A stretch of DNA of 64,000 nt from an uncultured cyanobacterium (GTDB lineage Bacteria > Cyanobacteriota > Cyanobacteriia > CAKZMO01), in contig CAVRCJ010000001.1 in assembly GCA_963719515.1 (NCBI GenBank), positions 128,001 through 192,000 of the forward strand, written 5' to 3'. The notes beneath the pieces are model-generated. The model searched no databases, was not told where the DNA came from, and saw only the letters and a list, made by a program, of their open reading frames with translations. This document shows positions 1 to 64,000 of this stretch, piece after piece (the stretch's first letter is position 1; every line of letters begins with the position of its first letter). A program made the position numbers and the translations under genes.

Positions 1-5
1 ACGGC

Positions 6-1517
6 ATGCCGGTGAACAAGCCGCAAATCGAGTCCCTGCGTCAGCGGCTTGTGGAGATTACCGCCCAGGGGCAAACCGTGCAGCTCGGGGAGGCGGCCCT
101 GCAGCGGCGATGGCTAGACGGATTCGGCGGACCAGAGCTACAGCGCCAGCTTGAAGCCGTAGCAGCAGCCTACAGCGCGGCTCAGGTGGCCCAAAAAGCG
201 CTAGAGCAACGCCAGCAGCAAGACGCCCAGCGCCGGCAGCAGCTAGATCTATTTACCTTTCAGGCCAAAGAGCTGCAGGCTGCCAACCTCAACGACCCCG
301 ACGAGATCGATAGCCTGGAGCAAGAGCGCAAGCGGCTGAGCCACGCGGTGGAACTGCAGCAGTACAGCTATCAGGCCTATCAGCTGCTCTACCAGGCCGA
401 CGACGGCAGTGCGGCCTGCGCCGACCTGATGGGTCGGGCCCACGGCACCCTCACCGACATGGTGGAGTACGACACCACCATCGCCCCCCTATTGGAGATG
501 CTCAACGAGGCGCTGGCGCAGGTGGAGGAGGCGGGGCGGCAAATCAACGCCTACGGGGAGGGGCTGGAGACCGACCCTCAGCGGCTCAGCGAGGTGGAAG
601 AGCGTCTCGTGCAGCTCAAGCAAATTTGCCGTAAGTATGGCCCTACCTTAGGGGAAGCGATCGCCCGCGATCAGCAGCTGCAGGTGGAGCTAGAGGCTCT
701 CAACGACGGGGGCCAGTCCCTAGAGGTGCTAGAAAAGGCGTATCGGGTCAAGCAGGCCAAGCTGGTCACTGAATGCCAGCAGCTCACCCAGCAGCGCCAG
801 GCGGTGGGCCAAGATCTGCAAGGTCAAATTGTTGGCCAGCTTAAGCCGCTGGCGATGGACAAGGTGCAGTTTCAGGTGGAGGTGTCTCCTGTTTCTCCCA
901 CCGCCAGCGGCGCAGATCGAATCACGTTTATGTTTAGCCCCAACCCTGGTGAGCCGCTGCAGCCGCTCTCGGAAACAGCTTCGGGCGGAGAAATGAGCCG
1001 CTTTTTGCTGGCGCTCAAGGTGTGCCTCTCTCAGGCAGACGCCGTGGGGACGATGATTTTTGACGAGATTGACGCCGGGGTGTCGGGTCGGGTGGCCCAG
1101 GCGATCGCCGAAAAGCTACACCAGCTCAGCTACCGTCACCAAGTGCTCTGCGTTACTCACCAGCCCATTGTGGCGGCCATGGCCGATAATCATTTTCACG
1201 TCAGTAAGACCCTGGTGGGGGATGAAGTAGCCGCTTCTCTCCCCTCGGCGGCCTCCGTAGGAACGAAGCGACGCTCGAAGAAGAGCGGGGCGAAAGCTAC
1301 CCCGGCTGCCGGCGCTGTCGATGCCGTCGACGGTGCGCCCAACGGGACCGTGCGCACCGTCGTGCGGGTGATGCCCTTAGACCAGGAGCAGCGCCGCGAA
1401 GAGTTAGCTCAGCTAGCGGGGGGCAAGTCTGACCAGGAGGCGATCGCCTTTGCCGAGTCTTTGCTCAACCAGGCGGATAAAACCCGTCAGGCGATGCAGG
1501 TGGCGGTTGGTCAGTGA
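6..1517 (+). CDS. recN: DNA repair protein RecN, 5'-partial (gene starts before the window)
   Basis: Coiled-coil middle, ABC signature ASGGEMSRFLLALK, Walker B/D-loop MIFDEIDAGVSG, VLCVTHQP H-loop. Walker A is absent, so the N-terminus lies upstream of base 1. Confidence 0.95.
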   Translation: MPVNKPQIESLRQRLVEITAQGQTVQLGEAALQRRWLDGFGGPELQRQLEAVAAAYSAAQVAQKALEQRQQQDAQRRQQLDLFTFQAKELQAANLNDPDEIDSLEQERKRLSHAVELQQYSYQAYQLLYQADDGSAACADLMGRAHGTLTDMVEYDTTIAPLLEMLNEALAQVEEAGRQINAYGEGLETDPQRLSEVEERLVQLKQICRKYGPTLGEAIARDQQLQVELEALNDGGQSLEVLEKAYRVKQAKLVTECQQLTQQRQAVGQDLQGQIVGQLKPLAMDKVQFQVEVSPVSPTASGADRITFMFSPNPGEPLQPLSETASGGEMSRFLLALKVCLSQADAVGTMIFDEIDAGVSGRVAQAIAEKLHQLSYRHQVLCVTHQPIVAAMADNHFHVSKTLVGDEVAASLPSAASVGTKRRSKKSGAKATPAAGAVDAVDGAPNGTVRTVVRVMPLDQEQRREELAQLAGGKSDQEAIAFAESLLNQADKTRQAMQVAVGQ

Positions 1518-1885
1518 AATCGAGCTCGGTTAAACAGAGCATTTAAAGGTGGCTTTGTCCGTGGACATGGAGAAGTCCGCGATTACTGGACGGAGCAGTG
1601 TAGCGAGATCGATGGGCAGGTCGAGCCAGTCAGCACAGGCGATCGCCATCACCCCACCGCAACAACTGTCACCCAGTGATGGGGGTTCTTCTCACGGTTC
1701 GCTATCGTCGAAGTAGCTCAGGTCTTGGCCCATCTACCCCGACCGCATCAACAACCCTGTGAAGACGGTATTACTACCGTTGGGTTACCCCGACCGGGTA
1801 CTGAGCAACTCGGGCAACGGTAAGGCAAACTTGAAGGGAAGCCCCCTCACCGCTGTCCACATTAATCCGTCGCGAGGATATCACT

Positions 1886-3208
1886 GTGCTGGAGTTACGC
1901 CGCTTTTATCGGGCCTGTAATCCCACAAGAACGTTAAAGGTTGAAGATCCGCAGGATCGAAAATACTACATCGACTTTTCTCCCGTGCGCGGCAGCGACC
2001 TCATCCGCGAGCTGCGGCGCATGATTACCGTTTTGGCCACTGACGAACCCACCTGTCAATTGTTCACGGGTCACATTGGCTGCGGCAAATCTACCGAGCT
2101 GCTGCGGCTAAAGGCAGAGCTAGAGGGAGAGGGCTTCCACGCCGTGTACTTTGAGTCGAGCCGCGATTTGGATCTGGCCGATATCGACGTCACCGACATT
2201 TTGCTCGCCATCGCTCAGCGGGTGAGCGCCAGCCTGGAGGCCATCGGCATTCATCTGCGTCCCCGCTACTTTGCCAACCTGTTTGAGGAAGTCTCCGCAT
2301 TTCTCAAGACCCCGGTGAGCCTCGATGTAGAAGCCGAACTCTCTTTAGGCATCGGCAAAATCACCGCTCAAACCCGCGAGAGCCCCCGACTGCGCGATCG
2401 CCTGCGGCAGTATCTAGAGCCCCGCACCAGCAGCATTCTAGAGGCCATTAACGCTGAGCTGTTCACTCGGGCGAATCAGGAGCTGAAGAAGCGGGGCCTC
2501 CGGGGTCTGGTGGTGATTGTCGATAACCTAGACCGGGTGGATAGCTCCCTGAAGCCCTCGGGGCGATCGCAGCCGGAGTATCTGTTTGTAGACCGGGGAG
2601 ACCAGCTGAAGCAGCTCAACTGCCACGTAGTGTATACCATCCCCCTGGTGCTAGTGTTCTCCAACGAGCTGGGGCGGCTGATTAACCGGTTTGGCGTTGA
2701 CCCCAAGGTGTTGCCGATGGTGCCGGGGCGGTTGCCCGACGGCCAGCCCTGTGAGCCGGGGCTAGCGCTGCTGCGGCAAATGGTGCTGGCGCGGGCGTTT
2801 CCTGACGACTCACCCGAAGTGCGGCTGAGCCGGGTTCCTGAGGTGTTTGACAGCGTCGATACCCTCAATCGCCTGTGCAGCATCAGCGGCGGCCACGTCC
2901 GCAATCTGCTGGTGCTGCTCAACCGCTGTCTACAGCAAGAAGACCCCCCCATCTCTCGGGCCTGCTTAGAGAGCATTATTGCCCAGCGCCGCAACGAGCT
3001 GAGCCTAGCCATCACGGGGGATGAATGGCCCCTGCTGCAAAAGATTATGCAAAAGCGTCAGGACGTCCGGGGCGAGGAGGCCTACAAGCTGCTGCTGCGC
3101 AGCCTGTTTGTGTTTGAATACCGCCACGACGGCCAGCTGTGGAACGACATTAACCCCATCCTGGCGGAAACCCAAGAGGTGCAGGCATGGCTAGCCTCCA
3201 GCAGATAG
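1886..3208 (+). CDS. P-loop NTPase (AAA+/STAND-related ATP-binding protein)
   Basis: Walker A GHIGCGKST, Walker B VVIVDNLDR, SGGHVR motif; GTG start; overlaps the next ORF by 22 nt. Confidence 0.85.
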   Translation: MLELRRFYRACNPTRTLKVEDPQDRKYYIDFSPVRGSDLIRELRRMITVLATDEPTCQLFTGHIGCGKSTELLRLKAELEGEGFHAVYFESSRDLDLADIDVTDILLAIAQRVSASLEAIGIHLRPRYFANLFEEVSAFLKTPVSLDVEAELSLGIGKITAQTRESPRLRDRLRQYLEPRTSSILEAINAELFTRANQELKKRGLRGLVVIVDNLDRVDSSLKPSGRSQPEYLFVDRGDQLKQLNCHVVYTIPLVLVFSNELGRLINRFGVDPKVLPMVPGRLPDGQPCEPGLALLRQMVLARAFPDDSPEVRLSRVPEVFDSVDTLNRLCSISGGHVRNLLVLLNRCLQQEDPPISRACLESIIAQRRNELSLAITGDEWPLLQKIMQKRQDVRGEEAYKLLLRSLFVFEYRHDGQLWNDINPILAETQEVQAWLASSR

Positions 3209-6200
3209 TCGAAGCCGACCGCTACAACTGGCAGGCGGTCAATAAAGTAGTGCGGGTAGTGGAGCTAGTGCCAGAGGAGTTCTCCCTGGTGCTGGCCCAC
3301 TGCAACTATGCCGACCTCCAGCACACGATGCTGGACTGGATCCATCGCGCTTGCCCTGTACCGGTGCAAACGGTGCATCTCAAGCCCGCTAGCCAAACGA
3401 TGCTGACGGCCCTCCAGCAGGCGATCGCCCGCGGCAGGGAGACGCCTCAAGCGCTGATGGTAACGGGGCTGGAGTCGGTTTCTCGCTTAGACCAGCTGCT
3501 GAAAGCGACCAACCAGGTGCGGGATGAGTTTCGCAAATGTTTTCCCTTCCCGGTCGTCCTGTGGGTGAACGACGACGTCCTGCGGCAGATGATCCGGCTG
3601 GCGCCCGACTTCCAGAGCTGGGCCACCACCATCGACTTTCAGCCGGCCACCACCCAGCTCCTGAACGCCCTGACCTGGGGAGAGGAGCAGCTGTTTGACC
3701 AGGTGTTAGAGGCGGGGGTCGGGCGCTTTTTGAGCAACACCGACATCTTTGGGAGTCGCTACCAGGCAGAGCTGATGGCGGCGCTGCGAGACTTAGAGCG
3801 CCGGCAGGTGGCACCTGACCCAGCGCTGCAGGCGAGTTTAGAGTTTCTGCTGGGACGAGAGGCCTATGCCACCCACCAGCTAGCGGAGGCTGACGAACGC
3901 TACAGCCGCAGCCTAGAGTTTTGGCAGCAGACAGAGGACTGGCAGCGGCAGGGGTGTTTACTCTACAGCCTGGGGCTGATGTGGCGCACCTGGGCAGAGC
4001 ACAACCGCCCCGAACACCGTCAGGCCTGTGAGCGGGCGCAAAGCTACTTTCAGCGGTGCATCGACACCTTTGAATCGGCCCATAGCCCCGACTGCACGGC
4101 CAAGTTTATCAACGCCTTGGGAGAGGTGCTGCAGCGACTCAAGCAGTGGGATGAGCTAGAGCGGGTGGCTCAGCGGGCCGTGGTGCTGCAGCGCTATTAC
4201 CGAGCGCCGTTTCGGCTAGCGCGGGCCTACGGATTTCTCAGCGAGGTTGCCCTGGCGCGAAAAGACTGGCCCGAGGCGAAAACCTTGGCGGAACGGGCGA
4301 TCGCGAACCTGGAACAGGCGCTAAAGCCGGCCAGCGACCTCAGCTCGGGCCAAAGAGCTGACCAAGACTGGGAGCGGGCCTTTCACCAGGGGTGGTATCT
4401 GCTGGCCCAGGCGCGATCGCTGCTAGCGCTGCAGGAAGTGCCGCCGGCCATTGAGAGCCTAGAAAAAGCGCGGCGGGAAACCAACCCCCAGTACGACCCC
4501 GAGCTGTATATCCGAATTCTCAATCAGCTGCGGCTCGTGTATTTTCAGCAGGGCCGTTATCTAGACGCCTTCAAAATTCGCCAGACCCGCCGCGCCATAG
4601 AATATCAGTTTGGCTTCCGGGCCTTTTTGGGGGCGACCCGTTTGCAGCCCAAGCAGGCGATTACCAATCCGGCCATTGCCCATCCCTCAGAGCAAGTGCA
4701 GGCTCACGAGCTAGCCGCATCGGGGCGGCAGGCCGATATTGACCGCTTGGTGGCTAGGCTGGGGCGCAACGACAATCGGCTCACGGTCCTCTACGGCCAG
4801 TCGGGAGTGGGGAAAAGCTCCATTCTAGTCGCCGGCCTAATTCCCACACTCAAGCGAACCACAATCAAGTCCCGAGGCGTTCTGCCTGTGCTGCACCAGG
4901 TGTACACAGACTGGACAGAGAACCTGCACGAAGCCCTGCTGCAAGCGATGGGAGAGCAGCGTATCCCCTTAGAAGAATCGTCAGAACTGAGCACCCTGGG
5001 TCAGCTGGCCCTCAACGACGATCGCAACTTGACGACGGTCTTGATCTTCGACCAGTTTGAAGAATTTTACTCGGCCTGCAAGCATCCCCATCAGCGCCGA
5101 GACTTTTACCTGTTTCTCAAACGCTGCCTCAACATCCCCTACGTCAAAGTGGTGTTGTCCCTGCGGGAAGACTACCTCCACTACCTGCTCGAAGTGACCC
5201 GCTTTGTCACGCTTGACGTGATCAACAACAACATTCTTGATCAACAGATTCTCTACTACATCGGCAACTTTTCCCGCGAAGAAGCGAAGTCGGTCATCTA
5301 CCGGCTTACAGAACGCACCCCCTTCTCTTTGGAACCTGACCTAATTAACGCCCTTGTTGACGATTTAGCGCAGGAGCTGAATCAGGTGAGCCCCATCGAG
5401 CTGCAGGTGGTGGGGGCGCAGCTGCAGATTGACGAGATCACCACCCTGCAGGCCTACCGTGAGCAGGGGCCAAAAACCGAACTGGTGAGACGCTATGTGG
5501 ACGCGGCGGTGGAAAACTGCGGCCCCGAGAACCAGCAATTAGCGAAGCAGATTCTTTATTTCCTCACCGAGGACCAGGGCACTCGCCCTCTGAAAACGCG
5601 CACCGAGCTGGCGGAAGAGGCCGAAGTCGACAAGAATCAGCTCGCCCCCGTCCTCCATATCTTGGTGGGGGCGGGCCTAGTGTTCGAGCTGCCCAGCGCC
5701 TCCATTCGCTACTACCAGCTCGTCCACGACTATTTGGTCCCTTTTATTCGTCAAGAGCAAACCCCGGAGCTGCTGACCGAGCTGCGGCAGACCAAAGCCC
5801 AGCTCAAGCAAGCCCTCTACAAAGAGCAGCAGGAGCGGCGGCGGGCCGAGATGGCCGAGATCAAGGTGCTCAATGCCCTGTCGCAGGCGCTCTTGCTGTC
5901 CCACGACCATCTGGGAGCCCTGCTCTCTAGCGTTAAAGCAGGACGCAAGCTACTCAAGGCCGCAGGCGGTGCCCCCGCCGATATTCAGCGTCAAACGCGG
6001 GAGCGGCTGTGGCATACGCTCAATCAAATTCGAGAGGTCAACCGCTTTTCTGGCCACAGCGCCTCGGTGTTCGACATCGAGTTTAGCCCCGACGGACAGA
6101 TCCTCGCCTCGGCCAGCGCCGACCATACGGTCCGGCTGTGGACTCTGGAGGGAGAGCCTGCGGCGGTGTGCAGCGGCCATTGGGACCAGGTCCACAGCGT

Positions 6201-7929
6201 CAAGTTTAGCCCCGACGGGCAGCTCCTCGCCTCGGCCAGCGCCGACCGGACGGTGCGGCTGTGGCGACGGGATGGGGTACCGGTGCGGACGCTGAAAGGC
6301 CACGGCGATCGCGTTTTTAGCCTGTGCTTTAGCCCTGACGGTAAGCGGCTCGCCTCGGGCGGGGAAGACGGGGTGCTGCGGCTGTGGGACAGCCAAGGCG
6401 ATCTGCTTAAAGCCTTTCGCCCCGGCGTGGCCATCTACACGGTTTGCTTTAGCCCCAGCGGCAGGGTGCTAGCCACCGCTTGCGAGGGGGGAAAGATTCG
6501 CCTATGGCACGCTAACGGCACCCTGCTAGCGGAGGTGAAAGGCCATGAGGGCCGCGTCTTTAACCTGGTCTACAGCGCCGATGGCCAGATTCTGGTTTCT
6601 ACCGGTGAGGATGGCACCGTCAAATTTTGGAGCCCCGACGGTATCCTCACCGGTATCCTCCATCAGCATGGAACCCCCGGCTACGGGGTCTGCTTTAGCC
6701 CTGACAACCAGCTGCTGGCCCTCACTAGCGCTGACCATACGGTGCGCCTGTGCAATATTTTGGGGCAAACCATCGCCCAGTTTCAGGGACACAACAGCTC
6801 GGTATATGGCCTCAGCTTTAGCCCCGACGGGCGTCTACTGGCTTCTGCAGGAGAGGACAGAACCATTCGCCTTTGGGGATTAGACGGGCTAGGGCTGTAT
6901 GTGGACCAGGGCCACCGCCACAGGGTGCTCGACGCCAGCCTTTACGACAGCAATCTAGCCACTGCTGGGGAAGATGGCACCGTGAAGCTGTGGCAGCTCA
7001 ATGGTGAGCTTGTGAGAACCTTCCACGGCCACGAATCCCTGGTGCGCAGCGTCAGCATCAGTCCCGACGGCACTTTGATCGCCTCTGCCAGTAACGATCA
7101 AACCGTGCGGCTGTGGCGCATAGATGGCTCCCTGCTGCAGGTGTTTGACGAGCACTACAACGGGGTCCGCCACGTCAGCTTTAGCCCCGACGGACAGCTG
7201 CTGATCTCAGCGGGGAACGATCGCATCCTGCGGCTGTGGCGACTGGACGGCTCGCTGGTGACCTCGCTTTATGGCCACAGTGCCCGCATTATGAGTGTGA
7301 GCATGAGCCCCGATGGCACCAAAATAGCGGCGGCCAGCGGCAGAACGATATATCTGTGGCGGCCAGCGGGAGATGCCATCGCGACCCTGCAAGGTCACGA
7401 CGCCCGCGTACTGGACGTACAGTTTAGCCCTGACGGGCATCAGTTCGCCTCTGCTAGCGCTGATGGTACCGTGAAGCTGTGGTCTCAGCATGGCGCGCTG
7501 CTCAAGACGTTTCGCGGCCACGAGGCGCGGGTGCGGGGGGTACGTTTTACCCCAGACGGGATGCATTTAGTCTCCTACAGCGCCGACCGGACGGTGCGGC
7601 TGTGGCGGCTGGGCGGCAGCGCTGCGCGAGTGCTGCGGGCACAGCGGTCGGCCATTTGCTATGTCAAAATCTCTGCCGAGGGCCGGCTGGTGGTGGTCGA
7701 AGAGGGGGGATGCGTGAGGGGCTGGAAGATGGCGGTGCTGCTGAGCCAGTCTGATACGGTAGAACCGCTGTTTGAGTTTAACCTCAACGGCCTGCCCGCA
7801 CCGTCGCGGCAAGCCGAGGCGAGCCTCAGCGAGCTGCTGGCAGACGGCTGCCTGTGGCTAGAGGGCTACCTGCGCCACAATGTCCACGTGGCTGAGGGCG
7901 ATCGCGATATCTGCCGCGGGTTTATGTAG
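3187..7929 (+). CDS. TPR + STAND NTPase (nSTAND1-like) + WD40 repeat protein
   Basis: TPR-like helical repeats; Walker A YGQSGVGKSS, Walker B LIFDQFEEF, YQLVHDYL; many GH...FSPDG...LASASAD.TVRLW WD40 repeats. Confidence 0.9.
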   Translation: MASLQQIVEADRYNWQAVNKVVRVVELVPEEFSLVLAHCNYADLQHTMLDWIHRACPVPVQTVHLKPASQTMLTALQQAIARGRETPQALMVTGLESVSRLDQLLKATNQVRDEFRKCFPFPVVLWVNDDVLRQMIRLAPDFQSWATTIDFQPATTQLLNALTWGEEQLFDQVLEAGVGRFLSNTDIFGSRYQAELMAALRDLERRQVAPDPALQASLEFLLGREAYATHQLAEADERYSRSLEFWQQTEDWQRQGCLLYSLGLMWRTWAEHNRPEHRQACERAQSYFQRCIDTFESAHSPDCTAKFINALGEVLQRLKQWDELERVAQRAVVLQRYYRAPFRLARAYGFLSEVALARKDWPEAKTLAERAIANLEQALKPASDLSSGQRADQDWERAFHQGWYLLAQARSLLALQEVPPAIESLEKARRETNPQYDPELYIRILNQLRLVYFQQGRYLDAFKIRQTRRAIEYQFGFRAFLGATRLQPKQAITNPAIAHPSEQVQAHELAASGRQADIDRLVARLGRNDNRLTVLYGQSGVGKSSILVAGLIPTLKRTTIKSRGVLPVLHQVYTDWTENLHEALLQAMGEQRIPLEESSELSTLGQLALNDDRNLTTVLIFDQFEEFYSACKHPHQRRDFYLFLKRCLNIPYVKVVLSLREDYLHYLLEVTRFVTLDVINNNILDQQILYYIGNFSREEAKSVIYRLTERTPFSLEPDLINALVDDLAQELNQVSPIELQVVGAQLQIDEITTLQAYREQGPKTELVRRYVDAAVENCGPENQQLAKQILYFLTEDQGTRPLKTRTELAEEAEVDKNQLAPVLHILVGAGLVFELPSASIRYYQLVHDYLVPFIRQEQTPELLTELRQTKAQLKQALYKEQQERRRAEMAEIKVLNALSQALLLSHDHLGALLSSVKAGRKLLKAAGGAPADIQRQTRERLWHTLNQIREVNRFSGHSASVFDIEFSPDGQILASASADHTVRLWTLEGEPAAVCSGHWDQVHSVKFSPDGQLLASASADRTVRLWRRDGVPVRTLKGHGDRVFSLCFSPDGKRLASGGEDGVLRLWDSQGDLLKAFRPGVAIYTVCFSPSGRVLATACEGGKIRLWHANGTLLAEVKGHEGRVFNLVYSADGQILVSTGEDGTVKFWSPDGILTGILHQHGTPGYGVCFSPDNQLLALTSADHTVRLCNILGQTIAQFQGHNSSVYGLSFSPDGRLLASAGEDRTIRLWGLDGLGLYVDQGHRHRVLDASLYDSNLATAGEDGTVKLWQLNGELVRTFHGHESLVRSVSISPDGTLIASASNDQTVRLWRIDGSLLQVFDEHYNGVRHVSFSPDGQLLISAGNDRILRLWRLDGSLVTSLYGHSARIMSVSMSPDGTKIAAASGRTIYLWRPAGDAIATLQGHDARVLDVQFSPDGHQFASASADGTVKLWSQHGALLKTFRGHEARVRGVRFTPDGMHLVSYSADRTVRLWRLGGSAARVLRAQRSAICYVKISAEGRLVVVEEGGCVRGWKMAVLLSQSDTVEPLFEFNLNGLPAPSRQAEASLSELLADGCLWLEGYLRHNVHVAEGDRDICRGFM

Positions 7930-8111
7930 CCGAATTCGCTGCCGCTGCGTAAAAGTTACTCCCACCACATCCATGGGAATTCTTGATCTATAATCGGTCA
8001 TTAATTTCTTCTCAAGCTACCGGTTAGAGCCCGCATCGACCGATTCGCGATACCTTATCATCTGCGATCGCTTTCTCTATAAGCTCACTTTATTCCATAG
8101 ACGCATCAACA

Positions 8112-10421
8112 ATGACAGACCTCACACCGCAGCGTTCTGACGTCGTCACAGCAGAGAACGTCAGCCTCACCAACTGCGATCGCGAACAGGTTCACATTCC
8201 GGGTGCAGTTCAACCCCACGGGGTTCTGTTCGTTCTGCAAGAGCCTGACTACACGATTGTTCAGGTCAGCCAAAACAGCGAGCGGCTTTTGGGCCGCAGC
8301 CCCAGCGAACTTCTGGGAACGCCGCTCTCGTTGCTGGTAGGCGATAACGTCATTGACGAGATTCAGCGTTGCCTATTGGGAGATTTTGAGAGCCTAAACC
8401 CCATCAGAGTCAAGCTTGACGCCCCCGGAAAGGGGCTGACCTTTGACGGCATTGTCCACCGCTATCAAGGTGTGACCATGTTTGAGCTGGAGACGATGCC
8501 CGCCATTGAAACCACCAGCTTCTTCGATTTTTATCGTCTGGTGAAAGCGACGCTTACTAAGCTGCAGAGAACCAAAACCCTGCAGGATCTCTGCCAGATT
8601 GTGGTCAAGGACGTCCGCAACATCACCGGATTTGACCGCGTGATGATCTATCGATTCGAGGCTGACGGCACCGGCGTGGTTGAGGCCGAAAGCAAAGGAG
8701 AGGCCGTCGAGGCATTCCTGGGCCTCCGCTACCCCTCCACCGACATCCCGGTGCCGGCGCGGCGCTTATATTTGCTTAACTGGCTGCGGCTGATCCCAGA
8801 CGTCAACTACGAGCCCGTCGGGCTTATGAGCCAAAGGGACGTCGAGACGCAAGAGCCCCTAGACCTGAGCTACTCGGTGTTGCGCAGCGTGTCGCCCCTC
8901 CACGTTGAGTATTTGAAAAATATGGGGGTGCAGGCCTCCATGTCGATTTCCCTGATCAAAGATGGGAAGCTGTGGGGCCTCATTGCCTGCCATCACGACT
9001 CTCCCCGATACGTGACCTATCAGGTGCGCACCTCCTGCGAATTTCTGGGACAGGCCATGTCTTTGGAGCTAGCCGCTAAAGAGGAGAACGAAGACCTGCA
9101 GTACAAAATGGAGATTAAGGAGCTGCAGGCCCAGCTGATCGATCGCCTCGCAGCTCAAGATTCCTTCGCCCACAGTCTGGCCGAGAACTCAACCCTGCTG
9201 CTGGATATAGTGAGCGCCCAGGGGGTCGCTATCTGCACTGACGATGGGATTTCTTTATTGGGTAACACCCCCAGCCACCAGCAGGTTGAGGCGCTGGTTG
9301 AGTGGGTAACGGAGAATACTGAAGACGACCTGATGGTGACCCAACAGCTGTCAGAGCAGTATCCTCCGGCAAAAGATTACAAGACGCCTGCCAGCGGACT
9401 GCTCGCCCTCGCTGTCACTCGCATCACTAAAAACTACATTCTTTGGTTTCGCCCAGAAGTGGTGCAGTCGGTGACCTGGGCCGGCGATCCCAATAAACCG
9501 GCTGAGGTGATGCCCGACGGTAGTCTTCACTTGTCGCCGCGCCAGTCCTTCGAGCACTGGCAAGAGCAGGTCTACGGCACGTCACTGCCGTGGAAATCCT
9601 GCGAAATTGACGGCGTTTACGCGATTAAAAACGCCATTGTAGGCACCGTTCTCCGCCAAGCAGATGCCCTTGCAGAGCTCAACAGTCAGCTCATGACCAG
9701 CAATGACGAGCTAGATGCATTTGCCTACGCGGCCTCCCATGACCTCAAAGAGCCCTTGAGAGGGATTTACAACTACTCCAGCTTTTTGATGGAGGACTTC
9801 TCTGGGCAGCTGAGTGAGGAAGGGGTTGACTACCTTAAGTCAATCTCCAAGCTCACCCAGCGTATGGAGAGCCTCATCGATTCGCTGCTGCACTATTCAC
9901 GGTTGGGGCGGGCAGACTTGGTGACGCAGCCCGTCGATATGTCGGAGCTGATGAAAGAGGTGGTTGATCTATTTCGCATGCAGTTCTCAGCGGACGACCT
10001 CAAACTACAGATTGAGCCGGCGCTGCCGGTTGTACTAGGAGATTCTGTCCAGCTGATGGAAGTATTTACCAACTTGATCAGCAACGCAATTAAGTACAAT
10101 GAAAGTGAGCAAAAGTGCGTGGAAGTTGGTCTGTGCCGCGACTCTAATATTCCAGACGGTGCTTTCGTTGACGCCGGGACGCCGTCCGTGACCTTCTATG
10201 TCAAAGACAATGGCATCGGCATTCCCGAAAAGCATCATGCCAACGTCTTCAGACTTTTTAAGCGCCTGCACTCTCCCAAAAAATACAAGGGCGGCACAGG
10301 CGTGGGGTTGACGCTGGTCAAACGAATTATTGAGCGCCACCAGGGCGCGATCGCGCTCACTTCGGTGAAGGGCGAGGGCAGCACGTTTTACATCACATTC
10401 CCAGTTGAGTACAATAGTTAG
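8112..10421 (+). CDS. Bacteriophytochrome-type (CphB/BphP-like) PAS-GAF-PHY histidine kinase
   Basis: NCDREQVHIPGAVQPHG, GFDRVMIYRF, YPSTDIP (PASDIP motif), LRSVSPLH, WFRPE, PRQSF tongue motif, H-box SHDLKEPLR, HATPase N/G boxes. Confidence 0.93.
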   Translation: MTDLTPQRSDVVTAENVSLTNCDREQVHIPGAVQPHGVLFVLQEPDYTIVQVSQNSERLLGRSPSELLGTPLSLLVGDNVIDEIQRCLLGDFESLNPIRVKLDAPGKGLTFDGIVHRYQGVTMFELETMPAIETTSFFDFYRLVKATLTKLQRTKTLQDLCQIVVKDVRNITGFDRVMIYRFEADGTGVVEAESKGEAVEAFLGLRYPSTDIPVPARRLYLLNWLRLIPDVNYEPVGLMSQRDVETQEPLDLSYSVLRSVSPLHVEYLKNMGVQASMSISLIKDGKLWGLIACHHDSPRYVTYQVRTSCEFLGQAMSLELAAKEENEDLQYKMEIKELQAQLIDRLAAQDSFAHSLAENSTLLLDIVSAQGVAICTDDGISLLGNTPSHQQVEALVEWVTENTEDDLMVTQQLSEQYPPAKDYKTPASGLLALAVTRITKNYILWFRPEVVQSVTWAGDPNKPAEVMPDGSLHLSPRQSFEHWQEQVYGTSLPWKSCEIDGVYAIKNAIVGTVLRQADALAELNSQLMTSNDELDAFAYAASHDLKEPLRGIYNYSSFLMEDFSGQLSEEGVDYLKSISKLTQRMESLIDSLLHYSRLGRADLVTQPVDMSELMKEVVDLFRMQFSADDLKLQIEPALPVVLGDSVQLMEVFTNLISNAIKYNESEQKCVEVGLCRDSNIPDGAFVDAGTPSVTFYVKDNGIGIPEKHHANVFRLFKRLHSPKKYKGGTGVGLTLVKRIIERHQGAIALTSVKGEGSTFYITFPVEYNS

Positions 10422-10439
10422 AGTTTCAGCCGATTTTAG

Positions 10440-10877
10440 ATGGTGGATGCTTTTTCCGGAAATTCCCGCCTGATTGTGGTGGAGGACAGCGACGCTGACT
10501 TTACCGCCCTGAAGCGATCGCTAGTCAAACTAAAGGTTCGCAACCCCATCCGGCGTTTTGAAAATGCAGACGATACCCTCGACTTTCTTCAATCGCGTTA
10601 CCAGGAGGCTTCACAGGTCGAGCCAACCATTATCCTGCTCGACCTCAACCTTCCGGGAACCGACGGTCGAGATTTCATCGTTCAAGTCAAACAAAACGAC
10701 GCGCTCAAGCGTATTCCTGTGGTGGTCTTCTCGACGTCGTCGAACCCAAGGGATGTCGAGTTCGCATACCTCAACGGCGCTAACGGCTATATGGTAAAGC
10801 CTGTGAGTACCGAGAAGTTCTACGCTAGCATGAGCAGCTTCAAAAGCTACTGGCTAGAGACTAACCACCTTGATTGA
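10440..10877 (+). CDS. Single-domain response regulator (Rcp-like), partner of the phytochrome
   Basis: VVEDSD, ILLDLNLPG, STS, GANGYMVKP; 18 nt downstream of the kinase. Confidence 0.9.
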   Translation: MVDAFSGNSRLIVVEDSDADFTALKRSLVKLKVRNPIRRFENADDTLDFLQSRYQEASQVEPTIILLDLNLPGTDGRDFIVQVKQNDALKRIPVVVFSTSSNPRDVEFAYLNGANGYMVKPVSTEKFYASMSSFKSYWLETNHLD

Positions 10878-11032
10878 CGCTATGGGGTCTTTTCTACAGG
10901 ACTCTTGAAGATTGGTCCGCAGCGCGATCGCTCGTCATATCCTATAAGCATTACGATGCACCCCCGCTCAATCTTGATACCGCTGGCGAATTTCATGTCT
11001 TGTTACATCTCGGCTATTTCCTGCCCCGGAGA

Positions 11033-11152
11033 AGGCCCCCTAAATCCCCCAATTCTGGGGGACTTCAGAGAGGTTAGAACTCCTTAAAGTCAATAGCCGC
11101 GAATAGTATGGCCACTGCTCCGGTTCCCCCAGAATTGGGGGTTAGGGGGCCT
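11033..11152. repeat. ~120-bp element with ~30-bp imperfect terminal inverted repeats (cyanobacterial short dispersed repeat / MITE-like)
   Basis: AGGCCCCCTAAATCCCCCAATTCTGGGGGA (11033-11062) and TCCCCCAGAATTGGGGGTTAGGGGGCCT (11125-11152) are reverse complements apart from a 2-nt indel; each arm is internally palindromic. Confidence 0.7.
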
Positions 11153-11194
11153 CGAAAGCGTGCAGCTCGATTACGAAATATTTCGCCAGCGGTA

Positions 11195-11632
11195 TCAATC
11201 TTTGCGCGGGGGTATTTTTACGATCGTGAACCAAAACTGCTCTAACGCGCGAATAACCTCATTAAATTCATCTAGACCGACGGGTTTACTGACGTAGCAG
11301 TTAGCGCCCAATCGGTAGCTGTCGTCAATATCTTGCTGCGCTTGAGACGTCGTCAGAACGGCAATTGGAATATGGCACAGCTCTTTCTCTGATCGAATTA
11401 CCTGGATGATTTCTTTACCACTCATGCCGGGAAGATTTAGGTCTAAAAAGATTAGGTCTGGCAAAATAGCGTCCTCGAAGGGAGCCCGCTGATGTAAGTA
11501 CGTCAGCGCGTCAGCGCCGCTGCGGACCGCGTTGAGGCGTACATGGAGCTTCGATTCCAGTAAGGCTTCCTGCGTCAGATCAATGTCTGCTGCATCATCT
11601 TCGACCAGAAGTACTTCAAAAGGAGAACTCAT
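11195..11632 (-). CDS. Single-domain response regulator (Rcp-like)
   Basis: LLVEDD, PDLIFLDLNLPG, LTTS, GANCYVSKP; start placed at MSSPFEV (11632) rather than the longer ORF start. Confidence 0.9.
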   Translation of the reverse strand: MSSPFEVLLVEDDAADIDLTQEALLESKLHVRLNAVRSGADALTYLHQRAPFEDAILPDLIFLDLNLPGMSGKEIIQVIRSEKELCHIPIAVLTTSQAQQDIDDSYRLGANCYVSKPVGLDEFNEVIRALEQFWFTIVKIPPRKD

Positions 11633-11739
11633 TGAAAACCTTCTTCGTAGGCGTTTGTGGTCCATAACTTAGCAAAGTCTACCCGCTAAAGCCATCCGTC
11701 TTTACTAGGAAATCCCGAAATTCGCAAGCTCAAATAGGG

Positions 11740-14700
11740 TTAAGAGAGTTCAAGAACTGGAACCTGTTGAGAGCGCGCTTCGGGATCTACGACATGCCGA
11801 GCAGGCACTGCCGGTAGCGTAAAATAAAACGTTGCCCCTTCTCCCAACGTTGATTCAACCCAAATTTGGCCGCCGTGGTGTTCAACAATGCGTTTACACA
11901 CCGCCAGCCCAATCCCCGTTCCCTCGTAGGCTTCCCGCACGTGTAGCCGCTGGAACACCACAAATATTCGCTCGGCGAACTCGGGAGCGATGCCAATGCC
12001 GTTGTCTGAGACTGAAAATTGCCAGAACTCGCCTGCGGGTGCGGCTTCAATGACAATCTTGGGAGAGTCATCAGATCGATATTTGAGACTGTTGCCAATC
12101 AGGTTTTGCAGCAGCTGTCGCAGCTGAATGGCATTGCCCTGAACCAGAGGCAGGGAGGAAGGACTGTCGATCTCAGCCTGGTTTTCCTCAATGTACGTCT
12201 GCAGATCGCTGAGCACCTGATCCAGTAGAGGCCCTAGTGCGACGGGCTTGCTCTTGAGTTCGCCCCGCCCGACCCGCGAGTACTCCAGCAGGTCATTGAT
12301 TAAGTTCATCATCCGCATAGCGCCGTCGGTGATGTAGCCGATATACTTATCGGCCCGCTCGTCGAGCTGCCCCTCGTAGCGTTTGACCAAAAGATCGGAA
12401 TAGCTGCGAATTTTACGCAACGGCTCCCGCAGGTCGTGGGAGGCGACGTAGGCGAAATGCTCTAGCTCCTTATTAGACCGCTTGAGCTCTTCATTGAGCT
12501 TCTCAAGCTGCTCCTCGCTGCACTTTTTCTGCGTGATGTCTATGGTCAGCATGCCCAGCTGAGCGGTAGCACCAGACGCATCAGAAATAGGAAAGTAAAA
12601 GCCTAGCCAATGGCGCACCACCTCAGGCTCCCAAGGGGTGCAAAACGCTAGCTCCTGCTGAATAGCAGCTCCACCCTGAAAAACCTGCTCGTAGATGGGG
12701 ATCGTTTTCTCGGCAAGATGAGGCACCACGTCTGACACCCGCTTACCCAGGTGGTCTGCCGGGGAGAGAGTGTCGATGTCTGCTAGGGCCGGATTGATCT
12801 GCAGGTATCGAAAGTCTTTATCGAGAATAGCGATGCCAATATTGGCGCAAGAAACGGCCTCAAAGAAAGACTGCAAGAGGTTTTGCTGGGCAGCAATCTC
12901 TTCCTGCAGCCGCTTCCTTTCGGTAATTACCTCAGTCAGCATAATTAACCCCCCAATTGCCCCCCCGTCGGTGTACCAAGGATGCAGCTCCCAGCGCAGC
13001 CACTCTGTCTCTCCGTTTTCACGTACGAACGAGTCTTCTTCGCAGGTCAAAACCTCTCCTGCCAGACAGCGCTGATGATTCGTTCTCCAGCGGTCAGGGG
13101 TGTCTGGAAAGAACTCATAGTGACTGCGCCCAATCAGATCGCGATCGCTCAGGTTGTAGTCGCTGAGCCAGCGGTGACTGTAAACCTGATAGCAGAGGTC
13201 GCGGTCCAGCATGGCCACGGCAGCAGGCGTGTACTTAACGAATAGACGCAGCTGATTTTCACTCTCCCGCAGCGCAGCCTCAGCGTGGCGGCGCTGCTCT
13301 ACTTCCGCTTCGAGCTGTTGGTTGGTCTCAACCAGCAGGGCAGTGCGCTGCTGGATACGCACCTCCAAGTCTTGGTTAACTTGCTCTAAACTACGCTGCG
13401 CCTCGGCTAGACCTTTCTCGGCTTTGCAGCGCTCTAAGAGCTCGCCTTGAAGCTGCTCTAGCAGACACATTTGCTGAATCGAAATTCCGAGCTGGACGGC
13501 GATCTCCAACAATATGTCAATATCTTCTGGCGCGGGTTTGGCCGTGGGGGAATAGCTAGCCACCAGCGTCCCCCAAGAGGAGCAGCATTGACAGTCGATA
13601 TCGGTGTCAGAGGATAGGCGAATGGGCACCGATAGTTTGGCTCCTATGCTGCCGGTAGCGGAGATCAAGACTGGCTTCTTGCCTCCAATTATCGAATTGT
13701 CATCTGGGTCGGGGCTACTGTCCGTTGCCAGCGGGCTGACAACGCCCGAGAGGAGCGTCTGGCTATCGGTATCTACGCGGTAGACGCGCACTCCCTCGCA
13801 GTTCAGCACCTGCTGAATATCTTCAACCGCCGTCTTTAAAGTGTCTTGAAGCTCAGCAGATTGATGAATTCTTAGAGCTGAATCAGTAATCAGCTGACGG
13901 CGACGCTGGCTGCGGTCTAGCTCTAGCTTGAGCCGCTGCTGCGTGAGCGCCCGATGCATTGTATTGACCAGCTTGGCCCGATTCACCTTGCCTTTGACCA
14001 AATATTCCGCTGCTCCAGCCTTGATTGCCCCTACCGCCACTTCCTCATCACCTTGCCCCGTCATCATAATGATGGCCGGGAAAACCCCAGGATGCTGCTG
14101 ACGCAGCGCCTCCAGCGTATCTAGTCCCTGCGAATCCGGCAGGCAGTAGTCTAGCAAGATGATGTCTGGCAAATGCTCTTTTGCTAAAGCTAGACCTTCC
14201 GCGCTGTCCTCAGCCTCAATGAACCGGTAGTCGTAGGCTTCATCTCCTTTGAGGTATCGCTGGTAGGAGAGGCGATCGCTCTCAAAATCATCAACAATTA
14301 GTACCTTGACGTCGCGGCTCATAGCGCTGGCGCTAATTCTCTCTAATATTGTGTCGATTTCTGCTCTAGATTCGGCTAGGGCCGTCTCAACGCGCTCGCG
14401 TGCCTCAATCTCCTGCTGCAGCTGCTGGTTGGCCGCCTCAATGTCGTCTAGGTCGGGCCGCTTCAGCATCTCTCGAATCGTCGGCACCAGCGTCACTGCA
14501 GCGCAGATAGACGCCAGCGCCATGATGGCTTTAATAGTCCCGGAGGTCCAATAGTCTGGATGCCACAGCGTCCAAATTTCCATGAGGTGCGCCGTTCCAC
14601 CGGCTAGGACAAAGGCTCCGAACAGCGCGAACATCTTGTTAAACGGCAAGTCGTCCCGCCGCCGTACGAAAAAAAGCAGCGATATAGGGATGGAATAGTA

Positions 14701-14823
14701 GGCGATCGCCGTCAAGGCATCAGCCAAAACGTGGAGCACTACCAAATCCGTTTGCCAGGGGTAGCAATGCCCATAGGGCATCATATGGAGCGCAGTGAGG
14801 GTAGCTAGACTAAGCGTGAACAT
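11740..14823 (-). CDS. Multi-sensor histidine kinase: ethylene-receptor-like TM domain, REC, GAF-like, PAS x2, HisKA/HATPase
   Basis: ADALTAIAYYSIP...FGAFVLAGGTAH 3-TM domain; LIVDD..PDIILLD..MMTG receiver; PAS repeats; SHDLREPLRK H-box; DNGIGI and GTGIGL boxes. Confidence 0.88.
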   Translation of the reverse strand: MFTLSLATLTALHMMPYGHCYPWQTDLVVLHVLADALTAIAYYSIPISLLFFVRRRDDLPFNKMFALFGAFVLAGGTAHLMEIWTLWHPDYWTSGTIKAIMALASICAAVTLVPTIREMLKRPDLDDIEAANQQLQQEIEARERVETALAESRAEIDTILERISASAMSRDVKVLIVDDFESDRLSYQRYLKGDEAYDYRFIEAEDSAEGLALAKEHLPDIILLDYCLPDSQGLDTLEALRQQHPGVFPAIIMMTGQGDEEVAVGAIKAGAAEYLVKGKVNRAKLVNTMHRALTQQRLKLELDRSQRRRQLITDSALRIHQSAELQDTLKTAVEDIQQVLNCEGVRVYRVDTDSQTLLSGVVSPLATDSSPDPDDNSIIGGKKPVLISATGSIGAKLSVPIRLSSDTDIDCQCCSSWGTLVASYSPTAKPAPEDIDILLEIAVQLGISIQQMCLLEQLQGELLERCKAEKGLAEAQRSLEQVNQDLEVRIQQRTALLVETNQQLEAEVEQRRHAEAALRESENQLRLFVKYTPAAVAMLDRDLCYQVYSHRWLSDYNLSDRDLIGRSHYEFFPDTPDRWRTNHQRCLAGEVLTCEEDSFVRENGETEWLRWELHPWYTDGGAIGGLIMLTEVITERKRLQEEIAAQQNLLQSFFEAVSCANIGIAILDKDFRYLQINPALADIDTLSPADHLGKRVSDVVPHLAEKTIPIYEQVFQGGAAIQQELAFCTPWEPEVVRHWLGFYFPISDASGATAQLGMLTIDITQKKCSEEQLEKLNEELKRSNKELEHFAYVASHDLREPLRKIRSYSDLLVKRYEGQLDERADKYIGYITDGAMRMMNLINDLLEYSRVGRGELKSKPVALGPLLDQVLSDLQTYIEENQAEIDSPSSLPLVQGNAIQLRQLLQNLIGNSLKYRSDDSPKIVIEAAPAGEFWQFSVSDNGIGIAPEFAERIFVVFQRLHVREAYEGTGIGLAVCKRIVEHHGGQIWVESTLGEGATFYFTLPAVPARHVVDPEARSQQVPVLELS

Positions 14824-14880
14824 GGCGAGTGATTCTAAAGGGTGAGGTCGGACGGCAGCAAAGCGCGGCGGAGGGGGTTG

Positions 14881-17431
14881 CTAAGCGACAGCATTCATCG
14901 TCGTCGCTTCAAACCCGACGATTGGCTTTTCCGCCAGCAGCGCCGGCATGGCGATCGCATAGCCCTGCATGTAGTCCACGCCCAGGGTTTTCACCTTCTC
15001 TAGCAGCTGCGCATCGCTGACAAACTCGGCTATTGTGCGCAGCCCCATCAGATGGGCCACATTGTTGACGGCCTCTACCATGGCGCAGGCTACCTGGTCG
15101 CTCGCAATATCGCGAATAAAGCTGCCGTCGATTTTGAGATAGTCTACGGGTAGAGTTCTGAGGTAAGACAAGGACGACATCCCGGTCCCGAAGTCGTCGA
15201 GGGCAAACTGACAGCCGACCTGCTTGAGTTGCTCAATGAAGCTGACAGCTCGCTTCATATTAGAGATAGCAGCGGTCTCAGTGATTTCAAAGCAGATGAT
15301 TTGGGGAGGAATGCCGTAGTGGTCTAGCTGCGCCTGAATAAACCCCAAAAAGCGCTCGTCATTGATGCTATCGCCAGAGAGGTTGATGGAGTACACCGAG
15401 TTCAATAGGGCAGCCTGCTCGTCGAGGGAAGTCCCATACCGCGGCCAGGGAAGGCGATCGCTCAAATATTCAAAACAGTGGCGAATTACCCAGCGATCGA
15501 TCTCGGGCATCAGGCTATAGCGCTCTGCCGCCGGAATGAAAGCGGCAGGTGAGATTAAGTTGTTGTGCTCATCGACCAGCCGGAGAAGCACCTCGCAGTG
15601 GTGAGCCCCTCCCGAGCTGTCGTCAGACTCAGCAATCGGCTGATAAAATAGCTGAAACTGATCCCCTTCGAGGGCTTCAGAGAGTCGTGTAAACCACTGG
15701 GTTTCGCTTGAGTATCGAGAGAGCCCCTGATCTTCGTGCTGGTAGACATGGACGCGGTTGCGGCCTCGGCGCTTGGCGGCGTAGCAGGCGGCGTCGGCAG
15801 CATTCATGCACTCGTCTTTGGTGTGAATGGTCTCGTCGATTAGGCTGAGGCCAATACTGCTGCCGATTTTGAAGACGCGGCCCTGCTGCGAGAAGCGAAA
15901 CTGACTGAACAGATTGCAGATGGTATTCGTGATTCGCAGCGCCTGGTCAAGCGGACATTCGTAGAGCAAAATGGCGAATTCATCGCCACCCAAGCGAGCG
16001 ACGACGTCAGTTTTGCGAACTCGCTCTTGCAGTATCTCTGCCACCTGCCGCAGCAGCTCATCTCCAGAGGCGTGGCCGCAGGTGTCGTTAACCACCTTGA
16101 AGTGGTCTAAATCGACGCAGCAGAGGACGTGGGAGCGAGACCCTTCCCGCACAGATTGGATTGCTTCCTCTACTTTGTGGCAAAAGGCTCTGCGATTGAG
16201 CAGGCCCGTTAGGGCGTCGTGGTTGGCCTGCCAGGAGAGCTGGTTGGCTCGCCCTCGGGCTTCGGTGACGTCGTGAAAAACAATAACGCTGCCGACGATG
16301 TCCCCTGTGTTGGAGTGAATCGGGGCTGTGGAATCGTCGATGGCAATCGACTGCTGGTTTCTGGAGAGCAGCACGGGATGGTTGCTTAGGCTAACGACCC
16401 GGTTTTCTTTGAATAGAGACCTCAACGGGATTGGGCAACGGCTCGAAGGTCTCTTCATCCACCACCTTGAAGACCTGCTGAACAGACTGCCCCTTGGCGT
16501 GGTCTAAGGTCCATCCCGTGAGCTTTTCCGCTGCCGGATTTAGGGATTCAACAATGCCGTGTTTGTCGGTGGTGATCACCGCGTCCCCAATGGACTGCAG
16601 GGTGATCATCGCCAGCTCTTTTTCTTCGTACAGCTTCTGCTCTAGATATTTTCGCTGCGTGATATCAGATAAAGACCCCGCGATGCGGTAGGCTTGCCCG
16701 ACGCTGTCCCAAAGCGCCATGCCGCGACACAGCCCCCAAACATAGTCGCCGCTTTTATGGCGAATTTGATGCTCAACCTGCCAGTGGGCGTCTTGCCGAT
16801 TGAGGTGGCGCGTCATGGATTCCATCACCTTCTGCAGGTGGGCGGGATGGACACGGTGTAGCCACTCGTCCGGGTGGTCTCCAATTTCGTGCTCTTGGTA
16901 GCCCAGCATGAGCTTCCAGCGAGGTGAGAAATAGATGGTCTTACGGTTCAAGTCCCAATCCCAAAGGCCATCGTTGGCCCCCTGGACTGCGATCGCATAC
17001 CGCTCTTCGCTGATCAGTAGCTGATTGAGCAGTTGCTTTCGCTCTATCGCATAGTGAATAGTTCGGTTGAGGATATCTTCGTTAATGTTGCCTTTAATGA
17101 GATAGTCTTGCGCCCCCGTTCGCAGCGCTTCGATGGCCACATCTTTGTCGTCGAGCCCTGTCAGCACCACAATTGGAATTTCAGGACTGGCTTGAACGAC
17201 CCGTTTGATGGTGGTCATTCCGGTGGCGTCGGGTAGCGAGAGATCAAGCAAAACCACGTCGAAGCAGTTTTTTACCTGGCGATAGCTAAGATAGTTAAGA
17301 CCCTCCTCCAAAGTCCGCACATGCACTAGCCCGCAGTAAACGGCACCGGCTAGCTCAAGATACTCTCGAAGGAGATCGGCATCGCCCTCGTCGTCTTCAA
17401 TTAACAACACCTGTAGGTATCGCTCTAGCAT
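14881..17431 (-). pseudogene. REC-PAS-PAS-GGDEF-EAL diguanylate cyclase/phosphodiesterase split by a +1 frameshift at ~16408-16410 (pseudogene or assembly error)
   Basis: ORFs 16391..17431 and 14881..16458 join inside a PAS domain when one A is removed from CAAAGAAAAC (849 aa). HDALTGLLNR, RKTD I-site, RLGGDEF, EVLLR and DDFGTG are present. Confidence 0.85.
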
Positions 17432-17610
17432 ATAGACTCTTGACCTCTACGCACACCAAGCTCTGTCTGTGACCTCACGTTCGAGCTTGAGCTTGACTCA
17501 TCACAGTTAGAGTGCCCTTGTGTCTATTTGTATCGCTAGCGGATATTACTGAAGCTGATATCCAGTAAGGAGCTATACGCGCTAGCCGCTAAGGTCTGTG
17601 GCGATCGCCC

Positions 17611-18135
17611 TCAGTCAGCGGTCTCTACGCTTTCCTCTATCTCGATGCCGTCTTCACTCTCGACGCTTTCCTCTACCTCTAGGCTTTCCTCACCCCCAGC
17701 CAGCGGCAACACCTCCTGCACCACCAGCCGATACCGCCCCCGATGCTCTGGATCTTGCGCATTGGCAACCACTGAATACGTCCCGTCCTCTGGCAGCGTC
17801 ACTAAAATGCCGGCGCTTAGCGTCGTGTCATCAAAGTCGTCGTTCGTGGCTAGCTGCTCGTCCTGTGGACCAAACAGCCATACATATGAGTCAAGCTCCG
17901 CGCTCTCCATGACGATGCTCACGGCCTGTCCTGCTTGCCCCTCAAATGAATAAATATCGTAGAGACTGCCGTCTTGCTCAAGCACCTCGTCTCCCGCCTC
18001 CAGCACTCCCTCTACCTGTAAAAGAGGTTCTGATGGAGATGGGGCTGTGCTTTGGGCAGCGGCGTGGCTGGCCAATGCTGTGCCTTCTAGCATCAGCAGC
18101 GCTGCCAGACCAAACCATTTAAAGGAAAAGCGCAT
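17611..18135 (-). CDS. Secreted protein with a pre-peptidase C-terminal (PPC)-like domain and acidic tail
   Basis: Signal peptide; YDIYSFEGQAGQ...DSYVWL...NDD...LPEDGTYSVVA...GRYRL pattern. Confidence 0.75.
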   Translation of the reverse strand: MRFSFKWFGLAALLMLEGTALASHAAAQSTAPSPSEPLLQVEGVLEAGDEVLEQDGSLYDIYSFEGQAGQAVSIVMESAELDSYVWLFGPQDEQLATNDDFDDTTLSAGILVTLPEDGTYSVVANAQDPEHRGRYRLVVQEVLPLAGGEESLEVEESVESEDGIEIEESVETAD

Positions 18136-18415
18136 GAGAAATTCTCCAAAGGAACAAGCGAGAAACCTTTAGCAGTGTATCTTGCCTAGTCTAAAGCCCT
18201 GTGCAGCAAAGGTCAGCGCCTAGATTGGCTGGACCCATTCCTGTAGCCCTCTGAGACGGATCGAAGTAGCAGTCGGTTGAAGACAAAAGCCTTGAGGTGG
18301 CGGATAAAGCGAAGTGCCCCATACGTGAGCGCCGTATGAAAGTTTTATCAATTGGCTTGAGATATACCCGAGGTTGGATGCAAGCTGTATCTACCACCAC
18401 CACATCAAACAGCCT

Positions 18416-19756
18416 ATGCGTCGGCGAGATTTAGCAAGAAACAAGATCAATCAGTCCAAATCTATTGCGCTGAGTCCCCAAAGAAAAATTTTCAAAGACT
18501 TTGTCGGCCAAAGCGATCGCGACGATCTCTACCGATTTCGCGCTAGCAGCAGCAGCACCGTCCGGCTCAACCTTAAAGGTCTAAAGGGCAATGCAAACTT
18601 GCAGATCTTTGCGCCGAAGCGCAGCGTCCGCCAGACGAAGCGTCGCATCGGGTCTATAGATTTTAGTAACCTCAAGCCCTCAAGAATCCGGCGGTTCCTC
18701 AGCCCGGTTGCCAGGTCCAGCCGGGGCGGGCGGCGAAATGAGGCGATCGCAGTTGATGTTGACCCAGGCACTTACTACATCCGCGTTTCGTCAAAAGGGC
18801 GAGCCAACACCCGCTACAGACTGATCGCTAGGGCCAACTCAGTCCCAGTACCGCCAGCTGGACTGCCTCCCGCGCCAGTTGCACCAACTCCGCGGCCGGC
18901 TCCCAGTAATCCAGTCACAGGCAGCCCAACTCCCAGCAATCCAACTCCCAGCAATCCAACTTCACCGCCAGCTTCCAGCAATCCGATCAACGGTAGCACT
19001 GCGTTCACGCTCTATAGCGGTAGCGGACTACCCACCCAGCAGGAACTAGCCCTAGGACAGGTTCCGGTTCCCTTCTCCGACGTCCCCGCAAACCTGCAGC
19101 CTTTCCTCAGTTTTCTGCCCGCTTCGTTGGCAGAGTTCGTGACCCCGACGGCTTTTGCCACCCAAACCGCCACAGCAAATGGCGTCGTTCTTGATACGCG
19201 CAACAGCGCTGACCCCAATGCAGGCTACGCAGGCTACTCTAATTACACCGTTGATCTCAGCGGCGTGAGCCTGGCGAATCCTACTAATATTGATTTCACC
19301 CCCGTCAATCCCAACTTTCCCGTCCTAAACAACAACACCGGGTACAGCCTGACCTTCGACCTTGCCATTAACGCCGAGTCGAGCGTCCCCAACCGCGCTG
19401 GGTTCAGCATACTGGTGGTGGGCAATGACAGTCGGGCGATCGAACTCGACTTTAAGGCTAACAGCATCTTTGCTCAAGCCGCTGACTTTGGCGCTGCTGA
19501 GACGGTAGTACCGAGCTTTAGCTTGGCGAACCGCAACAGCTACGCCCTCAACGTCGCCAACGGCGGCTACGAGCTGTTTGCCAACGGCTCGCAAATCTTG
19601 TCAGGGGCGCTACGCAACTACAACTTCGATCCCGCCGCGAGCGATCCCCCCCTACCGGTCAATCCCTACGCTACGCCCAACTTCATCTTTGGGGGCGACC
19701 TCACCGATGGCGGCTCTAGCTTAACCACCCTAGGCCCGATTTCACTATTCACTTAG
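18416..19756 (+). CDS. PPC-like domain + Pro/Thr/Ser/Asn linker + extracellular beta-rich domain (choice-of-anchor Y-like)
   Basis: DFVGQSDRDDLYRF...GNANLQI...PGTYYIRV PPC pattern; PTPSN repeats; C-terminal RAGFSILV..IELDF..IFAQ..PNFIFGGD. Start uncertain (18374 TTG or 18416 ATG). Confidence 0.65.
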   Translation: MRRRDLARNKINQSKSIALSPQRKIFKDFVGQSDRDDLYRFRASSSSTVRLNLKGLKGNANLQIFAPKRSVRQTKRRIGSIDFSNLKPSRIRRFLSPVARSSRGGRRNEAIAVDVDPGTYYIRVSSKGRANTRYRLIARANSVPVPPAGLPPAPVAPTPRPAPSNPVTGSPTPSNPTPSNPTSPPASSNPINGSTAFTLYSGSGLPTQQELALGQVPVPFSDVPANLQPFLSFLPASLAEFVTPTAFATQTATANGVVLDTRNSADPNAGYAGYSNYTVDLSGVSLANPTNIDFTPVNPNFPVLNNNTGYSLTFDLAINAESSVPNRAGFSILVVGNDSRAIELDFKANSIFAQAADFGAAETVVPSFSLANRNSYALNVANGGYELFANGSQILSGALRNYNFDPAASDPPLPVNPYATPNFIFGGDLTDGGSSLTTLGPISLFT

Positions 19757-19780
19757 GGCATTAGAGCGCTGAGAATGGCG

Positions 19781-19810
19781 AAAAGAAGGGGGGCATCTGC
19801 CCCCCTTCCT
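19781..19810 (-). terminator. Intrinsic terminator-like hairpin between convergent genes
   Basis: GAAGGGGGGCA-TC-TGCCCCCCTTC inverted repeat preceded by AAAA (U tail on the minus strand). Confidence 0.6.
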
Positions 19811-19877
19811 AATTACCTTACCTGTCGTCCTATTGCTCTAGCCTGCGTTGATGAAGGCTAGAAACCAGAACTAAGGT

Positions 19878-20855
19878 CTAGATGCGAACTAGCTCCGGAT
19901 ACTCCGCCACCATCTCGTCAGCCGTCAAGGTCTCTCCGTCCGCCTGGGGCGTCCACAGAACCTCCAGAGCCACCATCTCATCTCCAGAGACAGAACCCAC
20001 CTGGCTCAGGGCCTGACGCAGGTCCTGAGTGGACGAGATTTTGGGCAGGTCAATCTTGCGGCGAGTGGCCACCAGCAGCGTCGCCACAATGTACTCCCCG
20101 GACATGTCAGACTCAATAAGCGCACTGCTTGCAGCGGCGTCGGCCTCGGCGAGGTTTAGCTGGTTGTTGACGTTGGACAGAGATTCGCGGGTGAACTTGC
20201 TGCGCTCCGTCAGCGCCAGCCGGTTGAACTTGGCTTCAGCGCTCTCAAGCCGCGCTTGCTCTGACTCAGCCGCTGCGTAGATCCAGTATTCTGGGTTTCG
20301 CAGTAGAGACAGGGTTGACTCTTGCAGCACCTGGGCCAAACCGGCAGAGCTGCTGGTGTCGGCACTTTCCGCCATGCGGCTGAGGTCTTGCTGCAGATAG
20401 CGGGCCTGAGCTAACAACCCAACCTGAATTTTGGCCACGGACAGCTTGGGGCTAGCCGTGCTGTAGCTGACCTCGTCTTCAACGCCTGCGCTGCGGAAGC
20501 TGCGAACGATGAAGTTGGCCACGGAAATGAAGATCAAAATGGTGAATAGCCCGCCGAAGCCACCGCCAAAGCCAAAGAAGGGCAGCAGGAAGGGAAAGCC
20601 GAAGCCACCGCCGCCGTAGCCATAGCCGTAGCCTCTACCGACGGGAGGCGCGGTGCGGGGAGAGCTGTAGCTGCGCGGGGCGGAGTAGCTGCGGGGCGCA
20701 GAGCGAAAACTGCCGCCGCCAATTCGACCTCCGGAGCGGGCCGCTAAGGCGGAGTTGGCCTGTCCAAAGACCAGTACGGCGATTAGCCCTACCGTCATCA
20801 GCACTTTGGTCAGCGCCTTGAGCCGTGGCGAAATTGTCTGAAGTAGTTTTCTCAT
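19878..20855 (-). CDS. DUF1517 family membrane protein (FLAP1-like)
   Basis: ARSGGRIGGGSF, Gly-rich stretch + TM, KIQVGLLA, LSLLRNPEYW, LEVLWTPQ. Confidence 0.88.
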   Translation of the reverse strand: MRKLLQTISPRLKALTKVLMTVGLIAVLVFGQANSALAARSGGRIGGGSFRSAPRSYSAPRSYSSPRTAPPVGRGYGYGYGGGGFGFPFLLPFFGFGGGFGGLFTILIFISVANFIVRSFRSAGVEDEVSYSTASPKLSVAKIQVGLLAQARYLQQDLSRMAESADTSSSAGLAQVLQESTLSLLRNPEYWIYAAAESEQARLESAEAKFNRLALTERSKFTRESLSNVNNQLNLAEADAAASSALIESDMSGEYIVATLLVATRRKIDLPKISSTQDLRQALSQVGSVSGDEMVALEVLWTPQADGETLTADEMVAEYPELVRI

Positions 20856-21076
20856 AGCAGTCGTTTATCGGTCGTTGATTTGGGCCGTGGTGTCGAAAGC
20901 TTTTGAACCGGTAAGCGATGCCTAGCGATGGTTCGTGGCTCTGCGACGTCAGTGCACCCTTTACTCCTACGTTAGCGCCTTGGCGGCGATCGCGCGTCCC
21001 GTAAACGGCAGATTCTGGTCGCGATTGCCGAACCTGTTGCGCAACGGGATCGATTCGGATAATCTCACGGTTCAAG

Positions 21077-23453
21077 CTAGTAATGCCCGGAACGCGGCCT
21101 GCCAACATCAGCCGACCAGTTGCCAGAGCCAACGCCAAACTGGCCCGATTCAAACCACTCAGATTTCAGCAGCGACCACCAGTCGGCGGTGAGTCCTGCC
21201 AAGACATAGTCGTAGGGAAGCCAGCCGTAGCCACCCTTACCCCATTCAGCGCCCCAAGAGTTACGAATCAGAATCGCCCCTTGGGACCGTTTGCCATCGG
21301 CGTTCTCCACAATGTAGCTATCGTCGTAGCCCACAGCAACAACGGCATGCCCACCTTCCATCTGGTCGACCTCGTCGGGGTAGGGGATGTGCCCCTGGTC
21401 TTCATTGTCCTCGTGGTAAGCGGAGGTGTACAGCGTGAAGCCAAACATGCAAGGGAACCCTGCAGCCAGCACCGCTTTTGCTTGAATGAGTAGTTCGTCT
21501 TCAGCAATGCCGGCATAGTCTAGGCGGAAGTATTTAAGGGCCTGATAGTTTTGGGCAAAGGAGTAGCAAAACGGCGTCGGCTCTTCGTCGTAGCGTTCTT
21601 CGTCGTAGGGCCAGTGATCCTCTGGCGGAATGCCAAACAGCACCATGGCTTTCATGGTTTCTCGCACGGAGGCCCCTGAGTCTCCCTGGCGCTGCATTAG
21701 GTTTCGCGCCGTTTTGTAGAGAAACAATGGCGAGACGTCAGTGTATTTGCCAAAGGATCGCTTGGCGAAGTACTCGGTGAGGGCAACCCCAGCGTGGGCG
21801 GTGCAGGAGTTGAGGGAGCCCTGATCTTCAACATCTGAGCACCATAGGCTCAAGTCGACAAATTCTGGCAACCGTAAATAAAATCTTTTGCGCTGACCCT
21901 CAACTACCTTAGGCTGATTCGCGTAGTGAGCTTGAATTTGCTTATGCAGACTCCAGTTGATAGGAATTTTTAGATCAAAGTCGAGATCAAAGTAATCGGT
22001 TTTTCTATCTTGAGCCGCAATAACTTCTAGCAATGGCGCTGCCAAAGCAGATTTGGGAGAGTCTAGTTCGGATTCGGGCTGCTCTTCTGATAGTCCATGT
22101 TGATCGACAATGCTCTGGAACTTCTCCTTGACCCAAGAGTCAGGCTGAGACTTCAGTTGCTTATGAACCTCTTGGACAGCGACCAACGCCATACTCTTTA
22201 GGCGTAGACTGTTGTCGTCGCCCGTCTGCGGTGCCGATACGCTATTATCATCGGTAACTAAAGCCTTAAAGGCGTCTATTCCAACGGCAGCTGCCTTTCT
22301 ATAGTTTGCATGCTGACCCAGAGGTAAGATAAGCCGCACGATCGCTTCGACAATAGGCTGCAAGAGCTGGGTTAGCTCTTGTTGCACGGCGATCGCCACC
22401 TCTGAAGCCACAATATCATGATAATCTTCCTTCTCTGCATAGTGATCAAATGATGCTAGATCCCAACTGATACCATCTTCGTGTGCAATTTCCTCTGGGG
22501 ATCTCGGCTGGGATATACCTTTATTCTGTGCAAAAGCATCAATTGCTTGACCAATCTCTTCCCGACTAAGCTCCTCTGGCTTAGCAGAAAATTTTTGTGC
22601 GCTTGGAACTGGCCACAGCACCAAAAGCTGCTCCCTTAATCGTTTTTCACCCTCTTTCCTTTGCCGAATAACATAGTCGGAGTAGTCGTCTTCGCTCATA
22701 CCGTAGGGAACAACTTGATACTCTGACCATGTGACTGGCTTCACGAGCTGGTCGATGGATTCTGCATCACGTTTAGGAATGAGGCTGGTGAAAATATGGG
22801 CAGATAAACCGTCTGGCGCTATCGGTTGGATAGACTCTTCTACTCCAAACACAGTAGTGTGAAATGGTTCGGACGTCGATTGACCGGGATTTTCTCGAAT
22901 ATATTTAGCTCACCGAAGCGCGTCCATCGTTTGTATATCGACAACGCTGTCGCCAGTAAGACCTTGACTGTCTTTAAAGTGCTTGACCAGCTTTGCTGTC
23001 AACTCATCAAAAAAGGGGTCTAGCGAACAGCCGTTCTTGCCGCCTATTTCTTGCAAATCAAAATACAGTTTCTGCAGACATTGCTTTATTTCTAGGATTT
23101 CCCGCCCGCTCATTCCCGGCGTGAAGCTTTTAAGAACACCGACGGATACAAAGCGGATTCCGCCACCAGCCTTCTCGTCTAGCTGCTCAGCTAAACGTTC
23201 TAACTTCGTCTAGTGATTCTCTATCGTTATCAGCAGTTGCTTCATCACCACCGGTAGCATCCGTTTGGACGGCGCTCTTCTCCGCCGTCAACAGCTTTAG
23301 CGCCTGAGAAACCTGCTTCGTCAAGTCCTCCACAGCACCCATAGACCGCTCCGTTTGCACCTGCCCCGCCAGCGCCTGAATCTCGGCGTGATTCAGCGTG
23401 TAGTCCTTAACATCAGGGAAATCGGGTACCCAGCCGGTTCCTTTCCTATCCAT
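21077..23453 (-). pseudogene. Papain-like (C1) cysteine peptidase with a peptidoglycan-binding-like insert; interrupted by a +1 frameshift (~23187-23210) and an in-frame TGA (22910-22912); catalytic ORF 21077..22852 intact
   Basis: N-terminal GTGWVPDFPDVKDY; PG-binding-like PGMSGREILEIKQCL...FDELTAKLVKHFKDSQGL.GDSVVDIQTMDAL; catalytic DQGSLNSC, GGHAV, IRNSWG. ORFs 22910..23113 and 21077..22852 share a frame with no other stop between them. Confidence 0.8.
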
Positions 23454-23527
23454 GGTGCATCCTGTAGTGGCGATGATATATCCCTTAAATTTACCGCCTT
23501 TTTCCCCAACGAGTTAAATTTTTCATT

Positions 23528-26500
23528 TTATGGCACATCTGCGATCGCAATCCCTTGGCAGAGGCCGTTAGGCGCGTTAGGATTTGTGCCCAAATAGTTC
23601 TCAATCCATCCGCAGCCGTAGGCTAACAAACCATCTAGCGTGAAGTTCTCCATAGTCCACATTAGAATTTGCCCATCGGAACTAACCGAAACCAGCGTCG
23701 CACCATCCGGGCTAAATCGCAGATTATCCACTGGTGCTTTGTGGCCATTGAGCGTCGCAATTAAGAGGCCATCCGAGTGCCATAACTTAACCGTATTGTC
23801 ATCGCTAGCGGTTGCAATCAGCTGCCCATCGGGGCTAAAGCTAGCGCTCCATACCCCAGCATTGTGGGACTCCAGAGCCGCAATTTCATCTCCGTCAGCG
23901 GTCCACAGTTTGACCGTGTTGTCTTCGCTGGTGGTGGCGATCGCCCCGTCCGCGCTGAAGGTAACCGAGTACACCGGCCCATCATGCCCCGTAAGCACCT
24001 GTCGCTGCATGCCATCGATGCTCCACAGCTTAGCGGTATTGTCTTCGCCGGCAGTTGCGATGGTCTGCCCGTCAGGGCTAAAGCTGATGCTGTTTGCGCC
24101 CCCCTCGTGGGCCTCTAGAGTCCGCATGAGACGCCCATCCTGGTTCCAGAGCTTGGCGGTTTGGTCAAAGCTCACCGTACCAACGGTTTGCCCGTCAAAG
24201 CTAAACTGAGCGCTAATGACCACGTCCTCATGACCTGATAGGGTAGCGATCGCCTGGCCATCCCGTTGCCAAATTCTCGCCGTTTTGTCAGCGCTGGCTG
24301 TTAAAATTCGCTGTCCGTCCGGGCTGAAGCGAACGCTATTAACGCCGTCTAAATGCCCTGTTATCGTTTGGAGTAAATTGCCCTCTTGGTCCCACAGCTT
24401 GACAGTGCTATCTTCACCCGCAGTGGCAATCACCTGGCCATCGGGGCTAATATCTATCCCATAAATTGCGCCGTCGTGGGCATTTTCAACGGACGTCAGT
24501 AGCGGGGAGTCGAGCTGCCAGAGCTTTACCGTCTTATCGAGACCGGCAGACGCAAGCACCCGCCCGTCGGGGCTGAAGCCAACATCGGACACCCGGCCAC
24601 GGTGCCCCCGAAGCGTCGCAATCGTATCCCCACCGCTATTCCACAGCTTCACGGTCTCGTCCTCGCTAGCCGTCGCGATGGTTTTACCATCGGGGCTAAA
24701 CTGGACGCTGCTAATCAGCTCCTGATGCTGTAGAACCTGCCGTTTGATGCGTTGAGTAACGTCCCATAAAATAGCGCTTTGGTCGAGGCCTGATGACGCC
24801 AAAATAGCGCCGTCTGGGCTAAAGCCAACGTCAAACACAGCGTCTTGGTGGCCGACGAACGTATGTAGGAGCTGCCCATCCAAGGTCCACAGCTTTACGG
24901 TGTTGTCGAAGCTGGCGGTGGCGATGGTTTGACCGCCAGGGCTAAAGCTAACCCCAGTGACTCGGGCCTCATGCCCCTGGAGAACGGTGAGCAAATTCCC
25001 TGATTTGGACCAAAGCCATGCTGTACCGCTCGTCCCCAGCAGCAGCCAGCAGCAGCCCGTTGGGGCTAAAGGCCACGTCGTTGAGCGGCTCGTCGGCGTC
25101 GGTGAAGGTCATAACCTCATCTCCCGCCGGTGTCCACAGCTTTACCGTTTTGTCGTTGCTCGCAGAGGCCAACAGATCCCCGTTAGGGCTCACGCTCACG
25201 CTTTTGACAAAGTCCGAATGGCCTGCCAATGTCTGGAGTAATTGACCATCCCGTCCCCAGAGCTTGACGGTACTGTCATAGCTGGCTGTCGCAATCAAGC
25301 TGCTATCAGGGCTAAAGCTCACGGCCCGCACATAGTCGCCGTGGCCTTCTAGGCGATCGCGCTCTTTCACCCAATAATTCGCCTGGGCTAGCGCCGTCAT
25401 CACCTTGGCCCGCAGGGCAGGGTCGTGCTTCAGCAAAATCGTTCGCTGTAGGCGCGTGCCCGCCTCCAAAGCCTGCAGCAAGGCATCAAAAGTATCTGGG
25501 TTGACGGTAAACGAGGCCTGGGAGGCCTGAGTCAATGCCTCAATTTCACTTTTGACGGCGCTGTAGGTCTGCTTGAGGGCAAAAGCTCCTGTCCCCAAAG
25601 CCACCACCAGAGCGACGCTGACGGCCCTCAGCAAAACTTTTAGGCGCTGCTGCTGCCGCTCTTCCCGCCGCTCTTGGGCCTCGATCACGTCCTTACTGAC
25701 GTAGATATAGTCCTGATGCAGGCTGGTGGGGGCGGGCTGCTTCTTTTGGGTGGAAGAGGCTTGGAACCAGTCTTGAGCGATTGCAAACTCGCTGCCCCGC
25801 AGCAGCAGGTCTTCGCTGCGATTCTTCTGCTCCCACTCGATGGCCCGCTGCGCCCACTTGGTGTGGTGATGCACGTGCTCGCGGTCTGTATCCAAGGCGC
25901 GCGCGAGCGGGTTAAAGCAGTCGCCAAAACTGCCTTGGCGGGTGAAATCAATCCACTGCACCTTAGCCAGCTGCGGATGAAGATCGCCGGGCTGCACCGG
26001 GCGGTGGAGTACCGTAATCAGCCGCTTATTGAGCTTAGCGGCGTATTCCACCTCGTCGGCGCAGTAAGAAGAGGCCACCGACTGGGGCGACAAGATAAAT
26101 AGAAAGTTGTCGCAGGCGGCAATGCCCTGGTAGATTTCCTGCTGGAAGTCAGCGCTAGCAACAGCGATGCTCTCTTGGTCAAACCAGGTGAGCTTACCGT
26201 AGCCCTGTAGATTGTCGTTGAGCCGACGGGCGATGTCTGAATCTGAGCGAGAGTAGGAGATAAAGACATCCAGTGACTCTGCGGGGGGCTGCCGGAGACT
26301 CTCCTGAACAAACTCCTCCTGCAGGTCTGTAGGGCGGTGGGCCAGTCGCTTCTTCGCCGTTTTCAGCCAGGTTTCAAATTGCCGCAGGTTGTAGCCCCGC
26401 AGCAAAATGCTGGGGTTATGGTGCTGCCTTTGCCATTTGAGGGCTTTAGTGAGCAGCAGCTTGTGAGCCTGGTGATAGGCCTTATCCGTCTTGAGAATCC

Positions 26501-27590
26501 GCAGCAGCTGACTTTCGTCCAGCTGATAGTCTTCCTCCCGCTCGTTGTCTGTCAGATCGATGTACTGCAGGCCTCTAAGGCCCAGCGGCTGACTGCTCGG
26601 CTCAGTAGGGCGCACCAGAATCGGCACAATGCGTTTACGAAGTGCGATCGCGTAGTCTAGCTCGTGCTGACAGAAGGTCGACCGCGTCGACTCTGGCGAC
26701 AGCAGATAGACCACGTTGTCAGCCTGCTCAACGCCCTGGTCGATGGCCTGCTGAAACGCCTCTCCAGTCTGAATGTCGTTAGCGCTGGTCCAAACGGTGA
26801 TTCCCTCACGCTGCAGCGATCGCTTCACCTTCTCCATTACGGCTCTGTCTGCTTCCGCATGGGCTAGAAACACCTGACTCATCAGGTTGCTGGCGTTCTT
26901 GATGCTCTCGGTGATGTACTCCCCATGCAGGTCGGTGGGGGTGCAGGGGGGCTGCTCGTCTTTGAAGCGGATTTTGAGCCAGGCTTCGGCGCGCTCCCTC
27001 GCCTCGCCCACCAGCAAAAACTGCGACTGCCGCTGCTGCGACCACTGCAGCGCCTGGAGCAGCAGCTGGGTATGGGTGTAGACGTAGTCGCGGTGCCGCT
27101 CGAAAATCGCCGCTATTCCCGCAAAAGCGGCTGAGACATCGTCCTCGCCTTCTCGCCCATAGATCCAGTTGAGCTTGCCTAAGATAGGGTGCAGCCGGGG
27201 GTTGCGCACATCGCCAAACTGCAGCTTTTGCGCCTGATAGTCGGCCCAATCCTCAGGGGTACCGAAGGGGCTGCGCTGCTGCCAAGTGCTGCGGCTGACT
27301 TCGTCGACATGCAGGAGGGGAATGACGCGCTTGTGCCTGGCGATCGCCCGCTCCACCTCTAGGCGGCAGTAGGCAGAATTCACCGCGTGGGGCGACATCA
27401 CAAAGATAAAGTTGTGCGATCGCTCTAGATCGGCGTCAATCTGCTTTTGATAGTCGACGCCTAGGGGAATGTCGTTCAGGTCGAGCCAGACGCGGTAGCC
27501 CTGGGCCGTGAGAAACTGGCAGAGCTTAGCGGCAAACGCTTTGCTGTCGGCGCGACCATAGGAGATAAAGGCGTCGTAGAGCTGAGGCAT
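23528..27590 (-). pseudogene. Triple-TIR + TM + WD40 repeat protein split by a +1 frameshift at ~25029 (pseudogene or assembly error)
   Basis: TIR starts YDAFISYGRAD, QVFLAHAEAD, DVFISYSRSD; hydrophobic helix; WD40 repeats. Removing one base restores AGDDGTAWLWSKSGNLLTVLQGH and a 1353-aa frame. Confidence 0.85.
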
Positions 27591-27669
27591 AGTGAACGCA
27601 CCCTGAACTGAGGCAATAGCAGGCCTTAGCCGCCTTGCTTGCCTAAAAATAATCTACCACGGAAAAAAG

Positions 27670-27888
27670 TTATCCTCCCCCCACGATGGTGACGATTTCT
27701 AGGCGATCGCCCTCCTGAAGCGAGGTCGTCTCCCAGTACTGACGGTGTAGAATCTCGCCGTTGTACTCCACCGCCACTAGACGAGGGTTGAGACCAATTG
27801 AGGTCAGCAGCTCGGGCACAGAGAGGTCGGGGAAGCAGGTTTGAGATTTCCCGTTAACCTGAATTTGAATAGAGTTTGGAGTTGCCAT
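27670..27888 (-). CDS. thiS: Sulfur carrier protein ThiS
   Basis: IQVNG...VAVEYNGEIL...GDRLEIVTIVGGG C-terminus; start placed at MATPN. Confidence 0.93.
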   Translation of the reverse strand: MATPNSIQIQVNGKSQTCFPDLSVPELLTSIGLNPRLVAVEYNGEILHRQYWETTSLQEGDRLEIVTIVGGG

Positions 27889-28002
27889 AGCGTTGCAGTG
27901 ATCCACGCACAAAATAAACGCCAGAGCACAGAGGCCCCAGCGTTTAAACAGCGTACTTCAAGGAGTCATGACTTTTAAGAACATGCCTCTACGTAGGGGA
28001 CG

Positions 28003-28776
28003 CTACCACAGCCCGCGCACCGGCTGCGCTGCCGAGGGCTCGGGGCGGGAGGAGCGAGCTTCTGGTTCCGGCGCTGGCTCTGGGGCGGGCGTAGGTTCTG
28101 ACATCGGAGCAGGTTCTGGAGCCGGCTCTGTAACTGCCGTCTCTTCTAGAAGTGCTTGAACCTCGGGCAGCGCCGATTGTGGAACCAGCACCGCGTCGAT
28201 GACGTGAATAATTCCGTTGCTCGCCTGGACATCGGGCTGAACCACCGTTGCGCTGTCGACCGTGATCACATCCCCGACCTCTGCCGTTAGCTCATCTTCC
28301 GACAGCGTAGACACAGGGCCGGAGGTGACAGCCGTTGAGGGCACTTCACCGTCAACGACGTGGTACGTCAAAATATCTACCAGCAGGCCGCGGTTCTCAG
28401 GCTGAAGCAGCGCCTCGACGACGCCGTCGGGCAGTTGCGCAAACGCATCGTCGGTGGGGGCAAACACGGTGAAGGGTCCGGGACCAGAGAGGGTGTCTAC
28501 AAGTTCAGCCGTTTGCAGCGCTTGAACAAGGGTGTCGAAGGCGTCGCTGCTGGCGGCTAGCTCCACAAGGGTTGGCGGCTCTGACTCTGGCGATTCAGCT
28601 TGGGCTAACTCTTGTGATGCTGGAAGCGGGAAACGCTGGGCGTTTGCCTGCTCACTTGGAAAAATCAATGCTGTTCCGCCAAGGAAAATACCACCCAGAA
28701 GCCAAAGTTTGTGTGCAAAAAGAGACATAAGTTTAGGGCTTGCTTTAAAGATTTCATGAACAACTGCTCGTAGCAT
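28003..28776 (-). CDS. Fasciclin (FAS1) domain protein with Pro/Glu-rich tail
   Basis: GPFTVFAPTDDAF, ILTYHVV, ASNGIIHVIDAVL; signal-like N-terminus; true start may be the downstream MSLF. Confidence 0.9.
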   Translation of the reverse strand: MLRAVVHEIFKASPKLMSLFAHKLWLLGGIFLGGTALIFPSEQANAQRFPLPASQELAQAESPESEPPTLVELAASSDAFDTLVQALQTAELVDTLSGPGPFTVFAPTDDAFAQLPDGVVEALLQPENRGLLVDILTYHVVDGEVPSTAVTSGPVSTLSEDELTAEVGDVITVDSATVVQPDVQASNGIIHVIDAVLVPQSALPEVQALLEETAVTEPAPEPAPMSEPTPAPEPAPEPEARSSRPEPSAAQPVRGLW

Positions 28777-28812
28777 AGTCGTTAAGCCTTCACGTTAAGT
28801 TCCGAATTCTGT

Positions 28813-30927
28813 CTAATTCTCCAAATCTGACCAATGGCGAATCAGCTCCGCAACTGACCACGCCAGGGCGATCGCTCCTTGAGGGCTGTGGGGCGGGTCG
28901 CCATCAAACAGCTCTGAAATCGAGCCGATGCAGCCGTCGTGGTCGAAGTGCTGGAGCAGCAGATCTAAGCTCAGCGGCAGGGGATCGTTGGGAAAGAAGC
29001 GCTGCCACCCCCGGATAAAGGGCCCGAGCAGCCAGGTCCAGGCGCTGCCCTGGTGGTAGGCCAGGTCCCGGTGGGCGACGTTCCCGGCGTATTGGCCCAC
29101 GTAGTCCGTCTCTGCTGGGTCTAGCGATCGCAGGCCGTAGGGAGTCAAAAGGCGATCGCGGGCCAATAGCAGCGCGGCTCGCCCGTGGTGGGGCGAGAAG
29201 CTGCAGTGGGAGAGGGAGAGGGCCACGATAGCGTTGGGTCGGATGCGATCGTCGGGGCGATCATCAGGGCCGATAACGTCGTAGAAATAGCCCCGGCGGG
29301 GATTCCAATATTTCTGCAGCGAATTGCTGACCTGGTCGGCCTGCTGTTGGTAGCGGCGAGCCTGTCGGTCTATTCCAGGAATATCGGCGTTAATTTTTAG
29401 CCACGACGTCCAGCGGCTGGCCCAGCGCAGGCTGGAGTACCATAGAGCGTTGATCTCGATTGGTTTTCCCCGGCGGGGCGTTACCGGCTGGTTTTGAACG
29501 ACCGCATCCATCCAGGTGAGGGCGAAATGGGGGGTGTCCCACGTTAAGAGTCCATCCACCGCATCGACGCGGATATTGTGCAGCGTGCCGATGGTTAGCG
29601 CCTTGTAGATTTTCTGTACGGTGGGGTACTGCTCTATCAAAAAGTCCCAGTCTCGGGTGGTTTCTAGGTAAAGCCCTAGGGTTTCAATCCACCAGAGGGA
29701 GGCGTCGAGGCAGTTGTAGAACGGCTGACTGCCAACGTCGGGGAAGCTGTTGGGAATAAGACCGTATTCGCAGTAGCGGGCAAAGGTGCGCAGCAGGCCC
29801 TTTGCCAAGGTGAACCGTCCCGTGGTTAGGGCCAAGCCCGGTAGAGAAATCAGCGTATCTCGCCCCCAGTCGCTAAACCAGGGATAGCCCGCCAAAACCG
29901 TCGGCCCCGACACCGACTCGCGGTAGACGACAAATTGGTCGCCCGCTAGCAGGAGCTGCCGAAGGGCCGCTGCTTTAGAGAGCGCCTCCGGTTCGTCTGG
30001 GTCTGCCGGTCCTGGTTCCGAACGAGACGAGTTCACCGGGGGAGCCAGCGCTGACGACAGTGCCGGACTGCCCGAGGCCCGCATCCGCTCAATCTGCCGA
30101 TCCAGCCTGTGTCTCTCGGCGTGGAGAGCGTCATTAAAGCTGCGATCGCCGAGGGTCAAGGGGGACCCATTGCCTAAGCTGGCCTCCAGCGTCACGCTTT
30201 GCCCCGGCTCTAAAGGCACCGTTAAATAGCCGGGACTGTAAAGGTCTTCGCGATCGCTTAGCCCCCGCCGCGTCTCCTCAGGGTAGCAATAGTCCCAGTA
30301 CCATACCCCGTCTGGGGTGTAGTCCCCCGCCGTCCACTGCAGCGTCCAGGCGGTGCCTGCTTGCTGCGGACGAATGGCCTGCAGCAGCACCTGGCGATCG
30401 CCCGTAGTCTGCTCAAACTGCACCTCTTCATCACCAGACTGCTGATGGTGGAAGCCGCGATCGCCGATGATTGGCCGCAGTTTGAGCAGCGCTGCCGTCT
30501 CACCCTGGTAGTGATAGTGCAGGAGCAGGCGCTGGCGGGCTATGGCACCGCCTTCTTTAGGGCTGTCGTCTGTATCCGGTGGATCTAGCCAGGCATAGGG
30601 CATCAGCAGCTGCCGGGTGATCCGCCAGTTCTGGTCTCCCCAGATCCAGGTGGGGATAGGGTAGCGCTGAAACGACTGCAGCAGCTGATAGCCGGAGGGA
30701 CTGATGCTGCCGCTTCCCCAGTGGTTTGTGCTCAGGTCATACCAGCTGCTTTGGTAGTCCAGCGAAGCGTCAATGCCCGCCAGCAGCAGCTGCCGGCGGG
30801 TGGGCGGGTTTAGAGCCGCTACCATTAGCCCGTGATAGGTGCGGGTGCGAGCATCGCTGATGGTGCCACAGGCGAAGCTGCCCAATCCGTTGGTTAAGAG
30901 CCATTCTCTTTGATCTAGTTTATCCAT
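28813..30927 (-). CDS. Amylo-alpha-1,6-glucosidase (glycogen debranching enzyme family)
   Basis: EWLLTNGLG, RTYHGL, AGYPWFSDWGRDTLISLPGL, TWMDA, GKPIEINALWY, YHQG, ISELFD. Confidence 0.9.
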   Translation of the reverse strand: MDKLDQREWLLTNGLGSFACGTISDARTRTYHGLMVAALNPPTRRQLLLAGIDASLDYQSSWYDLSTNHWGSGSISPSGYQLLQSFQRYPIPTWIWGDQNWRITRQLLMPYAWLDPPDTDDSPKEGGAIARQRLLLHYHYQGETAALLKLRPIIGDRGFHHQQSGDEEVQFEQTTGDRQVLLQAIRPQQAGTAWTLQWTAGDYTPDGVWYWDYCYPEETRRGLSDREDLYSPGYLTVPLEPGQSVTLEASLGNGSPLTLGDRSFNDALHAERHRLDRQIERMRASGSPALSSALAPPVNSSRSEPGPADPDEPEALSKAAALRQLLLAGDQFVVYRESVSGPTVLAGYPWFSDWGRDTLISLPGLALTTGRFTLAKGLLRTFARYCEYGLIPNSFPDVGSQPFYNCLDASLWWIETLGLYLETTRDWDFLIEQYPTVQKIYKALTIGTLHNIRVDAVDGLLTWDTPHFALTWMDAVVQNQPVTPRRGKPIEINALWYSSLRWASRWTSWLKINADIPGIDRQARRYQQQADQVSNSLQKYWNPRRGYFYDVIGPDDRPDDRIRPNAIVALSLSHCSFSPHHGRAALLLARDRLLTPYGLRSLDPAETDYVGQYAGNVAHRDLAYHQGSAWTWLLGPFIRGWQRFFPNDPLPLSLDLLLQHFDHDGCIGSISELFDGDPPHSPQGAIALAWSVAELIRHWSDLEN

Positions 30928-31037
30928 CCACCGGGGGGAGCGCTGATGCCTCGTAAAATAAAAACTATACGCTAGTCACCATAATCTATGGCGTATCCAC
31001 CGCGTTTGCGCTGAGCGTCGATGCATTTCTCCAAATC

Positions 31038-32003
31038 ATGACCTTAACTCGATTCACTCGACGTCCGAAAGTCCCCTTAGCACCATGGCTCGTCCAAAGC
31101 CGTCAGGCGATCGCCCCGGCGACGGCACTTATCGCCATGGCGGTCCTGCTGGTAGGCGGGCCGCTAGAACTGCTGATGTCGCCCGCCGCCCTTGCGCAGT
31201 CTGCCCCGCCGTCATCCGAAGCAGCCCGCGAGGCGGGTAACCTGATCAATCAGGGGCTAGAGGCGATTCAGCAGGGCGATCTTGAGAGGGCAACCGCTGC
31301 CTTTCAGCAGGCGACCCAGACCGACCCCAGCTCTGCCGCCGCCTTCTACAACCTGGGGCTAGCCCTACGACAGCAGGGACAGCTCCAGCAAAGCGCCAAT
31401 GCCTTTTACCAGGCCACCCAGGCCGACCCCGCTTTCTCGGTGGCCTACGCCAATCTGGGGGCAACCCTGCTGGAGGGCAGTCAGTTTGACCAAGCGAAAG
31501 GGTACCTGCAGCGGGCGATCGCCCTAGACGACGAGCTGGGGCTAGCCCACTACAACTTGGGGCTGGTGTACCGGGGCCAGGGCGACCTTGACGCGGCGCT
31601 GACGGCCTTCGACCGTGCCCACCAGCTCAGCGACAATGCCCCCGAGCCCGCCTATTACCAAGGTCAGATCTACCTACAGCGGCAGCAGCTTGGCCCGGCC
31701 ATTGCCGCCTTCGATCAGGCGATTGCCCGGCGACCTGACTACCCAGAAGCCCACTACAGTCGGGGGCTGGCGCTCTATCAGCAGCAGCAATTTCCTCAGG
31801 CCCTAGACGCCTTCCGGCGAACCACACAGGTCAATCCCGCCTACGCCAGCGCCTACTACAGCGCCGGGCTGATTTTTGCTCAGCAGCGGCAGTATGCCGA
31901 CGCCCGGCGGGTGTTGGACTATGCCCAAACCCTATTTGAGGCCCAGGGCAATGACCAGTGGGCCACCCAAACCGCGCAAATTCTAGACGATCTACCGCCG
32001 TAA
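31038..32003 (+). CDS. Tetratricopeptide repeat protein, probably exported
   Basis: Repeated AxYNLGxxL TPR units after a hydrophobic N-terminus. Confidence 0.85.
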   Translation: MTLTRFTRRPKVPLAPWLVQSRQAIAPATALIAMAVLLVGGPLELLMSPAALAQSAPPSSEAAREAGNLINQGLEAIQQGDLERATAAFQQATQTDPSSAAAFYNLGLALRQQGQLQQSANAFYQATQADPAFSVAYANLGATLLEGSQFDQAKGYLQRAIALDDELGLAHYNLGLVYRGQGDLDAALTAFDRAHQLSDNAPEPAYYQGQIYLQRQQLGPAIAAFDQAIARRPDYPEAHYSRGLALYQQQQFPQALDAFRRTTQVNPAYASAYYSAGLIFAQQRQYADARRVLDYAQTLFEAQGNDQWATQTAQILDDLPP

Positions 32004-32942
32004 ACGCATTACCACAATCGCGCCGCCTGCCCCAATGGCTTCCGCCAGGGTGCTCACCAGCCGGTAAAGGGCGATCGCCCCCAGAAGTACGGCCGCCGGC
32101 AGCACCGGCTCCAGCAGCGCCAGCGCCGTCGCCTCAAAGACACCGATGCCTCCGGGCGCTCCGGGGACCACCAGCCCCAGCATCCAGGCCAGGCTAAAGC
32201 CACTCAGCAGCAGCGGGACATCCCCTAGGGCGACGGGGGTGAGGGCGCGCACCGCCACCAAGAAACCTGCCCCGCGCAGCAGCAGAAAGCCCAGCTCTCC
32301 GAGCAAGGGCCGCAGAGGGTAGCGGGCGAGCAGGATGTCTTTGGCTGGGTCGTCTTGAGGCAGATTATCTTTAGAAGCCTCAAAAGCCCCCTCCTGACCC
32401 GCCTTACCCTCTAGAGACTTTCCCTTTGACCGCGCTAGTCGCCCCAGCAGCGGGTTGAGCAGTCGGGGGTGCACCGCTCCTAGCCCCACCCCTAGCCCCA
32501 GCCACTGTAGCCCCCCGAAAGGACTGCCCACCAGCCCCACCGTCAAGGCGGCGATCGCCATCAGCAGCGCCTCCAGCACTACGCTCACCACCGCAACCAT
32601 GACCGCAATGTTGGCCGCCTTAGCGGCCATAACCCGCCCGTAAAAGTGCCAGACGTTTCCCGGCAGGTACTTGGCGATGTTAGTTCTCAGGTAAACCAGC
32701 GTGCTCCAGCGGGCAGAGACGGGGTGCCCCAGCGATCGCAAAATCCAGCCCCACACCCAGCCTGTCCAGATATGGGCCAGTAGGGTCACCCCCAAGGCCA
32801 GCAGTAAGCGCAGCCACCCCGCTGCATCTAGCCGCAGCGCAGCCACCTCTCGCCAGTGGTCTTTAGCGGCCTGGGCCAGGAAGAATAGCGTCCCCCCCAG
32901 AATAAACCAGCGCAGCAGAGGCTTCAGGCGACGTATTAGCAC
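31992..32942 (-). CDS. UPF0104 / lysylphosphatidylglycerol synthase TM-domain family membrane protein
   Basis: Multi-TM; NIAKYLPGNVWH, PGAPGGIGVFE, LYRLV. Confidence 0.8.
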   Translation of the reverse strand: MLIRRLKPLLRWFILGGTLFFLAQAAKDHWREVAALRLDAAGWLRLLLALGVTLLAHIWTGWVWGWILRSLGHPVSARWSTLVYLRTNIAKYLPGNVWHFYGRVMAAKAANIAVMVAVVSVVLEALLMAIAALTVGLVGSPFGGLQWLGLGVGLGAVHPRLLNPLLGRLARSKGKSLEGKAGQEGAFEASKDNLPQDDPAKDILLARYPLRPLLGELGFLLLRGAGFLVAVRALTPVALGDVPLLLSGFSLAWMLGLVVPGAPGGIGVFEATALALLEPVLPAAVLLGAIALYRLVSTLAEAIGAGGAIVVMRLRR

Positions 32943-33685
32943 TGAAAGGGGACTCCCTGGGGCCGATAGCTCTGCGTCACGCGGCCTGCCCCCCGCAGCT
33001 GCCGGTAGTAGGCCTGGCTGACGGCGTCTCCGGCGGCTGAGAGCAGATCGATGGCAATGCCGTTGCGCCCTCGCTTCCCCGAACTGTGGAGGTAGCGATC
33101 GCCCCCAAGGGAGAGGGCCACATGACTAATGCGCTCAGCGCCCTCGGCGCTAAAAAAGATCAGATCCCCCCGTTGGAGCGTCTCAATCGCGATCGCCTGG
33201 GTAAAGGCGCTCTGCTGGTAAGCATCGCGGGGGAGCCACACCCCCACCGAGGCAAACGCCGCCTGCATCAGGCCCGAGCAGTCGTAGTCGGGGCCGAGGG
33301 TGCCGCCCCATAGATAGGTATTGGGCCGGGCCAAAGCTGCCTTAGCAAAGCCGATGACCTGGGGGAGTCGCTCGCTAATCTGTTGGCGGGACGCGTGGAC
33401 GGTCTGATAGGGCTGGTTTGCGAGCTGCAGCTGGCGCTGGTCGGCGGCGGCAATCCAGCCGGGGTAGTCGTCTTCGCACAGCAGCACCTCAATCGCGCCT
33501 TGGGGGCTACCGGCACCGCCCCGCTCGCGTCCTTTGGGGGGGCGATCGCCTGGCGGTGATAAGATACGCAGTTGGCGGCCCTCTTGAGCTTGAGTCGCTA
33601 ACTCCGCTAACTCAGGCGAACTATAGAGATTTAGCGGGGTTCGACAGGTGTATTGAGGGTCTTCAGATGTCGTCGGAGATGCCAT
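32936..33685 (-). CDS. NlpC/P60 (C40) cell-wall peptidase
   Basis: YLWGG...DCSGL...LPRDAYQQ...GDLIFF...SHVAL...YLHSS; start placed at MASPT (33685). Confidence 0.88.
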   Translation of the reverse strand: MASPTTSEDPQYTCRTPLNLYSSPELAELATQAQEGRQLRILSPPGDRPPKGRERGGAGSPQGAIEVLLCEDDYPGWIAAADQRQLQLANQPYQTVHASRQQISERLPQVIGFAKAALARPNTYLWGGTLGPDYDCSGLMQAAFASVGVWLPRDAYQQSAFTQAIAIETLQRGDLIFFSAEGAERISHVALSLGGDRYLHSSGKRGRNGIAIDLLSAAGDAVSQAYYRQLRGAGRVTQSYRPQGVPFQC

Positions 33686-34618
33686 ATGCCATTTTTCCAT
33701 CGTGATGCGCCCCTTCAAGCACTGGGCGATCGCCTGCTCGACGCCGTTTGGGCCAAGTTCCCTAAGCTGGCAAAAAACCAGATGGCCCTTACCTGGATCA
33801 TCTACGATGACCCCGTTCCTGTAAATACCGGCGGGGCGCTCAACGCCGACGACTTTTGGACGATGGCCATCCGTGGGTTTTCCTATCGTGGGGTTGAGTG
33901 CCTTTACCCCGCTAGCGTGGTAAAGCTGTTTTACCTGGTGGCGGTTCACGAGTGGCTAGAGAACGGCATGATCGCCCTGACGCCAGAGCTAGAGCGAGCC
34001 GTTACCGACATGATTGTCGACTCTAGCAACGATGCCACTGGCCTTGTGGTCGATTGCTTGACGGGCACCACTAGCGGCCCAGAGATCCCCGCTGGCCCCT
34101 TCGAAACCTGGCGGCAGCAGCGCAACCTCGTCAACCGCTACTACCGCTCCCTCGGCTGGGAAGAGCTAGCCACCGTCAACGTCAATCAAAAAACCTGGTG
34201 TGATGGGCCTTACGGACGGGAGCAAGCTTTCCTCGGCCCTGCCTTAGGAAATCGCAACCTGCTGACCACCGACGCGACGGCGCGGCTGCTTCACAGCATT
34301 ATTGGTGGCGTCGCGGTAACGGCCCAGCGATCGCAGCAGATGATGGACCTAATGGCCCGCAGTCTTGACCCTGCAGCTTTAGCACAAAACCCTGAGAACC
34401 AGGTGACGGGGTTCTTAGGTGGGGGGCTGCCCCAAAGCGCCAGGGTTTGGTCCAAGGCCGGCTGGACCAGTCGCGTGCGCCACGACGCGGCCTACGTTGA
34501 GATACCCAATGCGCCACCGTTTTTGCTGGTGGTGTTCACGGAGGGACATAGTCAAAATGAGGAGCTGCTGCCGTTTGTGGCGAGCGAGGTCGTCAACCTG
34601 CTTGGAGCAGCAGACTAG
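33686..34618 (+). CDS. Serine hydrolase, class A beta-lactamase-like fold
   Basis: PASVVK (SxxK), SSN (SxN), SKAG, RHDAAY; start placed at MPFFH. Confidence 0.85.
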   Translation: MPFFHRDAPLQALGDRLLDAVWAKFPKLAKNQMALTWIIYDDPVPVNTGGALNADDFWTMAIRGFSYRGVECLYPASVVKLFYLVAVHEWLENGMIALTPELERAVTDMIVDSSNDATGLVVDCLTGTTSGPEIPAGPFETWRQQRNLVNRYYRSLGWEELATVNVNQKTWCDGPYGREQAFLGPALGNRNLLTTDATARLLHSIIGGVAVTAQRSQQMMDLMARSLDPAALAQNPENQVTGFLGGGLPQSARVWSKAGWTSRVRHDAAYVEIPNAPPFLLVVFTEGHSQNEELLPFVASEVVNLLGAAD

Positions 34619-34755
34619 CCTCCAGTTTGCTGATGATGTCACACCGGGCCTCGCCCCTGCAAAATCTCTTGGGGGCTGCTTCGCTCGCTCGGAAGAATAT
34701 GATAAAGTCTCTTCGGAAGAGAGCCTGTAGTAGGCCGTTAATAGAGGAGCGATTG

Positions 34756-35073
34756 ATGGAAGACCGGCAGCTTTTGGCCCAAACGATGGCTTTTCTACTC
34801 TGCACTACGCCGGAGACAACGCTGGGCAAACTGCTTAACTTTTGCCTTGCCGCCAAGGTAGAGCCTGAAACCGCCAACAAAACGCCGCTCGACTTCGCGC
34901 AAGAGTTGATTGAGCACCCTGAAACCCTCTCGACCTGGATCACTGAGGTGATCGATAGTGACGACAGCTACAGCGTTGAGGAGATGGTCGCGCTCTCAGA
35001 GATGCACCTCAGTGATTCAGAAGTATTCATGCGTCGCCTGCTTGAAGAAACGAGCGCCGTCAAAATTACGTAG
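34756..35073 (+). CDS. Hypothetical acidic protein (105 aa)
   Basis: ATG preceded by GAGGAG; protein-like composition; fills the gap between genes. Confidence 0.6.
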   Translation: MEDRQLLAQTMAFLLCTTPETTLGKLLNFCLAAKVEPETANKTPLDFAQELIEHPETLSTWITEVIDSDDSYSVEEMVALSEMHLSDSEVFMRRLLEETSAVKIT

Positions 35074-35387
35074 CGATCGCCAGTGCTGCCACCCAGCTGA
35101 CGGCGCTGACCGAAAGCCTGCTAATGTTGCCCTGCACCGCTCAAGGCAAGCTGCAGCTGCACAACCTGCTTGATCTGGCCAAGCGGTTTATCAGGCGGGG
35201 GGCTTTGGCCTCGGGCTGGCGATCGCCCAAAATATTGCCCGTAATCGCGGCGAGCCTTTAGCCTGATAGCGCCCGCTATGCAGGAGGCGATCGCTTAGTT
35301 CGTAGCCTATACCTCCTGTTGATTCAAGCGCGGACTTTTCCCTCACAACGGAGAGAGGCCGTGCTTTGCGCTGTCCAGCAGGCTTAG

Positions 35388-35417
35388 AAAAAACCCCCTT
35401 ACCGTTTGGTAAGGGGG
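35388..35417 (-). terminator. Intrinsic terminator of chlP
   Basis: CCCCCTTACC-GTTT-GGTAAGGGGG perfect 10-bp stem preceded by A6 (U6 on the minus strand), ~60 nt after the chlP stop. Confidence 0.75.
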
Positions 35418-35474
35418 AGCGCATTCAGGGATGAAATCTAATTGGAGGCGTAATGGACCATTAACGGGTGCCCT

Positions 35475-36695
35475 CTAAGGTGCGATCGCATTACCGCGCA
35501 GTAAGCTGCCTACCGTCTTCGCGGTAATTTTGAGCTGCTTGAGCGGGTTCATAGGCACCACCGTCTTATAGAGGTAGCTGTCAAAAGTCGCCTTCTGCAC
35601 GTCGAGGTCGCTGCACATCTCTACAAAGGCCTCGCGGGTAGCGTCTGAGCGGTAGAACACCCGCTGCAGCACGTCGAGCACCAGGTAGGTCATACCGTAC
35701 TCTTTGTCCCACTTTTTGATGTAGGCCTTGAGGTCTGCCTCGCTGGGCATCCGCTGACCAGCGTCGGAGCGCTCCACGATCATCTCGGCGCACATGCGGG
35801 CCGACTTGGCGGCGAAGTAGATGCCCTCACCCGAGGACTTGGTCACCGTACCGGCGGCGTCTCCCACCAGCGCGACGCGGCCCACCACCCGGCGAGGGCG
35901 GGGATGCTCGGGAATGGGGTGCGCTTCTACCTTAATAATTTCGCCGCCCTCTAGCTTGCGGGCCGCCCGCTTGCGCAGACCCACCTGCAGCTGCTTGATG
36001 CTGGCCTGGTTGTTCCGCATGGTGCCAGTGCCGACAGCGACGTGGTCATACTTGGGGAACACCCAGCCGTAGAAGTCGGTAGAGACGTCATCGCCGACGT
36101 ACATTTCCGCTAGGTTTTCGTAGCGGGCCATCTTGTCTTCAGGCAGGCGGATGCGCTCTTGGAAGGCGATCGCGTAGTTATAGTCTCCGGCGTCGATGGC
36201 GCGGGCCACGCGGGAGTTAGCGCCATCTGCGCCGATGACCACATCGGCCTTGAGGGTGCGGATGGCCTCTTCGCCCTTGCCCTGGGAGTGATCGGTGTAG
36301 TGCAGGGTGTAAGGGCCGTCTGTGGTTTGGGGCAGCTCCAGCTTGTGAACGGTGCCGTTGATCAGCTTAGCGCCCGTACGAGCGGCGCGATCGCGCAGGA
36401 AGCCGTCTAGAACCTCGCGGCGACACATGCCGATGTACTCGCCCTCGTTGCGGATGCGGATGTCTGCCACCTGGTTGGAAGGCGAGATCATCTCCATCTT
36501 GGTGACGCGCCGGTCAATAATTTCTGGCGGCAGGTCGAACTCATCGACCATGCACAGCGGAATCGCACCGCCGCAGGGCTTAGCGTTGTCTAGCTTCCGC
36601 TCGAATAGATAGGTCTCGATACCTGCTTTGGCGAGGACTTCAGCAGCAGAGGAGCCTGCTGGCCCTGACCCGACGACAGCAACCCGTAGTACCAA
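35475..36695 (-). CDS. chlP: Geranylgeranyl reductase
   Basis: VAVVGSGPAG, AKPCGGAIPLCM, GADGANS, AHPIPEHPRP, GDAAG..TKSSGEGIYFA. Confidence 0.96.
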   Translation of the reverse strand: MVLRVAVVGSGPAGSSAAEVLAKAGIETYLFERKLDNAKPCGGAIPLCMVDEFDLPPEIIDRRVTKMEMISPSNQVADIRIRNEGEYIGMCRREVLDGFLRDRAARTGAKLINGTVHKLELPQTTDGPYTLHYTDHSQGKGEEAIRTLKADVVIGADGANSRVARAIDAGDYNYAIAFQERIRLPEDKMARYENLAEMYVGDDVSTDFYGWVFPKYDHVAVGTGTMRNNQASIKQLQVGLRKRAARKLEGGEIIKVEAHPIPEHPRPRRVVGRVALVGDAAGTVTKSSGEGIYFAAKSARMCAEMIVERSDAGQRMPSEADLKAYIKKWDKEYGMTYLVLDVLQRVFYRSDATREAFVEMCSDLDVQKATFDSYLYKTVVPMNPLKQLKITAKTVGSLLRGNAIAP

Positions 36696-36999
36696 CGCTT
36701 TTCTCCCAAATGCCTAGTGACTTACGGGATGAATCGTATCATAGACGTCTGATGGAGTATGGATTTGGGGCGCTAGATGTATCTGTAATGACATTATCTT
36801 TAACATAACGATACCTTTTGCGGGGCGGCTGCATCACGGCAAATTGGGCATTCCCGCACGTACGGGCGCAGCATGCTGTGCCCCCACCCCGTCCACACCG
36901 ATGGGCGATCGCCCCAATTTGAAACATTCCCTAAATAACTCACTCTCTGAGATGTTCAGCCGATAAAATTGTGATCACCGTTGCTTTGTACTAGCTAAC

Positions 37000-38163
37000 A
37001 TGCCCCTGAAACCGCTGCGCATCCACGAAATTCTTAAGGCAAAGCGCGAAGATTTTACGGTGTTTGATAAAAAAACGCTGGGTTACCTGCAGAAATATCG
37101 AGCAGCGTTGGGCGAAATGACGCAGCAGCCCTTGGAGTCGTTCAAGCCGCCAGAGGACCCTGAGGACTACGGGGCGCTGCCGCTGGGCTCTCTAGAGGAT
37201 AGCGACCACGGGGTGATGGCTGCCAACCTCACCTGGACCAGCCGCGCCCAGAGCCTAGACTGGGTACGCGATCGCCTCACGGGAATTCGCACCTTCGCGG
37301 TGGATGGCTCCCAGATTTATTCCGGTAAAGACCTGTCGATTCCGGTGGCCTTAGTACAAATCGGCTGGTTCGAGAACCCCCACCTGCCCAGCGGCGGCTA
37401 TGAAAAAGACATTGACCTAGACGTGATGACGCCGGGGGATCTGCAGGTGAGCAGCAGCGGCGAACCTGCCGACCGCAAGGTGAACTTTCGCCGCTTTGAA
37501 ATGGAAACCCAGCGGTTGATTCAATATATAGAGGAGCATGCCGATCGCCAAGACTGCCTCGTTTTCTTTGACGGGTCGCTGGTGGGCACCTTTGCCCGCA
37601 TGTTTGACCCTGACCTGCAAAAGGAATATGTGGACTGCTTTGTGGCGCTGCTGCAGGCCAGTCAATCTTGCCGGGTGCCGCTGGTGGGCTATGTCGACAC
37701 GACCTACGCCCGCGACATCACCGTGATGCTCCAGCATCAGTTCAATCTCCCCCCCTGCCGCTCTATCCATGACGCTCAGCTGCTACACAAATATATGAAC
37801 TGGGGCGATCGCACTGCGCTGATGCAGTGCCTGCGATCGGGCATTTTGCGGGACTACGGCGATCAAAGCGATCAGGTGGCGTTTACTTACCTGAAGACCA
37901 CCCGCGAGGGCTACCCGGCGCGGCTGGAAATCCCCCTGTGGGTGCATGAGGCGGGGCTAGTGAACCGGGTGGTGGATTGGGTCCGGGGTGAGGTGATTAT
38001 TGGCGGGGGTTATCCTTACGTTTTGGAGACGGCGGACCAGACGGCGGTGCTGCAGGCGGAGGACCGGCAGGCTTTCTTTCGCATCCTGCAGGAGTGGACG
38101 GAGCAGGAGCACCTGAATCTACGCTTTTCTCGGAAGATGGTGAGTAAGAGCCGGCGGCGGTAA
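37000..38163 (+). CDS. nurA: NurA-domain nuclease
   Basis: FAVDGSQ, FFDGSL, RLEIP and GYPYVLETADQTA motifs. Confidence 0.8.
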   Translation: MPLKPLRIHEILKAKREDFTVFDKKTLGYLQKYRAALGEMTQQPLESFKPPEDPEDYGALPLGSLEDSDHGVMAANLTWTSRAQSLDWVRDRLTGIRTFAVDGSQIYSGKDLSIPVALVQIGWFENPHLPSGGYEKDIDLDVMTPGDLQVSSSGEPADRKVNFRRFEMETQRLIQYIEEHADRQDCLVFFDGSLVGTFARMFDPDLQKEYVDCFVALLQASQSCRVPLVGYVDTTYARDITVMLQHQFNLPPCRSIHDAQLLHKYMNWGDRTALMQCLRSGILRDYGDQSDQVAFTYLKTTREGYPARLEIPLWVHEAGLVNRVVDWVRGEVIIGGGYPYVLETADQTAVLQAEDRQAFFRILQEWTEQEHLNLRFSRKMVSKSRRR

Positions 38164-40457
38164 TGTGTGTTAGCAATTTGCGGCGTCTCTAATGGCCTCG
38201 GCGATTTTAACGAGCGCGGCGTCTTGCTCGTGCTCCTCAAGGCTATTGAGGGGCTGCTGGGGGGGCTGAGCGGCTTGGTAGTTGGCAATTTCAGTATTGC
38301 TGTAGCCGCTGTGACGAATGGGTATCCAGATAATAGTGAGTCCCTCGCGCTTTGCAGCGTTTAGGAGCGGGGGAAGCTGGTTGTCGGCAATAAAGTCCGA
38401 TGCTAGGAAATCGGGACTAACCAAAAGGATGGCGACTTTTGCCGATGCAATCGCAGTTTCGGTTTCGCTGCGCCATTCAGCACCTGGCTGAATTTGGGTA
38501 TTATCCCATTCTGTAACCGTGCCTCTGCGCACCATAGGTCTGAGGAAGGTATGCAATTTTTCGAACCACACACTGTCTTGACGACTGTAGCTGATGAAGA
38601 CTTGACTACGATTGGGTCTTGAGATGGTTAGAGTGTCTGCCTTGTCTCTCTCTAGCTCGGACTGGAGTTCTGCCGCAGACGTGCCCATGACATCATCAAT
38701 GAGCGATCGCACATCCACCATTTCGTAGCTCTTGTCACACTCAACCTTGTACCGCTTATCCGATAAGCGCCGCTGCAGTTTATCAAGCTGATACACATGG
38801 GGATCTTGAGTACCGCTACAGATAAAGCAGTTGCAGGGTACGAGGGTTTCATACTGTAACCGTTCGTAAGAGCTGTGGATTTTATCGAACTCGTGGGTAA
38901 TTATAGCAAGCAGCTCCTTTTTGCGCTGTCCGGACACGCGGATGCGCATCTTGCGCTGGCTATAGTGCTCAATGACCTCGGAGCAAGCATCATCTTTGAC
39001 GAGAACGACGCCGCTCTTCCACACGAAACGCTGCTCCTTAATCCAGGGATTCATCTCAACGATAAACCTAGTAAGAAGACCTTTAGGCATAAATTCATAC
39101 TCGTAGCGCAAGATGAGATTATGTGTGTTGTCCCAATCGTATTCTGGCTGCTCAATCGAGAGCAAGTTGGGCGCAATGTATGTGCCGGAGCGAGTAGGGA
39201 TCTCGTAGCAAAGCTTGAATCGCATCATCAAATGCAGTAGCTCGTCGCGTACATCTTCATACTGATTATCGTTCCAGATTGCATCGAGCTGAGAGCGGAT
39301 AAAGCACCCTTGATTATTAAAGACTTCTCTATTGTATAAGACTTTATAGACAGCTGCTGTTCCCCATTCAGGTTTGAGGATAATGGTTTTTCTTAATAGT
39401 GGCTCATCTTGAAAGTGAAGATAAACTCCTAAGTCATGAAGATAATCGCTGAGCTGAAGTTGGTCGTCTCGCCGCTCAAAGCCGTTAGCCTCACAAATTC
39501 TGAAGTATTCGTCTATGGAAATATAGTTGCGATCGTCTGATTCAAGGGATCGCCGTACGTCTACCCACTTCTTAGGTAGGGGGTTTCCTACATGATGTAA
39601 CTGACCAGCCTGAGACTTAATACTCTTTAGGATATCTTTCAAGCCTCGATTGGTCGCTAAATTAGTTGGCAAGATACCTCTCAAGTTCAGAAATTCGCCT
39701 CGAAGAGCTCGTTCATTAACCTGACAAGTACGCTCCTGCTTTTCATTTTTAACAATCAAGACAGGGCTGCTGTCACTCAATAGTTCTACAATACTGAGCC
39801 AATAATGAAGATCGGTATTCTCTTGACGAGTATCAACTACGACGAGATAGAGCGATCGCTTAGTGAGAAAAAATTGATGGGTAGAGTGATAGATTTCCTG
39901 CCCGCCGAAGTCCCAAATGTTGAGCCTGAAAGTTGTGCCATCTGAAAGGAAAAAGCTCCAGTTAATCACGTCAATGCCATCAGTAGATGGCTCTTGAGGA
40001 TCCAACGCGTAGGTGTTGTTCTCAATTTTATTCGCAAGAGTTGTTTTACCTACCCCGCCTTCCCCGAGGATTAAAAGTTTGGCTTCATAAAGATAGTCTC
40101 GTCCCTGCTCCAACTGTTGGCGAAAATAGTCTATGATCGCCGCTGTGCCTTTGCAAACAATTTCAGGAGGTGGATCTACGAGAGTTTTATTGTAAACAAG
40201 ATTAAGTGATTTTAGCCCCTCGAGATGACCAATTTCAACTGGCAGACTTGCAAGCTTATTAAGGGTGAGGTCGAGCAGCCGTAGACTCTCAAGCTGACCA
40301 ATTTCCGGTGGTAGGCTTGTAAATTGACTGTTGCGCAGATCAAGCGATTCAAGTCTACTAAGTTGACCAATTTCGGCTGGCAGGTTAGTGAGTTGACTGT
40401 TGCAAAGATCGAGTGATTGAAGTTTGGTAAGGCAGCCAATCTCGGCTGGCAGCTTGG

Positions 40458-41773
40458 CTTAGTGGTGCAGAAATCTCATAGGAGGCTTAAGCGGACTCAT
40501 CATGAGAAGACGACCACCCTTGAGAACTCAATTTGGCAGTCTAAAGCGGCTCGCTTGCGCTTCGAGGCACAGGCTTTAGGTGGACTTTTGGGTGGTAGGG
40601 CAATCAGCGTTGGCAGTAGCACTCGCCTGTAGCAGCACCGTCCTATATTTCTCAGACCAAGCTGCAGAAAACTCAGTCCCCTATCGCCATGCCAGTCGAG
40701 CTTTGAGCGTTGACCGCTCTGAACAAGGATCATGCCAACAATTAGCGCAATCAGATAGGCCGTGTCCAACAGCATGAATAGACACGTCAGGGCTTGAGCA
40801 TCCCTTAGACCGGAGGCGAGGACATTGAAGGCCGCCGACTTGTAGTCTTTGAAGTGCGGCTCTATGCCGCCAAAGCGCTTGCCGTAGAGCGCGAAGGTTT
40901 GCAGGGAGGGGGGCGTGCTTGATAGAACCGCCCAGGGCTCGCTGGCGTTGGGAAGGTGGCCTGTGACGAGGTGCGCCTCAATGTCCTCTAAGACAGTGAC
41001 ATTGTGTAATAGATAAGCTTGCTGCTCTGGGGGGAATAGATATTGCACCGAACGAGTCGCTCCAGTAGCAAGGCGGACCTGCATGTCACACTTGACCCGA
41101 ACCGCCCACTGCCACTGGCACTCCTCGAGCCAGACCAGCAGTTCTCTGTGGGCAAAGCCTCGGTCAGCCAACAGCGTCACCCCGCAACCGGAGGGCACCA
41201 GCGCTTTGGCTGCCTCAAGAACGTGTTTGTAGTCCTTGAAGGCGACACTAGCACTCTTGTGCTCTAGCACCACCTGAGCCAAGGCAAACGAGCGCCCACC
41301 CCACACCAGACAGACTTCCACCAAACAGAACTGCTCCCACAGCATGCTGGTGTCTAAAGTTAGGGTAATCTCGCTGCCGTCAAATGCTTGCAGAGCATGG
41401 CGTAGGAGCGGTACGTAGAAGCGCTCAGCGCTGATGTGCTGGTTGTGAACCAAGTAGCTTAGGCGCTCCATGTGTGCTCTAGCCTCGCAGTTTCGATGGC
41501 TCAGGTAGGTGACCCATTTCCCCAGACAGGCGCTTTGAGATTGCAGGATAGCAGCGACTGCTTCTGCAACGCCTTGCAGGTGACGCTCGTCTTTTGGGTT
41601 GACCCATTGACGTAGTTGGTCCATCAGCTGACGATAAAGCAGGGGTGTTTCCATTGATTTAGCTTTGAGTTGGGGAACTTAAGCTTCTCATGGAACACCC
41701 CTACCGTTAACCCCTGTCCTAGGCTGAGACTTTATGTATACCAATACTTTCAGGACTTCCCTGCACCACTAAG
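40458..41773 (-). mobile_element. IS4-family insertion sequence, 1316 bp
   Basis: Perfect 13-bp IRs CTTAGTGGTGCAG (40458-40470) / CTGCACCACTAAG (41761-41773); 10-bp direct repeat GGCAGCTTGG at 40448-40457 and 41774-41783. Confidence 0.92.
40500..41654 (-). CDS. DDE transposase, IS4 family
   Basis: TLDTS, LLADRGF, YGKRFGGIEPHFKDYKS (YREK-like motif). Confidence 0.9.
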   Translation of the reverse strand: METPLLYRQLMDQLRQWVNPKDERHLQGVAEAVAAILQSQSACLGKWVTYLSHRNCEARAHMERLSYLVHNQHISAERFYVPLLRHALQAFDGSEITLTLDTSMLWEQFCLVEVCLVWGGRSFALAQVVLEHKSASVAFKDYKHVLEAAKALVPSGCGVTLLADRGFAHRELLVWLEECQWQWAVRVKCDMQVRLATGATRSVQYLFPPEQQAYLLHNVTVLEDIEAHLVTGHLPNASEPWAVLSSTPPSLQTFALYGKRFGGIEPHFKDYKSAAFNVLASGLRDAQALTCLFMLLDTAYLIALIVGMILVQSGQRSKLDWHGDRGLSFLQLGLRNIGRCCYRRVLLPTLIALPPKSPPKACASKRKRAALDCQIEFSRVVVFS

Positions 41774-42351
41774 GGCAGCTTGGTGAGATTATTGAAGCTC
41801 AAGTCAAGTGTCTTGAGATTAGTGAGGTTGCCAACTTCAGCTGGTAGACTGTTCAGTTGGTTGTAGCGCAGGTTAAGCCTCTGGAGATCAGCGAGTTTGC
41901 CAATTTCAGCTGGTAGATTGCGCAGCTGGTTGCCACGAAGATCGAGCGACTGAAGGTTAGTAAGCTGTCCAATTTCCGGCGGCAGATTGGTTAGCTGGTT
42001 ACCGCTAAGATCAAGTACCTGAAGACTTGTAAGCTGTCCGATTTCGGACGGCAACGTACTCAACCCACGGCGTCCAAGAGAAAGCTTCTTCACACTCGCC
42101 AAATTTGCTTCTCTAATTACATGAAGCAGTTCGTCATTTGTCATCTATCAATAGCCCACGCTACCTCAATACTCTAACGACTAAAATTAGCTGTGAGTAG
42201 CCCTATCCTTGTAGCTCTAAGAGAAAGGGGCGATCGCTGCTGTGGGATGGGCGCTAAGCCCTGGATAGCTCGCAGCAAGATCAACCCACCCCATCGGCCA
42301 AACTGGTAGGGGCTGACGGGGTAGGTAAAGCCGGGCTACGACTTCGATTCC

Positions 42352-45300
42352 CTACAGGTACTGCACCGCAGCACTTTCCAGCTCAACCGGAACATCACCC
42401 TGCACCACAGCAATCAAATCCGGCGTCTGCGCAGAGTTAAGATAAATCCCCGTCCCCGACAGGCCCCCCTCCGAAATCGACCCCAGGCTGTAGTCCTCTG
42501 CCGCACCCGCCAGCTTCAGCACATCGCCCGCATCAGCGTCAAAGTCCGTAATCAGCGCAAAGCTGTTTAGCCCCGACGTATCGGCCTTACCGTCGTTGTA
42601 GTAAGCCCCACGGCGATCGCCCAGCTGGAAGGTATCGGCACCCTCGCCGCCCGAGAGCACGTCTAGCTCCTCAAGCCCTCGGTTCTTGGTCAGCAGCGCC
42701 CCGCCAATGAGGCGATCGCGTCCTGCACCACCGCGCAGGACGTCGCTGCCGCTGTATCCCCAGATCGTATCGTCGCCGCCCTGAGCGTTGATGACGTCGT
42801 TGGAGCCGCCGCCGTAGCCCGCAACGCGGTTGCCTAAGTCGTTGAGGAAGGTGACGGTGTTGCGGTTAAAGACACGGCCTCGGGTGTCGTCTGAGTTGAA
42901 GACGTCGAGGCTGTCCGTCACGTTGAGCTGGCCGTCGAACAGGACGTTGCCTACGGTCTTGCCCTCGGGCTGCGGGATGTTGTCGATTTGGTCGGGCGCC
43001 ATGTTCTTGAGCAGGAGTCTGGTGTCAAAGCCCTCGAAACTCATCATGACGTCATCGCCTTGCTGCGTCATCTGCAGGTTGCGGGCCGAGAGGCCGTCAC
43101 CGCTGAACTGGATGGTATCCACTTCGTTGAGGGTAGCCTGCTCCGGTTTGATGCCCTGTCCTACGCCACCGAAGTCTGCGATCGCTAGGTCGTCGCCAGT
43201 CTCAACGGTGAACTGGTTCTGTCCGCCGCTGCCAGAGAGGTCGGCCTCGTCCATGACGGGGTCTGGAGATCCTGCATCTGGCGCTTCTGCGTCTGGCATT
43301 GGATCTGCAGAGTCGTCTACGGCAGGCTCCTCTGCAGCGGGGTCTTTCGCCATGTGCTCCTCATCGAGACTGTCTTCCTCGATAGGTTGCTCGTCTATGG
43401 GCTCATTGTCCATAGGCTCTTCTTCCATGGGTTGCTCCGCGACAGGTTCGTCGGCGGGAGCGTCTTCCTCCACAGACTCATCAATGTCCTCGTCTGGAAG
43501 CTCTTCATCGATGGGCTGCTCAGCGACGGGCTCCTCAGCAGGAATGTCTTCCTCAGCAGGTTCCTCTTCTAGAGGTTCCTCATCGGCAGGCTCTTCCTCG
43601 GCAACGGGTTCCTCGTCTGGAATCTCTTCCACAGGCTGCTCAGCAACGGGTTCCTCAGCGGGAATGTCTTCCTCGATGGGCTCCTCATCGGTGGGTTCTT
43701 CCTCAGCAGTAGGTTCCTCTTCGGGAATGTCTTCCTCAGCAGGCTCCTCGCCTACCGACTCGTCCATGGGGTCTTGCTCATCGACAGGCTCCTCAGAAGG
43801 AATGTCTTCCTCCAGAGGCTCCTCGTCTACCGGCTCTTCTTTAGCGGGCTGCTCAGCGACAGGCTCCTCTTCGGGGGGTTCCTCCTCAGTAGCGGGTTCT
43901 TCCTCCACAGGGGTTTCCTCTACAGGCTGCTCATCAACGGGTTCCTCTTCAGAAGGGGTAGCGGGATCTTCTACAGGGTCTGGGGTCGGCTCAGGCTCTG
44001 GTGATGGCTCTGGGAGCGGCTCACTGGAGCCTGTCGACTTGCCCGTGCCGCCGCCGAACCTGACATTATCGATGGCGACGAAGTTGCCCGACTCATTTGA
44101 GCCGTTTCCAACTTTGGCCGCATCCACCTGCACCATCAGATAGTCGTAGCCGTCGCCTAAGTCCACATCCCACTTAAAGGTCTTCCAGTCAAAGCTCTCG
44201 CCTCCCAGCGTTTGCTCCAGCAGCTTAGTGCTTTCCATCGGCAGCGCCCCCACCTCGCGAGGCCCCTGGTAGTCGTAGAGCTGGTTGCCAAACTCGCCGT
44301 CAACGCCCCACAGATTTACCGAAACTTCGTTCAGCTGCCAAGGCTTCAGCCCCCCTTCAGTGTTTTTGACGTTGAGGCTCAGGGTCTGTGTCCCCGTCAT
44401 GGTGCCCTGGTCGTAGATCGCCTGCCCGACACCCGAGCGATACTTCTCACCCGACAGCACCGCAACGCCGCCGTTGCCCATGTTGGCGTTCACGGTAGCC
44501 CCGTCGGTGGCAAACCAGCCCTTGTTGGCAAAGGCGCTATTGCCTTTATAGGCAGGGCTAAATACCTTAGTTTCGCTAAAGCCGCTGTTTTGGAAGGCGT
44601 TGCCGAAGGTCGCGGAGGCGACGGTGACGGACTGGGTGGTGGTAGCGGGTTTGCCCTGGGTGTCCCAGACGGTGAGGGTGACGTCGCGATCGCCCTCTCG
44701 CTCAAACGCCTTGCGCACCGTGCGGCCAAACTCGTCGATGGTGCCGTCGTTGTCAAAGTCCCAGCCGTAGGCCACGACGCCCTTGCCTGCTTTGTCCCTG
44801 AGATTTTCACCCTTGCTGTTTTCGCCCGCATCGGGGTCGTAGGATCCCCCCGCACTGAATTCCACGGCCAGGCCGCCCACCGCTTTAGCGTTGAACCGGG
44901 CGGTAGGTGCCCGGTTGCCTTCAACGTCCTTGAAGCTAACGTTCTTCACTTCAAAGAAGGCGGCTAGGTCCTCTTCCCCCCGCGAATTACCGTCGTCGTC
45001 TGGGCCCAGCGGGCGGGTGGGGGCAAAATTGACGCCGTTGTTGTCAAAGGTGCTGTTTTTAACTTCAGAGCCAGTAAACGCTGGGCCATTGTTGCCGGTG
45101 CCGTCCCGGGGCACCTTCATACCAATCTCGAAGTTCTTGATGGTCACCCCGTCAAGAGAGAGCCTGTTGGCGGCGTGGTTGTTGGTGATGCCGCTAGCGC
45201 CGTACTTGGTGCTGCGATCGCCATCGCCTAAAATCAGGCCATTCTTGAGCTGGACGTTGCCGTTGTAGGTGAAGTTGACCCCGGTATTCCGAATGTTCCA

Positions 45301-47016
45301 CAGCTGGAAGTTTTCGTAGGTGGAGGGGTAGTTGTGGGCGGGTTTGGTTAGCCCCTCAGAGTCGAAGTTATCCATGCTTACCAGGCTGTCCCGGTTGATG
45401 GTGCGCTTCCAGGAGCCAATGCCGCGCTCGGCGTTGTAGGCTGTGAACCCGTCGAAGTTGGTGGGGACGGTGCCGACGTCAATCACCGACTGGTCGTCGG
45501 TGTTCTTGGCGATATCTTTGAGGTAGTCGGGCAGGTTCTCAACTTTGACGAACTTTTTGTCGCGCACGCTGTCGCCGCCGTCCAAGCCGCCGTGGAAGGT
45601 GACGGCTTCCCCTGCGGTACTGATGGCGATATTGTCCTTGAAGTCCACCAGGCCAGCCCCCTGCACCCAGAAGCCCTCGCCGTTGAAGCCAAAGTCGAAG
45701 TTGAGGGGCCGCTCGTCCCTAAAGCCAAAACCTAGCCCGCCGTCGCCGTCCCCCGTGGTTTTAATGGTGAGGTTGTTGCGCCAAGCGCCAATCTCGTTGC
45801 CCGCCTCTTGCACGATGCCCGCCCCGGCCACGTCGAAGACCACGTTGTCTTCCACCAGCGCGTGGCTGTCGTGGTGAACGATGCCCCAGCCAGGACTGCC
45901 CACCACCGCGTTACCCTTGGCCACAGCCGGAGCGCCGCTGAGGTCGTCTGCCCCCGTACGGTGGAAGTGCAGCGCGTAGCGGCCCCGCACGTTGCCGCCG
46001 GTGCCGTCGCGCCCGTCTTTGTTGGTGCCGATGTCGTCCACCAGCTGGGTCTTGTCAGAGCGCCCCAAGTTGTAAAAGCCCGCGTTTTGCACCACCACGT
46101 CGGGGCTGTGCATAAACATCACGTGGCCCCGCTCTCCGGGCGGCAGGTCCGCTGCCTCCGTCTCGAAGCTGACGTTGCGGGTGGTGTTGGCCACATAGAG
46201 CTTCAGCTGGCCCTTCTCCGCCACGTCGGGGCGCGTGTGGTCATAGCGAAGGACGGTGTTGTCCCCTTCACCGACGTCGTTATTGGTGAACTTGACCCGA
46301 TTACCGCTGATCTCAGTAATCGTCAGCACCTCGTCCTGAAACTTGCTGTTGTCCTCATGGGAGCCGTTATAGTTCCTAGCGGTGCCGCCGAGCACCAGCT
46401 GGTCGCCCACTTGCCAGCCCGTCGGCGATTTTGAGAGCACTAGCTCGCTGTTCCCGGCCGCGACGTCGCTCTGCAGCGTCGTAAAGTCGGTCTTTTCAGC
46501 GCCGTAGATGTTGGTGGTGCCGTGGGAGATGACGCCGCGGCTAATCAAGGTGGGATCCCAGCTGCGATCGATCGCCCCGTCGGCGGTGATGATGATTTGC
46601 GTCGCTTTGTCGGCCTGGACAGGGTTGCCTTCGCTGCCGATGTTGAGGGTACCGGAGGGGGTGTTGACGAAGGTGTCGACAACAAGCTTGGTGTTGGCGT
46701 CGGAGGCAAAGGTGAGGGTGCCGTCTAGGCGCACCGTCTTGAGGCGGGCGTCGCTCTCCTGGCTGTAGGCAACGCTAATGCCGTCCGGAATCAGAACTTT
46801 TGCGCCATCGCCGGGGATTTTGCCGCCTTTCCAGGTGCTGGCGTCAAACCAGGAGCCGCTCTTGACGGCGACGTGGGACGCTTCGGATTCTGGCACTAGC
46901 TCCAGAAATTTCATGTGCTCGCCCTGTTTGATCGGGTCATCACCGTGAGGCATCGACATATCGGCAGCATTGTCCATAGCCATCGAGCCGTCTGTCATAG
47001 AAGGTTGGTCTTGCAT
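42352..47016 (-). CDS. Giant extracellular protein: G8 domain, beta-helix, PKD-like domain, Glu/Pro-rich repeat spacer, RTX-like Ca-binding C-terminus
   Basis: SGSWFDASTW..GKIPGDGAKVLI (G8), RGRYALHFH, YGWDFDNDG..VTLTVWD (PKD), EEPxxEE repeats, GGDDTIWG..GSDVLRGGAGRDRL. Start at MQDQ with GGAG upstream. Confidence 0.8.
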   Translation of the reverse strand: MQDQPSMTDGSMAMDNAADMSMPHGDDPIKQGEHMKFLELVPESEASHVAVKSGSWFDASTWKGGKIPGDGAKVLIPDGISVAYSQESDARLKTVRLDGTLTFASDANTKLVVDTFVNTPSGTLNIGSEGNPVQADKATQIIITADGAIDRSWDPTLISRGVISHGTTNIYGAEKTDFTTLQSDVAAGNSELVLSKSPTGWQVGDQLVLGGTARNYNGSHEDNSKFQDEVLTITEISGNRVKFTNNDVGEGDNTVLRYDHTRPDVAEKGQLKLYVANTTRNVSFETEAADLPPGERGHVMFMHSPDVVVQNAGFYNLGRSDKTQLVDDIGTNKDGRDGTGGNVRGRYALHFHRTGADDLSGAPAVAKGNAVVGSPGWGIVHHDSHALVEDNVVFDVAGAGIVQEAGNEIGAWRNNLTIKTTGDGDGGLGFGFRDERPLNFDFGFNGEGFWVQGAGLVDFKDNIAISTAGEAVTFHGGLDGGDSVRDKKFVKVENLPDYLKDIAKNTDDQSVIDVGTVPTNFDGFTAYNAERGIGSWKRTINRDSLVSMDNFDSEGLTKPAHNYPSTYENFQLWNIRNTGVNFTYNGNVQLKNGLILGDGDRSTKYGASGITNNHAANRLSLDGVTIKNFEIGMKVPRDGTGNNGPAFTGSEVKNSTFDNNGVNFAPTRPLGPDDDGNSRGEEDLAAFFEVKNVSFKDVEGNRAPTARFNAKAVGGLAVEFSAGGSYDPDAGENSKGENLRDKAGKGVVAYGWDFDNDGTIDEFGRTVRKAFEREGDRDVTLTVWDTQGKPATTTQSVTVASATFGNAFQNSGFSETKVFSPAYKGNSAFANKGWFATDGATVNANMGNGGVAVLSGEKYRSGVGQAIYDQGTMTGTQTLSLNVKNTEGGLKPWQLNEVSVNLWGVDGEFGNQLYDYQGPREVGALPMESTKLLEQTLGGESFDWKTFKWDVDLGDGYDYLMVQVDAAKVGNGSNESGNFVAIDNVRFGGGTGKSTGSSEPLPEPSPEPEPTPDPVEDPATPSEEEPVDEQPVEETPVEEEPATEEEPPEEEPVAEQPAKEEPVDEEPLEEDIPSEEPVDEQDPMDESVGEEPAEEDIPEEEPTAEEEPTDEEPIEEDIPAEEPVAEQPVEEIPDEEPVAEEEPADEEPLEEEPAEEDIPAEEPVAEQPIDEELPDEDIDESVEEDAPADEPVAEQPMEEEPMDNEPIDEQPIEEDSLDEEHMAKDPAAEEPAVDDSADPMPDAEAPDAGSPDPVMDEADLSGSGGQNQFTVETGDDLAIADFGGVGQGIKPEQATLNEVDTIQFSGDGLSARNLQMTQQGDDVMMSFEGFDTRLLLKNMAPDQIDNIPQPEGKTVGNVLFDGQLNVTDSLDVFNSDDTRGRVFNRNTVTFLNDLGNRVAGYGGGSNDVINAQGGDDTIWGYSGSDVLRGGAGRDRLIGGALLTKNRGLEELDVLSGGEGADTFQLGDRRGAYYNDGKADTSGLNSFALITDFDADAGDVLKLAGAAEDYSLGSISEGGLSGTGIYLNSAQTPDLIAVVQGDVPVELESAAVQYL
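43250..44030 (-). repeat. Degenerate coding tandem repeats (EEPxxE/DEQP/EEDIP)
   Basis: Recurrent GGCTCCTC / GGAATGTCTTCCTC / GGCTGCTCAGC units. Confidence 0.8.
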
Positions 47017-47621
47017 AATCGAAAAACTCCATGAACGGTGATTTTTTGAATGCATTGTGGCGGATGCACCGTTGGAGTAGTGAGGCTGTTTTCTCACTGG
47101 GTGAGCTAGGCTTCGCCAGCGCCCATGATTAGAGCGCGGGCGTAATTATAAAGATGGGCGCAATCAGAACATGGGCTGCTCAATAACGTCTGCTAAAGCG
47201 GCTACAGAGGAAAAAATCCCTGTGAAATACGCGGCTTTGGGTCAAAAGCTCTGTCATGAGCGGTAGATCTGACGCTGCAAAAGCACAGCACGCAGTGCCT
47301 TTAAACTGGTCCTTAGTTCAAAGACGGCGCTAATTGAAGGCGGTAGATGGGTATCCCTCAGCGCGACCTAATTGCAAGATAGGTCAGTTTTTTTCAGAAA
47401 ATGGAGGCTGAGAATACGGAAATTGTCCTGATGTATTGAGGTAATTGCCCGCCCTATTAAACCATTAAATTTTTCACAAAAGACGTTGCTCCGAGCAATA
47501 GAGCCAACACGATAGTGTTAGAAACTTGTAAATTCTAATGTAGGTTTATAGACCGCGTTATTCGGGTGAAGTTCCAGTAAATTCTCGGTGGTTGTTTTGG
47601 CCCAATTTCAGCTAATCAGCG

Positions 47622-48692
47622 CTAGGATTGCTCTAATTCGTCGATTTTTGCCTGCATTTGCGCCATCTGCTCCTGCATTTGACGCAAAGTCTTTTGCAGT
47701 TCCGGCAGTCGGCGCTGCATAACCGCCGATCGCAGCCACTGGGGATGAGGCATAGGGGGATACCCGGACATCGTGACGCCTGGCTTCACGTCATTGATGG
47801 CCGCCGTGCGAGCCGTCAGCGTCGCACCATTGCCAATCGTGACCTGGTCCGTGACGCCCACCTGCCCCGCAAAAATGACGCGATCGCCTACCGTCACCCC
47901 ACCGGCAAGCCCGCCCTGTGCGGCCATGGCGCAGCCCCGCCCAACGAAGCAGCCGTGGGCGATATGCACTAGGTTGTCCAGCTTTGTGTCTTGGGCAATG
48001 CGGGTCTCCCCCACGGCGGGCCGGTCCACCGCCGAACTGCAGCCGAGCTCTACCCGGTCTTCCAGCACCACCACGCCCGACTGCTCCATTTTCACCCAGC
48101 CCTCGCGGGTGGGCACAAAGCCAAACCCTTCTGCCCCAACCACCGCCCCGCTGTGGATGACGCAGTCTGCGCCGATGCGGCTGCGCTCGTGAATGGTGCA
48201 GTTGGCGTGCAGGAGGGTGCGATCGCCGATGGTGACCTCTGGATAGATCACCGCGTTGGGGTGGATGCAGACGCCGTCGCCAATTTGAACCTGGGCCTCA
48301 ATGACGGCGTGGGCGCCTATGGAAACCGCTTCGCCCAAAGTCGCCGTGGGATGGATCACCGCCGTGGGGTGAATGCCCGGTGCGGGTTTGTAGGGCTGGT
48401 AGAAGAGGGCGATCGCCTGGGCAAAGGCGAGGCGGGGCTGGGGGACGCTGAGCCAGGGAATACCGCGATCGGTGGCCTGCTGCTGGAGGGCGTCGTTGAC
48501 GGGCAGAATCAGGCCACCGGCCTGGGTGGATTTTAGGTAGGCGGCGAACTTTCCCCCCTCGATGTAGCTGAGGGCGTCTGGGACCGCTTCTTTAATGGCG
48601 GCGACGTGGGTCAGTTCGGGGTCGTTGTTGGGGTGCAGGGTGAGGCTGCTGGCGGCGGGCTGGAGACGCTGGGCGATGTCGCTGAATTTCAC
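47622..48692 (-). CDS. lpxD: UDP-3-O-(3-hydroxyacyl)glucosamine N-acyltransferase
   Basis: PRLAFA, IHPTAVI hexapeptide repeats, GAEGFGF, KLDNLVHIAH; GTG start at 48692. Confidence 0.95.
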   Translation of the reverse strand: MKFSDIAQRLQPAASSLTLHPNNDPELTHVAAIKEAVPDALSYIEGGKFAAYLKSTQAGGLILPVNDALQQQATDRGIPWLSVPQPRLAFAQAIALFYQPYKPAPGIHPTAVIHPTATLGEAVSIGAHAVIEAQVQIGDGVCIHPNAVIYPEVTIGDRTLLHANCTIHERSRIGADCVIHSGAVVGAEGFGFVPTREGWVKMEQSGVVVLEDRVELGCSSAVDRPAVGETRIAQDTKLDNLVHIAHGCFVGRGCAMAAQGGLAGGVTVGDRVIFAGQVGVTDQVTIGNGATLTARTAAINDVKPGVTMSGYPPMPHPQWLRSAVMQRRLPELQKTLRQMQEQMAQMQAKIDELEQS

Positions 48693-48800
48693 GGGATTCA
48701 ATCTACGATTTGCGGCCAATGGACGGGCTTGACCACATCGTAGGGGCAAATGGCCATTTGCCCCTACCGTGGGACGAGATGATCACAATCTATTGGGCAC

Positions 48801-50201
48801 TTACGACCCGACTTGACCATACGTTAAAAAGGCCACACATTCCACATGGGCCGTTTGGGGAAAGAAATCTATCGGCTGCACTCGCGTCACTCGGTACCCC
48901 CCGTCACACAGCCCCTTCAAGTCGCGGGCCAGGGTCGCCGGGTTGCAGCTCACGTAGACGATTCGGGGCGATCGCAGCCTCACCAACGCCTCCACCACCG
49001 CCGGAGCGCAGCCTCTGCGGGGCGGGTCGAGCACCACCACGTCAGCAGAGATTGTCGGGGGGGCATCGGGGCGCACCTGGTTGGGAAGCCACACCTCCAC
49101 CGTTTCAGGGTAGAAGCGGACGTTTTCGATATTGTTCAACGTCGCGTTGTAGCGGGCTTGGGCTACCGATTCAGCGTGAGATTCAACGCCGATCACCTCG
49201 CGGGAGCGCTGAGCCAGCGGCAGGGAGAGGGTGCCGACGCCGCAGTAGGCATCAACGATAGATTCATGACCTTTTAGAGCCAGCTCTTCCAAAATGACGG
49301 TCAGCATCGCCTCTGCTTGGACCGTGTTGATTTGAAAGAAAGTGGCGGAGCGGATGTGAAACTCTAGGTCCGCAAACCGCTCTGCGATATAGGGCTTACC
49401 CGCCAAGCCCCGAGTCATGTGGCCGAAGATGACGTTGGTGCGCCGCTCATTGATATTCAAGCAGACCCCCGCAAGGCCAAGGCGTTCTAGCCAGTCTTGG
49501 GCCTGCTCCTCCAAACCGGGCAACGCATCGACGTCGGTTTGGGAGATCAGCGTCAGCAGCTTTTCCCCCGTGCGCTGGCCCACCCGCAGCGATAGGTGGC
49601 GCAGCGCCCCGGTGCCGGAGGCTTCCTCATAAATTGACCAGCCCCGCGCCTGGATGTCCTGCTTGGCCTGCGCCAGTATGGGGTCTAAGCGATCGTCTTG
49701 GACAGGGCATTGGTTGAGGTTGATCAGCTTGTGGCTCCCTTTGCGGTAGTAGCCTGCCTGGACCTGGTTTGTGGCGGAGCGCCGCAGGGGGTAGGTGGAC
49801 TTGTTGCGGTAGCTCAGCGGAGCAGAGGGAATCACCGGATCTATGTCTACATCGGCGACACCGCCAATGCGCTGCAGGGCATCGGTGATGATGCGATGTT
49901 TTTGCGTCAGCTGTTCGCCGTAAGCCACAAACTGCCACTGACAGCCGCCGCATTTATCCGCCACGATGCAGGCAGCGGGGATGCGCTTTGGGGAGGGCTG
50001 CAGCATGGCCTGCAGTCTCCCTTGAGCAAAGGTGGGCTTGACGTGCAGCAGCCGCACCTTGATTCGATCTTGGGGGACGGTGTCGGGGACAAATACTACC
50101 CGATCGTTCCAGCGCCCCACCCCATCACCGCGATCGCTGAGGCTGTCGATGGTGAGTTCGATCAGGGAGCCCTGTCGCCAGTCGGTGTTAGTAGCGGTCA
50201 T
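48801..50201 (-). CDS. rlmD: 23S rRNA (uracil-C5)-methyltransferase
   Basis: TRAM domain, CxxxxxCGGC, FFQIN, DAYCGVG, LDPPR, YVSCNPATLARD, DFFPQTAHVE. Confidence 0.93.
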   Translation of the reverse strand: MTATNTDWRQGSLIELTIDSLSDRGDGVGRWNDRVVFVPDTVPQDRIKVRLLHVKPTFAQGRLQAMLQPSPKRIPAACIVADKCGGCQWQFVAYGEQLTQKHRIITDALQRIGGVADVDIDPVIPSAPLSYRNKSTYPLRRSATNQVQAGYYRKGSHKLINLNQCPVQDDRLDPILAQAKQDIQARGWSIYEEASGTGALRHLSLRVGQRTGEKLLTLISQTDVDALPGLEEQAQDWLERLGLAGVCLNINERRTNVIFGHMTRGLAGKPYIAERFADLEFHIRSATFFQINTVQAEAMLTVILEELALKGHESIVDAYCGVGTLSLPLAQRSREVIGVESHAESVAQARYNATLNNIENVRFYPETVEVWLPNQVRPDAPPTISADVVVLDPPRRGCAPAVVEALVRLRSPRIVYVSCNPATLARDLKGLCDGGYRVTRVQPIDFFPQTAHVECVAFLTYGQVGS

Positions 50202-51074
50202 CGGTTATCTGGTAAAGGGGCAGAACGTAGGGTGCGTCAATGACGTAACCCAGGTATCGGGAATCCAAAAGGCCCAAACGGCAAGGCGCGCCAACAGCGC
50301 ACCCTGGCTTAGAGCAGGGCAAACACCACCCACCAACACTTTTAGGAGTCTCCAAACGACACCAGTTTGCCTAGTGTAAGACAGATCCAAAGTTTTAGGA
50401 GATCGCGCCCCTCACCCTTGCGGTACTAAGCAGCATCAACTCCAACAGAAGGTGATTACAATCACTCTACTGGGGGGCTGACAACCTGAACAAATCAGCG
50501 GGTTATATCTGAGACAAACCTCAACTCTTCTGTCTTTTTTCTACTCAGCCTTTTTGGGATAATTAAGTCATCGAGAGGAAAGCTCAAACTCCTCACCAAA
50601 ACACATCAACTAACTCCGGCGGTCTGATCGCTTCGAGCAGTAGTTTGAGCAAGGTTTAGGTAATAAGTAATCCCCCAGGCCTTGCGCTCTATGCCCTGGT
50701 CATTCAACAACTGGGGCATTGTGCTGATCTTTGTAATTTTTCTGAATCTATATCAATAAACTCAACCGGCACCTTGTAAAAGACCCTGTGCTGACTCAGC
50801 CATAGCGGGAAAGACCATACACAATACAAGACAAATTAATACAGTATAATGCATTAAAAATCGCTAAATACTGTACACCTGGCCGCAATCATGAAAACCT
50901 GACTTAACGCTGATATTCTTCTAAGCAGGCAGCTCGATACAGCAATTTTCGGCTGCGTGAGGTGCGGATTTGGGAGGGTGTAATGCGGGAGTGACGCTGC
51001 GCATTACACCGGCGTGAACAAGGCTGTACCTGAGTTTTAGAGGGACACTGCTTAATTTTGAGGAATCTAAAGAT

Positions 51075-51503
51075 ATGGCAAACAGACAAACTCGCAACCG
51101 CGCCATCAACTCTACAGGCGGCTTCATAAGAGACTTTAAGGAGTTTCTGATGCGCGGCAACGTGGTTGACCTGGCGGTTGCCGTCGTCATCGGTGCCGCT
51201 TTCGGAGCGGTAGTGACCTCGTTCATCGAAGACATCATCACGCCCATCATCCTCAACCCGGCCCTGCAGGCTGCAGGTGTCGAAGACATCGCCAACCTGT
51301 CTGCTGGCGGAATTAAGTACGGCCTGTTTCTAGCAGCCGTGCTCAACTTCGTCGTGATTGCATTTGTTCTCTTCGTTATTATTCGTATTTTTGAAAAACT
51401 GAAGCGGAAAGGCGAAGTCGAGGCGGCCGCAGAACCAACCATTGAGGAGAAGCTAGACGAAACGCTGACTCGGCTGACGGCGGTAATCGACCGCAAGCTG
51501 TAG
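51075..51503 (+). CDS. mscL: Large-conductance mechanosensitive channel
   Basis: FKEFLMRGNVVDLAVAVVIGAAF, YGLFL. Confidence 0.95.
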   Translation: MANRQTRNRAINSTGGFIRDFKEFLMRGNVVDLAVAVVIGAAFGAVVTSFIEDIITPIILNPALQAAGVEDIANLSAGGIKYGLFLAAVLNFVVIAFVLFVIIRIFEKLKRKGEVEAAAEPTIEEKLDETLTRLTAVIDRKL

Positions 51504-51546
51504 AACAAACAGCAGCGGTGTATCCTGGCTTTAACCCTCAATACTC

Positions 51547-52240
51547 GGGAGCATCCCAGTTTGGACATGAGTAGAAGTACTCAGAGAGCGATTTGAGGAT
51601 AGGGATGCCAAACTAGGGGTAACAGAGTCATGGAGAGATCGACATGGAGCACCTATCGCCCGAAGCACAAGCTCAACTGCAGGAGCACCTAGAAGCAGCA
51701 GCCAGCATCCTGTACGCCCACACCGAGGCGGAGAAGCTCAAGGACTTTGAGAGTATCGAATGGGAAGTGCGATCGCAAATATTGCAGCAGGTAGCCCCGC
51801 GTATTGGAGAGTTTTTTTCTCAGCAGGGGGACAATGCAGGGGCGGCAAACAGCGACAGCTGAATAGCTGCCTAGGCGAGGTGAGCGTGAGTCAGAAGCAA
51901 GGGAAGCGATTAGGGCTCAAAGCCAATCGCCAGCTCTCTCCTGCGCTAGAGAAGTGCTGCATGCGCCTGTGCGCCCAAGCGTCATTCCAGCAAGCTGAGC
52001 AGAACGTGGAAACGGTGATGGGCCTAAAGGCCAGCCACAGTAGCTTGCATCGTCCCAATTTTGGCTTGTCTTGGCGATGGCCATGACGGAGTGTGGAATA
52101 TAGCCAAAGCCTTCGGTGGTCAGCAGGTCATCGTCAAGCGACAGGTGCTTGATTGGTATCACTTGGTGGAAAATTTCTACAAGGTGGGTAGGTCACTCAA
52201 GCGCTTAGGCCGGGTCAAAACGCTTTCAGGGTTACTTGAG
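51547..52240 (+). mobile_element. Degraded ISKra4-family element (internal deletion, 3' truncated)
   Basis: Candidate left end GGGAGCATCCCAGTTT; orfA MEHLSPEAQAQLQEH, T7 run at 51812-51818, -1 frame LSPALEKCC..SHSSLHR, then a jump to CLGDGHDGVWN..LDWYHLVEN; no right IR seen. Confidence 0.75.
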
Positions 52241-52272
52241 CAAGCAGCGCCAAAATTTTGAGAGTTAATATT

Positions 52273-52845
52273 ATGAACAGAATGACCATGCTGTCCGGCA
52301 GTTTCGCCGGCGGGCTTGCTCTAGGGATATTAGCAATGACCTTATGGCAGCCTTCTCCTAAGTCTCCCTACGTAGGCCAAGCCAACAGCCCTATTCGAGG
52401 GATGAGCGCTCAGGAGATCGATGATTTGCTCGAGGGCCGGGGTGCTGGCTACGCCCGTACGGCAGAGCTGAACAGCTATCCGGGACCTCGTCATGTGCTA
52501 GATCTCAAAGCGGATCTAGATCTCTCTGCCAGCCAGGAGGGCGTCGCCTATGCCGTGTTTGAGGAGATGCAGCGCGATGCTCAGCGGATTGGAAAGATGA
52601 TTGTCGAGCAAGAAGGCGCGCTCAGCCGTGCATTCGCCACAGAGACTATAACTCCCGAGGCGCTTCTTCAGCAGACCCAGGAGTTAGCAGCGCTATATAG
52701 CGAGCTACGGGCTGCGCACCTTGAGGCCCACTTGGAGATTACGCCGCTTCTCTCTGCCGAACAAATTGAGCGCTACGATCGCATACGAGGCTATGGGTCT
52801 TCCACAGCAGAGACACCAGCGAGGCATTCACCTCATCAACATTAA
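52273..52845 (+). CDS. Periplasmic Spy/CpxP-like (heavy-metal-resistance-associated) protein
   Basis: Signal/TM; AELNSYPGPRHVL; LDLSASQ and LLSAEQ (LTxxQ-like) motifs; His-rich tail. Confidence 0.7.
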   Translation: MNRMTMLSGSFAGGLALGILAMTLWQPSPKSPYVGQANSPIRGMSAQEIDDLLEGRGAGYARTAELNSYPGPRHVLDLKADLDLSASQEGVAYAVFEEMQRDAQRIGKMIVEQEGALSRAFATETITPEALLQQTQELAALYSELRAAHLEAHLEITPLLSAEQIERYDRIRGYGSSTAETPARHSPHQH

Positions 52846-53053
52846 TTATTTGTGACGCAAAAATAAGCTTTCAAGGCCCACACGACCCAAATCCAGTGCT
52901 CTCTCTGAATTCCCAAATTAAGAAAGCATAGAACGCCAGCGATTTGTTGGAATAGGGGGAGGGGCGTAGGCGCGGTTGCTGCTTCAGTGCAGCGCCGTAT
53001 GGTCTTTTTGTCCTTTCTGCCATGAATCGCTGATGCGATCGCCTTTTCTCCCC

Positions 53054-53081
53054 TTGCCATCAACCCCCAAGGCGGTACACT
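53054..53081 (+). promoter_or_regulatory. Putative sigma70-type promoter of the 54044 gene leader
   Basis: TTGCCA-N16-TACACT followed by several hairpins. Confidence 0.45.
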
Positions 53082-53204
53082 CGTACGCTAGAAGCTACAA
53101 CTTGATGTAGCTCTGAAACATCCCAAAAGATTGGTCTAACGACCGCGATCGCTGTTGGAAGCGGCGATCGCGGCCTGACCCTTGGACAGAGTTGGCCTGT
53201 CTTT

Positions 53205-53992
53205 GTCGGGTAAAGAGGTGACATCGCTGCCACCCCCTCCCCTCAGAACCGTGCTTGCGACTCTCACCGCACACGGCTCAAGCAGACCATAGCTAAAGGG
53301 GACAAGCGTGGATTTGTTGGTGGCAATAGAGATGAAGCAACTCTAGGTTATCGAAGGTGTTCTGACCACCACGCGCTTTAGGAATGCGGGGGTGGAGTTC
53401 GAGAGCCTCCCCATTGAATAGAGAGTCTCCGCACACAGAACACCGGCCGTTCTGCCGTTGCGCAGTGCGCTGACGGGTAGGTTTCAGCTGACTAGCTTTT
53501 AGCGACTAGACGAGAAGCCCCGCGCTCTACCCGTCTAGGGTGAGCGTCGGGATGAGAGTCGCGCTAGCCGAAGTGCGCCCGCAAAATGATGCACAGCGGA
53601 TAGTGCGCTCAGCGCTGAGGCTAGCAGTTGGTATGATAGAGATAGCAAGGTGATACACCCCGCAAAGAGTGTGACGGGCCCGTAGGCGAAAGCTGCAAGT
53701 CACCCGTTCCTCAGTTTGCAAATGTATCTGCGACACATAGTGCGTATCCTCCCTCGCGGAGATGAAAATTCAAAACTCTGCCGTGGGGCATCAGGCGGAG
53801 TATAAACCTATCTCAGGATATGTCTCGGCAATAGCTGGGAGTCACTGAGGAAGCCCGCGCTGTACAGCTTGCTGTCAGCGTCGGGAGGGTGTCACGGCTT
53901 GTCGCTGTTGCCAATAGGCCTTGAGCGCCGGGTCATCCATCGAGGCGGAGCCTTTGGCAATGGTGTGGCGTTCAATTGTGAACCAAGAGAAA
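53205..53992 (-). mobile_element. 5'-truncated group II intron (tail of RT/maturase ORF with HNH domain, domains V and VI), interrupted by an IS605-derived element
   Basis: Domain V GAGCCGTGTGCGGTGAGAGTCGCAAGCACGGTTC (53246-53279, minus); DVI ending TTTACCCGAC at 53205; coding remnant FSWFTIERHTIAKGSASMDDPALKAYWQQRQA|LKASQLKP...CSVCGDSLFNGE...NLELLHLYCHQQIH, stop at 53293-53295. Confidence 0.9.
53503..53895 (+). mobile_element. Non-autonomous IS200/IS605-family derivative (393 bp, no transposase), probably carrying an omegaRNA scaffold
   Basis: Two related subterminal hairpins CCCGCGCT...AGCGTCGGG (53519-53551, 53854-53885); right end TCAC; inserted 3' of TTTAG with no TSD; excision restores the intron reading frame. 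Confidence 0.82.
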
Positions 53993-54043
53993 GGGACGGC
54001 CAGCTTTTTGGGGCTTTTCTGCCCAATACATCAGAGAAAACCC

Positions 54044-54322
54044 ATGACATTTCTATATCCCGAGCGGCCTTCCAGCGAGGCCGCACCCACCGTGCTGACC
54101 ACTCCCCAGCCCGGCCCCAACGACGAATACATCCGCCACCTGCTGATCGGCTCCCCCGAAGCCATCCGCGAAACCATCCATCTGCTGCATCTGCGCGACT
54201 ACGTCGAACAGGGCCTGTGGAGCGGACCCATCGCCATTGGCGACGGCGGCGTCAAGATCACTCACCGAGAAGGGCAGGCCCTAGCCTACCTGATGCGGCG
54301 GCGGTCTTTAGATATCTCGTAG
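54044..54322 (+). CDS. Small cyanobacterial hypothetical protein (92 aa; RHLLIGSP..I..LH..Y...WS type)
   Basis: ATG after an A-rich leader; motif recalled from multi-copy small cyanobacterial proteins of unknown function. Confidence 0.7.
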   Translation: MTFLYPERPSSEAAPTVLTTPQPGPNDEYIRHLLIGSPEAIRETIHLLHLRDYVEQGLWSGPIAIGDGGVKITHREGQALAYLMRRRSLDIS

Positions 54323-54673
54323 CCCGCTCGCCGAGGCGATCGCTAGCGTAAATGTAGGTCGTTGGCCCAGTTTCGAGGCACTGTACCCCGCGACACCCCA
54401 CCTACCCGCCGTATAGACCGCGATCGCCTCAGCGCTCCTGAAGCCTTCTCTGACTCACAGCGCTAGGAGCCGGTAGACAAGCCCAGACAGCCCTCTTCAA
54501 AGCTACACAGTAGCCTCGCCAAATCAGCGGTAGGATAGGCATCTGAATTGAAAGCATCAAAAGCTTTTCGATTCAATTCGGTGAGCGATCGCAGCAGTCG
54601 GCCTTAGTTTTAAGCGTTTTGATACCTAGCATCACCCTAGCTCAGTCTTTTAGCTAATTTCCCAACGAGTTTA

Positions 54674-55555
54674 ATGTCCGAAAAGACCCCCTGCCCCCAA
54701 AACCCCTATAGAGCCCCCTTTAAAGTTCTCCAAAGCTGGCTTAAGCCTCTGCCACTGGGGCTAACGCTGACGCTCTCCCTGGTCGTTCAAATTATCCTGC
54801 CCTCTCCTGCCGCCGCTCAGTTCGACAGCCCCCCTCCCCAGCGCCCCTACAACCACTGCCCCCAAGACCTTCACGGTCAAATTCAGCGCATCATAGATCG
54901 GCCAACTTTCCAATCGGCACAGTGGGGCATCGTCGCCGAAACCCTATCCGGGCAAGTGCTCTTTCATCGCAACCGCGATCGCCTTTTCATCCCCGCGTCA
55001 AACATCAAGCTGCTCACCACCGCCGCCGCCCTACAGACTTGGGGAAGCGAAGACGACGCTCTGCAGACCTGGGTCGGCATCGTCAACCGCGAAAGCAACA
55101 ACAGCTCTGCAGACGCCCTGCTAGCTCGCCTCGGCGGCCCAGGACAGGTTCAGGCCGCACTATCAACTTTAGGCATTGACCCCCTCAGCTTTCGGCAGGT
55201 CGACGGCTCTGGGCTAAGCCGCTACAACGCCGCCCAGCCCAGCACCTTTGTCACCGTGCTCAAAGCCATGTGGAGCGCCCCAGGGGGCAGCATTTTCTAT
55301 GGATCGCTGCCCGTAGCAGGGCAAAGCGGCACTCTACGGCGGCGGTTTCGGGGCACCGAGCTGCAGGGGCGTTTGCGAGCCAAGACGGGGACGCTGCGCG
55401 GCGTCAGGGCGCTGTCAGGCTATCTGAGCCATCCTGACTACGGCCCCATTGTATTTAGCATCATGGTGAACCAGCCTGGGCAATCGGGAGACCAAATGCT
55501 GCAGGCTATAGACGGCGTGGTGCAGGAGCTATCGCGGCTGACGATCTGTGAGTAG
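54674..55555 (+). CDS. dacB: D-Ala-D-Ala carboxypeptidase/endopeptidase (peptidase S13, PBP4-like), compact form
   Basis: FIPASNIK (SxxK), ESNN (SxN), DGSGLSR, AKTGTL..VRALSGY. Confidence 0.85.
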   Translation: MSEKTPCPQNPYRAPFKVLQSWLKPLPLGLTLTLSLVVQIILPSPAAAQFDSPPPQRPYNHCPQDLHGQIQRIIDRPTFQSAQWGIVAETLSGQVLFHRNRDRLFIPASNIKLLTTAAALQTWGSEDDALQTWVGIVNRESNNSSADALLARLGGPGQVQAALSTLGIDPLSFRQVDGSGLSRYNAAQPSTFVTVLKAMWSAPGGSIFYGSLPVAGQSGTLRRRFRGTELQGRLRAKTGTLRGVRALSGYLSHPDYGPIVFSIMVNQPGQSGDQMLQAIDGVVQELSRLTICE

Positions 55556-55565
55556 TGGGTGTGAT

Positions 55566-56582
55566 CTACTGCTGCGGCGCTTCCTCTAGCTCAAGCTCCA
55601 GCATGGGCTCCTCCAGCATGGGCTCCTCTGAGGCCGGTTCGCCCGTTGGTTCGTCTAACGCCGGACCGTCCACCGGCATCTCGTCTATAGGTAACTCAGG
55701 AGCAGTTTCACGGCGCACCCGAATTTTTTGCAGCGACTCACGCACCGCCGGCAGCGCCAGGAACGTCTCCGTCTGCGAGAGAAGCTGTGGGCCCCACAGG
55801 TTTTCCTCTAGAAATTCAAGGTCAGCGTAGCGGGGGTCGATGCTCAAAGCGGCGATCGCTTGCTCAACGGCTTCCTCTTCTTCCCCTTGTGCAAACCGAG
55901 CGACCGCGATCGCCATCTGAGGTTCAGCTTCCTCACGCTCGGTCAGCTTAACCGCGTCTTCCCAGCGGTCAATAGCCTTCTCAACGCGGCCCTGCTCATA
56001 GAGCACTAGCCCAATATTGTTGACGGCAGGCCAAAATTCAGACTCTAGGTCCACCGCCTCTTTGTAGCGATCGATGGCCTGATCGTATTGGTCGAGCTTA
56101 TAGTAGGCGTTCGCTAAATCAAACCAAGCCCCGGCCACCCCCGGACTGGTGTCAAGCCCCAATTCAATGTAGTCGACCGAGCGCTGATACTCTTCTAGCT
56201 GAAAGTAGACGGTGCCCAAATCGAACAGCGCCGCCGGGTCTTCCGGGTCGAGGGAGCGGGCCTTCTCTAAAGACACCACCGACGGCTGCAAGTCTCCCAA
56301 CTGTAGGTAAAGGCGGCCCAGCAGCAGCCAAACCTGGGGCGTATCGTTGGCCAGCTGAGAGGCGAGCTGGGCTCTCGGTAAGGCTAGCTCGAACTGCTGA
56401 ATTTGGGCAAGCTGGGAGGCTTCTTGCGCAAGCAAAAGGCCCTGTTGCTCCAGCTGCTCTGGCTCAATAGGGGGCGTGTGCGGAACAACCGCCTGAGCAT
56501 AGACGGCCTCTTGGACTGTCAGCAGCGTTGCCGCAGAGGTTAGTCCAGCGATGAGAGCAGGCAGAAGGTGGCGCAGAGTCAT
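55566..56582 (-). CDS. Exported tetratricopeptide repeat protein
   Basis: Signal peptide, TPR units, FWPAVNNIGLVLYE, acidic tail. Confidence 0.85.
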   Translation of the reverse strand: MTLRHLLPALIAGLTSAATLLTVQEAVYAQAVVPHTPPIEPEQLEQQGLLLAQEASQLAQIQQFELALPRAQLASQLANDTPQVWLLLGRLYLQLGDLQPSVVSLEKARSLDPEDPAALFDLGTVYFQLEEYQRSVDYIELGLDTSPGVAGAWFDLANAYYKLDQYDQAIDRYKEAVDLESEFWPAVNNIGLVLYEQGRVEKAIDRWEDAVKLTEREEAEPQMAIAVARFAQGEEEEAVEQAIAALSIDPRYADLEFLEENLWGPQLLSQTETFLALPAVRESLQKIRVRRETAPELPIDEMPVDGPALDEPTGEPASEEPMLEEPMLELELEEAPQQ

Positions 56583-56629
56583 TTCAGGCGGTGGGGTAAA
56601 AGGTTGTCTTCGTAGCTTAGACGATTTGC

Positions 56630-57637
56630 CTAAGGGTCAGCATGTCCTGACTCGGGCTCGCGGCGCACAGGCTCTACCCGGGGCTCGCTGTCGCGACTGG
56701 CCAAGTTGGCCGCCGCGTTGCGCTGCAGCATCGGGAGCTTAATGCGACGTAAGGCAGAGGCCGGAAACCGGGCCTCGTACTCTTCGGGGGACAGGCGGGC
56801 CAGCTCGGCTAGCGTTGGAGCAATATTCGCGGGGTAGGGCTGAAAATCAGGAACGTCTGTGGGTTGGGCAAACCGCTGGTTCCAAGGACAGACATCTTGG
56901 CAAATGTCGCAGCCTGCAACCCAGCCAGAGAGGCGATCGCCAATTTCCTCGGGCAGCGTCTCGGCGCGGTTTTCGATAGTGTGGTAGGCGATGCAGCGGT
57001 TTGCGTCTACTACGAAGGGCGGGTCAATGGCCTGAGTTGGGCAAGCGTCAAGGCAGCGGGTGCAGGTGCCGCAGTGGGACGTGTGAGGGCGATCGGGGAC
57101 GAGGGGCAAGCTGGTGAGCAGCTCCCCTAAAAACACCCAAGAGCCATACTCGCGGGTGATTAAGTTACTGTTTTTAGCCACCCAGCCCAGGCCCGCCTGC
57201 TGGGCCCAATATTTATCCTGCACGGGGCCGGTATCGGCGTAGTGACGCACCTGAATTGGCTCGGGGCCATCCTGCGACACCAGCCAGGTCGCTAGGGCTT
57301 TGAGGCGGGTGGTCATGACGCGGTGGTAGTCGCGTCCCCAGCCGTAGCGGGAAATCTTGGCGTATTCGCTGCCCTCGGGCCGCTGGTGATCGGTGTAGTA
57401 GTTGAGGGCTACGCAGATGATGGAGCGTACCTCAGGCATAACGCGGCGGACGTCGCGGCGCTTGGGGCTGTTCATCCAGGCCATGTCGGCGTGGTACCCC
57501 TGTGCGAGCCAGCTTTCCAAAGCGGCGGCGTTGGCCGCCCCGCTCGCGGATGCGGCCTCTGGTGAGGTGATGCCGACCTTGTGAAACCCTAGGTCGAGCG
57601 CTTTTTGCTTGATTTGGTCGCCGTTGGGGATGGTCAC
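56630..57637 (-). CDS. queG: tRNA epoxyqueuosine reductase
   Basis: ISRYGWGRDYH, DTGPV, GSWVFLGE, CGTCTRCLDACPT, GCDICQDVCPWN. Confidence 0.95.
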   Translation of the reverse strand: MTIPNGDQIKQKALDLGFHKVGITSPEAASASGAANAAALESWLAQGYHADMAWMNSPKRRDVRRVMPEVRSIICVALNYYTDHQRPEGSEYAKISRYGWGRDYHRVMTTRLKALATWLVSQDGPEPIQVRHYADTGPVQDKYWAQQAGLGWVAKNSNLITREYGSWVFLGELLTSLPLVPDRPHTSHCGTCTRCLDACPTQAIDPPFVVDANRCIAYHTIENRAETLPEEIGDRLSGWVAGCDICQDVCPWNQRFAQPTDVPDFQPYPANIAPTLAELARLSPEEYEARFPASALRRIKLPMLQRNAAANLASRDSEPRVEPVRREPESGHADP

Positions 57638-57830
57638 GTCGATTCAGAAGATGAGCCAGCTGGGTCAGCCAGTCGAAATCAGGCAGTCGAAAGGGTAGAG
57701 AGGGGCTGGACTTTAGTTTAGCCCGGCGACGTCCCTAGCTCCCTCGGTCTGTAGATGACGGCAAGGCGATCGCCTCTGTAACCTTACAGACAAGCAGCCT
57801 TACAGACCAACCAGCAGTACAAGCGACGGC

Positions 57831-58265
57831 ATGGCCAACTCATTCCCCACTCCCCCAACAGAACAGGCTAGAACGTCCGCTATTCCGGACTTGGGCCATC
57901 CTACAGTGGTCTACTACTTTGAGACCATCAACGCCAGCGCCTATCGCCACACCGCCGCATTATTCACCTCCGACGGCGAAATGCGAGCGCCGTTTATAGC
58001 GCCTATTAAACAGCCGGACATTGCCGCTTACTTAGAAAAAGAAGCCAGCGGCATGACGCTCCACCCCCGCTACGCAGAAGAACTCACAGGTCAAACCTCC
58101 GACGACCCCCTGAGCGACTACGACGTTAAGGTGACAGGCTATGTCCAGACGCCTCTGTTTGGCGTCAACGTAGCCTGGCTCTTTGCCCTACGGCGCGAGG
58201 ACATTCTCGCCGTACGCATCAAGCTGCTCGCTTCTCCTCAAGAGCTGCTGAAGCTGCGCGGCTAG
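57831..58265 (+). CDS. NTF2-like orange carotenoid protein C-terminal domain homologue (CTDH/CCP)
   Basis: LFTSDG..PF..PI, KVTGYVQTPLFGVNVAW, LLASPQELL match the OCP C-terminal domain pattern. Confidence 0.85.
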   Translation: MANSFPTPPTEQARTSAIPDLGHPTVVYYFETINASAYRHTAALFTSDGEMRAPFIAPIKQPDIAAYLEKEASGMTLHPRYAEELTGQTSDDPLSDYDVKVTGYVQTPLFGVNVAWLFALRREDILAVRIKLLASPQELLKLRG

Positions 58266-58297
58266 GCTTTCCGGAGGCGCTTCATCAGCGCTGGGGG

Positions 58298-59380
58298 CTA
58301 ATCTGCTAGATCTGGAAACACCTCTCTAACCACGGGATGGACTAAGCGCCCTTCACGGACGTTGACCCCCATGGCAAATCCCACGTCGGTTTTCATTCCC
58401 TCTAGCCCCTGGTTTGCTAGGGCCGTCACAAAGGGCAGGGTGCTGTTGTTCAGCGCCTGGGTTGCGGTCCAGGGCACCGCTCCCGGCATGTTGGCCACGC
58501 CGTAGTGCAGCACCCCTGCCTCGACGTAGGTAGGGTCCGTATGAGAGGTGGGGCGGACGGTCTCGATACAGCCCCCCTGGTCCACCGCGACGTCAACAAT
58601 GACTGAACCGGGCTGCATCTGCTCCACCAGCTGGCGGGAGACGAGGGTGGGAGGTCGCCGACCGGGAACGAGCACCGCCCCAATCATTAGATCTGCTTCA
58701 GGCACGAGCGCCTCAATCTGTGGCGCGCTGCTGTACAGCAGCTCTACGCGGGAGCCAAAGAGCTCCTCAAGCTGGTTGAGTCGCTCCACGCTGATGTCCA
58801 CAATTTGCACCTGCGCGCCCAACCCCACCGCTATTTTGGCGGCTTCGGTGCCCACGACGCCCCCGCCAAGCACTAAAATCCGCCCAGGACGGACCCCAGG
58901 AACGCCCCCCAACAGAACGCCCCGCCCCCCTTGCTGGCGCTCTAAAAAGTGAGCCCCAAACTGCACTGAGAGCCGCCCAGCAATAATGCTCATGGGCGCT
59001 AACAGCGGTAGGGTTTGGTGGCGCTCAACGGTTTCGTAAGCGATCGCTGTAATGCCTGACTCTAGCAGCGTTTCAGTGAGTTTGCGGTTGGCGGCCAAAT
59101 GGAGGTAGGTGAACAAAACTTGCTTCGCCTGCAGATAGTCATACTCCCCAGGCAGCGGCTCTTTTACCTTAACCACGAGCTCTTTGTCCCAGGCCTGCTT
59201 CGTGCTTACAATGTGCGCTCCCGCTGTCCGATACGCCTCATCCGAAAACCCAGCCCCTTGGCCCGCTTCCGCCTCTACTGCAACAGAATGCCCTTGACCT
59301 GTCAAAACGCGTACGCTATTGGGGCTTAGCCCTACCCGAAACTCTTGATCCTTCGTTTCTTTCGGAATCCCAATATCCAT
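58298..59380 (-). CDS. ald: Alanine dehydrogenase
   Basis: IGIPKE..EFRV, VKVKEP, FTYLHLAA, GAVLVPG, DVAVDQGGC, VANMPGAVP. Confidence 0.96.
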   Translation of the reverse strand: MDIGIPKETKDQEFRVGLSPNSVRVLTGQGHSVAVEAEAGQGAGFSDEAYRTAGAHIVSTKQAWDKELVVKVKEPLPGEYDYLQAKQVLFTYLHLAANRKLTETLLESGITAIAYETVERHQTLPLLAPMSIIAGRLSVQFGAHFLERQQGGRGVLLGGVPGVRPGRILVLGGGVVGTEAAKIAVGLGAQVQIVDISVERLNQLEELFGSRVELLYSSAPQIEALVPEADLMIGAVLVPGRRPPTLVSRQLVEQMQPGSVIVDVAVDQGGCIETVRPTSHTDPTYVEAGVLHYGVANMPGAVPWTATQALNNSTLPFVTALANQGLEGMKTDVGFAMGVNVREGRLVHPVVREVFPDLAD

Positions 59381-59517
59381 AAGTAGATCTCTCTAACGTG
59401 AACTTTCACAGCTGTGGGGCCGCAAATAGGCTGCTGAGCCTGCTTTGTTGCCCAAATGAGTTTCCGTATACCATACTATTAAGCACTGTTAAGTTATCCC
59501 CGTCGAGGTCAATAGAA

Positions 59518-59715
59518 ATGACGTCTGATATCAATCCTGCCGCGACTGCCCCCACCGAGCCTTCCATTCAACCCAGCCTCTACGAACCGAAGTTTGGCTT
59601 CAATGATTACGCCGAGCGGCTCAACGGTCGGGCGGCGATGGTTGGTTTTGTAGCGACGCTGGCCATTGAATATTTTTCGGGTCAGGGGCTCTTGACCTGG
59701 CTAGGACTGCTTTAA
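59518..59715 (+). CDS. hli: High-light-inducible protein (Hli/SCP)
   Basis: GFNDYAERLNGRAAMVGF chlorophyll-binding helix; start at MTSD. Confidence 0.92.
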   Translation: MTSDINPAATAPTEPSIQPSLYEPKFGFNDYAERLNGRAAMVGFVATLAIEYFSGQGLLTWLGLL

Positions 59716-59787
59716 GCCCGCATTTCTTTGGGCGGCTAGAACGCCGCTTGGGAAGCCCCGTCCCTATCACCCCATGGCGATACTGCA

Positions 59788-60366
59788 CTAGCGTGAAGAT
59801 GAAACGCGATACAGGGCCCCCTTGAGCCAGGCCGCATGGCATACTGCGATCGCCGTTGCCCAAGCGACCTGCTTGAGCAGCAGCTGACCCACCACGCCCC
59901 AGCCCATGCTGTGCCCACTCGCCAGCAGCGGAAACGCCAGCAAAATTAGCCCTTGGTACAGCACCACGCTACCCGCCAGCGCGATCGCTCCCCAGGTCCA
60001 ATGCCCTCGCCAGTCTCGCTGTAGGGCGGCGGGGCGGCGGCTAGAGAGGTTGACCGCAAACAGAGCCCCAACGCCCATTACAGCTCCCCAAGCGATCGCC
60101 GTCAGCTCTAGCGGATACCCCCGCAGGGTAAATCCCAGCCCTTGGCTAATGGCCCAGAGCGCCCCTACTAGCCCAAAGGCCCGACGGCGAGGCAGCGTCA
60201 TCCCCGAGACTGCCGCGAAAGCGGGTAGGGGGGCGTGGGCATATATCAGGCTACTGGCGACACCAATGGCTAGCAAAATCATTGGCCACAGACGGCTGTA
60301 GGCGATCGCCTGCCATCCTTTTACAAACAGCGGCGTCCTAACGGATGTATCTCGGCGTGTTGTCAT
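59788..60366 (-). CDS. Hypothetical integral membrane protein
   Basis: Several hydrophobic helices; ATG preceded by AAGGAGG. Confidence 0.7.
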   Translation of the reverse strand: MTTRRDTSVRTPLFVKGWQAIAYSRLWPMILLAIGVASSLIYAHAPLPAFAAVSGMTLPRRRAFGLVGALWAISQGLGFTLRGYPLELTAIAWGAVMGVGALFAVNLSSRRPAALQRDWRGHWTWGAIALAGSVVLYQGLILLAFPLLASGHSMGWGVVGQLLLKQVAWATAIAVCHAAWLKGALYRVSSSR

Positions 60367-60575
60367 AGCAGCAGCCCTCCTTAGTCATATCCTAGTCAAT
60401 TGCCGTTGGGAGCGCATTTTTCATAGGGCATTCATTTTTGCGGTGCTGATGTCCTGTAAAGTTGCCTCTCGGGAAGAGATTGATCTAGATAACGCACCTA
60501 GGACAGGGGCAACGAGCAGAGGCTAGGGCGACAGAGGTTAGCGTTCCTCACTTACAACTTGGGAGACAAACACCG

Positions 60576-61379
60576 ATGAGATTAGCGGGCAAAGTTGCGC
60601 TGGTGACTGGCAGCAGTCAGGGCATTGGTCAGGCGATCGCCATTCGACTGGCGGAAGAGGGCGCGAAGGTGGTGATTAACTATCGCTCCCACCCAGAAGG
60701 GGCCGAAGATACCGTTAAACAAGTGCAGGAAGCGGGGGGAGACTGTCACCCTGCTGCGGGCTACTGCGACAGCGGTGACGGCTATGCCATCCAGGCTGAT
60801 ATGAGCTCAGTAGAAGAGGTGCGGCGGCTGGTGCAGGAGAGCGTCGATCACTACGGTCAGCTGGACATTTTGGTGAATAACGCAGGGGTGGAAAAGCACG
60901 CCCCGTTTTGGGAGGTGACCGAGAAAGACTACGACATGGTCCTCGACGTCAACCTCAAAGGGGCCTTCTTCGCCTCCCAGGCGATGGCCCAGCATCTGAT
61001 GGAAACGAAGCGATCGGGCACCATTATTAACATCAGCTCAGTTCATGAGGAGCTGCCTTTCCCCAACTTTGCGGCCTACTGCGCCAGCAAGGGCGGCATC
61101 AAAATGCTTACCCGCGATTTGGCGGTGGAGCTGGCCCCCTACGACATTCGGGTGAACAACGTCGCGCCAGGAGCGATCGAAACCCCCATCAACACCGATC
61201 TGCTCAATGACCCCGAAAAGCTCAACGCCCTGCTAAAAAACATCCCCCTCAACCGCTTAGGAAAGCCCAAGGATGTTTCTGGTTTAGTGGCCTTCTTGGC
61301 TTCAGAGGATGCAGCCTACATCACCGGCAGCACCTTCTTCACTGATGGCGGGCTAACCTGGAACTATCGGGAGCAGTAG
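60576..61379 (+). CDS. SDR oxidoreductase, glucose 1-dehydrogenase-like
   Basis: TGSSQGIG, NNAG, ISSVHE, YCASKGG, PGAIETPIN. Confidence 0.9.
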   Translation: MRLAGKVALVTGSSQGIGQAIAIRLAEEGAKVVINYRSHPEGAEDTVKQVQEAGGDCHPAAGYCDSGDGYAIQADMSSVEEVRRLVQESVDHYGQLDILVNNAGVEKHAPFWEVTEKDYDMVLDVNLKGAFFASQAMAQHLMETKRSGTIINISSVHEELPFPNFAAYCASKGGIKMLTRDLAVELAPYDIRVNNVAPGAIETPINTDLLNDPEKLNALLKNIPLNRLGKPKDVSGLVAFLASEDAAYITGSTFFTDGGLTWNYREQ

Positions 61380-61681
61380 CCCCAGGTTCATGGCGCTACC
61401 GCTAGCTGGGTCGCGCCGCCGCGAATTGAGACCTCGGAATTGCTGTAGTAGAGGCAGCAGTTCTCTTCGGCAATGGCAATAGTCTGCCACAGCTGTAAAA
61501 ACATCACCTCTAGCCCTGCGCAGCGTACGCGGAGCACTGCAAATCATTTCAGGTAGAATGAGTGGGGATTTCGCGCGCTGCGGAGTTTTGAGAGGTCTTA
61601 GGTCCGCTGGCCCCAGCGTTAGCGTCGCTGGCCAGACATCTCGCTAACGGTGCTTACAATCAATCATCCGAGGCTAACCCC

Positions 61682-61891
61682 ATGGAAGAATTTTGGAATA
61701 ATATTCTCCGCTACCCCCGCTACCTGGTCTCGTTTACGCTGGGCGTCCTGTACACCTACGTCAAACCTCTCATTCCGCTTCTCAAACGCCCCATCACGGC
61801 AGTGCCGCTGATCGGCTTTGCGGTAGCGTTTTTGGCTTTTATTTCTTTGACGCTGCAGGCCATGTTGGGGCTCAATGGTGCCTCACCCTAG
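61682..61891 (+). CDS. DUF751 family small membrane protein
   Basis: FWNNILRYPRYL...LTLQAMLG; lies just upstream of rbfA. Confidence 0.85.
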   Translation: MEEFWNNILRYPRYLVSFTLGVLYTYVKPLIPLLKRPITAVPLIGFAVAFLAFISLTLQAMLGLNGASP

Positions 61892-61947
61892 CCTAGCTTT
61901 TGCCGGCGTTCTGGGTTCGTTAGATAGTTTTTAAGAGGAGGGCCATC

Positions 61948-62415
61948 ATGGCCACCAATCGTCGAGTTGCGCGGGTTGCAGAATCGATCAGGCGCGAGGT
62001 CAGCCAGATGCTGTTCTCTGATATTAAAGATGATCGCGTAGGGGCAGGTATGGTGAGCGTGACGAATGTCAACGTCTCTGGCGACCTGCAGCACGCCAAG
62101 GTATTTGTCAGCATCTACGGCACCGACGAGGCCAAAGACCAAACCATGGAGGGGCTCAGAGCTGCGACGGGCTATGTTCGTAGAGAGCTAGGGCGGCGGA
62201 TTCGCCTGCGCCGCACCCCCGAGGTCTTGTTTGTTGAAGACCGAGGGCTGGAAGAGGGCACCCGCATTATTTCGTTGATTAACCAGCTCAGCCGCGATCG
62301 CAAGCCAGATAGTGAGCTAGACGGCGAGCTAGGAGAGGGCGAGCAAGATGCGGCCCAAGATGCGGCCCAAGATGCGGCGCTAGAGGTCGACAGCATTCCC
62401 ACCGCTGAGGACTAG
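61948..62415 (+). CDS. rbfA: Ribosome-binding factor A
   Basis: [29 protein letters not shown]. Confidence 0.96.
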
Positions 62416-62420
62416 GGGAC

Positions 62421-63986
62421 GTGCTTTCAGACTGGCGATCGCTTCCTCTCTCTCAGCAGGTGGCCCAGCTGATCGTGGCCCGGGCCTCGGGCCACCTGTT
62501 TGACCACCAAATTGCCTACCCCCATTGGGAGCCGCCCCAAGCGGTGCTGCACCAGTGGGTGAACGAGCTCGGCATCGGCGGCGTGATTTTGTTGGGCGGG
62601 TCGGCTGCTGAGGTAGCCCAACGGTGCGCTCAGCTGCAGCGCTGGGCTCCGCTGCCCCTGCTGCTGGCGGCTGATATCGAGGAGGGGGTCGGGCAGCGAT
62701 TCGCCGGAGCCACCTGGTTTCCGCCGCCCATGGCCATCGGGGCGATCGCCCACAAGAGCCTTGAGCGGGCCAGAGGCTACGCCCGCGCGCTGGGGTCAGT
62801 AACGGCGCAGGAGGCGATGGCTCTAGGGCTCAACTGGGTGCTGGCTCCGGTGGTAGACGTCAACAACAACCTCGACAATCCGGTGATCAACGTGCGGGCC
62901 TTTGGCGATGACCCCGCCACCGCCGCTGCCCTAGCCGTCGCCTTTATTGAAGGCGCTCGTGCCCACCCCGTACTCACCACCGCCAAGCACTTCCCTGGCC
63001 ATGGCGACACCGACGTCGACTCCCACCTAAATCTGCCCACCATCCACCACGACCGCGATCGCCTAGAATCTATCGAGCTGCCTCCTTTCGAAGCGGCGAT
63101 CGCCGCTGGGGTCGACAGCATCATGAGCGCCCACCTCCTCGTTCCTGCGCTAGATCCACAGCGGCCCGCTACTCTCTCGCCCAAAATCTTGACCGGGATG
63201 CTGCGGCAGGACTTGGGCTTTGGCGGCATCATCGTGACCGATGCCCTGGTGATGGGGGCGATCGCCCAAAAATACGGCACGGGGGAAGCGTCGGTGATGG
63301 CCCTTGAGGCGGGGGCAGACGTGCTGATGATGCCCCTGGACCCGGTAGAGGCAGTAGAAGCGGTGTGCAGCGCGGTAGCCTCGGGGCGAATTGCGCCTGA
63401 GCGCATTCACCAGTCGCTGGAGCGGGTTTGGCGTAGCAAAGCGCAGGTTTGTGGCTCTCCTGTTAGCCCCACCTCTAGCCCAATATGGGAGCAGCTCTCT
63501 CAACCTGCCGCCGCCGTCACCGTCGCTCAGATTCTAGAGCAGTCTTTGGAGCGACAGGGCGAGCCGGCTCCCTCAGTGAAGGAGGGCCACAACGTGATTG
63601 TGATCGACGATTGCTTAGCCTGCGACTTCTTAGACCGGCAAGCCCCCGCCGTCACGCAGCCAGCGCAGCAGGGCTACAGCAGGCTACATATCGTAGATGC
63701 TCGCTGTCCCCCGCCGCAGATTCCCGGTGCTGCTCCGGTGCTGCTGCAGCTGTTTGTGCGAGGCAACCCGTTTCGCGGCAGCGCTAAACTCCTAGATGAG
63801 CGCTGGCAAGCCTTAGTCACGCCTTCTCAGCTGCAGGGAATTGCTGTTTATGGAAGTCCCTACAGCTGGCGGCGGGTGCGCAGTTCCCTGCCCAATACGC
63901 TGCCGGGTGTCTTTACCTACGGCCAGATGCCCGCGGCCCAGGCGATCGCTCTAGAGGGTTTGTTCGCTGGGCCTCAGTCTAGCTAG
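62421..63986 (+). CDS. Glycoside hydrolase family 3 (NagZ-like beta-N-acetylhexosaminidase)
   Basis: ADIEEGV, APVVDVN..NPVINVRAF, KHFPGHGDTDVDSH, IMSAH, VTDALVM. Confidence 0.9.
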   Translation: MLSDWRSLPLSQQVAQLIVARASGHLFDHQIAYPHWEPPQAVLHQWVNELGIGGVILLGGSAAEVAQRCAQLQRWAPLPLLLAADIEEGVGQRFAGATWFPPPMAIGAIAHKSLERARGYARALGSVTAQEAMALGLNWVLAPVVDVNNNLDNPVINVRAFGDDPATAAALAVAFIEGARAHPVLTTAKHFPGHGDTDVDSHLNLPTIHHDRDRLESIELPPFEAAIAAGVDSIMSAHLLVPALDPQRPATLSPKILTGMLRQDLGFGGIIVTDALVMGAIAQKYGTGEASVMALEAGADVLMMPLDPVEAVEAVCSAVASGRIAPERIHQSLERVWRSKAQVCGSPVSPTSSPIWEQLSQPAAAVTVAQILEQSLERQGEPAPSVKEGHNVIVIDDCLACDFLDRQAPAVTQPAQQGYSRLHIVDARCPPPQIPGAAPVLLQLFVRGNPFRGSAKLLDERWQALVTPSQLQGIAVYGSPYSWRRVRSSLPNTLPGVFTYGQMPAAQAIALEGLFAGPQSS

Positions 63987-64000
63987 CCTCAATCGACAGA

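What the first reader, a model, noticed from the sequence alone, without database searches (positions are those of the whole stretch)
53503..53915. ORF-less IS605 derivative that may express an omegaRNA whose guide matches a group II intron
Seen: a 393-bp insert with two related hairpins, preceded by AAGC (53515-53518) and GAAG (53850-53853). It is flanked on the left by TTTAG, ends in TCAC, has no target duplication, and its removal restores the host frame (YWQQRQA|LKASQLKP). An extended -10 (TGgTATGAT, 53629-53637) lies inside. It is followed by frameshifted words resembling a tnpB 3' end (YTPQ/EC, ILPR-G-DENS, AVGH). Established: in IS608, guide tetranucleotides 5' of the end hairpins pair with the cleavage sites (AAAG/TTAC, GAAT/TCAA), and AAGC/TTAG and GAAG/TCAC fit the same pattern. 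TnpB omegaRNAs overlap the tnpB 3' end and right end and take their guide from the flank. Inference: this element lost both proteins but kept its ends, a promoter and the RNA scaffold. Its ~250-nt RNA would end in guide GGCTTGTCGCTGTTGCCAAT. With a TnpB supplied in trans, it would target TTTAG+guide, which is the uninterrupted intron ORF. That would be an RNA-guided element able to cut, or home into, intact copies of another mobile element. The left junction could be shifted by a codon.
Basis: partly seen in the sequence, partly recalled or inferred. Interest (0 to 1): 0.88.

Follow-up and report, generated by a model that had tools for sequence, protein, structure and literature searches.

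The report
Gene-less IS605 mini-transposon in intron remnant
The 393-base insert is one of 53 near-identical copies of a protein-less offshoot of a TnpA/TnpB jumping gene that still carries the part that encodes the nuclease's guide RNA; this is a known kind of element, and its guide matches a group II intron only because it landed in a dead piece of one.

Summary
Observation confirmed. Window 53503-53895 is an exact insert. The genome holds 53 copies at about 99% identity, all preceded by TTAG (47 of 53 by TTTAG), all ending in GTCAC, with no target duplication. A same-genus genome carries the uninterrupted site, ...TTTAG|GGCTTGTCGC..., inside an intact 556-aa intron reverse transcriptase gene.

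It is a PATE, a non-autonomous IS200/IS605 derivative. The same ends and the same TTAG flank bound 19 resident elements of 1.45-1.8 kb that carry tnpB (one more is split by a 4-kb insertion). Three of these also carry an open Y1 tnpA.

The insert keeps the last ~37 codons of a tnpB plus the right end (141 nt). This covers the ~110 nt that the tnpB-bearing relatives conserve even at synonymous sites, and three stem-loops are maintained by compensatory changes. An extended -10 motif upstream survives in variants from three species. A trans-acting omegaRNA is therefore plausible, but expression is untested.

The intron angle is incidental. The host is a 5'-truncated, single-copy intron remnant. 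The guide occurs once in this genome, and none of the 72 elements has a TTAG+12-nt target elsewhere.

PATEs that encode omegaRNAs used in trans are already in print (Meers et al. 2023). This is a new member of a known kind.

The parts
53498..53502 (+). Target / transposon-adjacent motif TTTAG (left cleavage site TTAG, cut after 53502)
   Evidence: TTAG in 53 of 53 mini-element copies and 17 of 17 tnpB-bearing copies examined. T at -5 in 47 of 53 and 15 of 17.
53503..53895 (+). The PATE (protein-less IS200/IS605 derivative), 393 bp. This copy has two private variants: an extra T at element position 32, and G instead of A at position 387.
   Evidence: 53 copies at about 99% identity with identical boundaries. 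Empty site in G004.
53503..53571 (+). Left end, homologous to the left end of the resident tnpB elements
   Evidence: Element positions 3-69 are 91% identical to the 1483-bp element, and positions 4-61 are 95% identical to the tnpA+tnpB element.
53515..53518 (+). Left DNA guide tetranucleotide AAGC, directly 5' of the left hairpin foot
   Evidence: Read from sequence and fold. Its position matches the IS608 rule in PMC3201880.
53519..53551 (+). Left imperfect palindrome (TnpA-binding hairpin) with a bulged T
   Evidence: DNA fold, z -2.63.
53629..53637 (+). Extended -10-like motif TGGTATGAT (inferred promoter, start near 53644)
   Evidence: Present. Kept as TGCTATACT in G002 and TGGTATAAT in G004. 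Not found by the two-hexamer scan. The pattern alone is expected 0.75 times per window.
53572..53754 (+). Interior of unknown origin (element positions 70-252). If the promoter is real, it includes a ~110-135 nt leader.
   Evidence: No significant similarity to tnpB or the IS interior. No Pfam hit in three frames. Found only in 3 of 5 genomes of the genus among 401 class genomes. The leader alone folds no better than shuffles, z -0.83.
53735..53848 (+). Remnant of the last ~37 codons of a tnpB, including its stop codon
   Evidence: tblastn with the resident TnpB: residues 364-398, 51% identity, pairwise E 3e-7.
53755..53895 (+). Segment homologous to the 3' end and right end of tnpB-bearing relatives: the inferred omegaRNA scaffold, with three stem-loops
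   Evidence: blastn 71-79% identity to 11 related elements. RNAalifold stems with compensatory changes. The last 60 nt of tnpB in the relatives are conserved at third codon positions, 0.84 against 0.49-0.55 further upstream.
53850..53853 (+). Right DNA guide tetranucleotide GAAG, directly 5' of the right hairpin foot
   Evidence: Sequence and fold.
53854..53885 (+). Right imperfect palindrome with a bulged T
   Evidence: DNA fold. Covariation across 18 related right ends.
53892..53895 (+). Right cleavage site TCAC, ending 10 nt 3' of the hairpin foot
   Evidence: Invariant GTCAC end in 53 of 53 copies and in 21 related elements. IS608 has the same 10-nt distance.
53896..53915 (+). 3' flank that would serve as the omegaRNA guide (GGCTTGTCGCTGTTGCCAAT)
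   Evidence: Occurs once in the own genome. Matches exactly next to TTTAG in G004 L053:290-309.
53205..53502 (-). Group II intron remnant, 3' part: end of the RT ORF with HNH domain, and domains V/VI
   Evidence: Rfam Intron_gpII, 64 bits, at 53205-53281. Translation. 99% identical to G004 L053:1-289.
53896..53991 (-). Group II intron remnant, upstream part of the RT ORF; homology to the full intron stops at 53991
   Evidence: 99% identical to G004 L053:290-385. Stop codon and unrelated sequence lie upstream. There are no other RT matches in the genome.

Best explanation
The insert is a PATE: a palindrome-associated, protein-less derivative of an IS200/IS605-family insertion sequence.

Shown. 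It belongs to a 53-copy family that inserts 3' of TTAG without duplication. It shares its ends with 19 resident tnpB elements, three of which also carry an open Y1 tnpA gene. It inserted precisely into the RT/HNH reading frame of what is now a 5'-truncated group II intron remnant.

Inferred mobility. TnpA from the autonomous copies excises and inserts the top strand as single-stranded DNA. It recognises the two bulged hairpins and pairs AAGC with TTAG, and GAAG with TCAC.

Inferred RNA. The element transcribes an RNA from its own extended -10 promoter near 53629-53637. The last ~115-140 nt of that RNA are the family's omegaRNA scaffold, and it runs 16-20 nt into the flank. Resident TnpB (14 intact 398-aa genes) loads this RNA in trans and cuts the TTTAG+flank 'donor joint' whenever the element is excised. 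Repair from a sister chromosome copy then restores the element.

The intron match. The guide matches a group II intron only because that is the local flank. This genome has no target for it.
For: Copy number, boundaries and TTAG flank.

Parents with the same ends and flank.

TnpA: Pfam Y1_Tnp about 140 bits, with open frames inside three of those elements.

TnpB:
- Pfam OrfB_IS605, Cas12f1-like_TNB and HTH_OrfB_IS605.
- PDB ISDra2 TnpB at E 3e-43, with GVDVG, AHEKLN and CRDHNAA in the printed alignment.
- 14 of 16 unfragmented copies have an intact frame.

Empty site in a congener.

Geometry matches IS608 as described in PMC3201880 passages:
- a guide tetranucleotide lies 5' of each hairpin foot;
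- right cleavage is 10 nt 3' of the foot, the same distance here;
- left cleavage is 19 nt 5' of the foot in IS608 and 16 nt here.

Scaffold:
- 141 nt are homologous to the 3' ends of 11 tnpB elements.
- The last 37 tnpB codons are recognisable.
- The hairpin upstream of the stop codon keeps its loop, while its stem changes from AGGGCT/AGCCCT to CTCTGCC/GGCGGAG.
- 13 of 52 alifold pairs show double changes.
- Synonymous-site conservation in the last 60 nt of tnpB marks the constrained region, and the insert retains all of it.

The -10 motif is kept in three species' variants.

None of the 72 elements has TTAG+12 nt of its guide elsewhere in the genome.

The concept is stated in Meers et al. 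2023 (PMC10055086, discussion passage).
Against: - No expression data: no RNA run was listed.
- The two-hexamer promoter scan finds nothing on the + strand inside the insert.
- The -10 pattern alone is expected 0.75 times per window, and its conservation rests on three sequences.
- The scaffold is only 79% identical to that of the resident TnpB elements, so cross-recognition is assumed.
- The 53 copies are so alike that they say nothing about selection on the RNA.
- The compensatory changes could have arisen in a tnpB-bearing ancestor, and the right hairpin is needed as DNA by TnpA in any case.
- About 110-135 nt between the motif and the scaffold have no recognisable origin or structure.
- Rfam has no model that hits either the insert or its tnpB-bearing relatives, so no curated family test was possible.
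Confidence: 0.55

Rival explanations
1. It is the same PATE, mobilised by TnpA in trans, but the RNA part is dead. The retained tnpB tail is only what the deletion happened to leave next to the right end. No functional omegaRNA is made or used, and the family spread purely by TnpA-driven peel-and-paste.
For: TnpA needs only the ends, and tnpB is dispensable for transposition (PMC10055086 introduction passage). No promoter was found by the two-hexamer scan. The interior is unrecognisable and the leader is unstructured. The scaffold is 21% diverged from that of the resident TnpB elements. No RNA evidence is available.
Against: The element keeps 141 nt at the right but only ~69 nt at the left. 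The retained right part spans exactly the region under non-coding constraint in tnpB-bearing relatives. All three stems are intact. A TGnTAnnnT motif sits upstream in all three species' variants, while the 50 nt before it diverged by 25% in G004.
Confidence: 0.35
2. One reading: the copy acts as an RNA-guided weapon or homing device against intact copies of the group II intron. It would cut them, or copy itself into them, so one mobile element preys on another.
For: An intact intron ORF with TTTAG plus an exact 20-nt match exists in a same-genus genome, 99% identical to the remnant. Intact TnpB genes are present.
Against: In this genome the guide occurs once, and the remnant is the only group II intron RT sequence. 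The site was found in 1 of 4 other genomes of the genus. Any insertion into any repeat would give the same appearance. None of the 72 elements has a second target. MGE-in-MGE nesting is common (PMC3119063 passage).
Confidence: 0.07
3. It is not a mobile element: a chance pair of hairpins, or an assembly artefact.
For: None found.
Against: 53 identical-boundary copies on 16 contigs, an empty site in a relative, and parents with transposase genes.
Confidence: 0.01

Closest known systems
PATEs (palindrome-associated transposable elements) of IS200/IS605: defined in Haloquadratum walsbyi (Dyall-Smith et al. 2011, PMC3119063, table passage read) and seen as PATE-like elements in Geobacillus stearothermophilus (Meers et al. 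2023, PMC10055086, passages read)
   Same: No terminal inverted repeats, subterminal palindromes, no target duplication, and too short for a transposase. The ends are shared with tnpB/tnpA elements of the same genome. Meers et al. state that PATEs 'often encode omegaRNAs' that need TnpB in trans.
   Different: A cyanobacterial family with a TTAG/TTTAG target, 53 copies against 19 protein-coding relatives. Its interior of ~180 nt has no recognisable origin, and it has a candidate promoter of its own. I found no published description of this family, but I searched only for the general concept.
IS608 (Helicobacter pylori) and ISDra2 (Deinococcus radiodurans), the studied IS200/IS605 elements
   Same: Bulged subterminal hairpins. 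A 4-nt DNA guide 5' of each hairpin foot that matches the cleavage site. Right cleavage 10 nt 3' of the foot. Insertion 3' of a tetranucleotide. A Y1 TnpA. A TnpB related to ISDra2 TnpB (E 3e-43).
   Different: The target is TTAG rather than TTAC (IS608) or TTGAT (ISDra2; recalled). The left cleavage site is 16 nt from the foot, not 19 nt. tnpA is divergent from tnpB. This copy has no genes at all.
IStrons / CdiIStron (Zedaveinyte et al. 2023 preprint, 10.1101/2023.11.20.567912; abstract and two passages seen)
   Same: An IS605-family element and a self-splicing intron occupy the same DNA, and PATE versions exist.
   Different: In IStrons a group I intron is part of the transposon and competes with the omegaRNA. 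Here an unrelated group II intron remnant is simply the insertion site, on the opposite strand.

Membership tests
PATE (Dyall-Smith et al. 2011 definition) | No terminal inverted repeats | tested here: met
   The ends CGACTAGAC... and ...GGGTGTCAC are not inverted copies of each other. The two end hairpins are direct repeats.
PATE (Dyall-Smith et al. 2011 definition) | Palindromes close to both termini | tested here: met
   Hairpins at 53519-53551 and 53854-53885.
PATE (Dyall-Smith et al. 2011 definition) | No target duplication | tested here: met
   The 53 flank pairs are unrelated. The empty site shows no gain or loss of bases.
PATE (Dyall-Smith et al. 2011 definition) | Too short to encode a transposase | tested here: met
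   393 bp. No Pfam hit in the three forward frames. The only ORF of 40 aa or more lying wholly inside the insert is a 69-aa reverse-strand frame, which was not scanned against Pfam.
IS200/IS605 family (non-autonomous member) | Ends shared with elements that encode a Y1 (HUH) TnpA in the same genome | tested here: met
   Three elements of 1780-1801 bp have the same ends and Y1_Tnp hits of about 140 bits with open frames.
IS200/IS605 family (non-autonomous member) | Sequence-specific insertion 3' of a short motif that is also the left cleavage site | tested here: met
   TTAG in 53 of 53 and 17 of 17.
IS200/IS605 family (non-autonomous member) | Guide tetranucleotides 5' of the hairpin feet that fit the cleavage sites | tested here: inconclusive
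AAGC/TTAG and GAAG/TCAC sit where IS608 has AAAG/TTAC and its right pair. The pairing pattern fits by analogy.
IS200/IS605 family (non-autonomous member) | Actual mobilisation by TnpA | not testable with these tools
   Only indirect evidence: 53 copies at about 99% identity, and a filled versus empty site between congeners.
TnpB omegaRNA | Encoded on the top strand across the tnpB 3' end and right end, abutting the flank | tested here: met
   Homology of 53755-53895 to that region in 11 tnpB elements, and a remnant of the last 37 codons.
TnpB omegaRNA | Conserved scaffold structure supported by covariation | tested here: inconclusive
   Three stem-loops are shared with 8 close tnpB elements, and 13 of 52 pairs show double changes. 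With 18 more divergent ends, only the right hairpin is recovered. No curated Rfam model hits either the insert or its relatives.
TnpB omegaRNA | Transcribed, and bound by TnpB | not testable with these tools
   No RNA run was listed.
Group II intron (the host sequence) | Domain V/VI RNA and an RT-maturase-HNH ORF | tested here: met
   Rfam RF00029, 64 bits against a threshold of 40. ORF tail 97% identical to the G004 RT, which has RVT_1, RVT_N, GIIM and HNH.
Group II intron (the host sequence) | Complete element (domains I-IV, full ORF) | tested here: not met
   Homology to the full intron stops at 53991. Only RT residues ~442-556 are present, with a stop and unrelated DNA upstream.

The most novel reading that the evidence does not exclude
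The 53 mini-elements may be self-promoted, mobile guide-RNA genes that outnumber and exploit the 14 intact TnpB genes. They would use the nuclease in trans to reinstate themselves after excision in a polyploid cyanobacterium. As a by-product, this copy would give the strain RNA-guided cleavage of an active group II intron that still circulates in the genus at 99% identity. That would be an accidental, CRISPR-like spacer against another mobile element.
Probability: 0.08. Interest if true: 0.6.

Novelty: new member of a known kind. Interest (0 to 1): 0.3.

Why it matters
As it stands, this is a clean, well-bounded example of a known class, with several useful properties. The TAM (TTTAG) is defined by 72 insertion sites. 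A natural empty site is available. Autonomous, tnpB-only and gene-less forms sit side by side in one genome.

That makes it a convenient natural system for asking whether gene-less elements really borrow TnpB through their own guide RNAs. The idea is stated in the literature but, in the passages I read, only as an inference.

The proposed attack on a group II intron would have been new. The genome does not support it: there is nothing for the guide to hit.

Tried and rejected
RNA evidence. One search for RNA runs holding 53300-54100 listed none, so no reads could be laid.

Rfam at E up to 1. Nothing was found in the insert. The mir-367 hit at 53899-53968 is below threshold and lies in the intron ORF. 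Nothing was found at the 3' ends of four tnpB-bearing relatives either. Rfam therefore has no usable model for this scaffold, and the blank says nothing.

Origin of the interior (element positions 70-252).
- No blastn similarity to the resident IS or to 25 related loci.
- No other relative in the genome.
- No Pfam hit in three frames read through stops as X.
- Local alignment to the upstream tnpB coding region scored z between -0.1 and 3.6 against shuffles.
- On this basis I dropped my by-eye alignment to the zinc-ribbon codons.

A structured leader domain. Earlier notes of this scan report such domains in other gene-less elements. Here the 136-nt leader alone folds no better than shuffles (z -0.83), and it is restricted to the genus.

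A wide alignment of 18 right ends recovered only the terminal hairpin.

The two-hexamer promoter scan found no + strand site in the insert.

Nezha as a cyanobacterial precedent. The review passage I read (PMC3184786) describes it with terminal inverted repeats and direct repeats, so I do not use it.

The 92-aa neighbour ORF and the 60-aa ORF of the 1483-bp element gave no NCBIfam hit. The 92-aa ORF also gave no Pfam hit.

Full report
WHAT IS THERE

blastn against the window's own 5.28-Mb genome finds 53 copies of 391-393 bp at about 99% identity on 16 contigs.

All 53 are preceded by TTAG. T stands at -5 in 47 of 53, while positions -6 to -10 and +1 to +10 are unbiased. All begin C[G/T]ACTAGAC and end GTCAC, and no flank is duplicated.

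The window's copy has two private changes: an extra T in the left hairpin loop, and G for A at element position 387.

As single-stranded DNA, each end folds into a 9-bp stem with one bulged T and a short upper stem, at 53519-53551 and 53854-53885. The two hairpins are direct repeats of each other.

EXACTNESS OF THE INSERTION

A same-genus genome (G004) has a 1,789-bp contig (L053) that matches window 53214-53502 and 53896-53991 at 99% with nothing in between. It reads agcTTTTAG|GGCTTGTCGCTGTTGCCAAT.

In that contig the site lies inside an open 556-aa ORF with RVT_N, RVT_1, GIIM and HNH domains.

PARENTS

The left ~60-70 nt and the right ~116 nt of the insert match resident elements. Nineteen paired elements are listed:
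- fourteen of 1483-1484 bp;
- one listed at 1448 bp, where my boundary was thrown off by a 35-nt gap in the left-end match;
- one of 1612 bp;
- three of 1780-1801 bp.

A further element is split by a ~4-kb insertion, and others are cut by contig ends. All 17 with a clean left junction follow TTAG, and all end GTCAC.

They encode a 398-aa TnpB:
- Pfam OrfB_IS605, Cas12f1-like_TNB and HTH_OrfB_IS605.
- ISDra2 TnpB structures at E 3e-43.
- The frame is intact in 14 of the 16 copies that gave one unbroken tblastn match. One more has a 7-aa in-frame loss and one has lost its stop. Two others are frameshifted.

The three longer elements also carry a divergent Y1 tnpA, with Y1_Tnp at about 140 bits and open frames.

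I saw the ORF but found no NCBIfam hit for it.

FIT TO THE IS608 RULES

He et al. 2011 (PMC3201880, passages read) give these rules for IS608:
- cleavage 3' of TTAC, 19 nt 5' of the left hairpin foot;
- cleavage at TCAA, 10 nt 3' of the right foot;
- recognition by four bases 5' of each foot, with AAAG as the left guide.

Here the distances are 16 nt and 10 nt. The four bases are AAGC (for TTAG) and GAAG (for TCAC). At the left end the fourth position changes on both sides relative to IS608, C:G to G:C.

It does not occur in the text I read.

WHAT THE INSERT KEEPS OF THE RNA PART

Homology:
- Element positions 278-393 align to the last 109 nt of the resident IS at 79%.
- Positions 253-393 align to the 3' ends of 11 related tnpB elements from other cyanobacteria at 71-79%.
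- tblastn finds the last 37 codons of tnpB with the same stop.

Constraint in the relatives: in eight tnpB-bearing relatives, third codon positions are conserved at 0.84 in the last 60 nt of the gene, against 0.49-0.55 further upstream. This marks a non-coding constraint of about 110 nt up to the right end. The insert retains all of it.

Structure: that stretch forms three stem-loops in both the insert and the parent. RNAalifold on nine sequences keeps them, and 13 of 52 pairs show double changes. The first hairpin keeps its loop while its stem differs at four positions between the insert (CTCTGCC/GGCGGAG) and the resident IS (AGGGCT/AGCCCT).

Caveats:
- These changes may predate the loss of tnpB.
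- The terminal hairpin is needed by TnpA as DNA in any case.
- An 18-sequence alignment with more distant ends recovers only that hairpin.
- Rfam has no model for this scaffold.

PROMOTER AND INTERIOR

TGGTATGAT (53629-53637) is present. The bare pattern is expected 0.75 times per window, and the two-hexamer scan does not call it. The variants of the mini-element in G002 (94% identical) and G004 (86%) have TGCTATACT and TGGTATAAT at the same place, so TGnTAnnnT is kept.

Against G004, the 50 nt before the motif differ at 13 of 51 positions, and the 111 nt after it at 11 of 112.

Element positions 70-252 have no detectable relative outside the mini-element itself. They occur only in 3 of 5 genomes of the genus among 401 class genomes searched. 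The putative leader is not unusually structured.

THE INTRON

On the minus strand lie domains V/VI (Rfam RF00029, 64 bits, 53205-53281) and the last ~115 residues of the RT ORF, split by the insert. Homology to the full intron ends at 53991.

A protein search with the full G004 RT finds only these two pieces in the whole genome. The 20-nt guide occurs once. Its first 12 nt occur at two other places, neither preceded by TTAG. So this genome offers the presumed guide no target.

The same holds for all 72 elements: none has TTAG plus 12 nt of its 3' flank elsewhere. Among four other genomes of the genus, the uninterrupted site was found in one.

MECHANISM AND STANDING

Shown:
- family membership;
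- target motif;
- exact boundaries;
- availability of TnpA and TnpB genes;
- retention of the constrained 3' segment.

Inferred:
- mobilisation by TnpA in trans;
- transcription from the -10 motif;
- loading into TnpB;
- cleavage of the donor joint.

The last step is the model of Meers et al. 2023 (PMC10055086). [quoted passage not shown] The PATE definition of Dyall-Smith et al. 2011 (PMC3119063, table) is met on all four counts.

Earlier notes of this scan describe several such elements, including another gene-less family in this same genome (e1-7685781) and a nested TnpB insertion judged ordinary for the same reason (e1-7818933). I treat these as leads only.

VERDICT

This is a real and very clean PATE of a cyanobacterial IS605-family element, probably still mobile and plausibly a source of trans-acting guide RNA. 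The link to the group II intron is an accident of where it landed. It is a new member of a known kind, of modest interest.

Noticed in passing
window 53983-54315 (+), ORF 54044-54322: A ~330-bp unit holding a 92-aa ORF (MTFLYPERPSS...) has about 20 paralogous loci in the genome at 72-82% nucleotide identity. It has no Pfam or NCBIfam hit. The unit begins where homology to the full group II intron stops (53991), so it may mark the event that truncated the intron.
   Followed up: partly
L060:451-633 (-) = G000:C3, inside the 1483-bp tnpB element: A 60-aa ORF divergent from tnpB sits where tnpA lies in the longer form. I saw the ORF but got no NCBIfam hit.
   Followed up: partly
G000:C16:66092-71602: One tnpB element of the family is split by about 4 kb of inserted DNA: tnpB residues 1-191 and 179-398 lie about 4 kb apart.
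   Followed up: no
G000:C9:14570-16052 and G000:C10:705518-707000: Two tnpB elements have almost identical flanks on both sides. This points to a duplicated segment or an assembly repeat, not two independent insertions.
   Followed up: no
L053 (G004:C569, whole 1,789-bp contig): An intact group II intron RT ORF sits on a contig that starts inside intron domain VI. This suggests a multi-copy, recently active intron in that genome, 99% identical to the window's remnant.
   Followed up: partly
window 53899-53968 (+): A sub-threshold Rfam mir-367 match (24 bits against 54) is caused by an inverted repeat, GCTGTTGCCAAT...TTTGGCAATGGTG, inside the intron ORF. It is most likely chance.
   Followed up: no
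window 53534 and 53889: The window's copy alone carries an extra T in the left hairpin loop, and G instead of A six bases before the right end. Whether these affect TnpA recognition is unknown.
   Followed up: no
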